From a virus (lineage: Duplodnaviria; Caudoviricetes), in IMG/VR virus record IMGVR_UViG_3300012943_000687, positions 1 through 37,375 of that record: DNA of 37,375 bases; one strand, given 5' to 3'. Made by a program: the position numbers and the translations under genes. The notes below the pieces were generated by a model. It was not told where the DNA came from, made no database searches, and saw only the letters and a program-made list of their open reading frames with translations. Of this stretch, positions 1 to 37,375 are shown piece by piece; within the stretch, counting starts at the first letter, position 1; every line of letters begins with the position of its first letter.

Positions 1-327
1 TTAAATTCTGCCCCACTGATTGATCACAAATGTAACTGATCCGGATCCTCCATCCACCATTTTCAGTGCTGTCATTTTTTTGTTTTCAATTGTGAATGTT
101 TTTTGAATCCCGGTTAAATCTACATCACCATCAATTACAGATTCAAACTCGGTATCATTGAAATCAGCCAGTTCATTTGCTGTTAGCACTGGCCTGGCAA
201 GTGGGGTAATTGTTCCCGTGTTTCGTCCAGTAATGCTCACTTGAGTGAAAGCATATTCAGGATTTAATAGAATTGTTTTACTCCCTCCGCCAGCATGAAT
301 AACATTTTGTTCTCTTGGAATTTGCAT
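1..327 (-). CDS. hypothetical protein, last gene of the tail operon (beta-rich, 108 aa)
   Basis: ORF with GGAGA RBS, 11 nt after the previous gene's stop. Confidence 0.7.
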   Translation of the reverse strand: MQIPREQNVIHAGGGSKTILLNPEYAFTQVSITGRNTGTITPLARPVLTANELADFNDTEFESVIDGDVDLTGIQKTFTIENKKMTALKMVDGGSGSVTFVINQWGRI

Positions 328-338
328 AATTTAATCTC

Positions 339-2009
339 CTAAAAATATTTAGCATTGAATTTATTTGCGTTGAATTTAATTGCTGAAATGAAATTACTTT
401 CAGTATTTTCCGGAATTGCAATAACGTTGATTGTTAAAATCTGCTCACTATAGTTTGCTTCATTCGTTGCCCTTACTGTCACAGAAAACGATTGACCAAT
501 AGTTGGTGGTGTAATCCAAGACAACGCTGCTGTAGATGTATTGATGTTGAATGCTGCAGCATCAGCTCCGGATTTTGAATAAACTGTTGTTCCTTCCGTT
601 GATGTCGCTGCAGAATTTAAAACTGCAGTAGTGCCTTCAAATCTCGTTAATGTTGCATCCGCAGGCATTACAGGCGGCTCAATCACATTTATTATATTCA
701 CAGTAATGTCCTGTGAATCGGTTCCAAATTCAGTTTCAACAGTTACTGTTATGTGCTTAACATTGCTTCCGGATTCGTAGTTAATCGGCGAAATTAAATC
801 TACAAGTGCGGTATCTTCATCAATCGAAAATAGTGCAGAATCAGGGCCGCCTAAAGTATAAAATTTTGTCCCGCCCCCTGATGAAGCTACAAAAGTTCCG
901 ACAGCAGTTGTATTTTCGTTTACGTTGACAACTGTATCGTCAGACATAACCGGTGGAGCAGTGCTTGCAACTCCAAAAATTACATAATAACTGCGCGCAA
1001 TTCCTGTTGATGACTGAAGATGCCAGCAAAGATACTCCCCTTCTTCACCGTCAATTCTGCCTTGTTCGTCATAAGTCATGCCGTCAGGAAAGGCTATCTG
1101 ATCGGTAACAACCGCAACTGGATCCATCTCAAAAAGTCCAGCCTCTTCTGAATAATCTAATGTTCCACTTAGCGTTACATAGTCATAACCGTCTGGAGGC
1201 AAGAAATTTGTGGTTGTTGTCGGTGCGCCTTCTGGCCCTGTAATAGTTACAGTTTTTGTCCCATATAATCCGTTAACAGTTTCGTCTACAAGCGGTGGAA
1301 TTGAATGTGTTCCGGTGCCATCAGTATCATCAATATCTATAGCAGCTAGACCACCAATGCTAACAGCAGTTACATCACTCAGGTCGGTTGCATAGCCTAT
1401 ACCGATTTCGCCGTTACGAACTGCACTGGGATAGGATTCAATAGTGCCTGCAATTTTTGTAAGTACTGCCCCATTCAAATACCCATAACTTGAGCCAGGT
1501 GCAGCCGTAAAAGAAAACGCGATAACACCACCGACGGGAGCAACAAGAAACTCCGCATAAGGAGCAACTGTGCCGGATGGCGGATTTGCCGCATCAACAT
1601 CTACTGACGCGCTACCGCTAACTGCCCCGGTAGTTACTACAAATCTAGTTACTCTTGAACCATCACCTCGCGCAACATCACGAGAAGCCGCTAAAATTAA
1701 CCGATAATTACCATCCGGGACGCTTGTAAAAGCGTAGGAACCAGTGTTACCGGAATCTAGATAAGTCGCGTCATAACAAATATTATTACTGACCCAAGGA
1801 GCAACACTCAAAGCATTGTTGCCATAGTGAGGGCCTGTTGTGCTGTCGGCTCCAGCGCTTGCATCGAAATCAATTACTGTAACTGTCGCGTCATCAATCG
1901 TTACTAGATTTGAAAAACTATCAGCAGCAGAACTTACGAGATATTCCCCGGAATTTACTGGTTTTGCAGCCTCGCCAAACGAAATTACTATTGGAAGTAT
2001 GTCGGTCAT
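339..2009 (-). CDS. cadherin-repeat / Ig-like putative virion adhesin or accessory protein
   Basis: Two C-terminal cadherin-like repeats (PPVM..VNVNENTTAV..YTLGGPDSALFSID..INYE..DITVNIINVIEPP; ..GADAAAFNINTSTAALSW..VTVRATN). Acidic and Thr/Ser-rich; no signal peptide. Confidence 0.65.
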   Translation of the reverse strand: MTDILPIVISFGEAAKPVNSGEYLVSSAADSFSNLVTIDDATVTVIDFDASAGADSTTGPHYGNNALSVAPWVSNNICYDATYLDSGNTGSYAFTSVPDGNYRLILAASRDVARGDGSRVTRFVVTTGAVSGSASVDVDAANPPSGTVAPYAEFLVAPVGGVIAFSFTAAPGSSYGYLNGAVLTKIAGTIESYPSAVRNGEIGIGYATDLSDVTAVSIGGLAAIDIDDTDGTGTHSIPPLVDETVNGLYGTKTVTITGPEGAPTTTTNFLPPDGYDYVTLSGTLDYSEEAGLFEMDPVAVVTDQIAFPDGMTYDEQGRIDGEEGEYLCWHLQSSTGIARSYYVIFGVASTAPPVMSDDTVVNVNENTTAVGTFVASSGGGTKFYTLGGPDSALFSIDEDTALVDLISPINYESGSNVKHITVTVETEFGTDSQDITVNIINVIEPPVMPADATLTRFEGTTAVLNSAATSTEGTTVYSKSGADAAAFNINTSTAALSWITPPTIGQSFSVTVRATNEANYSEQILTINVIAIPENTESNFISAIKFNANKFNAKYF

Positions 2010-2011
2010 CG

Positions 2012-3508
2012 CTAAACTCCCGCACTATAAGTTGGCAGCAGACCGAGCACTTCGGTGCTGAGTTGATACGCGCCTGCGTTTGTACCGTCAGGCATCAAAC
2101 CAATAGCGCCAGAACCTCCCGCATACGAATAATCATTCGCCGCGCGGTCAGTGAAAAGGGACGATGCCGACACAACAATAGAATGTGAATCCGGATTTGA
2201 TAAACCTAAATGCTGGGGAGTTCCTGCAGTTGCTGCCTGCCAGGTTGCTATATCGTTAAATGTCATTGAATTAGCGCCGTAGCGATTAGGAATGACCTGG
2301 AAGTTTGTATAAACGTTGTAATCCGATTCAGTAATTCGCGTGATTGCATTTTCATCATCATCGTATAGCGTTGTTAGTGCTAAAGAACCACCGCAAAGAA
2401 TATTCCCCCAACTTTCAATTTGCGCAAATGCTGATGCTGAAAAATGCGTAGTAGCACCAGTTGTTATGTCAATAATATTATGAGCAAGTCGCACTCTCGT
2501 AGACTGACCCTGTGCCCCACCCATCCGCGCCTGTACTGCTTCTTCCGTTGTTCCGTCAAAACCAAACATCACGTTATGATGAATATATTCAAAACCCGCT
2601 TCGCATGATCCGCTGCCGCGAATACCGATATTAATCGAGCTGCCCTTGCATTTTAGTTCACAATATCTAACTTCAACACCAGCGTACGGCGTTGTTGGCG
2701 AATCAGTTTCAACGAAGTGGTCTTTGAGAAAAATACCGAAGTCAACCGCATCAGTTTTAATGTGCTCGACAATCATATTTATGCAACCATAGGTTTGGAT
2801 TGCTGATGCAAGAGTAGATCCCTCTGCTGATATATTTTTGATAAATAAATTTCTAATTATCCAGTCTTTTGTCCCCCATGGGCCGATGCCCGAAATATTA
2901 TTACCTTCGGCTCCAGTCACACCATCAATCAAGCAGTTTTCTATACGCACACCAGTCGATAAATTTTCTAAATTAGGTATCCGATCCGGAACTTGCCCGT
3001 TGTTAATGATTCCAGCTTCACGACAATTTTCTATTCGTATGCCGTAAAAATTCCAATAGTCTTGGTCATTAATATGTAAACCTACTTGCGTTCCGCCGCC
3101 GTCTATAATGACTAAACCTTCATCGCCCGGAAACGCAATCATTGAGCATCGATTATCAATTTCACCACTTATTAACAATCCCAGAGCGCAAGGGTGACTA
3201 AACCAAGTCTGTGCGGAAACGAAAGCACTTAATGCAGTGCTTTCGTAATAAGTTCCTGCGCGAAGTATTATCGTGTCTCCCAACTCCATTACTGATAATG
3301 CTTTATTTATTTCCTTATATGGTGCGCCAAGTGATCCATCGCCGCTTTCATCGTCGCCATCTGTCGCCACATAAATTCCTACACCGTTTCCAAACTGTAT
3401 GTTGCCTACCGAGGGCGGACGATTGCCTAGCGCGTACAAAGTGGCAAACGTTGGCTGTGACGGATTCGCAATTAATACACCAGTTTTATCTTGATTAGTT
3501 TGCGTCAT
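2012..3508 (-). CDS. right-handed beta-helix (pectate-lyase-like) protein, putative tailspike/depolymerase
   Basis: IYVATDGDDESGDGSLGAPYKEINKAL..GDTIILRAGTY motif typical of parallel beta-helix proteins, plus repeated I-x-N-x-x-I rungs. Start reassigned to ATG 3508 (GAGG RBS). Confidence 0.75.
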   Translation of the reverse strand: MTQTNQDKTGVLIANPSQPTFATLYALGNRPPSVGNIQFGNGVGIYVATDGDDESGDGSLGAPYKEINKALSVMELGDTIILRAGTYYESTALSAFVSAQTWFSHPCALGLLISGEIDNRCSMIAFPGDEGLVIIDGGGTQVGLHINDQDYWNFYGIRIENCREAGIINNGQVPDRIPNLENLSTGVRIENCLIDGVTGAEGNNISGIGPWGTKDWIIRNLFIKNISAEGSTLASAIQTYGCINMIVEHIKTDAVDFGIFLKDHFVETDSPTTPYAGVEVRYCELKCKGSSINIGIRGSGSCEAGFEYIHHNVMFGFDGTTEEAVQARMGGAQGQSTRVRLAHNIIDITTGATTHFSASAFAQIESWGNILCGGSLALTTLYDDDENAITRITESDYNVYTNFQVIPNRYGANSMTFNDIATWQAATAGTPQHLGLSNPDSHSIVVSASSLFTDRAANDYSYAGGSGAIGLMPDGTNAGAYQLSTEVLGLLPTYSAGV

Positions 3509-3515
3509 TTTTTCC

Positions 3516-4595
3516 TCAACTTTCCGCGATCGGATCAAGGCGAGATTTAATAGCATCCGCGCTGCTTTTTTGTCCGGAAAAAGTCCCGGCTTGAATCGGT
3601 GGCTGTGTGGTTAACGGAACACCGTTATCGGTATATTGATGCGTATGAGTCGAAGCAGTGTTAGCAATATTTGACACCACTTGAATTAAATCACTGAGAA
3701 TGATTAAAACATTTTCACTCTCTGACCCAAGCCAAACTGTTCCGCCATCTTTGACTTTCAATAAATGTTTTATTTCTGCGATTGAAGAAATAATATTCCC
3801 AACAATTGTTGTTAAATCATTCTCAATATTTTGAGTTGAATCGTTGCCAATGTTTTGTAGGAAATCATTTGCAATATCTTGACTTGAATCATTGCCAATG
3901 CTTTGTTTTGCATTCCGCCCGATCTTATTATTTTGATCACTGGCAGTTGTAATATTTAAATTATCAACAGCGCCAATATTTAACGTTCCTGCACTCAATA
4001 ATTTTAATGCACCAAGCGCCTCAATTATTTTTACCCCGACAACTTGTTCTGTGCTGTTGTGTTTAACCAGGGAGTAGAAATCTTGGGCTGTAGTCGTTGA
4101 GCTGTAGCAGTGCAAAACATACTGCATACAGTCATCAAAAATATTTGCATCAGTTTCACGAATCCAGTTGCCGGCCGTGTCCGCGCGCTGGAAAACTCCG
4201 GGGGCGGCCTGAAGAACCATTTCGCCCACTTCAATTTTGGGCAAACTTAAACCTTCAGATAAAATAGTTCGCACAAAAGGTTTTGACGGCAAGCCCCAGG
4301 CAAACGCCAATTCAACCATTGTTCCAGGCTCGGGGAAGCCCATTGCGCCACGTTCCAGGCCAGCTGCAGCCAACGGCAAGGGAACGGACCTGAATACGGG
4401 TAAAAGTTCGTCAGGCTCGCCGGTTGTGCGCAATACTTGAAGATCCACAGCGTAACGAGGTCTAAATTTTTCGCTTAACGATTCAGTGTTTAATGGATCA
4501 CTGATGGCAACAACACGAGCAATAACTGGCAGATCCATTTTGCTGAATAATTGTTGATGATTCCGCTCGTTTATACGCTTGATCTGTTCGTCCAT
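3516..4595 (-). CDS. baseplate spike / puncturing protein (gpV/gp5-like)
   Basis: FRPRYAVDLQVL..G.FPEPGT.VELAF motif like the C-terminal half of the last HP1/K139 tail gene, gp5-like beta-repeats, and a C-terminal THTH metal-binding tip motif. Start reassigned to ATG 4595. Confidence 0.75.
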   Translation of the reverse strand: MDEQIKRINERNHQQLFSKMDLPVIARVVAISDPLNTESLSEKFRPRYAVDLQVLRTTGEPDELLPVFRSVPLPLAAAGLERGAMGFPEPGTMVELAFAWGLPSKPFVRTILSEGLSLPKIEVGEMVLQAAPGVFQRADTAGNWIRETDANIFDDCMQYVLHCYSSTTTAQDFYSLVKHNSTEQVVGVKIIEALGALKLLSAGTLNIGAVDNLNITTASDQNNKIGRNAKQSIGNDSSQDIANDFLQNIGNDSTQNIENDLTTIVGNIISSIAEIKHLLKVKDGGTVWLGSESENVLIILSDLIQVVSNIANTASTHTHQYTDNGVPLTTQPPIQAGTFSGQKSSADAIKSRLDPIAES

Positions 4596-5296
4596 CGAGT
4601 CCCCCAGGGATTCGCATCCCATGTAATATTTTGGTGCTGTCCATCCCACTGCAATTTTGTTATGTAATGCCCGGTGCTAAGTTGCACACCCGGACGCAAC
4701 TTTGGCAATGCAGGAATTTTTGCACTATTTGCCAGGCCGCTGTTGTCTTGCATATCAACTGGGATTTCGACTGGCTTACCTGCCCAATAGCTATCATCCC
4801 AACTACCGCAAAAAATCTTTCCGTCTCCCTGTTGCTGCCAAATAAATTTTGGTATTGAAAAAATCTGCGCAATTGAATCCATGCACATATATCCACTTCC
4901 AACCGAGAAAAATGCAGGCGCTTTTTTGTCTGCATAGGCAGCACCCGGAATAATAAATTCAAGCCCGGTCTCAGCACTAATAGCCGCCACAATTTCTTTG
5001 ATATTAATATTGCGTAAGCTCATCGGCACCAACCGAAATAAAACACTGGATAATTCCCTGCAAAAAATACGCTGTTGACGTTTATCAATTTGAAAACTGT
5101 TTTCAATCCAACCAAAAAACACTTGTTGCAATTGCTGAGGATCATAACCAGCAGTAAAAATAACTAATCCGGACAGTTTTTTATCCGCATCTACATCAAA
5201 AGAGGCGCGACCGGGATTAAATAAATCCAGCCTCACCTGATCAACATTTAATTGATATGCAACACCATCAACCGTGATTCGCTTTGTTAGTTTCAT
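4571..5296 (-). CDS. baseplate hub-like tail protein (gpD/gp27-like)
   Basis: WQQQGDGKIFCGSWDDS and LRPGV motifs resemble the N-terminal half of the last HP1/K139 tail gene; position in the operon. Confidence 0.7.
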   Translation of the reverse strand: MKLTKRITVDGVAYQLNVDQVRLDLFNPGRASFDVDADKKLSGLVIFTAGYDPQQLQQVFFGWIENSFQIDKRQQRIFCRELSSVLFRLVPMSLRNINIKEIVAAISAETGLEFIIPGAAYADKKAPAFFSVGSGYMCMDSIAQIFSIPKFIWQQQGDGKIFCGSWDDSYWAGKPVEIPVDMQDNSGLANSAKIPALPKLRPGVQLSTGHYITKLQWDGQHQNITWDANPWGTRWTNRSSV

Positions 5297-5820
5297 GACA
5301 ATGCTTTTTCAGCTTTATATAAAAGCTGCTCAAATCCGGTTTTGGGTGCAAGCGTATCGTTTTCTTGCTCTTGTTCTTGCGAAGAAATAATTTCCCCGGT
5401 AGATGATTGCGGTGTGCCGGTTTCAGTCGCTGTCCGTTGCTCAGTTTTTTCTGGTACAGACAAATATTCAGTTAAACTGAACTGCACGTTCCACGATTTA
5501 AGCGCTCCATCTTCACGTGCTGCAAAACTATCGCTGAATCTAACTTGGCGAACTTTCACCGCGTTTGCAGTTTGATCAACAATGTCATAAATATGCAGCG
5601 CACCATCACTCTTGGTCGCTTGGGCAATCATCATTAATTTTGATAAATCATTTTCGTCAACAAATGGAACTGACAGGCTCACATTAAACACTTTTGGCTT
5701 AATTCCTTTGTGCGCGCTATCTGTTGCGCTGGTTTGTGACCCGAGCGATTCAGAATCAAATGCCATGGTCATAGTGACGCGAAGATTTTTATTTGGCACT
5801 TGATAATCATCGAGCATCAT
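5293..5820 (-). CDS. HP1-like baseplate/tail-tube initiator protein
   Basis: SQTSATDSAHKGIKPK and W.VQFSLTEYLSVPEK motifs of the HP1-like conserved tail gene; ATGA-coupled to its neighbours. Confidence 0.7.
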   Translation of the reverse strand: MMLDDYQVPNKNLRVTMTMAFDSESLGSQTSATDSAHKGIKPKVFNVSLSVPFVDENDLSKLMMIAQATKSDGALHIYDIVDQTANAVKVRQVRFSDSFAAREDGALKSWNVQFSLTEYLSVPEKTEQRTATETGTPQSSTGEIISSQEQEQENDTLAPKTGFEQLLYKAEKALS

Positions 5821-6719
5821 AATCCAAGAACCTCTTTAACCAACGACAGCTTTCCAGATTCCGCAGTAAATAAAACACAACATGCCAATGGATCATCATG
5901 ACTAAGGCCGCTGCTATCTAAAGTGCTTTTAATTTGCGCTGCAGTTTGCCCACTAAAAAATGCACCACGACCAACACCGCCAGAAAAAATACTTTGTACT
6001 TGTGTAACTGCATCTGTTGCCGAATCAATAGCCGTTTGTTTTTTTGTAATTAAATCTTGAATTTCGTCATCAGGTGACAATGCTCCAATCTCATATCCAA
6101 CAGCATGGCTGCATAGTTCGCCGGTAACACTAAAGGCTTTTTCAGAAAGCCCAATACCCGCAATTCCCTTTCCTCTCCATCGAGCATTAATTGCAGCATC
6201 AGGTAATAATTGTTTGTCTTTTTCGACCGTTGATAATTGTGCGGATCTGCGTTGGCACATCAACAAATTAGCAACGGGAAAAACGTCAGTGAATTGTTTT
6301 AATGTTTTTGAAAAACCATCAAAGTCTTTGGATGAAATAACTAATGCTATTGCATCCATGGTGATCGTTAGACGATTTGAATCAGGTGTATCAATCAATT
6401 TGTTTGCGGCTGCTTGTGCAGCATTAGCGGGTGACAAATAGCGAAAATGTGATTCGCCTTGGCCAACACCTTGAGTCCATGGATGAACACAAACCATTTT
6501 CACGTTAGAAAAAATAATGTCTTTCAATGCCGCATAGCTTACTGCACTTCCTGCAGCATCAGCCGACACAGGATTATTTTCTATTGTGATTTCCGGCGCA
6601 CCCGTTAATCTTCCGCTGGCGGAATCTAACTCGCTGCCAGCGTTTGTTAATGCTGCATCACAATCACTGACAATATCACTCAGCGTTGGCGGCCATGAAA
6701 AACTTATGTCATTAAACAA
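5817..6719 (-). CDS. HP1-like conserved tail-region protein
   Basis: VHPW..G..YLSPANA motif; position after the tail fibre as in HP1/K139-like phages. Confidence 0.6.
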   Translation of the reverse strand: MFNDISFSWPPTLSDIVSDCDAALTNAGSELDSASGRLTGAPEITIENNPVSADAAGSAVSYAALKDIIFSNVKMVCVHPWTQGVGQGESHFRYLSPANAAQAAANKLIDTPDSNRLTITMDAIALVISSKDFDGFSKTLKQFTDVFPVANLLMCQRRSAQLSTVEKDKQLLPDAAINARWRGKGIAGIGLSEKAFSVTGELCSHAVGYEIGALSPDDEIQDLITKKQTAIDSATDAVTQVQSIFSGGVGRGAFFSGQTAAQIKSTLDSSGLSHDDPLACCVLFTAESGKLSLVKEVLGL

Positions 6720-6733
6720 TTGTGAACTCCGAT

Positions 6734-8794
6734 TTAAGAAAGATTAGTCAGCATCAGATGAGAACCTTCTAAAATTGAAGTATTGCTGCCATTTGAAACA
6801 GATTGCGACCAATCAACGCGAACGGTTGAAGCGCTTGTAACTTTCAAGATGCCACTAAACATTAGTACTTCGACTTGTGACGCTGCATTTGCAGCTTTTT
6901 CAAAGACTGCATCACTAAATCCTCCTGACTTAGCGATCGGCGTAGCAATCGTTCCAAATGTATTTGTTGGTGCTATAAATAAATTTCCTAAAACTTGCGC
7001 GCCTCCGGTTATTTGCAATAACACCTTAATACCTGCAGCGGCATTACCAGCTGACCATCTAATCATTCCCTCTACCTTATAAAGCCCGGTAGCTGGTGGT
7101 GTAATAGTTAGGTCAGGATCAGCGGCTACTGTTGTAGTACTATTTCTTGCTGTCGTTGATGTCTTGGCTACTTTTTGTGGCGCTGAAGTTAAGCTAGAAG
7201 CCAAATCATCAACTGCTGTTTTAACAAAAGCAGTAGTTGCAAGTCGCATATTATTTGTTCCAGCTGCTTGAGTTGGCGCAGTAGGATTACCGGTCAAGGC
7301 AGGTGATGCTAGCGGCGCTTTTAAACCCAAATCCGTAGCGATATCTGATGACAAATCATCAACTGCTGTTTTAACAAAAGCAGTAGTTGCAAGTCGCGTA
7401 TTATTTGTTCCAGATGTTTGAGTTGGCGCAGTAGGATTTCCTGTCAGTGCCGGTGATGCTAAAGGCGCTTTTAAACCCAATGCAGTAGCAATGGTTGCTG
7501 AAAAGTTTGGGTCATCACCTAGCGCCGCTGCAAGTTCATTAAGTGTATCTAACGTGGATGGCGAACTCGCAATCAGATTAGCAATTGCAGTTTTAACAAA
7601 AGCCGTGGTTGAAATTTTTGTACTATTGTCGGCTGCTGATTGTGTTGGCGCGGTAGGGTTTCCTGTCAGTGCCGGTGATGCTAAAGGCGCTTTTAAACCC
7701 AATGCAGTTGCTATGGTTGTCGCAAAATTTGGATCGTTGCCTAACGCTGCTGCCAGCTCGTTTAATGTATCCAATGCTGCAGGCGAACTCGCAATCAAAT
7801 TAGCAATTGCGGTTTTAACAAACGCAGTCGTTGAAATTTTTGTACTATTATCAGCGGCTGATTGCGTTGGCGCAGTAGGATTTCCTGTTAGTGCTGGTGA
7901 TGCTAACGGCGCTTTTAAATTCAACATATCCAACAGTGTTTGCATAATTGAATGCGTAACACCGGTAATATTTTTTCGTAAATCTGTTACAGCATATCCG
8001 GCTGTTACACTGGCAATTTTTACAAGGTAATGAACAACACCTGAAACAGTGTAATTCGATAAAGGAGCACCTGCTGTAGATGTTTTAAATTCATAAATTA
8101 CTGTAGAGCTGCTCGCATCTGCATCAAGCCATGCCTCTATGTAAATATCCTTTGGTAAAACCCCAGTGGTAATTAACTGGTCAGACGCTAAATTTATTCT
8201 CCAACCGCCAACATAACCAGCACCGGCTGTTGCGTAAACATCAGAACCACTCGCATAAATTAAAAAACCACTGCTAACAAAAAAACCTTCGCCAAAAATA
8301 TCCGCATAACCAAACCGAACGTCTTCATGAATATTTTCTAGCCTTCCCAAGAAATCGATTTGCCAGGCTTCAGCAGCAACATCAATTCCTGTTGTTGTTG
8401 TGGCGTTGTTGTACTGCATTAAAAAATTTCGAGTGAGCGAGTTTCCAACATCAAGCCCGACAGTTTGGTATTTATATTGAGGCGGAATATAACTCACCGC
8501 AATTAGTGTATCGTCCTCATCAACTAAGCCAACCCAGTTGAATGTAAAATTTCCAATGGCCGGGCCAAGAATGGTGCTGTAAACAACTTTGTCGTCTGCA
8601 ACATATCCCTGCGACAATACCGCTTCAGTGTGTACGATATCGCCAGGATCAGGCATAACCTCTGACAAACTGACAGGATCTTCAGGGTCTAATCCGTCGA
8701 TATATGCAAACACAAAATTTGTTACTAATAGAGGTTCACCTGCACCTTGTTTGATTGCAATTTTTGCGCGCCCGGAATCTACAATATTAGCCAT
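6734..8794 (-). CDS. tail fibre protein (tail-collar fibre N-terminal domain + fibre repeats)
   Basis: N-terminal VVYS..L...IGNFTFNWVGL..GNSLTRNFLM..AEAWQIDF domain, followed by KAPLASPALTGNPTAPT and LDTLNELAAALGNDPNF fibre repeats. Confidence 0.9.
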   Translation of the reverse strand: MANIVDSGRAKIAIKQGAGEPLLVTNFVFAYIDGLDPEDPVSLSEVMPDPGDIVHTEAVLSQGYVADDKVVYSTILGPAIGNFTFNWVGLVDEDDTLIAVSYIPPQYKYQTVGLDVGNSLTRNFLMQYNNATTTTGIDVAAEAWQIDFLGRLENIHEDVRFGYADIFGEGFFVSSGFLIYASGSDVYATAGAGYVGGWRINLASDQLITTGVLPKDIYIEAWLDADASSSTVIYEFKTSTAGAPLSNYTVSGVVHYLVKIASVTAGYAVTDLRKNITGVTHSIMQTLLDMLNLKAPLASPALTGNPTAPTQSAADNSTKISTTAFVKTAIANLIASSPAALDTLNELAAALGNDPNFATTIATALGLKAPLASPALTGNPTAPTQSAADNSTKISTTAFVKTAIANLIASSPSTLDTLNELAAALGDDPNFSATIATALGLKAPLASPALTGNPTAPTQTSGTNNTRLATTAFVKTAVDDLSSDIATDLGLKAPLASPALTGNPTAPTQAAGTNNMRLATTAFVKTAVDDLASSLTSAPQKVAKTSTTARNSTTTVAADPDLTITPPATGLYKVEGMIRWSAGNAAAGIKVLLQITGGAQVLGNLFIAPTNTFGTIATPIAKSGGFSDAVFEKAANAASQVEVLMFSGILKVTSASTVRVDWSQSVSNGSNTSILEGSHLMLTNLS
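7200..7920. repeat. tandem intragenic repeats in the tail fibre gene (222, 222, 150 bp periods)
   Basis: GGCGCTTTTAAA recurs at ~7314, 7464, 7686 and 7908; four KAPLASPALTGNPTAPTQ units. Confidence 0.9.
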
Positions 8795-8803
8795 GTTTGC
8801 CTC

Positions 8804-9328
8804 TTAGTATTGCGCACTGTCTAGCGCCCAATCGTTATTAAATTCAATCGTTGCGATATCAACACCAATGTTGGTGATGACACTAAATTCATATCGTCTG
8901 CAAGTGCGGCCGTACTGCTCAATCATTATTCTTAACAGATCAGCACTTTGTGAAAGTTGATTGTCAGATAGTCTCAGCACAATTACATCCCAGTCCTTTC
9001 CTGGTACGCGTTCTTCAACTTCTACATAACCAATTCCAAGTCTTGAAAAAATCCTTTTTATTCCTGCAATTGAACCTGCATCACGTGCATTTACAAACGC
9101 ATATTTAACACGCAAACGAAACAACCAAAGCGGTTCCGTTGGAAAACGATCAATGTCACGCTGCCATGCAATTATTTTTAAAACTCCTGTCGTGCAAGTA
9201 TCAACATTCAGTTGTGTAAGCGGCCAGCGCAATCCCTGTTCTATTTTTTCCCAATAACCCTGCGCCATTTTTATTAATGGAATTGACGTTCCAGTATTAT
9301 TCCAAAATGGCAGATCTAACTTAAACAT
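8804..9328 (-). CDS. baseplate/tail protein (P2 gpI-like)
   Basis: AWQRDIDRF..EP..LFRLRVKYAF.NA.DAGS motif; follows the J-like gene. Confidence 0.85.
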   Translation of the reverse strand: MFKLDLPFWNNTGTSIPLIKMAQGYWEKIEQGLRWPLTQLNVDTCTTGVLKIIAWQRDIDRFPTEPLWLFRLRVKYAFVNARDAGSIAGIKRIFSRLGIGYVEVEERVPGKDWDVIVLRLSDNQLSQSADLLRIMIEQYGRTCRRYEFSVITNIGVDIATIEFNNDWALDSAQY

Positions 9329-10502
9329 CTAACACCACATCTAAAGTTCCAAGGCGAGGGATTTCTAGCTCGCTGGTAATCTCTGCAAGATCAAATGTCA
9401 CACTTTCAAGTAAGGGAAATAATTCGTGAAGCTCACCCGCTAAACGCGAAAACGCAAACGTGCTCCACGGCTGTGTAACTGTCATTGTGTATTGATCATT
9501 TTGACGAAATGCAGCGCTTACTGCATCCTGTACATTGAGCAATAAGCTATCGACCTCTTCTGTTGTTGCGCTGATAACAGCGCGAATAGTGACAACCAAA
9601 TCGTAATCAGTTCCTGGCATTGCAAACACTTGCAAATCATCACCATGGCCGTGATTGCCTTCATCCATAATATGTGACTGAATATCCTCAAGCAGTTGAG
9701 TACTCGGTTCGCCAATGTCCATTAAAATATAAATATTGGCAGTGCCTGGGCCGCGTGGTGCATCGTGTTCGAAATACACATTGCGCGTATTAATATTTGC
9801 AAAACTGGTTACAATTTTTGTGTAAACGGAATCTGTGTGGTATTGCGTTATCGCACCGTATTGATTTCGAATTCTAAGACGATAATCATCATCTTTTTCT
9901 TCACTGGTTCCCGCACTTGTGAGCCAATTCGAATCATTAGTTACACCCGTAATCCCTGCAGGCGGATCAGGCATCACTGCATAAAATCCCGAAGGCAAAT
10001 TATATCCGGCGCCATCTTCAGCCGCTTCTGCAGCAACTGTTACGCTAGACACACCATCTGCCATAGTCGCGGCCGCGAGTGTCACCATGTGATAAATTTT
10101 TCCGTTGATCACTGGGCTTTGAACCACTACGCCAATGGGAATTATTACTTCTCCCACAGCCGACACCCGGCTAAAAATAAGATTCCCTCGTGCCTTTGCA
10201 GATTGCTTTCGCGGCAAATCAACTGCCCATCCAAACAAATCCAGGAATTGGCTTTTTGCGGTTTGCAAAAAGAAATTAGGAAGCAACTGCAGTAAAACCA
10301 AATCATTCACAATCCATAACACCGGCGCAGTCACCAATGCCAGGATCACACGCCAAAAAGGAGACTGTGCACTGTTATTGTTATAGGGTGATGCCACCGC
10401 AGTTGCTTCAGCTTCCCACTTAATACGCGCTTCAGATTCAGTTGTCGGCAACCCTGCATCGGTTACCATTTGCTTAAACGTTTTTGAAAGATCTGTTGTC
10501 AC
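9321..10502 (-). CDS. baseplate J-like protein
   Basis: E.DDDYRLRIRNQ, HDAPRGPGTAN and GNHGHGDD motifs. Confidence 0.9.
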   Translation of the reverse strand: MTTDLSKTFKQMVTDAGLPTTESEARIKWEAEATAVASPYNNNSAQSPFWRVILALVTAPVLWIVNDLVLLQLLPNFFLQTAKSQFLDLFGWAVDLPRKQSAKARGNLIFSRVSAVGEVIIPIGVVVQSPVINGKIYHMVTLAAATMADGVSSVTVAAEAAEDGAGYNLPSGFYAVMPDPPAGITGVTNDSNWLTSAGTSEEKDDDYRLRIRNQYGAITQYHTDSVYTKIVTSFANINTRNVYFEHDAPRGPGTANIYILMDIGEPSTQLLEDIQSHIMDEGNHGHGDDLQVFAMPGTDYDLVVTIRAVISATTEEVDSLLLNVQDAVSAAFRQNDQYTMTVTQPWSTFAFSRLAGELHELFPLLESVTFDLAEITSELEIPRLGTLDVVLDV

Positions 10503-10816
10503 GCTGTCACCTCAATTTCACCGTACTTAATGGTTTGTGCGGTTAAATAAAATTCCGCATTTTGTGTGCGGCTCATAACGGCGGTGCCGGGTATTATTCT
10601 GGTGTCGTTTTCTACCATTTGCTCAATTCGTATCATGTTGCGTTTTATTCTTTGCGCATTTCGCTCTGCAATTAATTCAATCAACAAGCCGCTTTCCCGA
10701 ATCATTATTTTCAAGTCCTGGGCAATGCTTGCCCGGCCTTCTACACTTTGCGGCAAGCCAAACGAATCAAGTGCAATGGCATCACTAACAATTAGCAAAT
10801 CAAAATAGTCAGCCAT
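10499..10816 (-). CDS. baseplate wedge protein (DUF2590 / gp25-like)
   Basis: SIAQDLK.MIRESGL..LIAER..VE.D.RIIPGT motif of the HP1-like gene between tape measure and J. Confidence 0.8.
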   Translation of the reverse strand: MADYFDLLIVSDAIALDSFGLPQSVEGRASIAQDLKIMIRESGLLIELIAERNAQRIKRNMIRIEQMVENDTRIIPGTAVMSRTQNAEFYLTAQTIKYGEIEVTA

Positions 10817-13026
10817 TAACCACCCGCCCAGCGCATCTCATCCGCCAATGAATAGCCATTCACTTTTTGCGTTGTGTTTACTTCAACTTTTTCAATGTGT
10901 ACTGTTTTGCTGTTGTCGCTGCTGCTAATTTGGTCGCCCAAACCGCCGTAGGGAATATATTGTGATGTGCTCAACAAATCCGGTTTTAATGCCGCACGTT
11001 CCTGTTCTATTTTTTCCATTGAAAAATCAGGCATCGATGCTGCAGGCGAAGATTGTCCAATGCTTGAAAAATCTGTCTTGGATATATTTACACCGGGAAT
11101 CATGTTGAGTTTATCGATCAGCCAATCAACACCCTTACCTATCACATCAAACGGATTCAATTTGCTGATCCAGTTTTTAAACTGTGAAAACCATTGTGGA
11201 ATCTTGTCCAGGTTATTGATTAATAATTCAACGCCATCAACGGCCATTAGCAATGGAGTAAAAATAAATTTTAAAAATGCATTGTTTTCGACAATGCCGC
11301 GAAACCACTTCCACTTTTCTACAACAACATTTGCAAAATTAACAATTGCCATTTTTACTGTGTCCCAATTACTCACTAACAGCACTAGTCCAGCGATCAA
11401 TGCAACAACGCCCATGACAATCCATGTAATAGGGTTTAGTAACAAGGCCATGGCAAAAGCTCTCGCTCCCACTGCAGCAGTTACAAACCCTGCGCGCATT
11501 GCCAGGAGTCCGTTTGCAAGTGCAGGAAAACTAATCGCAGAAGCTAATACAGCGGCACGTAATAGCCCCAGAGTTCCTGCATATAACCAGGTCGCAAAGC
11601 GCACCAGGCTTAAGCTGCGAAAATTAATCAATAACTGTCTACTGAAAGAAATCATGGCGAGCTGCAACGCAATTACAACGCCACGGCCTGCCGCTAATTG
11701 CACAGTGAAAACAAACCATGCCATGCGTAAAGCACCAAGCAACGGGCCGAAGGGAATTAATACAAAACGTAAAACTGTGAGTGCAGTTGTAACGCCAATC
11801 GTGCCAATAACAAAAGCCGCTTTAGCAATCGCAAGAATTGCAAGCGCTGCACTGAATGCAAAAAAACCAATGACCAATTTTGCAAGCAGTTTGGTTAAAT
11901 TAGGGAACATTTCAATCCATCGGTTCATTGTGGACATGCCTTCAATGGCAGAATCGTAAAACGGGTACATAGCCTGATTGATGACTGCGCCAAAGCTGAT
12001 GCGCAACGCTTTATTTGAAGCGACTAATCGATCAAGTGGATCAACCATTGCAGCAGCCATTTGCCGCGCTTTATCCATGCCGGTTACATTGCCCAACTGA
12101 TCTATTGCGCTAGCCAGGCCCTGTGTGTCATTCATGAGTAACTTAACGGTGGCTACAGCTTCATCAGAACCAAATGCTTTTTTTAGTAAATCGCTTTTTG
12201 CAACTGTATCGATTGCGCCAAATTTCTTTTGCAGTTTTTCCATAATTGCATTCACCGGCAACATTCGCCCCGCGCTGTCAGTAAATTGCAAACCAAGCTT
12301 TTCTTGCGCCATGCCAACGCCACGCAAAAATGCTTTATATTTTGTTCCGGATTCGCTGCCACTCATGGTTGCTTGCAGCTTACCCAGTACCGCCATTTGT
12401 TCAGTAATCGCAATACCGTGAGCCTGGGCATCTGCGCCAAGTGAAGTAAATGCTGCACTCATTTGCACACCGGTTGTTTTAAACATTTCTACCGCTTGTG
12501 CGGTTTGCCCGGCTAAATTTTCTACCCAAATATTTTTGCCTATAGCATCAGCATTTTTTTTGAAAATGCCGTACATGGTGCCCATATAATTGGTGATAGT
12601 CCCAGCATCTGATTTGGTGCCTTTTGCAAGTATGTTGCTCGCAGTTGTAAAGCGGGATAACTCATCACCAGTTAAACCTGAAATTGCAGACTGAATATCA
12701 TAAGCAGAGCGCACGAAATCAGCCGCGCTTTCACCGTAGATAATTGAAAATTGAAGTGCTGTCCGCTCAAGTTTTTTTAGGGCAGCATCATTGACTGACA
12801 AACTTCTAACTTCACCCAATGCCATCTGCATTTCGCGTGCATCAGCAGTGAGTGACGTCATAGCAAAACCAATTCCAAACAGCACGGCTGTAGATAAACC
12901 AATTTTTTTAAATTGCTGAGTGGTTTTGTTGGTCAACTTATCGATAGACGCAGTGAGCTTACTTGCCGGTGCTGTAACCCGGTCAATAAGATCAATGCGT
13001 AACAATAATTTTTCCAACCGGTTCAT
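10816..13026 (-). CDS. tail tape measure protein
   Basis: 736 aa; FVRSAYDIQSAI and SGSESGTKYKAFL core, hydrophobic ..LLNPITW.. region. Confidence 0.95.
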   Translation of the reverse strand: MNRLEKLLLRIDLIDRVTAPASKLTASIDKLTNKTTQQFKKIGLSTAVLFGIGFAMTSLTADAREMQMALGEVRSLSVNDAALKKLERTALQFSIIYGESAADFVRSAYDIQSAISGLTGDELSRFTTASNILAKGTKSDAGTITNYMGTMYGIFKKNADAIGKNIWVENLAGQTAQAVEMFKTTGVQMSAAFTSLGADAQAHGIAITEQMAVLGKLQATMSGSESGTKYKAFLRGVGMAQEKLGLQFTDSAGRMLPVNAIMEKLQKKFGAIDTVAKSDLLKKAFGSDEAVATVKLLMNDTQGLASAIDQLGNVTGMDKARQMAAAMVDPLDRLVASNKALRISFGAVINQAMYPFYDSAIEGMSTMNRWIEMFPNLTKLLAKLVIGFFAFSAALAILAIAKAAFVIGTIGVTTALTVLRFVLIPFGPLLGALRMAWFVFTVQLAAGRGVVIALQLAMISFSRQLLINFRSLSLVRFATWLYAGTLGLLRAAVLASAISFPALANGLLAMRAGFVTAAVGARAFAMALLLNPITWIVMGVVALIAGLVLLVSNWDTVKMAIVNFANVVVEKWKWFRGIVENNAFLKFIFTPLLMAVDGVELLINNLDKIPQWFSQFKNWISKLNPFDVIGKGVDWLIDKLNMIPGVNISKTDFSSIGQSSPAASMPDFSMEKIEQERAALKPDLLSTSQYIPYGGLGDQISSSDNSKTVHIEKVEVNTTQKVNGYSLADEMRWAGG

Positions 13027-13029
13027 TAA

Positions 13030-13232
13030 TCAATCGCCTTTAAGTGCTATAGCTATACCGTTCGCAATAGATACTTTGATGTTTTCCCAATACGTGCGCT
13101 CAACATGTAGCGCCATCGCCATTACATCCAAGTCATCAGCATCCAAACCAGGGAAATGTTTATAGGCTAATGTCTGGTAGTGGCTGTAAGCGTTCTCGCT
13201 TAAGCTGTCAGCACGGCGCTCGATTTCTTTAC
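13030..13232 (-). CDS. -1 frame extension of the tail assembly chaperone (E'/GT-like)
   Basis: Open -1 frame KEIERRADSLSENAYSHYQTLAYKHFPG...ALHVERTYWENIKVSIANGIAIALKGD* ends 3 nt before the tape measure ATG; not in the ORF track. Confidence 0.75.
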
Positions 13233-13505
13233 AACAATGCCCAGATCCGGGGTGTATTCTTCAAGAAGATCAGATGCAATTTGAATTTCAGAGCCGGGGT
13301 TGTCGGCAAGAATAGATTTCAATGCTTCCGCATTTTCATGTGCAATAGTGTTAACCAAAAAATTATGGCTAGGTGCCACTTTTTCTTTTTGCGTAACGCT
13401 ATTAATGTATTTGTTGTAATCTTCGCGGCCAATATTGAACGTCAAATCAGCGCCCAACACAGTCACATTAAATTGTTGTAAATTTTTCTTAGCTACTTGG
13501 CTCAT
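13200..13505 (-). CDS. tail assembly chaperone
   Basis: YNKYIN...KVAPSHNFL motif of the HP1-like TAC; position upstream of tape measure. Confidence 0.85.
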   Translation of the reverse strand: MSQVAKKNLQQFNVTVLGADLTFNIGREDYNKYINSVTQKEKVAPSHNFLVNTIAHENAEALKSILADNPGSEIQIASDLLEEYTPDLGIVVKKSSAVLTA

Positions 13506-13535
13506 AACATTTTCCCCGAGGGTTGGTTGATAAAA

Positions 13536-13793
13536 CTACTTGTGTACAAAATCTTTAATGCCCATCCATAGAGCTGCCAGAAATCCGGTAACTAATGCAG
13601 TTATCACTACGCGAGTGGTAACAGTGGTGACCTGTTCGTATGCTTTTCGCTGTTTACGCAAGTGTGCAAAATCAGCCTGGCATTCACGAAAGTTTTCAGC
13701 ATCGATACCCAACTTTCCCAGCAATTCGGTCATGGCAGTTTCAGCGCCTTTAGCTGCAATCTGCTCTAGATCTTTCTCTGTTAAATTATTCAA
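13536..13793 (-). CDS. small membrane protein in the lysis cassette (C-terminal TM)
   Basis: 85 aa with one C-terminal hydrophobic helix; overlaps the o-spanin stop. Confidence 0.6.
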   Translation of the reverse strand: MNNLTEKDLEQIAAKGAETAMTELLGKLGIDAENFRECQADFAHLRKQRKAYEQVTTVTTRVVITALVTGFLAALWMGIKDFVHK

Positions 13794-14098
13794 TTTGCGG
13801 CCTCTAACTTCGGGTCAGAACAACCAGCCAACACTGCATTTAATTCTTTAAAATATTGTTGGTGTTGCAAACGCTCAATCAGTAACGCGTCTACTAATTC
13901 ACAGTCGGGTTCATTGCCGGTAATGCTTTGGGTTGCAAAGTTTGGCAGCGCGGGTAACTCTTTCGCATCAATGCAAGGCACCATCACCGGTACTTTTACT
14001 TCCACCGGCACTTGCACGGGAATTTTTTCAACATGCGTACATGCCGCAATCAATAACGAAAACAAGATGGCGATAAATTTCACTGCAAAACTGTTCAT
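13790..14098 (-). CDS. o-spanin (Rz1-like lipoprotein)
   Basis: Signal peptide with lipobox LIAA-C and Pro-rich periplasmic part; follows the i-spanin. Confidence 0.8.
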   Translation of the reverse strand: MNSFAVKFIAILFSLLIAACTHVEKIPVQVPVEVKVPVMVPCIDAKELPALPNFATQSITGNEPDCELVDALLIERLQHQQYFKELNAVLAGCSDPKLEAAN

Positions 14099-14478
14099 TG
14101 CAAAACCTCGCGTAAAATTTTATTGCGAATGCCTTCTGCCGTGCAGCCAGTGACCTTTTCTAATTCAAGCCTGGCAATCTTCCCGGACAACTGTTTTATC
14201 TGCTGTGCCGCTTGTTTTTGGGCTTCAATGCGCGCTTGCGTCATTTGCTTTGATGTATTTTCAAAGTCCTGTATTTTTTGGTTTTGTGTATGCACTGCCA
14301 CAGTCAAACCTGCCAGTTCAAGTTGACGTAATGCCTGGCTCACCATGAGTGAGTTATTTTTTTCAATAAACGATTTAACCCGCTTGTGCTGTGCGAAATT
14401 ATCAACACCCAAAGGGATAACCAGCATCAACAGAAAAACCGCTACAATGGCGAAAACGTACTGTTTAATCATGTTCAT
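14095..14478 (-). CDS. i-spanin (Rz-like)
   Basis: N-terminal TM, coiled coil and a C-terminal Cys. Confidence 0.75.
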   Translation of the reverse strand: MNMIKQYVFAIVAVFLLMLVIPLGVDNFAQHKRVKSFIEKNNSLMVSQALRQLELAGLTVAVHTQNQKIQDFENTSKQMTQARIEAQKQAAQQIKQLSGKIARLELEKVTGCTAEGIRNKILREVLQ

Positions 14479-14678
14479 GCTTTTTCTCTGTTAGCTAAAA
14501 AGCTGGTGGCGTTTTGAACGGTGTTTCCCGTGATGTAAGCACCCACGGTGCCCAGGATTAATGTCTTGTATACGTCCTGATCGATGTAGCCAAAAAGCAA
14601 TAGCAATGTATTAATGCCGCAACAACCCAAACACAAAATAAATCTGGTTCCACCGTACAGGCTAAAAATATGAGGCAT
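14475..14678 (-). CDS. holin-like protein (2 TM)
   Basis: Two hydrophobic segments, ..GAYITGN.. motif and charged C-terminus. ATG 14678 with AAGGGG RBS. Confidence 0.6.
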   Translation of the reverse strand: MPHIFSLYGGTRFILCLGCCGINTLLLLFGYIDQDVYKTLILGTVGAYITGNTVQNATSFLANREKA

Positions 14679-15102
14679 AATCTTCACCCCTTTTGTAAGC
14701 ACCGTTCTTAAAAATTAAATATTCATTTCGTGGGTTGCTAGAAAGGCCTAAGTGAACCCATTCCGAACCGTTGTGGTATTCCTCAATCAACTGATCAAAT
14801 TCAATACCGGATTCACGAATAATTTTGCACACCTCTGCAATAGTTAATCCTGAAACTGTTAAATCTGCTGCATCACCACGAAGGTGTGCACTGGTGTCTG
14901 ACCCACCGACTTTCTTGTTCACTGCTAATGATCTAAATGCACTGCTGATAATGACAGCCCGGTTTCCGCAAGCTACGCGCACCTGTTCTAGTGTGTGTGC
15001 AAGCTTGGTTAAATTAACCATGTGTTTTGCTTCAGGAATATTTTGCAAACCTGTTGCGGTGATGGTTAATTCAGACAACGAAAAATGGGCTGTTATTTTC
15101 AT
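14662..15102 (-). CDS. endolysin, peptidase M15 family (Zn D-Ala-D-Ala peptidase-like)
   Basis: HFSLSEL, ISSAFRS..VN..VGG..S.H..G.AAD and WVHLG motifs. Confidence 0.9.
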   Translation of the reverse strand: MKITAHFSLSELTITATGLQNIPEAKHMVNLTKLAHTLEQVRVACGNRAVIISSAFRSLAVNKKVGGSDTSAHLRGDAADLTVSGLTIAEVCKIIRESGIEFDQLIEEYHNGSEWVHLGLSSNPRNEYLIFKNGAYKRGEDYASYF

Positions 15103-15117
15103 TTTCAGCGCTTACGA

Positions 15118-15570
15118 CTAAATCAGATTTTCAGTTTCAAAAGCGCTCAGATAAGGAACGCCGTTGATCTTCACAAAATCAGGTGACGTAACATCGTAAG
15201 GCAGCTTATATTTTAGTTTTTCACCGCCAGATGCCGCAGCATTCAGCAAATCAGAAACTCTGAATTTGCAGCCAAATGCTTCCACATTAATTTTTTCTGA
15301 ATCTGTTTCGGCATTGCTTACAATGTCGAATGTGGGTAATGCTTTAAAGCTGCCAGCTGATTTTGCTGCATCCAAAATTACTTGGAAGTTAGCCGTATCA
15401 AGTTCGATTTCACCACTGGCTTTTGTGTCGCCATCAATATGGCCGTTTGGCACACCGCGAGTCATTGCGACAGATGTACTGTCTTCAATAGTCAGTGTGA
15501 GGTTCTCAAAAACGCACATGTGTGAACCAATCATAGTTCGCACATCTTTTCCTGTTATACGCTTGCCCAT
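15118..15570 (-). CDS. tail tube protein (HP1-type, DUF2597-like)
   Basis: RGVPNG..DGD..ASGEIELD and VTSPDFV.INGVPYL motifs. Confidence 0.85.
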   Translation of the reverse strand: MGKRITGKDVRTMIGSHMCVFENLTLTIEDSTSVAMTRGVPNGHIDGDTKASGEIELDTANFQVILDAAKSAGSFKALPTFDIVSNAETDSEKINVEAFGCKFRVSDLLNAAASGGEKLKYKLPYDVTSPDFVKINGVPYLSAFETENLI

Positions 15571-15628
15571 TTCAAAATCTCCGGAAAATATTGTTAAAAA
15601 ATAATCAGAATTTAATTCTCAGATGCAA

Positions 15629-16738
15629 TTAAGATCCGCTACTTAAATCTAAAATAAGGTTGCAAGTTATTTCCTTCGGTGAGTTCCAGGGTTGAACTTT
15701 TATATAAACTTCAACTGAATCGTTGTCGATCCAAACGATAGTAATGCTGTCATCTTTCGGTGGGCGAATATCGCCAGGGAATACCAATCCACCTACGTTG
15801 GCGCTTTTACTCATTTGGCGAAGTGGCCGAGCAAAATCACTGGCATTGGATGCCATGCTCATAGGGGAATCATTGAAGGTACGATCAGCAATTTTTACAA
15901 TTGCAATCAAGCGAACAGAACGAGCTGCTTTGTCAACTACGCGCAAATTCTCTATCACCTGGTAATCGCCACCGGCTGCATCAAGAAGATTACAGTCACC
16001 CCAAAAAGTCCCGGCGTAATCGGTATAGTGTTGAATGCAGCTCAAACGATTTGCATCCAGAGTTGCTAACGTTGCATCAGTGAGTAATTTTCCGTCCATA
16101 TCAACTGGTGTTGCGCCTAGACCCAACACCGGGCCTGTTTTAACGCGCATAGGACTGTCTGCAATGCTGGCAGCGCGATTGCATAGGCGACCCGCTAAAA
16201 CGCCTAGATCGTTGCCGTGAAGCTGCGGAACAGCCGCAACACGATAACCACTAACACCGGTGGTTAATGCCGCCTGTGCGGCTGCATAGGCGGCCCAGTC
16301 TTGGGTCTCTGCATCAACGCCCTGTGTTGCCATCAAAATAATGATTCGGCGAGCAAAGGACGTGCGAACCAATTCAGCTTTGGTTTGCGCTGCAGTTAAA
16401 TCAGCTGCAGCTGTCGCGGGAACACATACGCAAACTAATTCCGGTGAAATCGTAAGTAATGCTAAATCCAGCGCGTCCTCCCAATCATCACCCGCATCAA
16501 TCGGCGCAACATACGCTTGCCAGTTTTCACCGCCATTGGCTTTGGCGGCCATCACGTTGGTTTTAATCACGCTGGCTGCAGCACCTAGCAAATCATCCAA
16601 ATCACTTTGAGTATTTATCGATAAAACCGAACCAATGTTAGTTGGGCCAATGCCAATAAAAAGTGCCTTGCGTTCAATTTCAGGACTGCTGCCCTGCCCC
16701 AAATTTAAATTATTTACCGTAACTTTACCTTGAGCCAT
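15629..16738 (-). CDS. tail sheath protein (HP1-type, DUF2586-like)
   Basis: LNLGQG..EIER.ALFIG, SIADSPMRVKTG and GGDYQVIENLRVVDKAAR motifs. Confidence 0.9.
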   Translation of the reverse strand: MAQGKVTVNNLNLGQGSSPEIERKALFIGIGPTNIGSVLSINTQSDLDDLLGAAASVIKTNVMAAKANGGENWQAYVAPIDAGDDWEDALDLALLTISPELVCVCVPATAAADLTAAQTKAELVRTSFARRIIILMATQGVDAETQDWAAYAAAQAALTTGVSGYRVAAVPQLHGNDLGVLAGRLCNRAASIADSPMRVKTGPVLGLGATPVDMDGKLLTDATLATLDANRLSCIQHYTDYAGTFWGDCNLLDAAGGDYQVIENLRVVDKAARSVRLIAIVKIADRTFNDSPMSMASNASDFARPLRQMSKSANVGGLVFPGDIRPPKDDSITIVWIDNDSVEVYIKVQPWNSPKEITCNLILDLSSGS

Positions 16739-16741
16739 GGT

Positions 16742-17389
16742 TTACACCCTTGAGTTGATTGTGTTATCGAAAATTTTGTTTACAAAACCGTTAATTTGTT
16801 CTTCTGTTACACCTAAAAAACCTCGCGCTGGAATCTTCGTTACCCATGAGGTTTTACTTTTATCACCGCGTAAAACTTTTAAAATTAATCCTGCTTTTTT
16901 GGTTGACAGGTTTTGTTTTATCCAACTCAGTGATGGTGCTCTCCATTTTTTTGTTCCATTCACTCGAATTTTGAAACCTGCAGCCCGTAAGCTTTTTGCT
17001 TGCTTGCTACTGGCTGGAACAGAATCCTTGTTGCCTTTTCCTTTTTCGCGGGTTATTTCCGCTGCGTTCATTACTTTTGCAAAACCGTCATGTTGTTGTT
17101 TGGCAACTATTCCCTGGAAACCAATCTCGACTGAATCTTGTGTGGTAAAAATGGGGGCTATTTGCCGCCCTAAATGACGAAGTAACCGGCGATTCCTGCC
17201 GCGTTTTCGCGGTGCCCAGGGTTTTCCATCAACATCATGTCCTGCGCGTATATTTCGCACCGTTTGGCGTTTAATCTCCCTGCCAAACCCACCTAAAAAC
17301 TGTCTTCGTTTGGCTGGTGGTAACTGCAAAAGCTGCAGGCGCTTTTTAACTTCCAACTGGCCTAAAATGTCAAACTTAATCGCGTTCAT
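16742..17389 (-). CDS. virion morphogenesis / tail completion protein (gpS-like)
   Basis: DGKPWAPRK and IPARGFLG motifs; start reassigned to ATG 17389. Confidence 0.85.
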   Translation of the reverse strand: MNAIKFDILGQLEVKKRLQLLQLPPAKRRQFLGGFGREIKRQTVRNIRAGHDVDGKPWAPRKRGRNRRLLRHLGRQIAPIFTTQDSVEIGFQGIVAKQQHDGFAKVMNAAEITREKGKGNKDSVPASSKQAKSLRAAGFKIRVNGTKKWRAPSLSWIKQNLSTKKAGLILKVLRGDKSKTSWVTKIPARGFLGVTEEQINGFVNKIFDNTINSRV

Positions 17390-17861
17390 AAGGAAGATCA
17401 GTTGGCCTTTCTTGTGTGTCGCCAACGCCCACTTTATTCGCATCAAAATTTTGTAGGTCTGCTATTCCGTAGCGCGTTCCGTTCATTAAAATTGGGCCGT
17501 TGTCATTCGGCATAATGCTCACGTCTTGCATAAAACGAATTGTCACTTCAACGTCTACTGTGTCGTCATCCAGTGGTGTTACATCGACCCTGGGCAGTTC
17601 CAGGTTATCCTGCTCTCGCGCACTGTCGTTTTCGTTGATCCAAATATTAATCAGCGCTAAAAATAAACTGGCATCTGATGCGAATCGCTCAACACTAAAA
17701 ACCGCGTCGTAAGTGAAGCGCCCAACCACAAAACCTTTTCCCTGTTTGTTGCAACAATATTCGTTAACGCCGTTCTCCATCCAAAAATCAAAATTTTCAA
17801 CAGCAAATAAATTTTGCGCTATTAAATAACTTGATAATGCCGTCATCTTTTGCAGTAGCAT
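17376..17861 (-). CDS. tail completion protein (gpR-like)
   Basis: Y.AVFSVERF motif; position between head completion and the S-like gene. Confidence 0.75.
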   Translation of the reverse strand: MLLQKMTALSSYLIAQNLFAVENFDFWMENGVNEYCCNKQGKGFVVGRFTYDAVFSVERFASDASLFLALINIWINENDSAREQDNLELPRVDVTPLDDDTVDVEVTIRFMQDVSIMPNDNGPILMNGTRYGIADLQNFDANKVGVGDTQERPTDLPYERD

Positions 17862-18325
17862 TACAACAACATCACGCTAATGTTTTCAGTTACACCTAAG
17901 AGCCGTCTTATCGAGCGGCTGCTTTCGGCCATAAAGTGCTGAAACGTGTCATCACTTTCTTTTGCTAAATTTTCCGCCTCTGCACGACGATTGAGCGTTG
18001 CAAACGCTAACACCATTAGCCCCATAGCCCGGTTATAAACAGCGCGCTTGTATTGCTCAATTTTTACGTTCTTTCCGCCCAATTCTTTGTCGCTTACACT
18101 TTCAAGTGTTAAAAAGCTTTGCTCTATCCACTCTGCCTTTTTAACCAAAAGCTGCTCGTTGCAATCATCCATTGCCTGGCGCGTGTGGTGCTCTACCAGC
18201 TCTTGTTTATATTCTGCCGGTACCCGGTAAAACTCCTGGAATTCGCCCAAGGAGATATCAGGGAAAAACCCGTCATTCTGCAAAGTCGTATCCAAAAATG
18301 TTTGTGGCTTTCCGGTAAAACTCAT
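17861..18325 (-). CDS. head completion/stabilization protein (gpL-like)
   Basis: NDGFFPDI.L.EFQ..YR.P and YKRAVY motifs. Confidence 0.9.
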   Translation of the reverse strand: MSFTGKPQTFLDTTLQNDGFFPDISLGEFQEFYRVPAEYKQELVEHHTRQAMDDCNEQLLVKKAEWIEQSFLTLESVSDKELGGKNVKIEQYKRAVYNRAMGLMVLAFATLNRRAEAENLAKESDDTFQHFMAESSRSIRRLLGVTENISVMLL

Positions 18326-18427
18326 AACAACTTCTCTTGCAAATTAGACACTGGACAAAACGGGTTAAAGACAATCACATTGTGATGTCCGCCCCCGTTT
18401 GTCAGTGCTCTCGGGGAGAGACGGTTA

Positions 18428-19138
18428 TTAGAGCGTTAACGCTTTACCCAATTTTTTTAGCAAAGATGAAAATTTTGTCTTTACTCCATGCCCTTCGGGA
18501 TTTGCATCAACACACTTCAAATAGAATTGTTCTGCTTTTTCTAAATCATTAGCTTCCTCAGCAAACATGGCGGCTAGTTTGTATATAAAACCTAAGACGA
18601 TAGAATCTGTGACAATCCATTGTTTATTTTCAATGCGATCAATTATCTGGCTAAAATAAGGTTCTGCGCTGTGCCCGGCTTTATATTGACGCTGTGCCCA
18701 ATCATGAATGCCTGCTGCCATAAAAGTGGATAAATCGCGCTTAAATCTGTCCGGCATAGGTTGCTGTTGCGCAATGGCGTAATCAGCATAGGCAAGTGCT
18801 TCTGGCAGCTTCTCAGCATCTAACATCCAAACAGCCAAGAACACTAATGGTTCAAATTTGTGATGCGCGCCACTGCGAATATATTCATCAACAATAGGCG
18901 TCCATTTTGGAATGAGTGCTGTTTTTTTCAGCTCTATTTTTTTGCTGACGTCAACAAGATCATGCAGGGCTGACAGGTCTTGCTCCAAAGAATAATTAAT
19001 TACACTTTTATCATTATTGTTTTGTAAGGATGTCGATGGCATTTTATTTGATGGTACTTTTTCGCCGGGCGATAATACTTTTTCGCCGCTCAATACCTGT
19101 GCTAACATTTTTTTCTTGTGCTTTACTGTCATCAACAT
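18428..19138 (-). CDS. terminase small/endonuclease subunit (gpM-like)
   Basis: W.LDA....AL..A..AI...QPMP.RFKRD and C-terminal GVK motifs. Confidence 0.85.
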   Translation of the reverse strand: MLMTVKHKKKMLAQVLSGEKVLSPGEKVPSNKMPSTSLQNNNDKSVINYSLEQDLSALHDLVDVSKKIELKKTALIPKWTPIVDEYIRSGAHHKFEPLVFLAVWMLDAEKLPEALAYADYAIAQQQPMPDRFKRDLSTFMAAGIHDWAQRQYKAGHSAEPYFSQIIDRIENKQWIVTDSIVLGFIYKLAAMFAEEANDLEKAEQFYLKCVDANPEGHGVKTKFSSLLKKLGKALTL

Positions 19139-19158
19139 AATTATTCCCCCGAGTTTTT

Positions 19159-19187
19159 AAAAATCCCGCCTACCAATGGTAGACGGG
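19159..19187 (-). terminator. intrinsic terminator/stabilising hairpin after the capsid gene
   Basis: Minus strand CCCGTCTACCA-T-TGGTAGGCGGG followed by ATTTTT. Confidence 0.6.
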
Positions 19188-19226
19188 CAATATTTTGGCC
19201 TCCATTCCTACACATAAAATCGGTAA

Positions 19227-20252
19227 TTAAACCCAGCTGGCGCCGTCTTTAATTTTTACGTTTGCAAATTCAAAACCTGCTGCTGCCTCTTCGTTTTCGA
19301 CTACATAGCCCTCGTTTGAGCTGTTGAAATCTTCAACGCGATTGCGCTTGGCATTGTCTTCAATTTTTCGGCGCCAGCCGGTGATTTGGTAATACAAACT
19401 CAAGTTGGCATAGCTGGAAATGAAAATGCCGCGAGCAGGAAAACCGCTTGGCGTATCAACCGGCAAACCGCCATAGGTTTTGGTTACTTTTTCATTGGCA
19501 ATTTTTTCTTTTTCGGTTGGGGTTTGGCCTTGCGCGTTGTACAAACGTTCTTTTTCGTTTGACAGTAAATCAATGCCAACAAACGCAACTAAATCACCCG
19601 CTTCACGGTGAATAGGGTCAATCATCATCAGGCAGGCATGAACTGCCGCATCCAGATTTTCAAAATCACCACCGGCACCAATGCGAATTTCATCCGTAGT
19701 GCCACCTTCCAAAAACCACTGCGCACCGCTGTTGTAAGCGCGCATTTTTTGAAACCAACCTACGTTCACGTCTTCGCCGTTCGGGGATGTGCCGCTATTG
19801 GTTACCGCTGCAGCTGATGTGCCGTACCAACCGGTGCGCACACGAGCCATTGCAATGGCTTTGCGCACCCACTTTGCATAGCGCTCTTGAAAGTCCGGGA
19901 ACTTTGCCCAGGAATCAATCGTGGCGTATTTAATAAAGACGTCAAACTCTGTAGGGAACAGTTCGTATGTTTGCGAACCTAACGCCAAAACGCTTTGCGG
20001 TACGCGGTCATTGCTGTCGGTGTTTGTTCTTTTGCCGAGCAACACATTTGCAGAGCCAAGAACTTTTTCACCCTTAATTTCATCAACCGGCATCACATTA
20101 ATTTTTTGCAGGAAGGTATCTTGCTCAACAATTTTGTCCTGCAGTTTTTGTGTAACGGTTGGCAATGGATCAAAGTACTCACTTACAGATGCAACGCCGT
20201 ATGAACTCGCCATTACGGTTAACATTGCAGTAAATAGCATTTTATGTTTCAT
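19227..20252 (-). CDS. major capsid protein, P2 family (gpN-like)
   Basis: FLQKIN, YATIDSWAKFPDF, PNGEDVNVGW, FP.RG..I.S..NLS.Y and NEGYVVE motifs. Confidence 0.95.
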   Translation of the reverse strand: MKHKMLFTAMLTVMASSYGVASVSEYFDPLPTVTQKLQDKIVEQDTFLQKINVMPVDEIKGEKVLGSANVLLGKRTNTDSNDRVPQSVLALGSQTYELFPTEFDVFIKYATIDSWAKFPDFQERYAKWVRKAIAMARVRTGWYGTSAAAVTNSGTSPNGEDVNVGWFQKMRAYNSGAQWFLEGGTTDEIRIGAGGDFENLDAAVHACLMMIDPIHREAGDLVAFVGIDLLSNEKERLYNAQGQTPTEKEKIANEKVTKTYGGLPVDTPSGFPARGIFISSYANLSLYYQITGWRRKIEDNAKRNRVEDFNSSNEGYVVENEEAAAGFEFANVKIKDGASWV

Positions 20253-20314
20253 AATAAATTCCTGAAATAAATAAGGTTAAAAATCAAAAATGGTTTTGGC
20301 TTGGCTGGCCTGAA

Positions 20315-21130
20315 TTAGAGCAGCTCGTTTGTTGCCTCGCCTTCAGGTGAGCCAGGCTTGGTTGCCCCTGCAGGATTTTTGCGAAGCTCTTCAAATGTTG
20401 TATTAATTGTTTTGAGCTTTTCGTTCAGTTCGTCGAATTCAGCTTTACTAACAAACTTTTCTGGATCTGGATTGGCTTTTGGATCAGGGTCTGGCTTTTT
20501 CTCGGGATCAGGTTTTTTATTAAAGTTTTCAGCCAACACCACCAAGGCAGCGTTGGTTTCTTTTTGTGCATCAAGTAGCTGTTTAAATTGCTCATCGTTC
20601 ATTTTGGATTCCTGCTCAGTTTTGTTGAATAAATTATCTAAAAAGCTTTTCTTTTCTTCAGTTGTTGAAGACAAATCTAATTGATCACCGCAAAAATAGA
20701 ATTTTTCGCCTTGCTCATTGAATTGAAGTTCAGTTGTGCCCAAGCTTGCAGGGGTATCGGTAACTGCGAGGCCGCCTAAATAGGCCTTGCCTTTATTCGC
20801 GAAATTTTTAAGTACTTCTATAGATGTGTGAACCCATTTGCCGCGCTGGTTCATGTAAACCAATTCATCGGACGGTACAATAATTGCCATCAGGTGAATT
20901 TCACCTTTTAATTTTTCATCAGTTGCATCGGCATCCATTGTTTTTAATGCAACAACTTTTCCTTGTGAACCCCAATCACGCAAATGATTAGGCCAGATTT
21001 TTGCGCTATAAAAAGATGGGTTATAGGTTTCGGCCATGTCTTTTAGCCATTCTTTTTTTATTTCGCGTCCGTCTGTCGTGTTGCCACTAGTTGCAACTAT
21101 TACCCAACCTGTTTTTAAGTTTGCTGGCAT
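20315..21130 (-). CDS. capsid scaffolding protein/protease (gpO-like)
   Basis: ATSG.T.DGREI...W..DMAETYNP and YL.GLAVTD.PASLGT motifs. Confidence 0.92.
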   Translation of the reverse strand: MPANLKTGWVIVATSGNTTDGREIKKEWLKDMAETYNPSFYSAKIWPNHLRDWGSQGKVVALKTMDADATDEKLKGEIHLMAIIVPSDELVYMNQRGKWVHTSIEVLKNFANKGKAYLGGLAVTDTPASLGTTELQFNEQGEKFYFCGDQLDLSSTTEEKKSFLDNLFNKTEQESKMNDEQFKQLLDAQKETNAALVVLAENFNKKPDPEKKPDPDPKANPDPEKFVSKAEFDELNEKLKTINTTFEELRKNPAGATKPGSPEGEATNELL

Positions 21131-21230
21131 TTGTGACGCCTCAAAAAATAATGAATGTGAAGAAAATCGTTAAGATGGGCGAATCATAATCAGCGAAAAT
21201 TAATTGATCAAAGACGTAAGGTTTTATATT

Positions 21231-21253
21231 TTTTTATATGAGTCGTATAAAAA
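21231..21253. promoter_or_regulatory. dyad in the divergent late-promoter region (candidate Ogr-type activator site)
   Basis: TTTTTATA-N7-TATAAAAA inverted repeat between the divergent scaffold and terminase starts. Confidence 0.4.
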
Positions 21254-21308
21254 TAATTAGTCATGAATAACCATTAATATTATTAAATCTCCCTTTAAAA
21301 TTGGTTTC

Positions 21309-23054
21309 ATGAATGCACAAAGAATTATTACCCCTGAAATTAAACTGGCTGCACGTGCTTTTTATTTACAGCACACACCCGTTACTGAAATCGCGAAGAC
21401 ATTCGGGGTAACTGGCCGCACCGTTTATAATTGGAGAACAGAGGGATGTTGGGATGATCTAATAGAGGGAACCAGCATTGAACATGCCATAGCGCGCCGG
21501 TATATAACGCTAACTGAAGTCAATAATAAAACGCCCGAGCAGCTGGATGAAATGGACAGGCTGGTGAAACACTTGGAGCAGATAGCCAAGGTTAGGCAAA
21601 TTGAAGCAAAAACAAAAAACTTTTCTGATGGTGACGGAAAACTTAAAACGCAAAAATCAGACAAGAAAAAAAATAGCAGTAAAAATGATATCAGCAGTAT
21701 TACCGCTGAAAAATTGGAAGAAATTCGCAAAGAGCTTTTTTACGAGTATCAACATTGCTGGCATGATAATAAAAACCAGAGAACCCGCTTTATATTGAAG
21801 TCACGCCAAATCGGTGCTACCTATTATTTTGCCTGGGAAGCCTTTGAAGATGCGGTAATCAGTGGCGACAATCAAATATTCTTAAGTGCTAGTAAAAACC
21901 AAGCCGAAGTTTTCAAGGCTTACATTTTGTTGTTTGCCAAAAAATATTTTGATATTGAATTGAAAGGCTCAGAAGTTATTGAGTTAAGCAACGGTGCGCA
22001 ATTACGCTTTGTGTCAACCAACGCGAGAACAGCACAAAGCTACAACGGCCACTTGTATATTGACGAGGTTTTTTGGATTCCGGATTTCAAAAAATTAAAT
22101 ACCGTTGCCAGTGCGATGGCGTCACACAAAAAATGGCGAAAGACTTATTTTTCTACCCCATCTATTAAAACTCACGGCGCTTATACTCTCTGGAGCGGTG
22201 ATAAATTTAATGAGGGTAAAAAGACAAAAGTTGAATTTGACCTGTCACACGCAGCGCTTAAAGATGGGTTGCTGTGCCAGGATAAAATTTGGCGCAATGT
22301 TGTTACCGTTATTGATGCCCAGGCAAAAGGCTGTGACTTGTTTGACATTGACGAATTGCGCATTGAGTACAGTGATAGCGAATTCAATAATTTGTTTATG
22401 TGCGCATTCCTGGAAGCGGGTTTATCCGTTTTCAAACTCGGTGATTTGCTGGCCTGTGCGGTTGATAGCAATGTGGTGTGGGTTGACTTTAAAACAGGCC
22501 AAGTGCGGCCCTATGGTGACAACCCTGTGTGGGTTGGTTATGACCCCGCCAGGCGAGGCGACAAATCAACGGTTGTTGTCGTTGCCCCACCATTAAAACC
22601 CGGCGGAAAATTTCGCGTGATGGAAAAAATAAATGTGCGCGGCAGTTGGATTGCGCAAGCAGAAGCGATTAAACAATTGATGGGAAAATACAATGTGGTT
22701 TTTATGGGCATTGACTGCACCGGCCCAGGCAATGGCGTATTTGAAATGGTGCAAGCGTTTTTCCCGCGAGTTACCGCCATACATTACAACCTGGACACAA
22801 AAACAAAATTGGTATTGAAAGCACAGGGCGTGATTGAAACCAACCGCATTGAATGGGACGCGCAACATACCGACATATCGCAAGCGTTTTTACAAATTCA
22901 CTTGACCAGTACTGGCAATGATCAAATTACTTATCAAGCCGATAGAAATAGTGAGAACGGCCACGCAGATGTTGCTTTTGCAATTATGCACGCAATCAGT
23001 AACGAACCCTTAAACATTAACAAACGCAAATCCGGCGTTGCAATGAGTCAATAA
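21309..23054 (+). CDS. terminase large (ATPase) subunit (gpP-like)
   Basis: N-terminal HTH, LKSRQIGATYYFA Walker A, LYIDE Walker B, GYDPA nuclease motif and GHAD. Confidence 0.95.
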   Translation: MNAQRIITPEIKLAARAFYLQHTPVTEIAKTFGVTGRTVYNWRTEGCWDDLIEGTSIEHAIARRYITLTEVNNKTPEQLDEMDRLVKHLEQIAKVRQIEAKTKNFSDGDGKLKTQKSDKKKNSSKNDISSITAEKLEEIRKELFYEYQHCWHDNKNQRTRFILKSRQIGATYYFAWEAFEDAVISGDNQIFLSASKNQAEVFKAYILLFAKKYFDIELKGSEVIELSNGAQLRFVSTNARTAQSYNGHLYIDEVFWIPDFKKLNTVASAMASHKKWRKTYFSTPSIKTHGAYTLWSGDKFNEGKKTKVEFDLSHAALKDGLLCQDKIWRNVVTVIDAQAKGCDLFDIDELRIEYSDSEFNNLFMCAFLEAGLSVFKLGDLLACAVDSNVVWVDFKTGQVRPYGDNPVWVGYDPARRGDKSTVVVVAPPLKPGGKFRVMEKINVRGSWIAQAEAIKQLMGKYNVVFMGIDCTGPGNGVFEMVQAFFPRVTAIHYNLDTKTKLVLKAQGVIETNRIEWDAQHTDISQAFLQIHLTSTGNDQITYQADRNSENGHADVAFAIMHAISNEPLNINKRKSGVAMSQ

Positions 23055-23055
23055 C

Positions 23056-24087
23056 ATGCAAACAGAAAAACCACGCGTTCGAGTTTCTGCAAATATGGCT
23101 GATGAAACACAGCCCAACCGGGCAACTGCTTTTAAATTTGGTGACCCTGAAAGTGTTTTGAATTCGTCAATTGGGGATTACTTGGGCGTGTTTTGCAACG
23201 GTGATTATTTCGAGCCGCCTGTATCACTACCAGGGCTTGGGAAAATACTGCGCGCTAATGGCTACCACTGCACGATTCCGCCCTTTCGCCGCAATCGACT
23301 GCTTCAGTATTACGTTAGCAATGAAACCTTGCCGGATGATCAGTTAGGGGCGGCCAGCATTGATTTTGATGTGTTCGGTAATTGTTATTTGCAAAAAATT
23401 GAAAACGCTTTTGGCGAAGTGCTTGGATTTCGACACTTGCCCGCAATCAATATGCGTAAAGCAAAAAAAGATGGGGTGTATTGGCAGTTGCAAAAAAATG
23501 GTAACCCGCCGATAAAATTCAAGGCCGGTGAAGTGGTACACCTGAAAGAATACGATGTGAATCAAGGGATTTATGGCATACCGCAATATTTTGGTGGGAT
23601 CAACGCTGTAATGCTGTCAGAAGAGGCAACGCTATTTCGCCGCAAATATTATGTGAACGGCGCTCACATGGGTTACATACTCTACACAGCAGACCCATCA
23701 CTTGACGAAAAAGATGAAGCCGCAATTAAAAAAGCGGTGACTGAATCAAAAGGCGTTGGAAATTTCCGCTCACTTTATCTCAACATTCCAAACGGAAAAG
23801 AAAAATCGGTTCAGCTGATTCCGGTTGGCGACATTGCCACCAAAGATGAATTTGAGCGCATTAAAAATATTACGCGTGATGAAATTTTGGCAATGTGGCG
23901 AATTCAAGCCGCACTTGCCGGTGTTCGCCCGGATAACACTGGCGGTTATGGGGATATAGAAAAAATCGCAAAAGTGTATTTTGAATATGAGACTGTTCCC
24001 ATGCAGGATAATTTTTTGCTGCTCAATCAATATTTGAAAGGTTCACGTAAATTGGTGTTCACAAAACCGAAGGATGGAGAATTTTAA
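23056..24087 (+). CDS. portal protein, PBSX/P2 gpQ family
   Basis: YDVNQ.IYG.PQY, ATLFRRKYY.NGAHMGYI and KGVGNFRSL motifs. Confidence 0.95.
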   Translation: MQTEKPRVRVSANMADETQPNRATAFKFGDPESVLNSSIGDYLGVFCNGDYFEPPVSLPGLGKILRANGYHCTIPPFRRNRLLQYYVSNETLPDDQLGAASIDFDVFGNCYLQKIENAFGEVLGFRHLPAINMRKAKKDGVYWQLQKNGNPPIKFKAGEVVHLKEYDVNQGIYGIPQYFGGINAVMLSEEATLFRRKYYVNGAHMGYILYTADPSLDEKDEAAIKKAVTESKGVGNFRSLYLNIPNGKEKSVQLIPVGDIATKDEFERIKNITRDEILAMWRIQAALAGVRPDNTGGYGDIEKIAKVYFEYETVPMQDNFLLLNQYLKGSRKLVFTKPKDGEF

Positions 24088-24168
24088 TTGAACCGATACA
24101 AATATCATCGATCAAATGTTATACTTTTTCCTGAATTGCATAAGTCAATAATTTTTGGGGATGAATCA

Positions 24169-24411
24169 ATGCAAATTGATTGTATACAATGCTTCGGTAA
24201 AGCGATCATCCACAGCCGCAAAAAGCTGGACACGAAAGTCAGCCAGCTTTACTGCTCTTGCAAAAATCCAGAGTGTGGCCACACCTTCGTGATGGATCTA
24301 ACCTTCAGCCACAGCCTTTCCCTTTCCGCGTCACAATCCAAATACATGATCATGGATCTATTCCGCTCACTACCCGAATCAGACCGCCGCGAGTTGCTGG
24401 CACAAGCCTAA
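24169..24411 (+). CDS. ogr: Ogr/Delta-family zinc-finger late transcription activator
   Basis: C-x2-C...LYCSC-x4-CGHTFV..L.FSH.LS motif; ATG 24169 with GGGGA RBS. Confidence 0.9.
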   Translation: MQIDCIQCFGKAIIHSRKKLDTKVSQLYCSCKNPECGHTFVMDLTFSHSLSLSASQSKYMIMDLFRSLPESDRRELLAQA

Positions 24412-24445
24412 TTTTCAATATTCCAAAACGATCTAAATTAATTAC

Positions 24446-24473
24446 TTGCGCTTGCGCTCAATGAGCGTACACT
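24446..24473 (+). promoter_or_regulatory. sigma70-like promoter with palindromic operator upstream of the Acr-like gene
   Basis: TTGCGC-N16-TACACT with CGCTCA-A-TGAGCG (24455-24467) in the spacer. Confidence 0.6.
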
Positions 24474-24541
24474 AACAACCATGCAAGCAAGATTGCTTAC
24501 ATCCGATCCGGCGGAACCGGAAATCGAAAAAGGTAAATATC

Positions 24542-24838
24542 ATGAAAAAAATCACTGCAATTCAATATTGGACATTCACCAATCAAGAAAACAATGAAAC
24601 AGAATATTGGGGCAATATTGCTATCGATGATAGCTTTATGTTGCAGTTTCACGGCAATAGCGAAGAATGCTCCTACTCAATTCCTCATTCTTCTGATGCA
24701 AGCTGGAACTCAGCAGAATCACAAGATGCCGCTTTTGAAAAATACAGCAAAAAAGAAGTAGTAGAATTTGTTGAAAGCCAAGGCTTCGAAAACAACTTGT
24801 TTTATGTGCAAGAAAATGGTGAATGCTACAACGCATAA
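24542..24838 (+). CDS. small acidic protein, candidate anti-CRISPR/anti-defence
   Basis: 98 aa with 17 D/E vs 5 K and no R. Own promoter, AAGGT RBS and terminator; adjacent to CRISPR-like repeats and an Aca-like HTH. Confidence 0.6.
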   Translation: MKKITAIQYWTFTNQENNETEYWGNIAIDDSFMLQFHGNSEECSYSIPHSSDASWNSAESQDAAFEKYSKKEVVEFVESQGFENNLFYVQENGECYNA

Positions 24839-24840
24839 AG

Positions 24841-24870
24841 AAAAGCCCCGGTTTTATCCGGGGCTTTTTT
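24841..24870. terminator. bidirectional intrinsic terminator
   Basis: AAAAGCCCCGG-TTTTAT-CCGGGGCTTTTTT, with T tracts on both strands. Confidence 0.9.
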
Positions 24871-24958
24871 TGCTGCCTGTGCGGCAGTGAACGGTTGCAT
24901 TAGCGGGTTATTTCTAACCTTTGCTTTTGCTTTCTAAGCTGCCTGCGCGGCAGTAGAA
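24865..24958 (-). CRISPR. type I-F CRISPR-like mini-array / crRNA-like RNA (two 28-nt repeats, one 38-nt spacer), no cas genes
   Basis: Plus strand TTTTTTTGCTGCCTGTGCGGCAGTGAAC (24865-24892) and TTTCTAAGCTGCCTGCGCGGCAGTAGAA (24931-24958), compared with the canonical I-F repeat TTTCTAAGCTGCCTGTGCGGCAGTGAAC. Both CTGCC-N5-GGCAG Cas6f hairpins are intact. Confidence 0.85.
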
Positions 24959-24963
24959 ATTTG

Positions 24964-24992
24964 ATTTAAGCAGAGTGATTACATCATGTCAA
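24964..24992 (-). promoter_or_regulatory. sigma70-like promoter for the crRNA-like RNA
   Basis: Minus strand TTGACA-N17-TTAAAT, preceded by TG (extended -10). Predicted start ~24957, at the first repeat. Confidence 0.55.
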
Positions 24993-25297
24993 CTGAAACG
25001 AGTGAACTACACATTACTGAGATCCCCCGCGAAGACAAATGCCGCTGGGCAGCCGCTGCATGTGCAAGCAATCAAAAACTGGCTGAGTGGGCAGTTAATG
25101 CACTCAACAATGCAGTGCCAGAAACCAATCCAGAATGGGCCTTTGGGCTTAGTGAGCGGGCGCGGCTGTGTTTGCTGTCAGCAGGTTTTGACAGTCGCGA
25201 AAGTGTTGCCAAGGCTGTTGCTGATGGCTTTGATATAGCCGCCATCAGCAACGCCGGAACAAAAATCAAAGATGAGGTGGAGTCATGGATAAAATAA
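24986..25297 (+). CDS. putative regulator: RHH-like N-terminus fused to an RNAP alpha-CTD-like (HhH) domain
   Basis: LHITEIPREDK.RW..AA....LAEW...ALN (RHH-like) plus LSERARLCL.SAG....V.......I.NAG.K...EV (alpha-CTD-like pattern). Confidence 0.5.
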   Translation: MSTETSELHITEIPREDKCRWAAAACASNQKLAEWAVNALNNAVPETNPEWAFGLSERARLCLLSAGFDSRESVAKAVADGFDIAAISNAGTKIKDEVESWIK

Positions 25298-25509
25298 CAC
25301 AACCCCCCCCTTGCCAAATCAAAGCCGCCAGGGAAGCGGCAGGCCTCACTCAAACTGCAGCGGCGGCATTAGTGCATGCAGGTTTAAAAACGTGGCAAAA
25401 CTGGGAGTCTGAAACCAGCGAAAATAGAAAAATTCCGCTGGCAGCATGGGAACTTTTTTTAATTAAAACTAAAAGTTTGGTCTCACGTAAAAAATTAAAG
25501 CCGCTCTAG
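25285..25509 (+). CDS. small XRE-type HTH protein, Aca-like
   Basis: IKAAREAAGLTQTAAAALVH..LKTWQNWE..RKIP.AAWELF; overlaps the upstream gene; GAGGTGGAG RBS. Confidence 0.75.
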   Translation: MDKITQPPPCQIKAAREAAGLTQTAAAALVHAGLKTWQNWESETSENRKIPLAAWELFLIKTKSLVSRKKLKPL

Positions 25510-25517
25510 ATGCGGCT
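25490..25517 (-). terminator. possible terminator between convergent genes
   Basis: AGCCGC-N7-GCGGCT hairpin followed on the minus strand by TTAATTTTTT. Confidence 0.4.
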
Positions 25518-25526
25518 GGCGTATTG

Positions 25527-25730
25527 TTAGTTTTTTTTATCAATAGAATTTTCTACTTCCATTATTTTTTCGTTTTGCCAGTCGATTATGTGGTAAATCC
25601 CCGCGCCTTCTTGCTCGCTTAATTCCGCAATATGCAAACGGCTGCACAATCCCTGGATCAAATTATTTACGGTGCGCACTTGATGCAAAACATCAATTGC
25701 GTTGAATGCTTCATTTCTTTGACTACCCAT
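25527..25730 (-). CDS. hypothetical protein (67 aa), moron-like
   Basis: ATG 25730 with AAGGT RBS; own upstream promoter. Confidence 0.6.
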   Translation of the reverse strand: MGSQRNEAFNAIDVLHQVRTVNNLIQGLCSRLHIAELSEQEGAGIYHIIDWQNEKIMEVENSIDKKN

Positions 25731-25810
25731 AAAAATACCTTTAGCCCGTGTGCTGTATTGCGCACCGCACAAATCAGATGATGATAGAATTATTTTTATT
25801 TAAATAAAAA

Positions 25811-25860
25811 TGGCACCTAAAGTGCCAATTGAGAATAGGAAGGATGGAAACGTATGTCAA
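25811..25860 (-). promoter_or_regulatory. sigma70-like promoter with a palindrome at the start site
   Basis: Minus strand TTGACA-N17-TATTCT (25860-25832); TGGCAC-N5-GTGCCA at 25811-25827. Confidence 0.55.
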
Positions 25861-25943
25861 TTATTATTTTTGTGAAATGTTTGTGTAGGTTTTACTGCAT
25901 TATTTGTGTTGGCTTTGCAATTACAAGACATTACATCAAACAG

Positions 25944-26327
25944 TTACCATTCAATTAAGTGGCCCACGAAAAGCCCAGATTCATCAACTTCTTTTTCAAA
26001 CCATTCAAAAAAATGATCTATTGATTTGAAGCCATCTTTCTCAACGAGTAGCGTTAATTCTGGGCTATAGGTATTCAACATAATAAAATATCCGAGGCTT
26101 GAGCTATAAAATGACACTAACTTATTTCTTGGAATAATTATTATTTCTGAAATACCTTTACAAATTTCACGGGAAAGAAGTCGGCAGACTTTTGTTCTCA
26201 TGCCAGTGTAAAGCTGTAAATGCTCACCAACATTTGGCGGCCTGCGCTTTCCTTTCTTACGAATGGTTTGCCGTTTTTTACCGGACTCAACATCATCCGC
26301 AAATTGTTTGTTAAAGTTGTAGTGCAT
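25944..26327 (-). CDS. ASCH/PUA-like domain protein
   Basis: F...V.SG.K.QTIR...P.VG..LQLYTGMRTK and DGF.....F..WF motifs; ATG 26327. Confidence 0.75.
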   Translation of the reverse strand: MHYNFNKQFADDVESGKKRQTIRKKGKRRPPNVGEHLQLYTGMRTKVCRLLSREICKGISEIIIIPRNKLVSFYSSSLGYFIMLNTYSPELTLLVEKDGFKSIDHFFEWFEKEVDESGLFVGHLIEW

Positions 26328-26343
26328 GTTTATCTCCAATTAA

Positions 26344-26658
26344 TTATTCATCTTTTGATAGGGAAAGTGCTTGATCTTCTGTGAGTACATTAATCGCAGG
26401 ATTTTCTCTTAATGAAACGCCACAAAATGGACAGAAGCTTGCAATAAGACAGTCTTTAATTTTCTTGGTTTTAAGCTCACCATTTTTATTTGGCAGCTTA
26501 TAGGTTCCTCCAATCGGCAGAAATGGTTTGCTGCTAAGAGTGTCGCCAAAAATAAGCGCATACCCATTAATTTCTATCTTTACATCTTGAGCGGAAGGCT
26601 CTTTCTTTTTGAATCTATCAAGAAGCTTTTCTTCAATTTTAGTTCTGCAATCACACAT
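26344..26658 (-). CDS. hypothetical phage protein with terminal Cys pairs (Zn-binding)
   Basis: MCDC at the N-terminus and FCPFCG near the C-terminus; GGAG RBS. Confidence 0.7.
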   Translation of the reverse strand: MCDCRTKIEEKLLDRFKKKEPSAQDVKIEINGYALIFGDTLSSKPFLPIGGTYKLPNKNGELKTKKIKDCLIASFCPFCGVSLRENPAINVLTEDQALSLSKDE

Positions 26659-26696
26659 AAATTTTCACTCCGTATCGTAGTTGTTAAGAATCATGC

Positions 26697-26819
26697 CTAT
26701 CTCTCCCACGGGAAAATTACTGAGTCATCCACATCTTGCATTCTTGAGTCTGGCAAGCAGCTGATGACGATAAGTGAAAGCGCCATAATAAAAAGTATGC
26801 AGGTTAATAATTTTTTCAT
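26697..26819 (-). CDS. 40-aa putative lipoprotein
   Basis: MKKLLTCILFIMALSLIVIS-CLPDSRMQDVDDSVIFPWER; ATGA overlap with the HNH gene stop; GAGGAG RBS. Confidence 0.55.
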   Translation of the reverse strand: MKKLLTCILFIMALSLIVISCLPDSRMQDVDDSVIFPWER

Positions 26820-27427
26820 GTTGTTTGCTCCTCGTTTAATTCTGCTATACGTTTGCCTTGTTTAATTTTGATTGCAACTAGTGTTCGCATCGGCCCTTTT
26901 AATTCGTCTGGTAATTCGCTGACTTTGTGCCGGTTGAACTGTGCAAGCATTCCCCTTGAAACTAAATCTAAATTATCAATTAAACAATTTTCTCGGTTGC
27001 CATCTTTAAAAATTACAGCCATGCCACTGGGGATTTTTCCTTTTTCTGATTCCCACACCAAGCGGTGTTTAAACTCCCAAACATTAGGCTCTGCAATTTT
27101 TACTCTAATGAAATCGTCTTTGGTGAAACGCTCTGAACCAATGGGGCACCAATTGTGTGGTTTGTTACCTTTTCGGAAGCTAGTTGCGCTTCCTGTTAGC
27201 ACACCTTTTTTCCCAGTGTTCCAGGGCTTTGATCCGTTCGTAAAACGCCCCGTCCTGCCTGACTGTATTTTGTAACGCTTACAGGTTGAGTTTATTTGCG
27301 TTTGGGTTAAATTCGTTTCAAATTTTATATTGAACTTTTCAACCAGTATTTTAATGCTGTACAGCCTGAAGTTTTCTCTCAAAAAATTAAGGTGCCTTTC
27401 TTCGTATTTAAAAAATGGTTTTTTCAT
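26816..27427 (-). CDS. HNH endonuclease-family protein
   Basis: KHRLVWE...G.IP.GM.V.FKDGN..NC.IDNL and PWN.GKKG motifs. Confidence 0.85.
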   Translation of the reverse strand: MKKPFFKYEERHLNFLRENFRLYSIKILVEKFNIKFETNLTQTQINSTCKRYKIQSGRTGRFTNGSKPWNTGKKGVLTGSATSFRKGNKPHNWCPIGSERFTKDDFIRVKIAEPNVWEFKHRLVWESEKGKIPSGMAVIFKDGNRENCLIDNLDLVSRGMLAQFNRHKVSELPDELKGPMRTLVAIKIKQGKRIAELNEEQTT

Positions 27428-27684
27428 TACGATTCACCCATGCCTTTTGCTTCTTTGTATTCCAGCGTTTTAGGTAATTCTTTTACAGTGCCCTCACCAA
27501 CAAGTCTTTTTGCTTCAAGCAATAAGCTTGCATTACTGATGATCTGTGAAGCTGTTGCAGTAAATGCTTTTGACCGCTCTATTTCTTGCTTAAGTGCATC
27601 ACCTGCTAAATTTTCATCATTCAATCTCTCTAGCTGTATAAAAAGATAATTATTTAAATCCCCGAGACTGTTTTTCATAATCAA
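27427..27684 (-). CDS. conserved phage protein typically paired with the HNH gene
   Basis: KNSL.DLNNYLF.QLERL.DE....LK.EIERSKA motif. Confidence 0.75.
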   Translation of the reverse strand: MIMKNSLGDLNNYLFIQLERLNDENLAGDALKQEIERSKAFTATASQIISNASLLLEAKRLVGEGTVKELPKTLEYKEAKGMGES

Positions 27685-27687
27685 TAC

Positions 27688-27972
27688 CTATGCAGTGCCT
27701 TGCGGTTTAGCAAAAAGAAGCGAGTTAACAAGTTCACCATTCCCCGCCACAATATTTTCATAAACAACACTCATCACCATTTCTCTGGTGTATTTTGTTT
27801 GGTCTTGAGCCGCGATTAGCTGACCAACCAGGTGTGATGTTATTGCCAGCACTTCCTGCAGGCTAATGTCATTTACAGCATCTACTACCGCCGCCCTTAA
27901 AACCTTGTGAAACTTAGCCTGCGCTTCATTCGGCTGCATTTTCTTCATCATCTTTATTCTCCTGAACATCAA
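27688..27972 (-). CDS. hypothetical phage protein
   Basis: ORF in the early operon (exact start uncertain). Confidence 0.6.
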   Translation of the reverse strand: MMFRRIKMMKKMQPNEAQAKFHKVLRAAVVDAVNDISLQEVLAITSHLVGQLIAAQDQTKYTREMVMSVVYENIVAGNGELVNSLLFAKPQGTA

Positions 27973-28171
27973 TTAAACATTTCACGTTTACTTGCAAAGC
28001 TGATGCAATTTTTATCAGCGTTAAATAACTTGGGTTTCCGGTGCCTCGCTCAATACGTGACACGAATGTAACGTCTATATCAGCACTGAATGCTAATTCT
28101 TCTTGCGAGATTTTTTTGTCATTGCGCAAGGCTTTAATTTTTTTGCCGAGTGCAAGTAAAAAAGGTTGCAT
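27926..28171 (-). CDS. XRE-family HTH transcriptional regulator
   Basis: LGKKIKALR....SQEELA......FVSRIERG..NPS..TL.KIA.AL. Confidence 0.9.
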   Translation of the reverse strand: MQPFLLALGKKIKALRNDKKISQEELAFSADIDVTFVSRIERGTGNPSYLTLIKIASALQVNVKCLIDVQENKDDEENAAE

Positions 28172-28176
28172 ATTAA

Positions 28177-28683
28177 TTACCTATTTAATTCCGGTATAAC
28201 TTCTAGCTCGCTCATATAACAGAATGCAATTTTTCCATTTTCAAAATGAACTTGATTTAAACCATTATTGGCACCAACAACATAACCTTTTGTACCTCTC
28301 GGTATTTCAGGGCTTAGAGTTTTTGCCATTTTTATATTTACTATTTCAAGTTGAGGCTCAAGATATTTAAAGCCGCAGATTTCATTGCAGAATTTGAGTC
28401 CGTTACAGTCAAAGTCAGCATCAGATTCACCACACTGCGAACAGTCTTCAGATGTTGCTGGCTTTTTCACCCAATAGTTATACAAACCCATTAACCATGC
28501 AGCGCTGTAGACGAAACACAAAAAGAATATTCCCCACTGTTGGCTTGCCCAGGCTGCGTAGAACCAGAATGGTTGTGATGCGATACCAAACAAGCAGGCA
28601 TATTTTTTTAATGCTTCGTTGGGTTGTTGTGTGAGCCACACAGCAGTTACACCGAAAATGGCAATAAAGAATTGGCTAATCAT
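28177..28683 (-). CDS. membrane protein (N-terminal 3-TM PnuC-like segment + Cys-rich/SH3-like C-terminus)
   Basis: G...QPFW.Y......QWG.F motif and CxxC..C..C..C cluster; start reassigned to ATG 28683. Confidence 0.55.
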   Translation of the reverse strand: MISQFFIAIFGVTAVWLTQQPNEALKKYACLFGIASQPFWFYAAWASQQWGIFFLCFVYSAAWLMGLYNYWVKKPATSEDCSQCGESDADFDCNGLKFCNEICGFKYLEPQLEIVNIKMAKTLSPEIPRGTKGYVVGANNGLNQVHFENGKIAFCYMSELEVIPELNR

Positions 28684-29008
28684 TTTTTGTTTGATCCTTT
28701 TTTCTTGAACGGCGTGGTTTTTTTGGTTTCGGAACATAATCTTCAAAAACAGTTTTTGGAAATTCAACGCCGACAGGTTTTTCCTCGGATTTTATTCGTT
28801 GCTTTAATTCATCCATAAAACCTTTTCCGCCTTTTATTGCTGCAGATTCTGACGGGTAAATTAATTCGCCCAAATACTTGCCACCGCAAACAGGGCGCCA
28901 GCCTGTACCATTATTTGAATTGCCGTTAGTTGCGGTGATTTTTTTACCTTGAATTTCAGCGTAAAAAGATTTTTCGCCAGCGGTTGCTGTTTGATTATTG
29001 TTTTGCAT
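28676..29008 (-). CDS. hypothetical protein
   Basis: ORF coupled to its neighbours; GGAGG RBS. Confidence 0.65.
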   Translation of the reverse strand: MQNNNQTATAGEKSFYAEIQGKKITATNGNSNNGTGWRPVCGGKYLGELIYPSESAAIKGGKGFMDELKQRIKSEEKPVGVEFPKTVFEDYVPKPKKPRRSRKKDQTKND

Positions 29009-29201
29009 TGCGTTTATCCTCCAAAGGAATGTTGTGGGTTTTACAAAAATTAATTAGATCTTCAGGCAATTCGAAGTGAATTGTTATGACTGCCTCGCCC
29101 GAAAAAATTGTTAACGTTGAGACGTCACCAATTTCATTATTAGTAGTAATTCTTGCCCTAATTTCTGGCGCTTCTTGACCAACTGATGAAAAGCTAAACA
29201 T
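28995..29201 (-). CDS. hypothetical protein
   Basis: ORF with GGAGG RBS. Confidence 0.6.
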   Translation of the reverse strand: MFSFSSVGQEAPEIRARITTNNEIGDVSTLTIFSGEAVITIHFELPEDLINFCKTHNIPLEDKRNAKQ

Positions 29202-29210
29202 GTTCGCCTC

Positions 29211-29570
29211 CTAAAATGGAATATCATCGTCAAAATGCCTGACGATTTGATACGTTTGGTTAGTTGATACACCGCCAGCACAACTAAGAACAAAAAAGTT
29301 ACACCCGGGATTTAACCCACTGAGTCTCTGTGCTTCTTTAAGCGCCTTTTCAAATGTTGAATGTCTATAGCTTGGTGGCCTTTGGCCCGATGGACACCAG
29401 ACTAAAAAAAACAATTCAATATTTACAACCGGCGCCGGACTTTCCCTTGTTATTTCTGGATTTATATCAAGACTGCAAATCCAATCACCTATACAAGGAG
29501 AAATTATTTTTGGATTAGCGCATCCAAAACTTGTATCAAAATCTCTTTTCCCGCATTTTTGGCAGATCAT
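29211..29570 (-). CDS. hypothetical protein ending in an SSB-type acidic tail (FDDDIPF)
   Basis: N-terminal CxxC; W.P.G..PP..RH...A..EA.RL...PG..F.VL domain; C-terminus FDDDIPF. Confidence 0.7.
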   Translation of the reverse strand: MICQKCGKRDFDTSFGCANPKIISPCIGDWICSLDINPEITRESPAPVVNIELFFLVWCPSGQRPPSYRHSTFEKALKEAQRLSGLNPGCNFFVLSCAGGVSTNQTYQIVRHFDDDIPF

Positions 29571-29580
29571 GATTTTCTCC

Positions 29581-30012
29581 TTAAATCTTTATGCGAAAGG
29601 TTAATAGCGCAACGGTTTGGTTGAATGCTATTGCCGGTTGGATTTTGAATTTTGTGTAGGCAACACCGCCTTGATAGTAGGGGCATATTTTTTTGTCTGT
29701 GCCTGCATCTTTTTTCTGGTTTTCGCAATTGGTGTAGCCATGCGTTGCACCGGCGGCAAAGAAAAAAGAAAAGTCACCTTTTTCCAGTTCAAAATTTTTG
29801 GTGGCAATGAATGTTGATTCATTGAAACTGTTGGTGAAGTGCCCAACCATGTAGCCTTTGCGTTCATACGCAATCAGGTTGTGGGTTTGGTTGTAGTCTT
29901 TTTTGGTTTTGTCTGGCTGCCCTTCCCAGTGGTGAGACCATGCGCCCAGGTATACATAATCAGCACAAGCAAAAGGGGATAGCATTAATAACAATGCAAT
30001 GAATAATTTCAT
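29581..30012 (-). CDS. secreted small outer-membrane beta-barrel-like protein (PagP-like appearance)
   Basis: Signal peptide; G.WSHH, YN..H..I, G.F.NSF and G...GY motifs; alternating C-terminal strand. Confidence 0.55.
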   Translation of the reverse strand: MKLFIALLLMLSPFACADYVYLGAWSHHWEGQPDKTKKDYNQTHNLIAYERKGYMVGHFTNSFNESTFIATKNFELEKGDFSFFFAAGATHGYTNCENQKKDAGTDKKICPYYQGGVAYTKFKIQPAIAFNQTVALLTFRIKI

Positions 30013-30968
30013 GATGACTCTCCTGATAAAATTAATGATTGAACTAACTCAAATTGTTTGCCGTTTCGCTTCACTTGATTGTTTTCTACCAAGTAATCGA
30101 GTACGCGCTTTGCTGTTGGAAAACCTATTTTTGCGGATGCGATAAAATTGCGGACGCTGATTGGGTTTCCGTAAAAACCCGATAACACTTTTTTTGATAA
30201 CTCCCCTTCCCTTTCTGTTAGTTTTTCGATTTTGCTTTCTGGCTTTTTTGCTGATGTTCTTTGCGTGTTTGTTGGTGCTGCATTTGTTTGTTTTTGTGGT
30301 TGTTCCGCACTGGGTTTGCCCCCCATTCCGCCAAGAGCTAACAAGGCAGAAATTGCGCAAATATCCACAATTACGGCAAGGCCTATAAACGCGCCGTGGC
30401 GAACCGATTCCGGCGAAGCACCCAAAGGTACGGACAAGACAGAGAAAAATGATTGTGCGTTTCCCTGTGGAGTTTCTCGGTAGGTTTTTAATTCGGCCAG
30501 CGCTGTGTTGCGGGTTTCTTCCAGTTCTTTGACTTTTTTGGATGTGTCCAGGGCGCGGGTTCGATAGCTTCCGGCTGCATCTGCAGCAATCAAACTGTTT
30601 AACGTATCGATTTGTTTTTCTATGCTATTTAATTGTTGTTTTTTGGTTTGATATTCAAGCGTGTTTTGTTGCGTTGACTGCGTATGTTGGTTGTATGCGT
30701 TTTCTAAAAACCCAGTCGTGGCAGCAACTGATATGCACAACAACACCATGCCCATCACCAGTAAACCTAACCCGCCAGCGTTGCGCTTTTTAATGTAATA
30801 AACCCCGGCAGGAAAAAATGCATACTTGCAAGCTTCTAATGCCGTGGCGGTTACACCCGCGAGAACTTTTCCAAATATTTCTGTTGGCATGGATATCCAA
30901 AAAAGTACAGCGCTGGATAAGGTGACCATGCAAAGTAGAAACGTTGATATTGCAATTACAATTTTCAT
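30009..30968 (-). CDS. membrane protein with coiled coil and C-terminal winged-helix-like domain
   Basis: 3 TM + coiled coil + TM + SVR......IGF.TAKRVLD.L; start reassigned to ATG 30968. Confidence 0.65.
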   Translation of the reverse strand: MKIVIAISTFLLCMVTLSSAVLFWISMPTEIFGKVLAGVTATALEACKYAFFPAGVYYIKKRNAGGLGLLVMGMVLLCISVAATTGFLENAYNQHTQSTQQNTLEYQTKKQQLNSIEKQIDTLNSLIAADAAGSYRTRALDTSKKVKELEETRNTALAELKTYRETPQGNAQSFFSVLSVPLGASPESVRHGAFIGLAVIVDICAISALLALGGMGGKPSAEQPQKQTNAAPTNTQRTSAKKPESKIEKLTEREGELSKKVLSGFYGNPISVRNFIASAKIGFPTAKRVLDYLVENNQVKRNGKQFELVQSLILSGESS

Positions 30969-30978
30969 GATTGATTCC

Positions 30979-31290
30979 TTAACAGTACATATTTTCGTAT
31001 TGGATATTTTCCGCAGAAATTCGCGCATAGGATTCCCCGTGCGGATAGGGCCACAGTTTATAATCTGATCCCCACCCCTCTCTCATTGCCCTATTGAATA
31101 ACTGATCCAATCTTTTGATTCGGCTTAACGCTGCTTGTTTTTCATTTTCTGTTGGCCCAACCAATCGTTTTAAATCATTCAGATCATCGATTGTTTTTGC
31201 CTGCCGTATTCTTTCGATTACCACAGCAAATTGTTCGAGCGCTTTTACCGTTGCGTCTTTTATTGATTTTTCAACCTGTACGCTATTCAC
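30979..31290 (-). CDS. hypothetical protein
   Basis: ORF in the early operon; GTG start coupled to the previous gene. Confidence 0.55.
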   Translation of the reverse strand: MNSVQVEKSIKDATVKALEQFAVVIERIRQAKTIDDLNDLKRLVGPTENEKQAALSRIKRLDQLFNRAMREGWGSDYKLWPYPHGESYARISAENIQYENMYC

Positions 31291-31531
31291 TTTTATTCTC
31301 CTTCTCTTCAGTTAAAAATTCTGATTTGTTTATTTCGTTGCCCCAAAGAATTCCTAGTATCAGGAACATCAAGGCCGCTAGTGTTACCACCGCGATCAAT
31401 AAATCGTTATCGAGTTTTGAAAGCTGATACACAGCAAAACCCCATGAACAAATTCCAAAAACAATAAACAGAAATATCCAGCGAAAGCTTTTTGTTGAAA
31501 CTATTACCTCATTTTCGTTTTTCGTTTTCAT
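31283..31531 (-). CDS. small 2-TM membrane protein
   Basis: Two hydrophobic helices; AGGTG RBS. Confidence 0.65.
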   Translation of the reverse strand: MKTKNENEVIVSTKSFRWIFLFIVFGICSWGFAVYQLSKLDNDLLIAVVTLAALMFLILGILWGNEINKSEFLTEEKENKSE

Positions 31532-31541
31532 GTTGCACCTG

Positions 31542-31976
31542 TTAACGTTTGAAAAATGAATTCATGGTTGATTGTGCGTGAGAGAGTTCATGTATCGCCT
31601 CTTCTCTCACTTGATGCCCCAAGTCCGTCATCAAACAATTACGCGCAAGTTTTATCGCTGTGCGGATTTGATGAATTTGGTTTTCTTTCAGCGTGATAGT
31701 GCTGCGCCGAATTTCTTCTTTGTGTGGCACTTGTGGCGCTTTTGCTAATGCAGTAATGGATTCGTTATTGCTTAAATCTATTCCTATGAAAGCGGGTTCT
31801 ACATTTGTGTTTTGCATTTCGTCTTCCTGTTCGTGAGCTATGATTGAATTTTTTAACGCCACAAATAATGGCTCGCATTTTTTTACAGATTCCCAAGAGT
31901 GATACAGATTTACTTCGGGAGTTTTTTCGTAAACGGTTTTCACTTCATCGTCGGTAATGCTTGCAAAGTTACGCAT
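31542..31976 (-). CDS. hypothetical protein
   Basis: Start reassigned to ATG 31976 (GGAGGTG RBS), overlapping the stop of 31969..32178. Confidence 0.6.
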   Translation of the reverse strand: MRNFASITDDEVKTVYEKTPEVNLYHSWESVKKCEPLFVALKNSIIAHEQEDEMQNTNVEPAFIGIDLSNNESITALAKAPQVPHKEEIRRSTITLKENQIHQIRTAIKLARNCLMTDLGHQVREEAIHELSHAQSTMNSFFKR

Positions 31977-32178
31977 GTTCACCTCCATCTGTTGCTTGAA
32001 TAATTTTTTGGGCGATAAATGACGAAAGAACGTTATTACTTCGAAGCAACCTTGCAGCCTCTTCAAAATCACAAGATCCATGTACCCCTGTGCTTCTGAT
32101 AACCGCATCAAATTTTTTTCTATCTTCACGTAGCTGTTCAATTGCTACTACTGTTGAATCATCAATTTCAATTTTCAT
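31969..32178 (-). CDS. hypothetical protein
   Basis: ORF with GGGGTG RBS, tightly packed in the operon. Confidence 0.6.
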   Translation of the reverse strand: MKIEIDDSTVVAIEQLREDRKKFDAVIRSTGVHGSCDFEEAARLLRSNNVLSSFIAQKIIQATDGGEHA

Positions 32179-32181
32179 AAA

Positions 32182-32523
32182 TCACCCCATGAAAGTTTTG
32201 TGTTGGATTTGTCGATGCTTTTTTATTTCAGTGCGCATGATGTTCAACTGCTCGCGCATTTCAGCTTCAGCTTGTTGGGATAACAGGTGCAGGTTTTCTT
32301 CAATTTGAAGTCGGTTTAAATAGGTGAGCCACCACCAGGCCTCACAGCGCAGTAGTCGAAGCTTGAAATCTTTGTCATTTCTGATTTTTGAATTCTTCGC
32401 AATAAGATCTTTGCGGCATTCGGCCGTCATGGTTGTGTACATGTGCCAGGCCATGCAGTCCTGACGAAAGTCAGCGCTGTTTTGATCCTTCGGATCGAGG
32501 ATAAAGTGGGGTTTATTGGACAT
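32182..32523 (-). CDS. hypothetical protein
   Basis: ORF with AGGGGGG RBS, immediately after the iteron cluster. Confidence 0.65.
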   Translation of the reverse strand: MSNKPHFILDPKDQNSADFRQDCMAWHMYTTMTAECRKDLIAKNSKIRNDKDFKLRLLRCEAWWWLTYLNRLQIEENLHLLSQQAEAEMREQLNIMRTEIKKHRQIQHKTFMG

Positions 32524-32570
32524 TAGATGGCCCCCCTTTCTGACACTTTTCTGGGGTGACCCTTTTTAAC

Positions 32571-32801
32571 TGGCAACAGCGGCAACATTGGCAACAAGCC
32601 CCCGCAAAGCCTGTAATTGCAAGGGATACAAGCCTTAAAAATGTTGCCAGTGGACTGGAACATTTGTGGATTACTGGCAACATTTTTGTTGCCAGATGTT
32701 GCCAGCTTGTTGCCGCAATTGTTGCCACTCTGAAATAGAGATAAAGCTATGATATTTAAAGACATTTTTATAAACTCCTTCACTTGTTGCCATTGTTGCC
32801 A
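32571..32801. repeat. iteron cluster, putative replication origin
   Basis: 11 copies of GGCAACA (4 forward, 7 reverse; mostly TGGCAACA) in ~230 bp directly downstream of the primase-helicase gene. Confidence 0.8.
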
Positions 32802-32865
32802 GTTTTTTTACAGTGACCTGCTTTTTTTGCTGCACTCTTGGCTGGATCAAAAAAACACTTAAAAT

Positions 32866-35547
32866 TCAATTGGTTACGTTTGTTGATGGTTTAGCGAACA
32901 GCCAGCACCTAACCGGTGCTTGTTTCTCGTGTCTGGATCTCACTCTTTTTTGCCCTAAATACTTGTAGTGCTGGCTCTCAGGCAGAACATGTTTAAGGTC
33001 ATTGATCGATATTTTTTCTTGGTTTCTTTTGCAGCTCTGCTCAAAAAATTCATTGAGATTGATTGCAATGACGTGGTCTTGAATCGAATGGTTTAACTTG
33101 TCCGTGACCCGTTGTTGGTATCCGTTTTCTTCTTTCATGTAGGTAAATTGATCATTGATCCAGTGATAGGTCTCCCAGAATTGCTGCACCAGTGGATGCT
33201 CTGCTTTCAAACGGATATCGCGATCAATTGCCCTGGCTTCGAGGTGTTTTAATGCGCGCTCTATTTCATCCGCTTTAATATTTTTAAAAAGAACTGTTAA
33301 TGCATCGACACCGGCCATGACTTGCGCGTGATTGTCGATAACGCGTTGGCTTTTTATTTCCGGATTTTTTGTAAGCCTGTCTCGGTGTTTTGTATAAGCC
33401 GCAAAAAATGCATCTAAATAAACTTTTTCATGTGTAAGCGCGTGATGTAAATAGCCGCATAGGTCTTCTACATCCATGCTTTTTAATTTGTCTGCAATAG
33501 CGCGGTTTTCAATGCGTTTATGTTCAATGGTGCAATGCAAGTGAACTATGCGGCTGAGTATTGCCGGTGATGCCGACACAGTGGCGTTTTGGCTGATAAC
33601 CAATGAACCGCGAAAAATTAAATCATTGGTTTGGTTGTCGTTAGTTTTTACACCGCGTGAACCAATAGTGCCGTTCAAATCACTGATTTTTTTGTAGCGC
33701 TCCCAATCGATTCCGGATTGGTTGCGGCCACCCTTTGCATTACCCACCACTTCTTTGTCGCTTTCCAAAAATACAATGGGCATGTTTGACACTTGCGATA
33801 ATGTTCGAGCTTCGGCTGATACGCTGAGAGAGTTAATATCGACGCCCTCATAATTAACGCGGCCAAGCAGCTTCCATAAAAACCGGATCAAAGTTGATTT
33901 ACCCGCTTCTTTTTCGCCGGTGACTTCCAGAAACGTTAAATTCTGATGAGATTTTTTTATTTGCTGTGCGAAGAGTGACAGCGTGAAAAAAGACAAACCG
34001 GCCAATCCATTCAAATCAAACACTTTTATAAAGTCTGGCATCCAAGAGGGATCAAATTTTGTGGTGTGAATGAAATCAATATTCAGTGTTGTTTTAATTG
34101 AGCAGTTACGAAAGTGAATGTACCCATGGTTATTTATTTTTACGCATTGGCTATGCTGGTACCCGACTTGCGGGAATACATAACTTTGGCTGTTTTCTTC
34201 GTAGCCAATAAAGGGAATTGTTTCCACCGTGTAGATTCGTTGCGCCGCCCAACGTTGCGTTAACCAATCCAGATCCCGTGAACAGCCTTTGAAGTAACCA
34301 AAGTTTGTTTGGTTTAGCAATGCAGTAGAAATTGCCTTTGCATCACCCAGATTGGAGGGGCTGAAACCAACCAGGAATGGGTCGCGCTGGCTTGGCATTG
34401 ATACATCAAAAAGATATTTTCTTTCTTCTGTGAACTTGTCTTTTTCAATGTGCAGAAATTTCAAATCACAATTTGCAATGTGCATGATAGTGATTGAATT
34501 GACAAAAATATCGTGATGATCGTTTTGATCAAATTCAATTTTTGAGCCATCAAGTTCTTTGCTTAATTTTTCTGTGTTTACTCTGACTGAGTAAGTTTCA
34601 CGTGAAAAAGTTAGCACTGAAAACGTGAAGTGTTTCCAGCAGTAAAGAGAGAAAGCTTTTTTCTTGATTGATGTGGCGGAAAGTAAACGGCCACGCCAAA
34701 CGCAGTCTGACAAATAGTCTTCGTTTAATTTGTCTTCGCGGTAGAGGTCGTCCCAATCACATTCTGATGAGTGCGGTAAAATAATTGCGCACTGCTCATT
34801 CAGTTTATTGATTTCACGCAGGAATTTTAGCGCTGAATCTTCGCCTGCTTTTCCCGCGTCATACGCTAAGCACCAGGTTACATCTTTATTCAAATTGCTT
34901 TTGATTAATTCCTTTGGCAGATTGTTGGAACTGAATGCAGCAACTGCTTTGTAACCTGCTAATGAAAACGCGATAGCATGAAAAATTCCTTCAACGATAT
35001 AAACAGAATCACCTGCCTCAATCTTTTGCCCCGGAGGTTGCCAGCATTTGTCCCGGTAACTGATTCCAAATTTAAAATCGGCTTTGTTCGGTTTACCGTT
35101 TTTTAAGTTGTCGCGAATGTCTTTGGTGTTTATTAATCGATCCCACCAGAAGCCATCCCACAATATAAAGCGAACAGTTTCAGCCGCACGACCGTTAGAC
35201 AACCTGAGGGTGCCTTGCTCAAACCAGTTGCCAACGTGTTGCAATGGAAACCCGCGCACCATAGACATATAGGCCTTGGCCGTTGCGTGTGGATCGTGAT
35301 CGGTTGCGGGATATTTCTCGCCAAGGTTTTCCCACAAATAGCTGTAACGCTCCCTCGTGGATTCTGCATAGCCACAGTTGTTATTCCTGGAACACTTCAG
35401 TTGGTAGGGTTTTTCTGTGCTGATGAATAGCTCAGTTTCCCCACATTTTGGGCAAATGCCGCCGCTGTAAAAGCGCCCTTTGATACTTTTGAATCTCAGC
35501 GCCTGATCGTTTTTCAGCGCTTCAAGGATTTGGTCTTCAACATTCAT
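32866..35547 (-). CDS. Zn-finger/Toprim primase-P-loop helicase replication protein
   Basis: CPKCG..C.R..CG zinc finger, IVEGIFHA...LAYDAG.AG...DWDDL Toprim, and GEKEAGKST Walker A. Confidence 0.88.
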   Translation of the reverse strand: MNVEDQILEALKNDQALRFKSIKGRFYSGGICPKCGETELFISTEKPYQLKCSRNNNCGYAESTRERYSYLWENLGEKYPATDHDPHATAKAYMSMVRGFPLQHVGNWFEQGTLRLSNGRAAETVRFILWDGFWWDRLINTKDIRDNLKNGKPNKADFKFGISYRDKCWQPPGQKIEAGDSVYIVEGIFHAIAFSLAGYKAVAAFSSNNLPKELIKSNLNKDVTWCLAYDAGKAGEDSALKFLREINKLNEQCAIILPHSSECDWDDLYREDKLNEDYLSDCVWRGRLLSATSIKKKAFSLYCWKHFTFSVLTFSRETYSVRVNTEKLSKELDGSKIEFDQNDHHDIFVNSITIMHIANCDLKFLHIEKDKFTEERKYLFDVSMPSQRDPFLVGFSPSNLGDAKAISTALLNQTNFGYFKGCSRDLDWLTQRWAAQRIYTVETIPFIGYEENSQSYVFPQVGYQHSQCVKINNHGYIHFRNCSIKTTLNIDFIHTTKFDPSWMPDFIKVFDLNGLAGLSFFTLSLFAQQIKKSHQNLTFLEVTGEKEAGKSTLIRFLWKLLGRVNYEGVDINSLSVSAEARTLSQVSNMPIVFLESDKEVVGNAKGGRNQSGIDWERYKKISDLNGTIGSRGVKTNDNQTNDLIFRGSLVISQNATVSASPAILSRIVHLHCTIEHKRIENRAIADKLKSMDVEDLCGYLHHALTHEKVYLDAFFAAYTKHRDRLTKNPEIKSQRVIDNHAQVMAGVDALTVLFKNIKADEIERALKHLEARAIDRDIRLKAEHPLVQQFWETYHWINDQFTYMKEENGYQQRVTDKLNHSIQDHVIAINLNEFFEQSCKRNQEKISINDLKHVLPESQHYKYLGQKRVRSRHEKQAPVRCWLFAKPSTNVTN

Positions 35548-35567
35548 TGCTTAGCCGCCTGTGCCAA

Positions 35568-35786
35568 TTATTGTTCTTGGGTTTGTTCAGGACTGATGGT
35601 TATTCCGGCTTCTCTGAGGCAGTCGGCAGTAATTGCAGCTACATTGACCAATCGGCGTTTGCCGTATTTCTTGGAGGGAAGTTGATTGCGTTCGATCATT
35701 CCCCGAATCACATCCGGTTCCAGGCCTACACGCTTGGCAAATTGTTCTTGGGTTAAAACGGGGCTATCGATAGAGAGTATGGACAT
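35568..35786 (-). CDS. cox: Cox/excisionase-like DNA-binding protein
   Basis: 72 aa winged helix (FA.RVGL....IRGMI....LP..K.GKRRLVN); first gene of the early operon, divergent from the repressor. Confidence 0.65.
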   Translation of the reverse strand: MSILSIDSPVLTQEQFAKRVGLEPDVIRGMIERNQLPSKKYGKRRLVNVAAITADCLREAGITISPEQTQEQ

Positions 35787-35796
35787 AGAGCCTCAC

Positions 35797-35917
35797 ATTA
35801 TTGGAAGTATTGTTTAATTGATTAGAAATATTTACCAATCGATTAGATTATTAATCCAATAATACGGGTGTGTCAAGGGTGTTTTTGGGAAATAGTGCAA
35901 AATTAAGGGAAATAGTG
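35797..35917. promoter_or_regulatory. lysis/lysogeny switch region
   Basis: Leftward TTGACA(35876-35871)-N18-AATAAT; inverted ATTATTGGA/TCCAATAAT (35797, 35855); direct repeat GGGAAATAGTG at 35887 and 35907. Confidence 0.55.
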
Positions 35918-35990
35918 GACAACCAAGCTGGACTTATTGCCAAGTCTCATATTCAATTGGAACAAGTTATTTGTTTATGAGAGCTAGAAA

Positions 35991-36296
35991 ATGTCTGATT
36001 CAGCGGGTACCAGGCTAAAGACTTTCCGGATGGCACTGGGTTTTTCAAGGGACAAGTTTTGCGATATGACCGGCATTGAGAATATGCGGTTAATCACTAT
36101 TGAAAATAAGAAAAGCCGAATGTCCACTGATGATCTTTTACTGGTTGTGAATATATTTCCAGAGGTTCTGGAGTGGCTAGTTAAAGGAACCCCACTTGGT
36201 ATTGATACCCTTGAAAAATCGGAAAACCTCCACCTGAAAATGCTTGCATTAAACTTAAAAGTCGAAGGGAAAAACGCCCTAACTGAAGGGGAATAA
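35991..36296 (+). CDS. immunity repressor (XRE HTH, no peptidase domain)
   Basis: RLK..R...G.SR..F...TGI...L..IE.....FPE..WL..G; co-transcribed with the integrase. Confidence 0.75.
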   Translation: MSDSAGTRLKTFRMALGFSRDKFCDMTGIENMRLITIENKKSRMSTDDLLLVVNIFPEVLEWLVKGTPLGIDTLEKSENLHLKMLALNLKVEGKNALTEGE

Positions 36297-36298
36297 TC

Positions 36299-37375
36299 GT
36301 GGCAGTAACAGCCAAGGAAAAAGAACGTCAGGTTGAACCTGGCATTTGGAAATTGGTGGATGGCCGATTCCATGTTGCTATTCGACCTGATGGAAGGGAG
36401 GGGAAAAAGGTTACAAAAACCACAACCAAACTTGAAGATGCCAGGCAATTTAAAAATAAAGCGATAGCCAAAGCACAGACCGGAATTGCTGTGCAGTCAT
36501 CACCTTCCAGGGATAAGCGGCGGTTGTCAGATTTGGTGAATGAGTGGCAAGAACTGTATGGCTACACGCTGAAAGACAAGGAGCGGCATCTTACATTATT
36601 AGCAACTTGCAAATTATTAGGCGACCCCATTGCACAAAAATTTACTGCTGAAGATTTCATGGTTTTTCGTAAAAAACGCATTGAAACTGTCCAGCCTGGG
36701 AAGGCGGGTAAAACTATTAGTGCGAACACAGTTAACCATTCTCATGCATATTTATCTGCAGTATTTAATCGATTAAAACAACTTGGAAAATGGAAGCAAC
36801 CCAACCCATTGGCCGGATTACCCAAACTAAAAATAGATGATCCGGCACTTACATACCTGGACATTCAACAGATTAAATCCCTTTTATCCGCGCTGACATT
36901 TTCTAAAAATACAGACCTGGTTGTTATCACCAAAATTTGTCTTTCTATCGGTGCGCGCTGGGGTGAAGCGTCGAGCCTTGAAGCCCGACAAGTGAAGAAC
37001 TGCAGAATACAATTACTGAAAACAAAAAACGGTAAGTCCCGATCAATTCCCATAACTCCTGAGCTACAAGCAGAAATTTTAGATGGTAGGCCAAAAATCG
37101 GACGGTTATTTGCAGATAAAGATGCAAAAAAAGGGTTCTCTAATGCATTAAAACGCGCAGGAATTGATCTGCCAGCCGGACAAATGACCCATGTTTTGCG
37201 GCATACATTTGCCAGCCACTTCATGATTAATGATGGAAATTTTTTGAAACTCAAGGAGATCTTGGGGCATTCGTCATTAGAAATGACAATGCGCTATGCA
37301 CACTTGGCCCCATCCCACCTAACTCAGGCCATCACACACAACCCGTTGACCTATCTAAAAGTTGATATTGAGTAA
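36299..37375 (+). CDS. int: tyrosine integrase (P2/HP1 type)
   Basis: Catalytic GARWGE, TKNG, HVLRHTFASHF, LGH and MRYAH residues. Confidence 0.97.
   Translation: MAVTAKEKERQVEPGIWKLVDGRFHVAIRPDGREGKKVTKTTTKLEDARQFKNKAIAKAQTGIAVQSSPSRDKRRLSDLVNEWQELYGYTLKDKERHLTLLATCKLLGDPIAQKFTAEDFMVFRKKRIETVQPGKAGKTISANTVNHSHAYLSAVFNRLKQLGKWKQPNPLAGLPKLKIDDPALTYLDIQQIKSLLSALTFSKNTDLVVITKICLSIGARWGEASSLEARQVKNCRIQLLKTKNGKSRSIPITPELQAEILDGRPKIGRLFADKDAKKGFSNALKRAGIDLPAGQMTHVLRHTFASHFMINDGNFLKLKEILGHSSLEMTMRYAHLAPSHLTQAITHNPLTYLKVDIE

Follow-up and report, generated by a model that had tools for sequence, protein, structure and literature searches.

The window, by which we mean the whole stretch of 37,375 nt that was analysed, is a temperate, HP1/P2-like phage that is classed as a 100% complete provirus. 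Scans of its open reading frames (ORFs) with PHROGs and Pfam gave a gene set of tail, head, terminase, portal, Ogr-like activator, primase, Cox, repressor and integrase. Prophages in four genomes, whose titles read Cellvibrio, Cellvibrionaceae or Gammaproteobacteria (L081-L084), have portal proteins with 73-75% identity to the one encoded here, and the host is therefore probably a member of the Cellvibrionaceae. An earlier note on this DNA had described the phage as lacking cas genes, and none was found here: six-frame searches, which covered Csy3 and Csy4, gave no match for either, and no cas family was matched among the 57 ORFs scanned with PHROGs or the 24 scanned with Pfam. At the end of the tail module, two minus-strand ORFs of 556 and 514 aa (window 339-3556) gave weak Pfam matches only (cadherin-like, DUF1565); it is possible that they encode receptor-binding or adhesion proteins.

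Downstream of ogr the phage carries a cassette of about 1.1 kb that is missing from its six nearest phages. The distance from ogr to the next conserved gene, the homologue of ORF 25527-25772, is 45-65 nt in five of these six phages compared to 1,116 nt here; for the sixth (L083) the ogr match was not printed, and the conserved gene lies at the same distance from the portal. The cassette consists, in this order, of a promoter, P0002, a terminator, a reversed RNA gene, P0001 and P0003 (Table 1).

Table 1. Features of the cassette and of the crRNA-like RNA unit, in window coordinates
Feature	Position	Strand	Description
Predicted acr-type promoter	24446..24473	+	TTGCGC, 16 nt, TACACT; aligns with the promoter of the sister operon L250
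Aca10 operator-like inverted repeat	24452..24470		Between -35 and -10 of the acr-type promoter
P0002	24542..24838	+	98 aa, pI 4.2, orphan
Predicted two-way intrinsic terminator	24837..24871	both	Common to P0002 (+) and the crRNA-like RNA (-)
Repeat 2	24865..24892	-	Hairpin intact; A-run in place of the handle
Predicted mature RNA	24873..24938	-	66 nt (8 + 38 + 20) if Cas6f cuts each hairpin, from the known I-F cleavage site (PMC10651486)
Spacer	24893..24930	-	38 nt, between the two repeats
Repeat 1	24931..24958	-	Hairpin intact (loop GCGCA), 8-nt handle intact, 5' bases diverged
Candidate promoter of the crRNA-like RNA	24964..24992	-	TTGACA 24992-24987, 17 nt, TTAAAT 24969-24964
P0001	24986..25297	+	103 aa, AcrIF25-like N-terminal domain (ribbon-helix-helix) and RNA polymerase alpha-CTD-like domain
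P0003	25285..25509	+	74 aa, Aca10 homologue

The last protein of the cassette, P0003, matched PDB 7xi5 with an E value of 1.5e-15, and the code 7XI5 appears in the Aca10 structure paper (PMC9410881). The layout of the Aca10-bound promoter is given there as TTGCAA-N16-TATTCT. Of the 19 bases in the minimal Aca10 site of that paper, 16 are found in the operator-like repeat of our cassette, which is the best site in the window, where the operator core occurs at one place at up to two mismatches. The leader that follows (24474-24541) has an exact run of 13 bases in common with L250, around a small hairpin; RNA motifs in the leaders of aca10 operons are predicted in a 2026 preprint. The family profile of P0001 (A2, 37 representatives) matched the AcrIF25 N-terminal domain (residues 11-49 of PDB 8jdh, E 1e-5) and the alpha-CTD (E 4e-4), and P0001 precedes aca10 both here and in L250. 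Its likeness to AcrIF25 is confined to the N-terminal domain, a ribbon-helix-helix (RHH) that a 2026 preprint describes as dispensable for Acr activity. For P0002 no match was obtained in PHROGs, Pfam or NCBIfam and no meaningful one in PDB, and it is a candidate Acr protein by position only. A homologue of P0002 that is 93-98% identical (over 24542-24828) was found in other flanks in five RNA runs from several studies (X3, X14, X18, X22 and X24), thus P0002 also moves without the RNA unit.

Promoter and leader are the same in the sister operon of viral locus L250, which further has a P0001 homologue (48% identical), an aca10 gene (79%) and, at the place of the RNA gene, an ORF of 102 aa. This ORF and a 144-aa ORF in L255 may be AcrIC6-like. 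Based on the cassette order, the Aca10 operator and the comparison with L250, we place the RNA gene in the acr slot of an aca10 operon. The published acrIC7-acrIC6-aca10 operon (PMC9410881, PMC7913775) resembles the cassette in its terminal Aca10 homologue, the operator between the -35 and -10 boxes, the 16-nt spacing and the small acidic first gene, whereas the cassette differs in its orphan and RHH/alpha-CTD-like cargo and in carrying, mid-operon, a terminator and an RNA gene in reverse orientation. As Aca10 is described together with I-C and I-E Acrs (PMC9410881), the cassette by itself does not point to type I-F.

The RNA gene itself does have type I-F features. Promoter boxes on the minus strand, two repeats, a spacer of 38 nt and a terminator each lie where the earlier note had put them. 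The promoter has a perfect -35 box and an extended TG, but its -10 box has four of six bases and lacks the key A, and it was not called by the promoter scan, so of the promoter claimed earlier the boxes are present and the -10 is weak. The bases of the -35 box also encode M-S-T, with which the divergent ORF 24986-25297 opens. The operator search found no Aca10 operator in this promoter, and the RNA may therefore continue to be made in the lysogen when the acr promoter is shut down. The terminator hairpin (24864-24845, stem 24845-24851/24858-24864) carries a T-run on each strand; it was missed by the terminator scan, and folding gives a stem of 11 bp. The A-run of repeat 2 thus has a second explanation, because it is also the plus-strand U-tract of the two-way terminator.

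Repeat 2 matched Rfam CRISPR-DR4 (RF01317) with 40.2 bits (cut-off 35, E 5e-6), which was the sole Rfam match in the window. The hairpin motif occurs in two exact copies in the window; with one mismatch allowed there are five matches compared to 0.94 expected, a number reached by none of 100 shuffles. Both hairpins, the G and A of the loop, the linker and the handle of repeat 1 are intact, as had been read from the letters, and the diverged 5' bases of repeat 1 are able to pair with the handle in the predicted fold. It had also been claimed that degeneracy falls only in the parts that are discarded on processing. Against the family repeat (loop GCACA) this holds, as none of seven mismatches fall within the 28 bases that a Cas6f product would retain (P 0.005), but against a variant with a GCGAA loop, which was seen in sequencing run X1, two of nine do so, both in the loop (P 0.07). 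The unit as a whole fits the description of viral two-repeat mini-arrays, being intergenic, with a spacer-sized insert between repeat-like units and a degraded distal repeat.

At 38 nt the spacer surpasses every one of 449 sampled host spacers, of which none exceeds 36 nt and 414 are 32 nt long. It is predicted to fold into an irregular hairpin of 11 bp with a GAAA loop (MFE -10.9 kcal/mol, z -4.7), which none of 200 shuffles equalled; across repeat computations z ranged from -4.4 to -5.0. Among 442 host spacers, two matched this fold by z and 19 by energy, and 63 of 4,140 GC-matched 38-mers of the phage folded equally well. In the predicted pairing six of spacer bases 1-8 are paired, so that the seed is covered. 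The spacer had been proposed for comparison with cas promoters and phage databases, and no target for the normal seed emerged. The longest PAM-proximal run in the 266 kb of 18 family cas loci was 9 bases, a length equalled by 21 of 40 shuffled spacers; the cas locus of the actual host is outside this set, so a short promoter target may be missed. An 8-base PAM-flanked match that recurred in four cas loci was within the null range and was rejected. The 64 genus genomes contained two matches of the normal seed compared to six control matches, no protospacer was found in IMG/VR viral contigs, and the best E values were 2 against 50,697 phage records and 0.4 against 72,556 plasmid records.

As to a host I-F locus with this repeat, which the earlier note had suggested looking for, bases 1-21 of repeat 2 are identical to those of a common I-F repeat of the Cellvibrionaceae, with mismatches at 22, 23 and 25. 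I-F arrays are uncommon among the relatives, which counts against the decoy reading given below: the repeat-handle pattern is present in 25 of 277 family genomes and in 2 of 64 genus genomes. The csy1 gene was present in 18 of the 26 repeat-bearing genomes tested. Sequencing run X1, which is possibly the source of the window, yielded a 56-nt contig (record 5) in which window 24968-24997 (+), with 0 differences, runs straight into an I-F repeat with the GCGAA loop, the variant of genome G074. The depth of this joint contig was 12.7 compared to 22-24 for the phage, and one side of the joint was seen. It appears from these reads that an I-F array in X1 took a spacer from this phage or a relative; the array may or may not be that of the lysogen. 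There is a CC PAM at neither end of 24968-24997, and the spacer may for this reason not threaten the phage. The 30-mer, which is absent from all 277 family genomes, lies over the RNA's candidate promoter and the beginning of P0001, and its CC-PAM position coincides with the last two bases of the -10 box.

Additionally, we searched for related units. A diverged copy of the RNA unit was not found in the viral and metagenome scans, and in viral contigs both the spacer-hairpin pattern and the seed pattern gave 0 matches. Distant blastn of 24500-25400 against phages returned terminators and chance pieces only, the homologue searches for P0001 and P0002 found no viral loci, and 160 portal-related loci contained neither a two-repeat unit nor a homologue of P0001-P0003; a GC-rich lookalike among them (L044) was rejected by eye. 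Eight of 24 sequencing runs were examined. In the independent run X2, a contig of depth 3 matched 24770-24920, which takes in repeat 2 and 28 bases of the spacer, without a difference in 151 bases, and a second contig matched 24969-25119, over P0001, with 6 differences in 151; the two pieces may come from different genomes. Run X10 gave chance pieces only, and the five RNA runs named above gave nothing besides the P0002 homologue.

Scanning for long-spacer I-F units, twice in viral and once in metagenome sequences, gave 10, 9 and 5 loci. We dropped the phage's own contig (L330), arrays (L201, L202, L205-L207, L210, L331, L332, L340), L208 (33 nt), L335 (an inner third hairpin) and duplicates (L203, L209, L338). 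Six distinct two-repeat units were left besides this one, namely L339 (36 nt), L333 (37), L334 (39), L204 (39), L336 (41) and L337 (48), and their spacers are unlike the phage spacer and unlike each other. As the patterns demanded the repeat 1 handle and both hairpins, finding these again is circular, and so is the changed handle of repeat 2 in the metagenome scan, whose pattern additionally required it; in the unconstrained viral scan the repeat 2 handle was changed in three of four distinct units. L333 repeats the whole layout: its promoter is TTGACA-17-TAAATT, the repeat ends have diverged, there is a terminator, and the 37-nt spacer folds as a hairpin (z -2.2). It adjoins a RusA gene. Its unit (L333:1196-1704) converges on ORFs of 67 and 77 aa without Pfam match, with a common terminator, head-to-head as in the window. 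L336 has the same A-run and two-way terminator, and its spacer owes its fold (z -2.6) in part to a decayed inner repeat. The other z values were -1.6 (L339), -0.6 (L337), +0.1 (L204) and +0.9 (L334), and since only L333 and L336 fold clearly better than shuffles, folding is not general among the six. The long-spacer pattern was also found in two of 277 family genomes: three matches in G161 sit in an array, and the other genome is G074.

Viral mimics of I-F repeats are a published class, comprising Racrs, Cracrs and mini-arrays, and the phage unit fits neither the Racr nor the Cracr definition. With RacrIF1-3 (Camara-Wilpert 2023, PMC10651486) it has in common a phage-borne mimic of the I-F repeat with an intact Cas6f hairpin, a candidate promoter of its own, no cas genes found and a position near acr-type genes, and the action proposed for Racrs is sequestration of Cas proteins, as we propose here. 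It is unlike them in having two repeats 66 nt apart, with a defined, self-folded 38-nt spacer in the middle, and its predicted product keeps the 5' handle, whereas the active RacrIF1 fragment described in that paper is without handle. The SRUFinder rule of the same paper asks for a single repeat with no full or partial repeat within 100 bp, and would discard the unit because it has two; its sequence does not occur in the nine supplementary files of that paper. Cracrs (Liu et al., 10.1101/2024.10.29.618823) are likewise repeat-spacer-repeat-terminator genes in phage anti-CRISPR loci; they are described as processed by host Cas6f and as also competing for Cas proteins. I-F Cracr spacers are, according to that preprint, mostly 17-21 nt and match cas or creT promoters, and many are linked to acrIF24, unlike the phage unit with its self-paired spacer of 38 nt, for which no normal-seed target was found, and its link to aca10. 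A Cracr should match a cas/creT promoter, or a CreR/CreA spacer of the host, at 9 or more PAM-proximal bases. Shmakov et al. (10.1101/2023.03.03.530964) list 835 two-repeat viral mini-arrays, which resemble the unit in having two repeat-like units and a degraded distal repeat; the cases described there differ, as their spacers are shortened and correspond to host mini-arrays or cas promoters. The unit is likely to escape the published searches, because SRUFinder drops two-repeat units and the Cracr search required a CreR/CreA match or acrIF24. A literature search that left subscription journals mostly aside, as well as the supplementary tables of both preprints, gave no description of a long or self-paired viral I-F spacer.

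The earlier note had proposed a crRNA-like RNA that acts through the I-F proteins of the host, and had left its mechanism among three options, an RNA decoy, a guide that represses host cas promoters and a weapon against competing elements. The aca10 cassette lends this proposal independent support, as does the I-F repeat joined to phage DNA in X1. Among the mechanisms we lean, on balance, towards a non-targeting decoy that ties up host Csy/Cas proteins; of the Racr-like decoy suggested earlier the decoy is thus favoured, and the Racr part fails by definition, as the unit has two repeats and a product predicted to keep its handle. The unit would be transcribed from its own promoter, which is without Aca10 operator, and Cas6f would bind two hairpins per transcript and release the 66-nt RNA with its handle. 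This RNA might then enter an over-long Csy complex that has no target or, the spacer being paired, stall in a partial one. If repeat 1 were cut poorly, its 5' bases being paired with the handle, the product would have no free handle and would be RacrIF1-like. By every one of these routes Cas proteins would be drawn away from real crRNAs. A spacer of 38 nt instead of 32 amounts to one Cas7f step more, a step being six bases. Spacer length is reported to set the number of Csy3 subunits (Liu et al., 10.1101/2024.10.29.618823), and a non-targeting crRNA lowered I-F interference (PMC10651486).

Possible, though in our view rather unlikely, is that the unit is a Cracr-type guide, or derived from one, by which host Csy becomes a repressor of a cas or toxin promoter, either via the normal seed or via an inner register. 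The layout is like that of Cracr genes, and nucleotides 13-20 of the spacer form an inner handle-like sequence, GTTAGAAA, followed by 18 nt before repeat 2. Together with part of repeat 2 this gives 8 + 18 + 20 = 46 nt; the size reported for CracrIF1 is 46 nt (Liu et al., 10.1101/2024.10.29.618823). The inner register was picked ahead of the scan, in which it matched nine bases exactly, next to a CC PAM, at a site in G074 some 220 nt upstream of cas1; G074 belongs to the genus, and its repeat shares the GCGAA loop with the repeat in X1. The inner register was the best of 30 registers, with a chance per register of 0.019 over all intergenic sites and of 0.0008 for the G074 locus alone; a 9-base match has a chance of about 0.04 for the two planned registers, but over all 30 it is expected about four times in ten. 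The site in G074 lies within no called promoter, and neither G161, whose repeat is the same, nor G101 contains the 11-mer. TTAGAAA is found in none of 589 host spacers and handle duplications occur also in L204 and L340, which would suit such a derivation, but taken as a whole the spacer is not unusually similar to repeat 1 (27 of 589 host spacers, 313 of 5,000 shuffles). Inner handle and inner seed are both paired in the predicted fold, and Cas6f could not release the 46-nt form because no hairpin precedes the inner handle. The spacer length also argues against a guide, as I-F Cracr spacers are short and those of CreA/CreR are described as 23-27 nt, and no acrIF24 match was found. The inner register is a weak lead, perhaps to the ancestry of the RNA unit, and the promoter-guide option of the earlier note is weakened by the long self-paired spacer without a normal-seed target.

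We regard it as improbable that the unit is a non-functional remnant, i.e. a captured or decaying mini-array whose terminator was kept only for the plus-strand gene. Such a remnant would account for the weak -10 box, while the -35 box is explained by coding sequence and the A-run by the terminator; no diverged homologue was found, and the unit separates P0001-aca10 from the Aca10-controlled promoter. However, hairpins, loop G and A, linker and handle are all intact, the 11-bp spacer hairpin is not a product of random decay, and the layout recurs in unrelated elements. In X2, moreover, the depth-3 contig over repeat 2 and the spacer bases was free of differences, whereas the one over P0001 had six. 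Least of all do we expect the unit to be a mini-array by which the host I-F system is turned against a rival phage or plasmid. Inter-viral mini-arrays are cited in PMC10651486 and in the Shmakov preprint (10.1101/2023.03.03.530964), and the handle and repeats are intact, but the viral, phage and plasmid searches gave no protospacer, so that this option of the earlier note found no support; a self-paired 38-nt spacer is unlike an acquired one, and the predicted role of the cassette is to turn CRISPR off.

If the decoy works as proposed, spacer length and folding would decide between decoy and guide. A division of labour can be suggested in which a protein burst timed by Aca10 acts at infection and the RNA decoy acts steadily in the lysogen. 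We further raise, tentatively and as a rather doubtful extension of the decoy reading, that the unit may stand for a third kind of viral I-F RNA inhibitor, namely a decoy with full handle, long spacer and locked guide. Such a decoy, its seed folded away, would take up the Csy complex as a whole, with Cas5f and Cas8f, which RacrIF1 leaves free, could not target, and, being outside Aca control, would keep CRISPR down in the lysogen; L333, L336 and L337 might be further members. In the boldest form of this idea the hairpin would hide a 46-nt Cracr, and one RNA would switch between decoy and promoter-silencing guide. The L337 unit with the 48-nt spacer (found again in L338) lies ahead of a Cas7f/Csy3 homologue of full length (Pfam E 1e-51) and of aca2 (E 7e-13), and this phage locus, L337:1336-2931, also holds an ORF of 81 aa. 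Judged from this gene content, it is a candidate for an RNA decoy paired with a phage-encoded mimic of Cas7f.

Two of the family cas loci, L235 and L236, contain degenerate two-repeat units, one of them with a spacer of about 24 nt, which look like CreR/CreA elements of the host. Among 83 other aca10 loci an I-F-like repeat was found in only one, L315, which counts against the decoy reading. L315:1670-1790 (-), close to an aca10 homologue, holds I-F hairpins in three degenerate copies together with short spacers and a terminator; by its sequence this array seems Cracr-like, tied to aca10 instead of acrIF24.

Follow-up and report, generated by a model that had tools for sequence, protein, structure and literature searches.

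A two-repeat I-F mini-array with a predicted hairpin spacer in an Aca10-type prophage operon, a candidate RNA decoy

The RNA anti-CRISPRs known for I-F systems are either solitary repeats, unable to recruit Cas5f/Cas8f, or short guides acting as promoter repressors. Solitary repeats are collected with SRUFinder, whose rules discard repeats having a partial copy within 100 bp. In I-F systems Cas6f cuts after G20 of the repeat and leaves an 8-nt handle, according to the Racr study (PMC10651486). Phage anti-CRISPR RNAs with two repeats are also on record, as CracrIF (bioRxiv 10.1101/2024.10.29.618823) and as viral mini-arrays (bioRxiv 10.1101/2023.03.03.530964), so that two repeats alone are not new. 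Multi-spacer Cracr arrays are common (10.1101/2024.10.29.618823), phage mini-arrays cluster with acr genes, and the spacers of host CreR/CreA are 23–27 nt long. Here we describe a two-repeat unit of a prophage whose spacer is longer than these and is predicted to fold on itself.

The mini-array and its operon

The window, by which we mean the whole stretch of 37,375 nucleotides analysed (IMG/VR record IMGVR_UViG_3300012943_000687), is a P2-like prophage with capsid, portal, terminase, Ogr and integrase genes, within a 239-kb contig. After ogr, the order is a promoter-like site, a 98-aa ORF, the antisense mini-array, a 103-aa ORF and a 74-aa HTH gene; the mini-array, of ~170 bp, is thus antisense to the operon and interrupts it. 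Elsewhere in the window, the left end (339–4649) has three large ORFs with weak cadherin, DUF1565 and gp5-trimer matches and a 24-nt repeat at 3790–3906, and the tail fibre gene contains 222-nt repeats (7202–8017).

The mini-array is formed by two minus-strand repeats standing 66 nt apart. The first, of 28 nt (24958–24931), has by sequence and RNA fold a degenerate 5′ end, an intact Cas6f stem-loop and an intact 8-nt handle, CTTAGAAA. The altered 5′ end (from 24959) is predicted to pair over 6 bp with the unit's own handle, which could hide the handle or slow cutting, or could be a mere quasi-palindrome correction. The second repeat (24865–24892, minus strand), scored by Rfam as CRISPR-DR4 (RF01317) with 40.2 bits, also has an intact Cas6f stem-loop, and its 3′ end turns into an A run followed by a GC-rich hairpin that has a U run on either strand (24837–24871, core 24845–24864), judged from its fold a likely bidirectional intrinsic terminator and absent from the terminator scan listing. 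Facing the first repeat are two sigma70-like sites on the minus strand (24964–25006), TTGACA-17-TTAAAT at 24992–24964 and TTCACT-17-TGTAAT at 25006–24978, both with a TG extension and scoring 10 and 9 of 12 in a motif scan; a stricter scan found none. As these predicted promoters are without an operator, expression of the mini-array may be independent of Aca10. A function of the repeats on the plus strand was rejected, the loops there being without G..A ends and Rfam scoring the minus strand; no plus-strand promoter of at least 8/12 was found in 24831–24990.

The operon itself begins with a promoter-like TTGCGC-16-TACACT (7/12 by motif comparison; 24446–24473, plus strand), holding an Aca10-type operator at 24453–24469. 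This site matches the published Aca10 operator at 15 of 16 paired positions, is the only one in the window within three mismatches, and overlaps the −10 box, as in the published Aca10 operon. The last gene (25285–25509, plus strand) encodes an Aca10-like HTH repressor of 74 aa (PDB 7xi5, E 1.5e-15), the structure being named once in the Aca10 paper (PMC9410881); it lies ~330 nt, and the operator ~400 nt, from the mini-array. In a phage locus, L289, this promoter and operator recur together with the 5′-UTR hairpin and a homologue of the 103-aa ORF (48% identical) that there too precedes the Aca10 homologue (79% identical), but the locus carries two other cargo genes and no repeat. With matching promoter, operator and last two genes flanking different cargo in L289, the mini-array occupies the part of an Aca10-type operon in which the cargo varies. 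The 5′-UTR hairpin, 13 nt long and GC-rich, is identical in both phages (~24508–24520 in the window, ~1547–1559 in L289) and is possibly an Aca RNA-binding site; Aca2 is an RNA binder.

The acidic 98-aa protein (pI 4.2; 24542–24838, plus strand) is by its position only a candidate Acr. It has 84 relatives at E 0.001 and no match in Pfam, NCBIfam, PDB or among known Acrs, and its model (pLDDT 96) matched nothing in Foldseek at E 0.001, reached at best a Z of 3.9 in VIA and had no usable hit in the Atlas. No relative appeared in the viral-contig and GTDB scans or in 251 genomes of the stand-in host family, and the metagenome scan for the family returned the window's own contig alone. Relatives of the gene with 93–98% identity in five sequencing runs (X3, X6, X18, X23 and X24) diverge at 24828 and run on into unrelated DNA; this tail holds a 13-mer resembling the 5′ arm of the spacer in the opposite orientation, probably by chance. 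The family of the 103-aa protein (24986–25297, plus strand) reaches only E 0.11 against AcrIF25, and PDB sequence searches of the two flanking ORFs gave no AcrIF24 match. The N-terminus of the 103-aa protein and the L289 cargo may resemble AcrIC6.

Fold and length of the spacer

An earlier note on this DNA had described a 38-nt minus-strand spacer folding into an 11-bp stem-loop with a GAAA cap and containing a TTAGAAA, and the sequence and the RNA fold bear out each of these points. The spacer has exactly that length between the two repeats (24930–24893), and all three helices named come back in the fold, at spacer positions 1–3/32–34, 6–8/27–29 and 12–16/21–25, as an interrupted hairpin closed by the GAAA tetraloop, with the TTAGAAA at positions 14–20 (24917–24911). 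The predicted hairpin of this pseudo-spacer has an MFE of −10.9 kcal/mol, represents 87% of the ensemble and has a z of −4.70, and none of 200 shuffles was equally stable. In the predicted 66-nt mature RNA it is retained in 75% of the ensemble, with guide positions 1–3 and 6–8 at least 96% paired. Translated as a peptide, the spacer had no convincing match within the fetched loci.

For comparison, we assembled 1804 unique I-F spacers from arrays of at least three repeats. A GNRA-capped hairpin of at least 5 bp is found in four of these and an internal TTAGAAA in three, while an energy per base as low is reached by 218 overall and by 10 of the 504 matched in GC. Since these measures are not independent (loop and part of the stem together make up the 7-mer) and were picked post hoc, the fold is best called unusual, in the top ~0.2–2%, and neither unique nor proof of selection. 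The combination of z ≤ −4 and MFE ≤ −10 was seen in 4/1339 array spacers of 31–34 nt and in 0/107 of 35–42 nt, the latter from loci chosen for long spacers; among the other two-repeat units of viral loci, none of 16 had z below −2. The array spacers of viral loci are almost uniform in length, with 32 nt in 286/308 and more than 33 nt in one.

The additional length has a simple source. A perfect 6-nt tandem duplication lies across the junction of handle and spacer (24922–24933, minus strand), overlooked in the earlier note, and it accounts for the 6 extra nt and supplies the outer helix. Tandem duplications are found in 8 of 25 ordinary spacers of 38–46 nt versus 48/1593 of those of 31–33 nt, and their removal reverts 5 of the 25 long spacers to 32 nt; a length of 38 nt is what slippage gives. 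In I-F1 Cascade, moreover, lengthened guides, among them those of +6 nt, show wild-type assembly and interference, with L = 6N−4 (PMC7296934), so that an aberrant complex does not follow from a length of 38 nt alone. With the duplication, the slippage in ordinary arrays and the functional +6 guides of that study, 38 = 32+6 does not count as a sign of design. The fold gives a different hint. Alone, the 3′ 32 nt of the spacer fold weakly (−5.7 kcal/mol, z −1.96), and when the same duplication was applied to 1363 ordinary spacers, at least 5.2 kcal/mol was gained in only three; nothing else hints as strongly at a duplication retained because of the fold.

Searches for targets, relatives and similar units

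A protospacer search, which the earlier note had proposed, gave no PAM-flanked target in phage, plasmid, IMG/VR, the prophage or 32 cas8f loci. In collections that are themselves incomplete, of 50,697 phage and 72,556 plasmid records, the best matches had E values of 2 and 0.4, none covering 80% of the spacer, and an exact 18-mer search of IMG/VR returned two related contigs whose matches extend to 19–20 nt only. Within the window there is no CC-flanked seed longer than 6 nt for the full spacer, and the best match within 3 kb is 18/30 (null mean 18.1). At the 32 cas8f loci, the longest seed reached 7 whether the spacer was read as 38 or as 32 nt, and 8 when only its last 18 nt were taken, with shuffled maxima of 6–10; the 31 cas8f genomes of the stand-in host family gave 13 and 20 seed hits, all of them away from cas8f. 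Applied as a positive control to those 32 loci, this method yielded CC-flanked seeds of 7–19 nt for seven plausible host crlRNAs with spacers of 19–32 nt; an eighth match, in L255, was dropped as a false unit. These seven are CreR-like units upstream of cas8f with the CC-flanked matches nearby (L240, L242, L256, L257, L262, L263 and L264), and six of their spacers have z above −1.

The host family had to be guessed. In the probable source run, a 56-nt contig matches 30 nt of the window exactly (24968–24997, plus strand) and continues into an I-F repeat identical in sequence to that of the L155 array (Marinagarivorans). From its sequence, the contig is probably a cellular I-F spacer against this prophage; its depth is 12.7 versus 21–24, and the bases upstream of a 32-nt reading at 24968–24997 are AT, not a CC PAM. 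The match overlaps the predicted promoter of the mini-array. The family of L155, which we take to be Cellvibrionaceae, served as the stand-in, with cas8f in 31/277 genomes. Full-length portals at 56–59% are found in 5/151 genomes of this family, while 78 of 80 viral loci have portals at 47–53%.

An independent freshwater run matches 24770–24920 with no differences, covering 28 of the 38 spacer bases, and 24969–25119 with six, each match resting on one 151-nt record of depth 3; the locus thus occurs a second time, which is no evidence of covariation. Among RNA contigs, none spans the spacer, although contigs are unable to prove absence. Diverged copies of the mini-array were not found across the viral, genomic and metagenomic searches. 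The strict two-repeat pattern search returned no viral locus, repeats were absent near related portals (0/80 loci), and a credible repeat was absent at Aca10-like loci, 18 of them viral and three genomic.

Other two-repeat units with long spacers do exist. Five stand alone on chromosomes, with spacers of 38–41 nt, in one family that includes a Methylococcaceae-titled genome. Three of them have a CC-PAM match to the terminal part of the gene next upstream, with 21–24 of 30 positions agreeing against null maxima of 19–21 and the match sitting 80–175 nt upstream: L165 (spacer 1521–1558, minus strand), L192/L311 (1514–1552, plus strand) and L310 (near 1500–1570, plus strand). Two of the three fold modestly (z about −1.8 to −1.9), and with a CC-PAM match in three of five such units, long and partly folded spacers can look like cis guides. 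The units of L165 and L192 lie at the same gene junction, presumably between an ilvC-like and a purC-like gene judging from the translations, yet differ in target strand and site; those of L165, L192 and L310 are possible Cascade-guided controls of housekeeping genes, or homing-type guides. The two-repeat unit of L187 (1521–1561, minus strand), between genes that we take to be rpoN-like and hpf-like, has a 41-nt spacer that folds strongly and for which 30 nt gave no match in cis.

The case for long-spacer two-repeat units as a structured class is weak, with z values of −3.4 in L187, −1.9 in L165, −1.8 in L192, −1.6 in L001, −0.5 in L217, −0.6 in L232 and +0.1 in L228, and the units on viral contigs range from −1.6 to +0.1. 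L213 was dropped from the group, since another repeat hairpin lies within its 44 nt; the number of hairpin cores in L232 is three. In the long spacers of L228, L230, L238 and L232, 32 nt are preceded or followed by TTAGAAA in one or two additional copies, a pattern of repeat-end slippage. In L001, a phage two-repeat unit (1201–1290, minus strand) with a 36-nt AT-rich spacer and a terminator directly follows an acidic 111-aa ORF. The prophage locus of L217 (1295–2932) and L218 has a three-unit repeat array, in which one spacer is short and the other AT-rich and 48 nt long, together with an 81-aa ORF, an HTH gene and a stand-alone Cas7f homologue (E 1e-30; TIGR02566 just under the cut-off), and is a candidate acr island using a viral Cas7f.

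Interpretation and comparison with known systems

The mini-array resembles a crRNA precursor with two repeats, its locus is of anti-CRISPR type, and the searches gave it neither a protospacer nor a target promoter. Its best single reading is therefore a non-targeting, Racr-like decoy crRNA, in competition with the guides of the host for the Csy proteins, and we give it about an even chance. In its favour are also the cargo position in the operon, the crlRNA-like architecture, the rarity of the fold and the probable cellular spacer against the prophage; against it speak the CC-PAM matches of long-spacer chromosomal units, the slippage that explains the length, the antisense placement within the operon, the lack of a known-Acr match for the 98-aa neighbour and the weak folds of other viral long-spacer units. 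Of the decoy that the earlier note had proposed, this part stands on the evidence just named; two repeats by themselves do not set it apart from known phage RNAs. Because a canonical non-targeting crRNA already lowers I-F interference (PMC10651486), a decoy role needs no special fold. That the hairpin has a role of its own, through a masked seed, a more stable RNA or a Cas7f backbone stalled with Cas6f and Cas5f/8f held, is doubtful.

As a decoy, the unit might work as follows. Minus-strand transcription from its own predicted promoter, outside the Aca10 operator, would probably be on in the lysogen. From I-F biology, host Cas6f would cut after G20 of each repeat and release a 66-nt RNA (24938–24873), staying on the 3′ stem-loop. 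If Cas7f melted the hairpin, a Cascade with seven Cas7f (L = 6N−4) would form without a target and act as a sink; if the hairpin held, or if the 6-bp pairing of the first repeat hid the handle, an incomplete complex could result, as with RacrIF1. More speculatively, and rather doubtfully, the hairpin, extended by the 6-nt duplication to the first guide base, may have been kept for seed masking and RNA stability.

A bolder form of this reading, which we place on the unlikely side, would be a third RNA anti-CRISPR design: a complete handle-bearing crRNA mimic, its guide locked from the first base in a tetraloop hairpin, capturing Cas5f/Cas8f by the handle and Cas6f by the 3′ end and incapable of DNA targeting. 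If true, it would capture in Cas5f/Cas8f and Cas6f the subunits that RacrIF1 leaves partly free, and it would be missed alike by searches for solitary repeats and by searches for promoter-matching spacers. A self-folded guide of this kind would also bear on whether Cas7f melts a stable guide hairpin during Cascade assembly, and should the fold prove irrelevant, there is still a new candidate decoy, with two new candidate Acr proteins flagged beside it.

The same unit could instead be a working guide in trans, in which host Csy takes up the RNA, Cas7f melts the hairpin, and the complex either represses a host cas or CreT promoter by partial pairing, in the manner of a Cracr, or excludes a superinfecting phage by attacking it; the fold would then reflect a palindromic target. 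Its architecture is that of CreR/Cracr units, handle and 3′ stem-loop are both intact, guides of +6 nt are functional, phage mini-arrays cluster with acr genes, three of the five long-spacer chromosomal units have CC-PAM cis matches, and the true host lies outside the genomes sampled. We nevertheless hold this to be unlikely: I-F Cracr spacers are mainly 17–21 nt and those of host CreR/CreA 23–27 nt; no target was found in phage, plasmid, IMG/VR, the window, the 32 cas8f loci or the 31 stand-in family genomes; and the seed is predicted to be paired, whereas six of seven host crlRNA spacers have z above −1.

Decay and erosion are the other readings to weigh. Both Cas6f stems, both G..A pentaloops, the handle, the terminator and the promoter-like site are intact, decay is limited to the dispensable repeat ends, a duplication gains as much stability in only 3/1363 spacers, and the independent run holds 24770–24920 with no differences, all of which argue against a relic, that is, an ordinary 32-nt spacer from hairpin-prone sequence that was picked up along with two repeats, then lengthened by 6 nt through slippage and left to drift, with an incidental fold and an RNA that does little. 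Such a history is rather improbable, even with the perfect tandem duplication and the five of 25 long spacers that revert to 32 nt likewise, the 10/504 GC-matched spacers that are equally stable per base, the post hoc choice of features, and the relatives of the 98-aa gene that run on into unrelated DNA in its favour. Very improbable is an eroded three-repeat Cracr array, in which the internal TTAGAAA, rare at 3/1804, would be the handle remnant of a middle repeat and the 18 nt between it and the second repeat a guide releasable by trimming, of a size within the 17–21-nt range of Cracrs, whose multi-spacer arrays are common; no Cas6f stem precedes the internal 7-mer, and the 18-mer is without a promoter target, its best seeds being 8 and 7 in the 32 loci with 0/20 hits near cas8f.

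In its presumed action the unit would resemble the solitary repeats. Like RacrIF1–3 (PMC10651486), the mini-array is a prophage-borne I-F repeat mimic near acr-type genes, with an intact Cas6f stem-loop, an own promoter (here predicted), no DNA target found, and a proposed competition for Cas6f and Cas7f. It is intergenic on a mobile element, and its nearness to acr/aca genes comes from the Aca10 homologue and operator, with no validated Acr found there. The difference from solitary-repeat Racrs that the earlier note had claimed is real: a Racr is a single repeat with no partial copy within 100 bp, and here a second repeat is present. The active product of RacrIF1 is without a 5′ handle, and this unit would yield a handle-bearing RNA of 66 nt. 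A structural paper of 2025 on the RacrIF1–3 complexes may discuss stem-loops in Racr bodies.

With CracrIF and viral mini-arrays the unit shares its place in an anti-CRISPR locus of a phage, the repeat-like elements on either side of a spacer-like stretch, and the proposed competition for Cas proteins. According to 10.1101/2024.10.29.618823, however, Cracr spacers match cas or creT promoters and often, though not obligatorily, lie beside acrIF24, and at 38 nt the present spacer falls outside the usual Cracr size; it is self-paired, lies beside an Aca10 homologue and had no target in the searches made. A target-less, self-folded two-repeat I-F decoy was not described in the literature searched, mostly non-subscription, and the published Cracr and mini-array spacer tables could list this unit or its target. 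Host CreR/CreA crlRNAs likewise have a degenerate first repeat, a 3′-degenerate second and a terminator, as in the seven plausible units upstream of cas8f in the 32 loci, but their spacers of 19–32 nt are mostly unfolded and have a CC-PAM match just upstream, with seeds of 7–19 nt. The acrIC7-acrIC6-aca10 operon (PMC9410881) has the homologous HTH repressor and a near-identical operator overlapping the −10 box; its cargo is type I-C Acrs, and here it is an acidic protein and an antisense mini-array, which would fall between the solitary repeats and the short promoter-repressing guides known for I-F.
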